A stretch of 43,564 nt of DNA from Polymyxa betae A26-41 (lineage: Eukaryota > Protista > Endomyxa: Phytomyxea): the NCBI GenBank assembly GCA_003693705.1, contig RBZT01000806.1:1-43564 (forward strand). The letters are read 5' to 3'. How positions within the stretch are numbered: position 1 is the first letter of the stretch; every line of letters begins with the position of its first letter. The translations under genes were made by a program, and so were the position numbers. Positions 1-43,564 of this stretch are shown piece after piece. Below the pieces are notes generated by a model, which ran no database searches, was not told the origin of the DNA, and saw only the letters and a program-made list of their open reading frames with translations.

Positions 1-16800: not shown

Positions 16801-17542
16801 ATCATACAGTGCCGAGCCCAATTCAGTTCCGGACATCTTCGCAGCTATCAAGTCGTACTGAACCGTATACAAAAACCATCTGTAGATATTGGTGTATTAT
16901 CATGGAGAAATAGGTTCAATGGTGATCTATGATCTCACAATATGAGAGTGATGAAGGCTTGGGCGATCCAGACGAGGGTCAATGCGACCAGAATCACGCT
17001 GGTGATCAGCGTTGGGGAGACGGCGTTCAGGATCGTGGCCGCCACCACAACGACGGGTAGGACGAAGCTCACGATTCGGACCCAGCGACGACGACGGGCG
17101 TGCTGGCCCCGCGCTCATCTGGATGATGCCATCGATCGTGCTGGTTTCGGATCTCGTTGTTTCGTGCCAGGGTCGAGTACGCCCACATCGCCCGGCTGCG
17201 TGCTATCCCATCATCAGCAATGATCAAATCACGATACCATTCTACAACTTAAGAAAATTCTCAAGAGTTTTCAAAGACCGAAAATTGTAGAAGAATTTTG
17301 CCATACACGGATCGATGGAGGTGGGAGGAATTGGAGCGAGATGATATCGAGGCTCGGCTTGAGATTGCGGACTTACGGTCGAGGCTGCCGTCCGCATCAA
17401 CCCGGGGCCAGCACCGCCGCTGATCAGGCAAAGCATGGCAAGCACAGCTGATATCATTGGAGGGCGACATCAAGTCCGTGGGGAATGGCTTTCATGGTTT
17501 GCCGTGCGACTGCGAACCTCACTGTTGTCTTGCGTGATGCCG

Positions 17543-17560
17543 ACCCTAGAACCCTAAACC
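17543..17560. promoter_or_regulatory. Telomere-repeat (telo-box-like) cluster upstream of the cryptic gene
   Basis: accctagaaccctaaacc, about 85 bp upstream of the ATG at 17457. Confidence 0.4.
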
Positions 17561-17960
17561 TTTAATTTTTCCAGTGCTGAACTCTTGCTAGACTGTGATT
17601 GCCACGACGGATTTTGCATCAATTTTCCATTAATGATGACTGATTTGTAACAATGGTACATTGATACAATTTTTGCCAATATCTTGCCTCATCTGACATT
17701 CTCGCATGCAATACGAAACCAGCAAAAGAAGGCGGTTTGCACGAATCGGACAATACGGCCCAAGATGTCCTTTCAATAATGCAATTGTTATAATTCAATA
17801 ATCACTTTGTGAATCCCAATGTTTTTATTAAGCGTTAGCTGAAAAGTCCAAATGTTCAACTACTAAAGGAAGATCCGACAGTTGTCACGCTGATAGCAGA
17901 ATAATTTGTATTAGGTAAAGTGAGCCACGGTAAAGTGGCTTTCATCAAGTACTATTTTGA

Positions 17961-20900
17961 TCACTTAATCTTTCCTTGACGCGGCTTCCGGGCGAGACGA
18001 GTCCTGACTGGCGGGCCTGCGACAGCGGCACTCTGGCGAGGCCGCATCCGACTGGCCGAACTCCTTGCGGGCTGAACATCGCCTTCACGCACCTGATCGT
18101 GATCTCAGTCCGGAGCCAGTCGACGAAACGTAAGCCCCAAGTGCAAGAGTTGACGTAACCCTACCTTATCTTGACCATCGATCGTATCAGCTGGTCCGTG
18201 ATCGATCCCATGTTTAGCGGTGGTGGCCGCGCCATGTAACATAAGCGTGTAGTCTGGGCCGCCAGTCACGGAACACACGGCATCGACGCGCAGTTCCCGA
18301 TTCGGACGTCCGAAGAAGGTGAACTGAAAAGTGCGAGACGCGCCGGGCTCGATGCGCCCGAACAGCGGTTCCACATCCAAGACTATGGTGCGGGTAACGT
18401 CAGCGCCCGTATCGTTAACAGACACCGGAGTTACCTCGAGCGACGTCGTCCGCATGTTCCGGGTCGGCCCGCAGCGACCAGGAGAAATCGGCGGCCAGTA
18501 CGGTCGGGTTGGTGGCCACGACACGTTTTACGGCAAATGTGTTATTCACGATCGTTCCGAAACTGCACGGATGCTGCTCAGTGTAACGAATCGAGACAAT
18601 TCCCAATCTGCGGAACTTGAAAAAACATTTCAAACAAAATGTGCAGCCCAGAAGAGTGCGCTCAGAAAAGTAGGGCGTTGTGCGAATTTATGCGTAAAAT
18701 ATGACAGAGAGATAATACACAGTCACAAAAGTAAAAAGTGCGAGCTTCGAAAAGTGCGAGCTTCGAAAAGTGCGAGATTTGAAAGAGAAAAGTGCGGACA
18801 AAGGATCCGAACTGCCTGTGATGGAAACACGGAACAAGCAGAAATGTGAAATAAATGCGCCCTGCATACTCGATCTGTGTCGGGGACCAGGCCACATTCG
18901 GGTACCATATCTGCGCAGATAGCGGGATGCGATCTCGACCCGGATGATTGACGAAGGCCACCACGAGCTGGCCCCGGACCAGTTCACTGACGCCGGGCTG
19001 CGCCGGACCGATCGGCAACGTGACCTCGACGGAGACCTGTTGGCCCGGGGCCAGCACCACTTCCAGCCGATCGACGGTGAACGGCTGCTTGACGCCGATC
19101 ACGAAGGAGACGGGCAGCGGGGTCACGTTACGCATCACGGTCGTCTTCGACAATGAGCGGACCTGAGCGCTGTCAGCCGTTGAGTCCGTGGCGGGATGCG
19201 TGACACGATACCGTCTGATCGATCTGATGTCGATACTCGAAATGGATGTCCGGCACGGAGAACTCGACGTGCGGGTGCACGAAGGTGGCGAGTAGTTGCG
19301 TGGCGGCCACGGAGTGCCCCTCTTTATCCCCGGAATACAGGCCCACGCAAGTCCAGGACTCATCGATAGTACGGGGACCTGGGCTGCTCCCCTCGATTGT
19401 GAACTGGACGGACTGAGCGGACGCCAGCGTCACTTTATCGGGTCGGAACTGGAACGCGGCCGCCTCGGACCCGTTGTAACGCCAGGTCAGAGCCTGGGCG
19501 CGGACTCCATCGTTCCGTAACGTGAACGTACGCCTAAACTATCATTACTGGATATGATGCGATCACGTTACATGCGCTTACGTGACGGTTTGTACGGACA
19601 TCTGATATCCCATATCGATAGAGGTTAGATCCATATCTGTACATGTGATAGTTGAGCCGAGACCAACAGCTCGGCATTGAACCTGGGCTGCGTCTCCGTC
19701 ATCAACCAGGATGTGAATCAAGTCCCGGAACACGGCATTGTCTTTACATGTCAGATGAACTGTTACCTCCAACTAGTAACCATGGTTACATTACAGATAG
19801 AACAGTCACGCAAACTTAACGACAATATTGCTTCGAAACTTAAAAAAAAATGGAAAGCAGTTGGAAAAAACTGAGAGGAAACTGCGAACGAATTTGCTTA
19901 AGTGATCTGGAACCTGTTGTCCTGGAGCGATTGTTCCCTCTCTCGGAGTCGCCACAAAACTTGAGTAGCGTTTGGCAGCGAATGCTACGAACCGGGCCTC
20001 GATCGGGGTTTCGTTACGCATCGTGAAACGTAATTGGACGGGTTGCAGGACAGGCACGTTGCGGAAATCGAGCAGGTTCCGGGACAGGACCAGGTGCGGA
20101 CCTATCCCGGACCCCGTGATCGACACTTGGAAAGGGGCTGCGCTGTTCCCACAAGTCCGAATGTAAATTCCGATATCGATGTCGCCTGTTGCAGGGATTG
20201 TCAGGTCACAGGATGGTAACGTAAATGTAACGTGAGCGTATCGTTCGTCACGCTGTAACATGAACACTCACCGAGGGCTTCGGCGAAGAAGGTGATCTTG
20301 AGCGGGAACGTTGAGTGCGGCAGAATGGTCGCGGACTCCGTATCGAAGCGGAGGCGGCCCTGACCTTTACGATACATGGTCAGGTCCGTGACGATCTCAA
20401 ACCGGACGGCCAGATCGCTCGAATTCGATAGCTCCAGGACTTGCCCGTACGCATATCTGTAACATCAAGGCCTCAGTTCGAGGCAACTAACGTAAACGTA
20501 ACGTGAATCCTGGGCGCCACACTGCGAAAGGAAGGGAGACAGTCCCCTCAATCATAACAGTAAAAATGCGTCACGATACTGTCAACGTTACCTGACGTAA
20601 CAGCGCCCGAAGTCGACATGTTCGGCGCCGAATTCAATGTCCGGGACCTGACAGACGGCATCGAGCGGAATCCGTAACAGATCCGTTTCCACATCTACAG
20701 GAGACAGCCATCACACTCTCCGACGTAACGCAGCCATATGTCATCATGTTACTTTCAATATCGATACAGATATGGTGCAGATTGTAACACTGGACTGTCT
20801 CGCTGCACAGATCGACCTCGAACTGCACCGTCTGCTGGGGCAGTACGGCCACGACGGACGGACGAATGTCGATCTGCAGTTAAAGGTAGTATCAAACAAG

Positions 20901-23444
20901 ATACGTTACAGGTAACGTCAGTTAAAAAACCCAGAAACACATAATCGAAAAAAAAACGAAAAAAACAACAACAACTCCGTAACGAAACACTGGTGTCACG
21001 TTACTTCACGTTGAAGGAACTTGCCGTCTTGAGGACACCGTAACAGTAATCGGATGGGGATTTCACTCGTGTTACGTAATTTGAACGATCGCGTCGTGAC
21101 AAATCCGTACGCAACCAGACCAAAGTCGAGACGCTCGCAGTCCGCCTCGAACGTCGGCGCTACTACGTTACCGGAGATTGTTAGCGTGATCGGCGTTACC
21201 GAACCCGATAACGTCCATGTTAGAACCTGATTTCAACATTGTTATATTTTTGTAACAGAACATCAGCTGGGAAATGAGTTCGCAAAACAGTTCGGTGCAG
21301 TTAGCAATGACAGTGTGTAAAGCAAATGAAACGTGATTGTAACGAAACCGCAGCGTGAAGAGCGGACGCACCTCATGGAATATTCCGAGCATATCGGTTG
21401 AGAATGTGATAGCAATGGTCCGGGATTGTCCAGATTCTAATACACCATACGATGGGTCGCATACAAACCTGTATCAGACGCACAGATTTAGTCCACTGTT
21501 AAACAAGTGCGGCCAACAGAATTGTAACATTAACCAAAACATTCGATTGTAACATAAACCGAGTGATTCGATAGTAACAGAAATCGACTGATTCCGCAGA
21601 AGCTGTTGGAACAGCGATAAGGAAACGTCAAGTGATGTGTAACATAAGACAGTAAACCGATTCTGTAGTGAACCTTTGTGAGGAATTTGGGACCGTGAGT
21701 GAGAATTCGGCCTGGATCTGTCCGACGTTCTTGAGTACGGCCTCGTAACGATACACGGCGTTAACGTAAACATCTCCGATATCGAGTGTATCGAACGAGA
21801 ACAGGGCCGTCGGCCCGATCCCCTTCCCTGTCAGGCGTAGCGGAAGACGCTGCGAACGGCCTCCCACGTTACAGTACGCCCAGGCCGTATATGTATCCGA
21901 CGCCGATGGGCGAAACGTGGCCGTGAATTCTGAGCCAAACCGTAACGTTAACAAGACAAGCGATCCGCCGTGGAATAAAACCCAAACTATCAATTTGATG
22001 CAGACGGTAACGTGAACAAATGGAAAGCAACATAAGACTGGGATGGTCACGTTACCTATGAATCCGCCCGGATACAGTTCACCGTGGAGCGGCTCGATCG
22101 AGAAGTGCGCGTCCTCGAACAGGATCGGCGGGGCCGCCGCCGTGTCCGGAGTCTCCCCGTGGCCGTGCTGGCCATCGGCACCGGTCAGAGGCTCGGACGG
22201 CGAGTCACACGCATTCCGCATCCAGTTATACGTTACAGGGATATCGCTATCATTGAAGAGACGGAAGCTGGCCACGGTACAGAGATGGATACACGCTGGC
22301 GGTAGATCGACCTGGTCCGAATCCAGACTGATCTCCACATCCTGCACCGTGGCGGACATCTACAGCAACGGATTCAGTGGGTCAATACGCACCCAAAGCG
22401 ACGACGATGGTCCAGCAGAGGCCGAAACATCCGATCGAAAACGTTTCAAACATTTTGAAAGAACTATTCTGCAACAGTAAAAAGAATGTCGGAAAACAGT
22501 TCCGGAATCGATCTGAAAACGATGCCGAAAAAAGTGTTTTTTTGTAAAAAATTGTAAAAAGAACGAAAACTTTCCAGTATGAGCACCGACCTCTATGAGT
22601 TTATGTTGTCGGCCTTTATCGTAGACCAGTTCCATCCGTCCCTGGACATCGCCGGTCATCGGGCCAGCGGCGAACTCGAACTGGACCTGGGCGTGCTGAT
22701 CGGGGACCAGGACGCCCTGGACGGGGACCGCCCGGAACGGGAGGCCGGCCGGCAGACGCATCTCCCAGGCGACCTCGTTGCGGCCCACGTTACGCAGCAG
22801 GTGCGGCTGCATGGTCACATGATTGGCGGGCACCGATTCGAATCGGATCGCATCGGGGAAATCCAGCTGAGCGGGTCGGCCGAGGGCCTCTACGACCACC
22901 TCGAACTGTTCCCGTTCCGTGACGACCACGATCTGACATGCGTAGCTCATGTGTTCATCGGCAGCCGTGAAGGTCACGCGGAACTTGACCTCGATGCCCG
23001 GCGCCACCTGTTGCATGGAAAGTCAACTCAGGAAACCATAATGTAACGAAAACGGGAAACGTAAAAAGCTTGAACGAACGTAGCGCAAAATCCAAAACTC
23101 TGTATGGTAGGTAGGACCTTGGAGGCGCGTTTTCCGGAGGTGAGGAATGGCGAGACCGAGAACCAGGTCGACTCGGGTGGCACGACGCGGACGCGGCGTG
23201 CCACTGTATCGTGATTGCGCAGGCGGACCACGACGCTGACGGGCTCGAACGCCGTATATTCCGTGAACTGAACGCGGGCCGGATATGCAGCAAACAGCGG
23301 CTGCCCGAGCGGCAGGGCCGAGGCCCGGCTCCGCGGTCCTGGAGACGCCGCCGCCGCCACGCCGACATCATCGTCCTCCGCCTTCGTTCGGCCCGGGGAC
23401 GCCGCACGCCCGCATTCGAAACCTTCGGCGCCAGGCGTCATCAT
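17961..23444 (-). CDS. Hydin-like ASH/PapD-repeat axonemal protein, short form (~16 exons, ~1,200 aa by manual exon tally)
   Basis: Colinear with the HYDIN N-terminal region as I recall it: LFAAYPARVQF..LRNHD..RRVRV, KVAPG, VVTEREQFEV..LDFPD, FSIEPLHGELYP, GRSQRLPLRLTGKGIGP..FSFDTLDIGDVY, PTFE..LDFGLVAYGF, VEPLFGRIEPG..FTFFG..GGPDY. Last exon ends PRQGKIK*. Confidence 0.85.
18734..18781 (+). repeat. Intronic 16-bp tandem repeat x3
   Basis: aaaagtgcgagcttcg x2 plus aaaagtgcgagatttg; degenerate aaagtgcg copy nearby. Confidence 0.9.
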
Positions 23445-23639
23445 GGGAAACACTGACGATCGGGTCGGCCTGTGACGGGTACGTCATCATGGCCGCTGGG
23501 CGTGCTGGACCTTCCGGAGACCGCGAAATGACGCCTGAAGGCACGAACAGGCGATTGTTTTCCGAAGCATTTCTTTGATGTGAGGCCAGTTCTGAACGAT
23601 GTGATTGTTTGCAATTCCGGTCTTAGTCTCAGCTGAGGC

Positions 23640-23663
23640 TTAGGGTTTAGGGTTTAGGGTTTA
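23640..23663. promoter_or_regulatory. Interstitial (TTTAGGG)3 upstream of the Hydin-like gene
   Basis: ttagggtttagggtttagggttta, about 200 bp upstream of the ATG at 23444. Confidence 0.6.
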
Positions 23664-24285
23664 CTTCTCATACATACACACTTGGCAAAAGGCCATAGAG
23701 ATGTGATGGTCATTGATTGACTCGTTCATAGACTGATATGAACAAAAGGGTATCGATTATTCTAGCTAGTACATTGCCATTGTCGATATTAAGCAGAAGC
23801 TTCTATCACAAACAGGCGACCTTGTTACTGCTCTTTGATAGGAAGTGTCTTATCATCCCAAATTCGTAGTTGAGTGATTTCTAAAGTGCCGGGAACAAAA
23901 TGAAGCAACAATAAGCAGCATGTCTGCAATATTCGTAGGATAAGTTCGAGGCTCACTGATCGCGCTCCATACAAGTTACATTTCGAAGATTCTAGTTGAG
24001 TTTCTGTATGAAGACTTCGGAATGAAGATTCGCATCCCGACATGATAAATCGAATATTATGACAATGTATTGACACTGGAACAATGACATTATAAAACAT
24101 GACTATCATATACGGGCGTTGTACGTACTGACTCTGCATCAAGTATTTCGGACATAAAGAGCATGTTGAAGGGCAGCCGTTGATATGGGCGGCTTTTGTA
24201 TCGAAGGCGGATAGAGAGAACGTGCTGTGATCATGCCAAGCGGACCAAGACGCCGATTCAATGTCAGATTGTTGGAATAATGCAA

Positions 24286-25717
24286 TTATACAGGCGCCGA
24301 AGGCTGTGATGTGATCTGCATGGCCGTGATACCGCTCTCGCTCCCAATCAATAACGCTTGTCGTTTCTCGGACCAGACCAACGGTGATGCCGCGTATTCG
24401 GTCGGTTGAGATTCATGAAGAAGCGACCCGGAGCTGATATCGAAGCAACGAAGCCGCCGATCGCTGGAATGAGTGAAGACTCTCATGCCGCCGATATCGG
24501 CATGAGCGCGAACGGGAGCCATCGACCCCGATTTCACATTGTGAATGTATGGCAGGATCGTTCGATACATTCGACGATCAAGCAATAACACAGAGCCGCT
24601 GGATGTAGCGACCAGAAGGCGGGCGTCGCCAGGGAGAAGCTGAATCCATGAGACGCTGCCATCCAGACGAGCATTGGCACAGATTTCGGAAGGCGATCGG
24701 AAGTCGATCTGATCGAGGAATCCGCTGCGGGTGCCGCAGAGTAGCGACGAGCGTGATTCCGAATGGACGCAGACGACGTCGACGTTCTTGCGGCCGAAGG
24801 GGCGCCTCCTTCGGCTCTCGGTGTCGATGACAAAAGCGCCCCGGCTGCAGCCGATGGCGATACAATCTGTATTCGGAATTGGCGCACACGACCAGACCCT
24901 AAACAAGATGGAGCAGAGCTGAGAAAGGAGGCTAATATGAGAAGATTCACAATAAAAGCGAAAACAAAAGCTAAAAATCGTATTAACATAACAAGATTGA
25001 AAATGCAATTGGGGAATGTATGAAAGAAAAAATGTCAAAACAGTTCGAAAATGTTGAAAAAAAGAAAATGAAAGAAAAAACAATGAGATTTATTCACATG
25101 GAAATGTCAAAGGGCGCTTACGATTTGTGAGGGATGGAGAGTCGCATGGCGCATTCAGGCAGGCTCAGATGCTGATAGAAGACAGATCCAGCCTCTGTAT
25201 TACCCAATGTGCTATAAAACACATAATCATTCCGCACCATCAAAGACGTGAAGATCGAAGGCGATTTGGCGCCGATCACACTCGGCTCGTCTTCGGGCTC
25301 GAAATCCAACGGATCGTCGTCGTTGAGCAGGACTGAATTGAGCTCCGAAAGATGCCTGGACATGGGATTGGTGCCAGCAGCGATGACGATGTCGTCGCAT
25401 AAGGCGATGGCCTGATTGGCGGGCAGCATGTTCGTGCTGGAGACGGTTCGCAGCAGATTCGGCGTCATCAGACGAATCTGGGAGCAGCGCCGGCAAGCGA
25501 GCGGCGACGATAGACCCGCCTCACGATATTGAAGCGACCTGATAAACGAGCAGACATGGTCGTGACGAATCGTCGAGCTGATCTGGAGAGGCGGCGGCGC
25601 AGGAGCAGACAATGCAGGCGTTGGCTGCGAGCGATCGACGGCGAAGTAGCGGTTCAGGACCGGGTCGTAGCGAAAGCCGGGCAGGTCGGGTGGCGGTCGC
25701 TGATTCGACGGCGACAT
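24286..25717 (-). CDS. DCAF4/WDR21-like WD40 protein (CUL4-DDB1 substrate receptor), 2 exons, ~402 aa
   Basis: N-terminal DLPGFRYDPVLNRYF motif typical of DCAF4/WDR21. WD40-like strands with DxR (IDFRS, LDRR). GT-AG intron 25121-24899 keeps the frame. Confidence 0.75.
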
Positions 25718-25784
25718 TTGACAACGAATCAAATGAGCGCAGTCGAATGACCCCAACAATCAGCCCGTTATGACCGCTCTCTCC

Positions 25785-25811
25785 AAAACCCTAACCCTAG
25801 CGAAACCCTAA
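25785..25811. promoter_or_regulatory. Telomere-repeat (telo-box-like) cluster between divergent genes
   Basis: aaaaccctaaccctagcgaaaccctaa, about 70 bp upstream of the ATG at 25717. Confidence 0.55.
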
Positions 25812-26286
25812 TCAATAGCAAACCTTCTAGCAGTGACGCGTAAACTTTTTTTGAAATACTGTTACAACAGTATATGGAGCAACATAAGAGCTGCTGAGCT
25901 AACTTCGTTAAGCAGTTGGATTTTAGATCTTTTAGCTCAAAAAAATTCAAAAGCCTGCAAAGTTTCCGACTCCTAGCTGCTGTAAATCGAAAAAGCAGAG
26001 ATGTGGTTATGGATGCATGAAGTTGAGGGATCGCCAGAAGGGACAAAAGAGTGCAGAAAACGGCCAATCAATGTCAGCTCTCGCTTCTATCACAGGTTGT
26101 ATCGATTGCCTGATAGCATCAGTGTAGCCAACTGCCGGCATCATTGGACGAATCAATACGATTACTGGCAACTTTATACCAGTGTGAGGGTGCATAAAAA
26201 CGTGTCGAAGCCGGTCAAAGTCCGCCAGACATATCGAGGACGTGGCCCGTGGCGGCGTGTTTGGTTATGGGACCCTTTACCCGTTA

Positions 26287-26937
26287 ATGGGACACGTCCT
26301 AATGATCGCCTTCTACTGGGTCCTACTGATTCTGTTCTCCAATGTCGAATCCGTCAATGTGATAACATCTTCAAGCCCGTTTGTTGTCGCTTCGCCATCT
26401 GCCTTCCGTCCTTTCCACGCTCGTCTACCGCCCGGTGGTTCTCGAATCGTCATGCGGCCTGTGGACCCAGTCGTACCGGTCCTACGACAGCTCTGGGAGC
26501 CAAGCCCGATCCCGTTTGGCACGATGGCGCCCTTGCTCAGAACCGAATTCGAGGACAGTTCCGACGACCTGTGTCCACCAATTTCGGCCGTTCTCAACGG
26601 CCACCAGATCGCTACAATAACCCCCCAAGCCTTAGACGAAGAAATCGTTGCGATACAGATCACGGTCTGGGACGTAGAATGTCCCGATGCGGTCATCGCG
26701 GGCCTGTATGACGCCATGCTGGAGGAACTGGCCGCCTGGATGTATGTCTACGTACTGACCGAAGTCGACGATGATCTGGCTGGGTTGATGGCGAAGCTGG
26801 GATTCGCACCGATATCGGTTCAGGATCTATTGAACCTGCCGAAGAGGACGAATCCTTCCGCGAGGCCATTCGACGATTTACCGAACAGGACCTCACCTGA
26901 TGTTAAATTTTGGATGAACGAACTGGTTATCAGCTAG
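26287..26937 (+). CDS. Secreted protein (216 aa) with degenerate GNAT acetyltransferase-like fold; candidate effector
   Basis: Single exon. Signal-like MGHVLMIAFYWVLLILFSNVES. RIVMRP...GLYDAMLEELAA...VYVLTE...LMAKLGF...FWMNEL follows GNAT motif order. Confidence 0.7.
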   Translation: MGHVLMIAFYWVLLILFSNVESVNVITSSSPFVVASPSAFRPFHARLPPGGSRIVMRPVDPVVPVLRQLWEPSPIPFGTMAPLLRTEFEDSSDDLCPPISAVLNGHQIATITPQALDEEIVAIQITVWDVECPDAVIAGLYDAMLEELAAWMYVYVLTEVDDDLAGLMAKLGFAPISVQDLLNLPKRTNPSARPFDDLPNRTSPDVKFWMNELVIS

Positions 26938-27379
26938 AAAAGGTCTACTAAACCGGATGGATATATTTGCTTAAATTCGGATTTTTGATCGCATTCGATA
27001 AGAACATTGATTTCAAACAGCTATCACGATCAATGTGATCAGAGAAGCATACCCTGTAGATATGCTGCTTACTTTCACAACAGGAAAGAATTGGACGTAA
27101 GCATGATCGAACCTGAGTGATAGCCATAAAGTGATAGCATAATGTACTGAGGTAGGTAAATTGGATGATAAATTTAAAACAGTTTGTCGCATGCTCAAGG
27201 ATCGCGTTCGTCACCAGAACAATGTCTGCGGGTCACCAAGATGTCGCTCATGCCCATTTGGCGCTGAATCACAATTAGAGCGCAATCTAGACAGCCTATG
27301 AAAAAACAAATATCGGAACCCGAGATGCATTCGGAACTCAAATAGAGAAAACGAAAAGTTGACAGAGAGCAGATTAATC

Positions 27380-31893
<4,514 letters not shown>

Positions 31894-32550
31894 AGCGTCG
31901 CCAGCCTTGGCCGGCAGCGATGGATTGCGGCAAAATCGGGCGTGACAACCTCCCCGAGTAGCAGACACTGTGACGGCGGGCCGCTCTCCCGCCTATTGGG
32001 TGGCCGCTCCGCTCATGAGGGTTTGCTGTCACTCCATTCAGCTGATTCTACAGAACCAAACTGTCAAATGGAGAGAACATCAATGCAAATGGTTGCACAA
32101 TGACAGAATACGGTCGGGCTAAATGAATTGAATGCGGGAGGCTGGGAATTAGCTAGCAGTGGCAGTGACATGGCGCTTTCCGTCAATCTAATTCGGTTTT
32201 CAAATGGAAAATAGTTGAGTATGCAATTCATGATTTGTGCTCAATCTGCCAAACAAATGGAATGCCAGTTGTATCGTGGCTCTGCATCCATGATATCAGT
32301 TAACGGATTGATGCCTAATTTCGATACTGGGATTTGCCAGATTTGCCTTCTAGCATGCAGCAGAAAGTCAACTGCATTTATGCCATCTGATAACAAACCT
32401 TTTTACATAGGTGAAAAAATATCTAGACAGATAGAGCCATTTCATTGCGAGAACAAATGCTTCACCATGTTTGGATGGGTCATCAACTCATCATTACAGT
32501 TGGATAAAAGACGGATTGCATCTCTTGACACGACAGCAAACAAAAACGAA

Positions 32551-43564: not shown

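What the first reader, a model, noticed from the sequence alone, without database searches (positions are those of the whole stretch)
18150..23050. Hydin-like gene is saturated with GTAAC/GTTAC motifs in introns and exons
Seen: my manual count is about 46 GTAAC/GTTAC in ~4.9 kb (about 38 in 19450-22250). Roughly 10 are expected at uniform composition, and I counted about 6 in the similarly long COPB2 gene. They occur in both orientations, often as CGTAACG/CGTTAC, with many GTCAC/GTGAC too. The enrichment is confined to this gene and runs through coding sequence. It is dispersed, not a tandem repeat. Known: GYAAC is the RFX X-box half-site (ciliary gene regulation in animals; RFX is not known to me from SAR lineages) and overlaps Myb YAAC cores. 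Inference: a gene-body DNA code (stage-specific factor, chromatin or methylation mark) or an RNA structure code, possibly marking flagellar/zoospore genes.
Basis: partly seen in the sequence, partly recalled or inferred. Interest (0 to 1): 0.8.

Follow-up and report, generated by a model that had tools for sequence, protein, structure and literature searches.

The report
Nine-base word overprinted on a gene
The GTAAC/GTTAC excess in this flagellar-type gene is real, but it is one of a few hundred gene bodies in the Polymyxa betae genome that carry the 9-base word GTAAC-R-T-N-A in exons and introns; it is not a mark of flagellar genes, and what reads it is unknown.

Summary
There are 46 GTWAC in 18150-23050 and 34 in the other 38.6 kb. 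Local Markov backgrounds expect 8.9±3.0 (order 1) and 14.6±3.6 (order 2).

The real unit is an asymmetric 9-mer, GTAAC-R-T-N-A: 19 copies in the island, 1 in the rest of the window.

The gene is a minus-strand HYDIN/CFAP65-type Ig-repeat gene with about 14 inferred introns.
- Motif density is 15/kb in introns and 5/kb in exons; background is 0.9/kb.
- The exon excess survives synonymous-codon shuffling (18 observed, 7.6±2.4 expected).
- Five of 14 inferred splice donors are GTAAC.

The genome is the Polymyxa betae draft. About half of all ACGTTAC copies sit in roughly 2.5% of the genome, as islands of 0.4-4 kb on functionally unrelated genes (LRR, zinc finger, PX, kinase).

Six other flagellar loci (three HYDIN-like, three dynein heavy chain) show no enrichment. 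There are no X-boxes and no excess of Myb sites. So the flagellar/RFX reading fails, while "gene-body code" remains the best reading.

Both orientations share the same flanks, which points to a double-stranded motif. GTTAC is about 2.5 times commoner than GTAAC on the sense strand. Hairpins, introners and tandem repeats do not explain it.

First-stage readers noted this phenomenon repeatedly on other DNA of this genome; none of those notes was followed up. No paper describing it was found.

The parts
18150..23050 (.). GTWAC island: 46 GTAAC/GTTAC, 25 GTAACRT, 19 GTAACRTNA
   Evidence: The rest of the window (about 38 kb) holds 34, 3 and 1 respectively.
19450..22250 (.). Core of the island: 38 motifs in 2.8 kb (13.6/kb). 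It coincides with the most intron-dense part of the gene.
18105..23444 (-). HYDIN/CFAP65-type Ig-repeat (PapD-like) gene. The ATG is at 23444. The frame is open to 18105, and a further donor-like GTAGGG near 18175 may extend the gene.
   Evidence: Pfam PF22544, PF24507, PF14874 and PF23277 on exon pieces. The exon-intron model comes from frame continuity and is inferred; no RNA evidence was available.
21930..22055 (-). Intron 3 (126 nt). The donor is GTAACGTGAC. Its reverse complement lies 37 nt downstream, and a third copy lies 13 nt before the AG. The intron is in frame and free of stops.
20874..21004 (-). Intron 6 (131 nt). The donor is GTAACGTGAC, with two sense GTTAC and one more GTAAC inside.
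20695..20752 (-). Intron 7 (58 nt). The donor is GTAACATGA, with an internal CGTTACG.
20457..20591 (-). Intron 8 (135 nt). The donor is GTAACGTTGA and the intron ends GTTACAG. With its 10-nt exon flank it folds into one long hairpin (z = -3.5).
18383..18434 (-). Intron 14 (52 nt). The donor GGTAAC pairs with GTTACC 13 nt before the AG (z = -2.3).
21469..21673 (-). Intron 4 (205 nt, donor GTTCAC). It has four sense TGTTAC, three of them in a 25-nt tandem array at 21521-21594.
20186..20271 (-). Intron 9 (86 nt, ordinary donor GTGAGT) with three sense GTTAC.
20217..20235 (-). 19-mer TCACGTTACATTTACGTTA in intron 9. It is 18/19 identical to the copy in intron 8, while the flanks are unrelated.
20488..20506 (-). 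19-mer TCACGTTACGTTTACGTTA in intron 8. There are 19 matches with at most 2 mismatches genome-wide, against 2 for the reversed control.
19776..19789 (.). Perfect 14-nt palindrome GTAACCATGGTTAC, 2 nt before the AG of intron 10. It is not an X-box: the right half is GGTTAC, not RGYAAC.
21005..21226 (-). Exon 6 (222 nt), the exon richest in motifs. Four copies are written through S-V-T, G-N-V, R-N-T and L-L-R codons in three reading frames.

Best explanation
The gene is one of an estimated 250-350 'GTWAC islands' in the Polymyxa betae genome. These are transcribed gene bodies into which a short, asymmetric, double-stranded word, GTAAC-R-T-N-A (read on the other strand as T-N-A-Y-GTTAC), has been written at 10-50 times the background rate.

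The pressure is uniform over the gene body. Where nothing else constrains the sequence (introns) it reaches about 15/kb. Where the protein constrains it (exons) it reaches about 5/kb, through synonymous codon choice in all three frames.

Most likely the copies act as a dense array of binding sites on the DNA for one sequence-specific factor, which sets a gene-wide chromatin or transcription state for a dispersed set of genes. That set is not the flagellar genes.

I infer that the 2.5:1 orientation bias is a side effect. In the sense orientation the word is a working 5' splice site (5 of 14 donors in this gene), so extra sense copies would be selected against.

Shown: the motif, its statistics, its genome-wide islands, its independence from repeats, hairpins and gene function, and its identical flanks in both orientations.
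Inferred: that it is read as DNA, that a protein reads it, and what the reading does.
For: - Enrichment survives local order-1 and order-2 Markov backgrounds and synonymous-codon shuffling: 18 vs 7.6±2.4, maximum 16 in 2000 shuffles. The same holds in most other island ORFs.
- Specific 9-mer: GTAACRTNA occurs 19 times in the island and once in the other 38 kb. The position matrix from 435 sites has T at -4, A at -2 and Y at -1. Only TAACGT-containing ACGT words are enriched; CRE, G-box and PAR sites are not.
- Both orientations relative to transcription have the same flank preferences: A at -2 in 60% and 60%, Y at -1 in 91% and 91%. Both are therefore instances of one double-stranded motif.
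- Introns carry 15.3/kb and exons 5.1/kb. This is expected if one pressure acts on the whole transcription unit, so the reading happens on DNA or on pre-mRNA, not on mature mRNA.
- Genome-wide: 663 triple clusters, where about 18 are expected from the background rate. There are 3850 ACGTTAC in total. The rate is 0.075/kb on the 265-kb contig C1 and 3.7/kb here, which implies about 670 kb, or 2.5% of the genome, in islands.
- 24 further islands were seen in 14 of the 20 loci fetched around cluster matches.
- Sense-oriented copies serve as donors in 5 of 14 inferred introns. Outside the island only 2 of 34 GTWAC have the GTAACGT form.
Against: - No factor, chromatin or expression data exist.
- Binding-site clusters for transcription factors normally lie in promoters, not in coding exons. 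The promoter and first 650 nt of this gene are almost free of the motif.
- A 2.5:1 bias relative to transcription (60:24 in 15 ORFs; 19:3 among non-donor intron copies) is what a nascent-RNA element would show. My splice-site explanation of that bias is untested.
- In this gene's exons the two orientations are equal, 9:9.
- Conservation in related species could not be examined.
- The exon-intron model is inferred from reading frames only, and intron 2 could not be resolved.
Confidence: 0.35

Rival explanations
1. Nascent-RNA element. The sense-strand form U-N-A-Y-GUUAC is read on the pre-mRNA by an RNA-binding protein that marks these transcripts for regulated splicing, nuclear retention or decay. 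This would work like the clusters of U(U/C)AAAC (DSR) bound by Mmi1 on fission-yeast meiotic transcripts.
For: - Sense GTTAC outnumbers sense GTAAC 60:24 in 15 island ORFs, 15:4 in the intronless LRR ORF, and 19:3 among non-donor intron copies here.
- Density is higher in introns than in exons, which fits a nuclear, pre-mRNA-level reading.
- The islands follow gene bodies rather than promoters.
Against: - The minority orientation is still about 5-fold above background.
- It carries the same flanks as the majority. A single-stranded RNA element does not predict this.
- In this gene's exons the ratio is 9:9.
- Part of the bias follows from T>A skew on the sense strand.
Confidence: 0.25
2. Neutral molecular drive. 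A sequence-specific mutational, repair or conversion process active on certain transcription units creates the word, without any function. In effect it would be analogous to the way uptake sequences or very-short-patch repair distort k-mer use in bacteria.
For: - The word is overprinted on unrelated genes, in all reading frames, and uses rare codons: 4 of 9 TTA leucine codons lie in GTTAC.
- Near-cognate words are also enriched: ACGTTTC 8-fold, ACGTTAG 13-fold.
- Island genes share no evident function, and the rate of Pfam hits matches controls: 6/30 vs 6/20.
Against: - No known eukaryotic process writes a specific 9-mer.
- ATGTTAC is enriched 14-fold but its strand-mirror decay product ACATTAC only 2.3-fold. 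The variants are therefore not simple CpG decay.
- In the paralogous loci L018 and L019 (76-78% identical), 5 of 8 aligned motif copies are kept, against 33% for 5-mers in general. This is a very small sample.
Confidence: 0.15
3. RNA hairpin code. GTAAC donors pair with nearby GTTAC, masking 5' splice sites or looping out introns and so regulating splicing.
For: - In the minimum-energy folds, all five GTAAC donors pair with a downstream GUUAC.
- Introns 8 and 14 fold significantly better than shuffles, z = -3.5 and -2.3.
- The intron 11 copy faces its complement in the next exon, across the 3' splice site.
Against: - Eight of ten introns fold no better than dinucleotide shuffles, z from -0.5 to +2.0.
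- Inverted pairs within 100 nt are not in excess: 156 observed vs 166.8±9.2 when orientations are shuffled.
- There is no preferred spacing.
- The intronless LRR ORF is an island too.
Confidence: 0.07
4. Introner or MITE origin. The motif is the terminus or subterminal repeat of a small mobile element that created these introns.
For: - This gene is intron-dense (14 introns in 5.3 kb), and 5 donors carry the word.
- Intron 8 begins GTAAC and ends GTTAC-AG after an exon ending AG.
- A 19-mer is shared by two introns, and seven identical copies of a close variant lie on other contigs.
Against: - There is no similarity between motif-bearing introns beyond about 10 nt.
- Shared 13-mers with 34 other loci are barely above controls, 100 vs 60-83.
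- Exons and an intronless ORF are enriched as well.
- Most motif copies are not at intron ends.
Confidence: 0.05
5. One reading: an RFX- or Myb-type site cluster that marks flagellar or zoospore genes.
For: This gene is flagellar-type. Another first-stage note reports an island on DRC2 (not checked here).
Against: - All six other flagellar loci sampled are at background.
- There are 0 X-boxes. The preceding base is Y in 32 copies and R in 14. YAACKG is not enriched, and TAACGG occurs 0 times.
- Other islands lie on LRR, zinc-finger, PX and kinase genes.
Confidence: 0.03

Closest known systems
DSR clusters (U(U/C)AAAC repeats bound by Mmi1) on fission-yeast meiotic transcripts
   Same: A short word is repeated many times, dispersed, inside gene bodies including coding sequence. 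It marks a functionally mixed subset of genes and acts in the nucleus. (From my own knowledge of the literature.)
   Different: DSR is strictly sense-strand RNA. Here both orientations are enriched with identical flanks, the word is different, and no reader or phenotype is known.
Homotypic clusters of transcription-factor binding sites
   Same: Many copies of one short double-stranded motif, in both orientations, within a few kb.
   Different: Such clusters normally lie in promoters or enhancers. Here the promoter is empty and the copies fill exons and introns at up to 15/kb. None of the consensus sites tested fits: X-box, Myb, and CRE, G-box and PAR bZIP sites.
Over-represented oligonucleotides written into coding DNA of bacteria (DNA uptake sequences, Chi)
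   Same: A specific 8-10-mer is overprinted on genes regardless of reading frame, shaping codon and even residue choice, with an orientation bias.
   Different: Those are genome-wide and tied to uptake or recombination in bacteria. This is a eukaryote, and the word is confined to about 2.5% of the genome in gene-sized islands.
Subterminal transposase-binding repeats of DNA transposons (e.g. AAACGG in Ac) and introner elements
   Same: Short motifs occur in both orientations at high density over a few hundred bp. Some copies supply splice donors.
   Different: The host sequence is a conserved multi-exon gene, not a transposon. There are no terminal inverted repeats, no target-site duplications and no extended family similarity.
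Bulged 5' splice sites recognised by U1 snRNA
   Same: GTAA-C-GT can pair with the canonical U1 5' end ACUUAC if the C is bulged. All six U1 genes of this genome have that canonical end, and 5 of 14 donors use the word.
   Different: Donors account for only 5 of 46 copies. Most copies are antisense or lie away from any junction.

Membership tests
RFX X-box | Imperfect palindrome GTNRCC N0-3 RGYAAC | tested here: not met
   0 matches in the island and 1 in the rest of the window. The 14-nt palindrome at 19776 has GGTTAC, not RGYAAC.
RFX X-box | Half-site RGYAAC (purine before GYAAC) | tested here: not met
   YGTAAC 32 vs RGTAAC 14 in the island. T is the commonest preceding base.
Myb binding site | YAAC(G/T)G core | tested here: not met
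   1.63/kb in the island vs 1.72/kb outside. TAACGG occurs 0 times, TAACGT 22 times. The base after AAC-R is T in about 60% of copies.
bZIP ACGT-core dyads (CRE, G-box, PAR/C-EBP) | Palindromic TNAC|GTNA with both halves required | tested here: not met
   Across all islands: TGACGTCA 0, TCACGTGA 0, TTACGTAA 2. Only TAACGT-containing words are enriched 7-22-fold. RTTAYGTAAY occurs twice in this island.
Tandem repeat or microsatellite | Head-to-tail copies of a unit | tested here: not met
   The only tandem arrays carrying the motif are two overlapping 25-nt rows at 21521-21594, about 3 copies in all, holding 3 of 46 motifs. (GTAAC)3 with at most 1 mismatch occurs only 9 times genome-wide, against 3 for the control.
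Introner / MITE family | Introns sharing extended sequence, terminal inverted repeats and target-site duplications | tested here: not met
   Similarity is limited to about 10-19 nt. Shared 13-mers are near the control level. Exons and an intronless ORF are enriched too.
DSR-like nascent-RNA determinant | Motif copies only in the sense orientation of the transcript | tested here: inconclusive
   Sense bias is 60:24 and 19:3 among non-donor intron copies. The minority orientation is also enriched and has the same flanks.
DSR-like nascent-RNA determinant | Marked genes share stage-specific expression and selective removal | not testable with these tools
Flagellar-gene regulon mark | Other flagellar genes of the same genome carry the mark | tested here: not met
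   The HYDIN locus on C50 and two further PF22544 loci have 0.3-1.6/kb. Three dynein heavy chain loci have 0.5-1.2/kb.
HYDIN/CFAP65-type flagellar Ig-repeat protein (the gene itself) | Repeated HYDIN/CFA65/VesB-like Ig (PapD-like) domains | tested here: met
   PF22544 is above its cut-off in three exon pieces (E 4e-10, 1e-8, 5.7e-6). PF24507 exceeds its cut-off in one piece; PF14874 and PF23277 give only sub-threshold hits. A relative 69% identical carries the same domains.

The most novel reading that the evidence does not exclude
Polymyxa betae uses a gene-body address code. A 9-bp word is written into the exons (by synonymous and perhaps even residue choice) and introns of roughly 300 otherwise unrelated genes. 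A dedicated factor reads it and switches that gene set as a block during the parasite's life cycle. The alternative that is just as novel is a eukaryotic molecular drive that writes one specific oligonucleotide into chosen transcription units.
Probability: 0.3. Interest if true: 0.85.

Novelty: new variant of a known kind. Interest (0 to 1): 0.62.

Why it matters
If the word is read by a factor, it defines a previously unseen regulon of a few hundred genes. The organism is an unculturable root parasite that vectors rhizomania virus, and almost nothing is known about its gene regulation. The word would give a simple sequence handle (GTAACRTNA density per gene) for finding that regulon's members.

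More generally, a motif dense enough to bend codon choice across whole genes is rare in eukaryotes. It offers a clean case for separating selection on DNA or pre-mRNA from selection on protein.

If it is instead a neutral drive, it would be a new kind of sequence-specific mutational process.

For annotation, it matters that GTAAC-type donors and many decoy copies occur in these genes, because gene finders trained on ordinary donors will mis-model them.

Tried and rejected
- An unbiased dynamic-programming gene model with a small codon table read through most introns and was discarded. The model used was curated by hand. Intron 2 (about 22570-22360) has no in-frame GT-AG solution and is left open.
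- The joined spliced protein was never sent to any search tool. Exons were searched piece by piece by reference. Joining was done only inside scripts, for counting and codon shuffling.
- Variant U1 snRNA complementary to GTAACGT: rejected. All six U1 genes begin ATACTTACCT.
- Branch-point reading of GTTAC: the distances to the AG are compatible, but the word does not pair with the conserved U2 GUAGUA box, and other introns use CTRAY-like sites. Dropped (reasoning).
- Hairpin code: rejected as a general rule.
- Repeat or introner family: rejected.
- Pentamer microsatellite or telomere-like array: rejected.
- C-to-T conversion of GTSAC into GTWAC: the mismatched partners in the paralogous loci L018/L019 are not GTSAC.
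- CpG-decay origin of ATGTTAC: rejected, because ACATTAC is not enriched.
- Orphan-gene enrichment: island ORFs have Pfam hits in 6/30 and control ORFs in 6/20, no difference.
- Orthologue DNA from relatives:
  - One 69%-identical fragment exists in run ERR13337903, but its DNA could not be served.
  - A metagenome scan with the protein found nothing.
  - A second protein word search found nothing.
  - A metagenome scan with the 19-mer returned 120 stretches that look like chance matches or unrelated satellites.
- Known RNA families in the gene: none. The best hit has E 0.15.
- Literature: no paper mentions the word or GTWAC in this sense. The plasmodiophorid genome papers I read say nothing on it.
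- The large representative-protein search was not used.

Full report
**Observation**

The window holds 80 GTWAC, and 46 of them (29 GTAAC, 17 GTTAC on the + strand) lie in 18150-23050.

Chains simulated from the island's own composition give 8.9±3.0 (order 1) and 14.6±3.6 (order 2). No simulation came near 46. Only an order-3 model, which already contains the motif's own 4-mers, approaches it.

An unbiased k-mer comparison with the rest of the window puts GTAAC first among 5-mers (46 vs 4.5) and ACGTTAC/GTAACGT first among 7-mers (18 vs 0.3).

Tandem Repeats Finder finds only one small 25-nt array carrying 3 of the copies, so the motif is dispersed.

**What the motif really is**

I aligned 435 copies from this and 24 other islands. 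The resulting matrix has T at -4 (56%), A at -2 (57%) and C or T at -1 (88%) before GTTAC. On the other strand this reads GTAAC-R-T-N-A.

The motif is asymmetric.
- Among ACGT-core octamers, only those containing TAACGT are enriched, 7-22-fold.
- CRE, G-box-like and PAR sites are not enriched.
- In the window, GTAACRT occurs 25 times in the island and 3 times outside. GTAACRTNA occurs 19 times and once.

**The gene**

Exon pieces on the minus strand match the HYDIN/CFA65/VesB-like Ig domain and related CFAP65, PapD-like and DLEC1 Ig families. A 69%-identical fragment from a related organism exists in a public run.

From stop-free segments and frame continuity I derived a model of 15 exons and 14 introns, with the ATG at 23444. 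This model is inferred:
- Intron 2 (about 22570-22360) has no in-frame GT-AG solution.
- The joined protein was not sent to any search. Exons were searched piece by piece.

**Where the copies lie**

- Introns hold 27 copies in 1759 nt (15.3/kb). Exons hold 18 in 3510 nt (5.1/kb). The window background is 0.9/kb.
- Five of the 14 donors are GTAAC (introns 3, 6, 7, 8 and 14).
- Outside the island only 2 of 34 GTWAC have the GTAACGT form. These donors are therefore part of the island phenomenon, not the organism's usual donor.
- All six U1 snRNA genes have the canonical ACTTACCT 5' end. GTAA-C-GT can pair with it only with a bulged C.
- In exons the copies occupy all three frames and use, for example, CGT-AAC for Arg-Asn and the rare TTA leucine codon.
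- Shuffling synonymous codons within the gene gives 7.6±2.4 (maximum 16 of 2000) against 18 observed. For the 7-mer it gives 1.35 against 6.
- Exonic copies are not clustered at splice junctions (P = 0.16).

**It is a property of the genome**

The assembly has 27,085,814 bases in 1001 contigs, matching the published Polymyxa betae draft of 1,001 contigs and 27,085,946 bp (PMC6328671).

- Three GTWAC within about 75 nt occur at 663 places. Roughly 18 are expected from the background rate (my estimate).
- ACGTTAC occurs 3850 times in all. The rate is 0.075/kb on the 265-kb contig C1 and 3.7/kb in this gene.
- About half of all copies must therefore sit in about 670 kb, or 2.5% of the genome: an estimated 250-350 islands (with the island density).
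- I fetched 20 regions around cluster matches. Fourteen of them hold 24 further islands of 0.4-4 kb with the same extended motif.
- First-stage notes describe the same thing on EF-G2, ABCA, DRC2, 4-TM and kinase genes. None of those notes was followed up, and I did not check them.

**Not a flagellar mark**

- The other HYDIN/CFAP65-type loci (a HYDIN gene on C50 with open frames up to 1717 aa, and two more) have 0.3-1.6 GTWAC/kb.
- Three dynein heavy chain loci have 0.5-1.2/kb.
- Island ORFs carry LRR, C2H2, PX, kinase and a weak endonuclease/phosphatase match. Most have no Pfam family.
- Random non-island ORFs are just as often without a family, 6/20 with a hit against 6/30.
- There is no X-box. 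The base before GTAAC is mostly a pyrimidine. Myb YAACKG is not enriched.

**DNA or RNA?**

Two facts pull in different directions.

First, there is a bias relative to transcription.
- In 15 long island ORFs, sense GTTAC outnumbers sense GTAAC 60:24.
- In the intronless LRR ORF the ratio is 15:4.
- Among non-donor intron copies of this gene it is 19:3.

Second, the minority orientation is itself well above background, and it carries the same flanks as the majority. This is what a double-stranded motif predicts and a single-stranded RNA element does not.

Pairing between the two orientations is not the point.
- Inverted pairs are not in excess: 156 vs 166.8±9.2.
- There is no preferred spacing.
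- Only introns 8 and 14 fold better than shuffles.

I therefore favour a DNA-level word. My explanation of the bias is that sense copies are usable donors and would be selected against away from true donors. This is inference.

That introns are denser than exons shows that the pressure acts on the whole transcription unit. Any reading therefore happens on DNA or pre-mRNA, not on mature mRNA.

**What it is not**

- Not a repeat family or introner. Similarity between motif-bearing introns stops at about 10 nt, apart from one 19-mer shared by introns 8 and 9. Shared 13-mers with other loci are near control level.
- Not a microsatellite.
- Not CpG decay. ATGTTAC is 14-fold enriched and its mirror ACATTAC only 2.3-fold.
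- Not a known RNA family.
- No paper in the library mentions it.

**Verdict**

The flagellar/RFX/Myb interpretation is wrong. The general idea of a gene-body code stands as the best reading (0.35). A nascent-RNA determinant (0.25) and a neutral sequence-specific drive (0.15) are serious rivals.

The decisive data are stage-resolved stranded RNA-seq, orthologue comparison within plasmodiophorids, and binding assays with double- and single-stranded forms of GTAACGTGA.

Noticed in passing
window 22360-22570: The second intron of the gene has no GT-AG pair that keeps the frame between '...GAHTGK' and 'MSATVQDVEISL...'. It could be two short introns with a micro-exon, a non-canonical site, or an assembly error in a T/A-rich stretch.
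   Followed up: partly
window 21930-22055: Intron 3 is 126 nt, a multiple of three, and free of in-frame stops, so a retained intron would insert 42 residues without breaking the protein.
   Followed up: no
window 18734-18784: A 16-nt unit AAAAGTGCGAGCTTCG is repeated 3.2 times (94% match) inside the 262-nt intron 13. That intron holds no GTWAC at all.
   Followed up: no
window 18967-19055: A GC-rich inverted repeat with 15-nt arms (93% complementary, 59 nt apart) lies inside exon 13. It gives only a weak, non-significant microRNA-precursor match on both strands (E 0.15-0.2).
   Followed up: partly
G000 contigs C80, C254, C476, C722, C735, C848, C933: Seven identical copies of TTACGTTACGTTTATGTTA, plus one near-identical copy on C673. 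Several lie within 1 kb of a contig start, which suggests a dispersed repeat or multi-copy gene that carries the word.
   Followed up: no
L021-L026: Six U1 snRNA genes, about 196 nt, below Rfam's gathering score (41-48 bits). All have the canonical 5' end and fall into two or three sequence variants in stem-loop I.
   Followed up: partly
L018:1764-3834 and L019:2367-4974: Two short contigs (C4, C11) carry paralogous sequence, 76-89% identical. A trio of GTAAC copies about 28 nt apart is kept while the spacers diverge.
   Followed up: partly
L003:3927-5132: An intronless 402-aa LRR ORF holds 19 GTWAC, 15 of them sense GTTAC. Most encode the Val-Thr of repeated (N/D)-V-T positions, and others use Met-Leu or Leu-Leu with the rare TTA codon. 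The word may be shaping residue choice there.
   Followed up: partly
L138 and L097 (metagenome contigs): Unrelated environmental contigs carry satellites built from CGTAAC-type units, one of about 30 nt and one at both contig ends. They were found only because they match the 19-mer pattern, and no link to Polymyxa is shown.
   Followed up: no
L010:7281-7715: An island ORF gives a weak endonuclease/exonuclease/phosphatase match (E 3e-4, below cut-off). It could be a retroelement endonuclease remnant.
   Followed up: no
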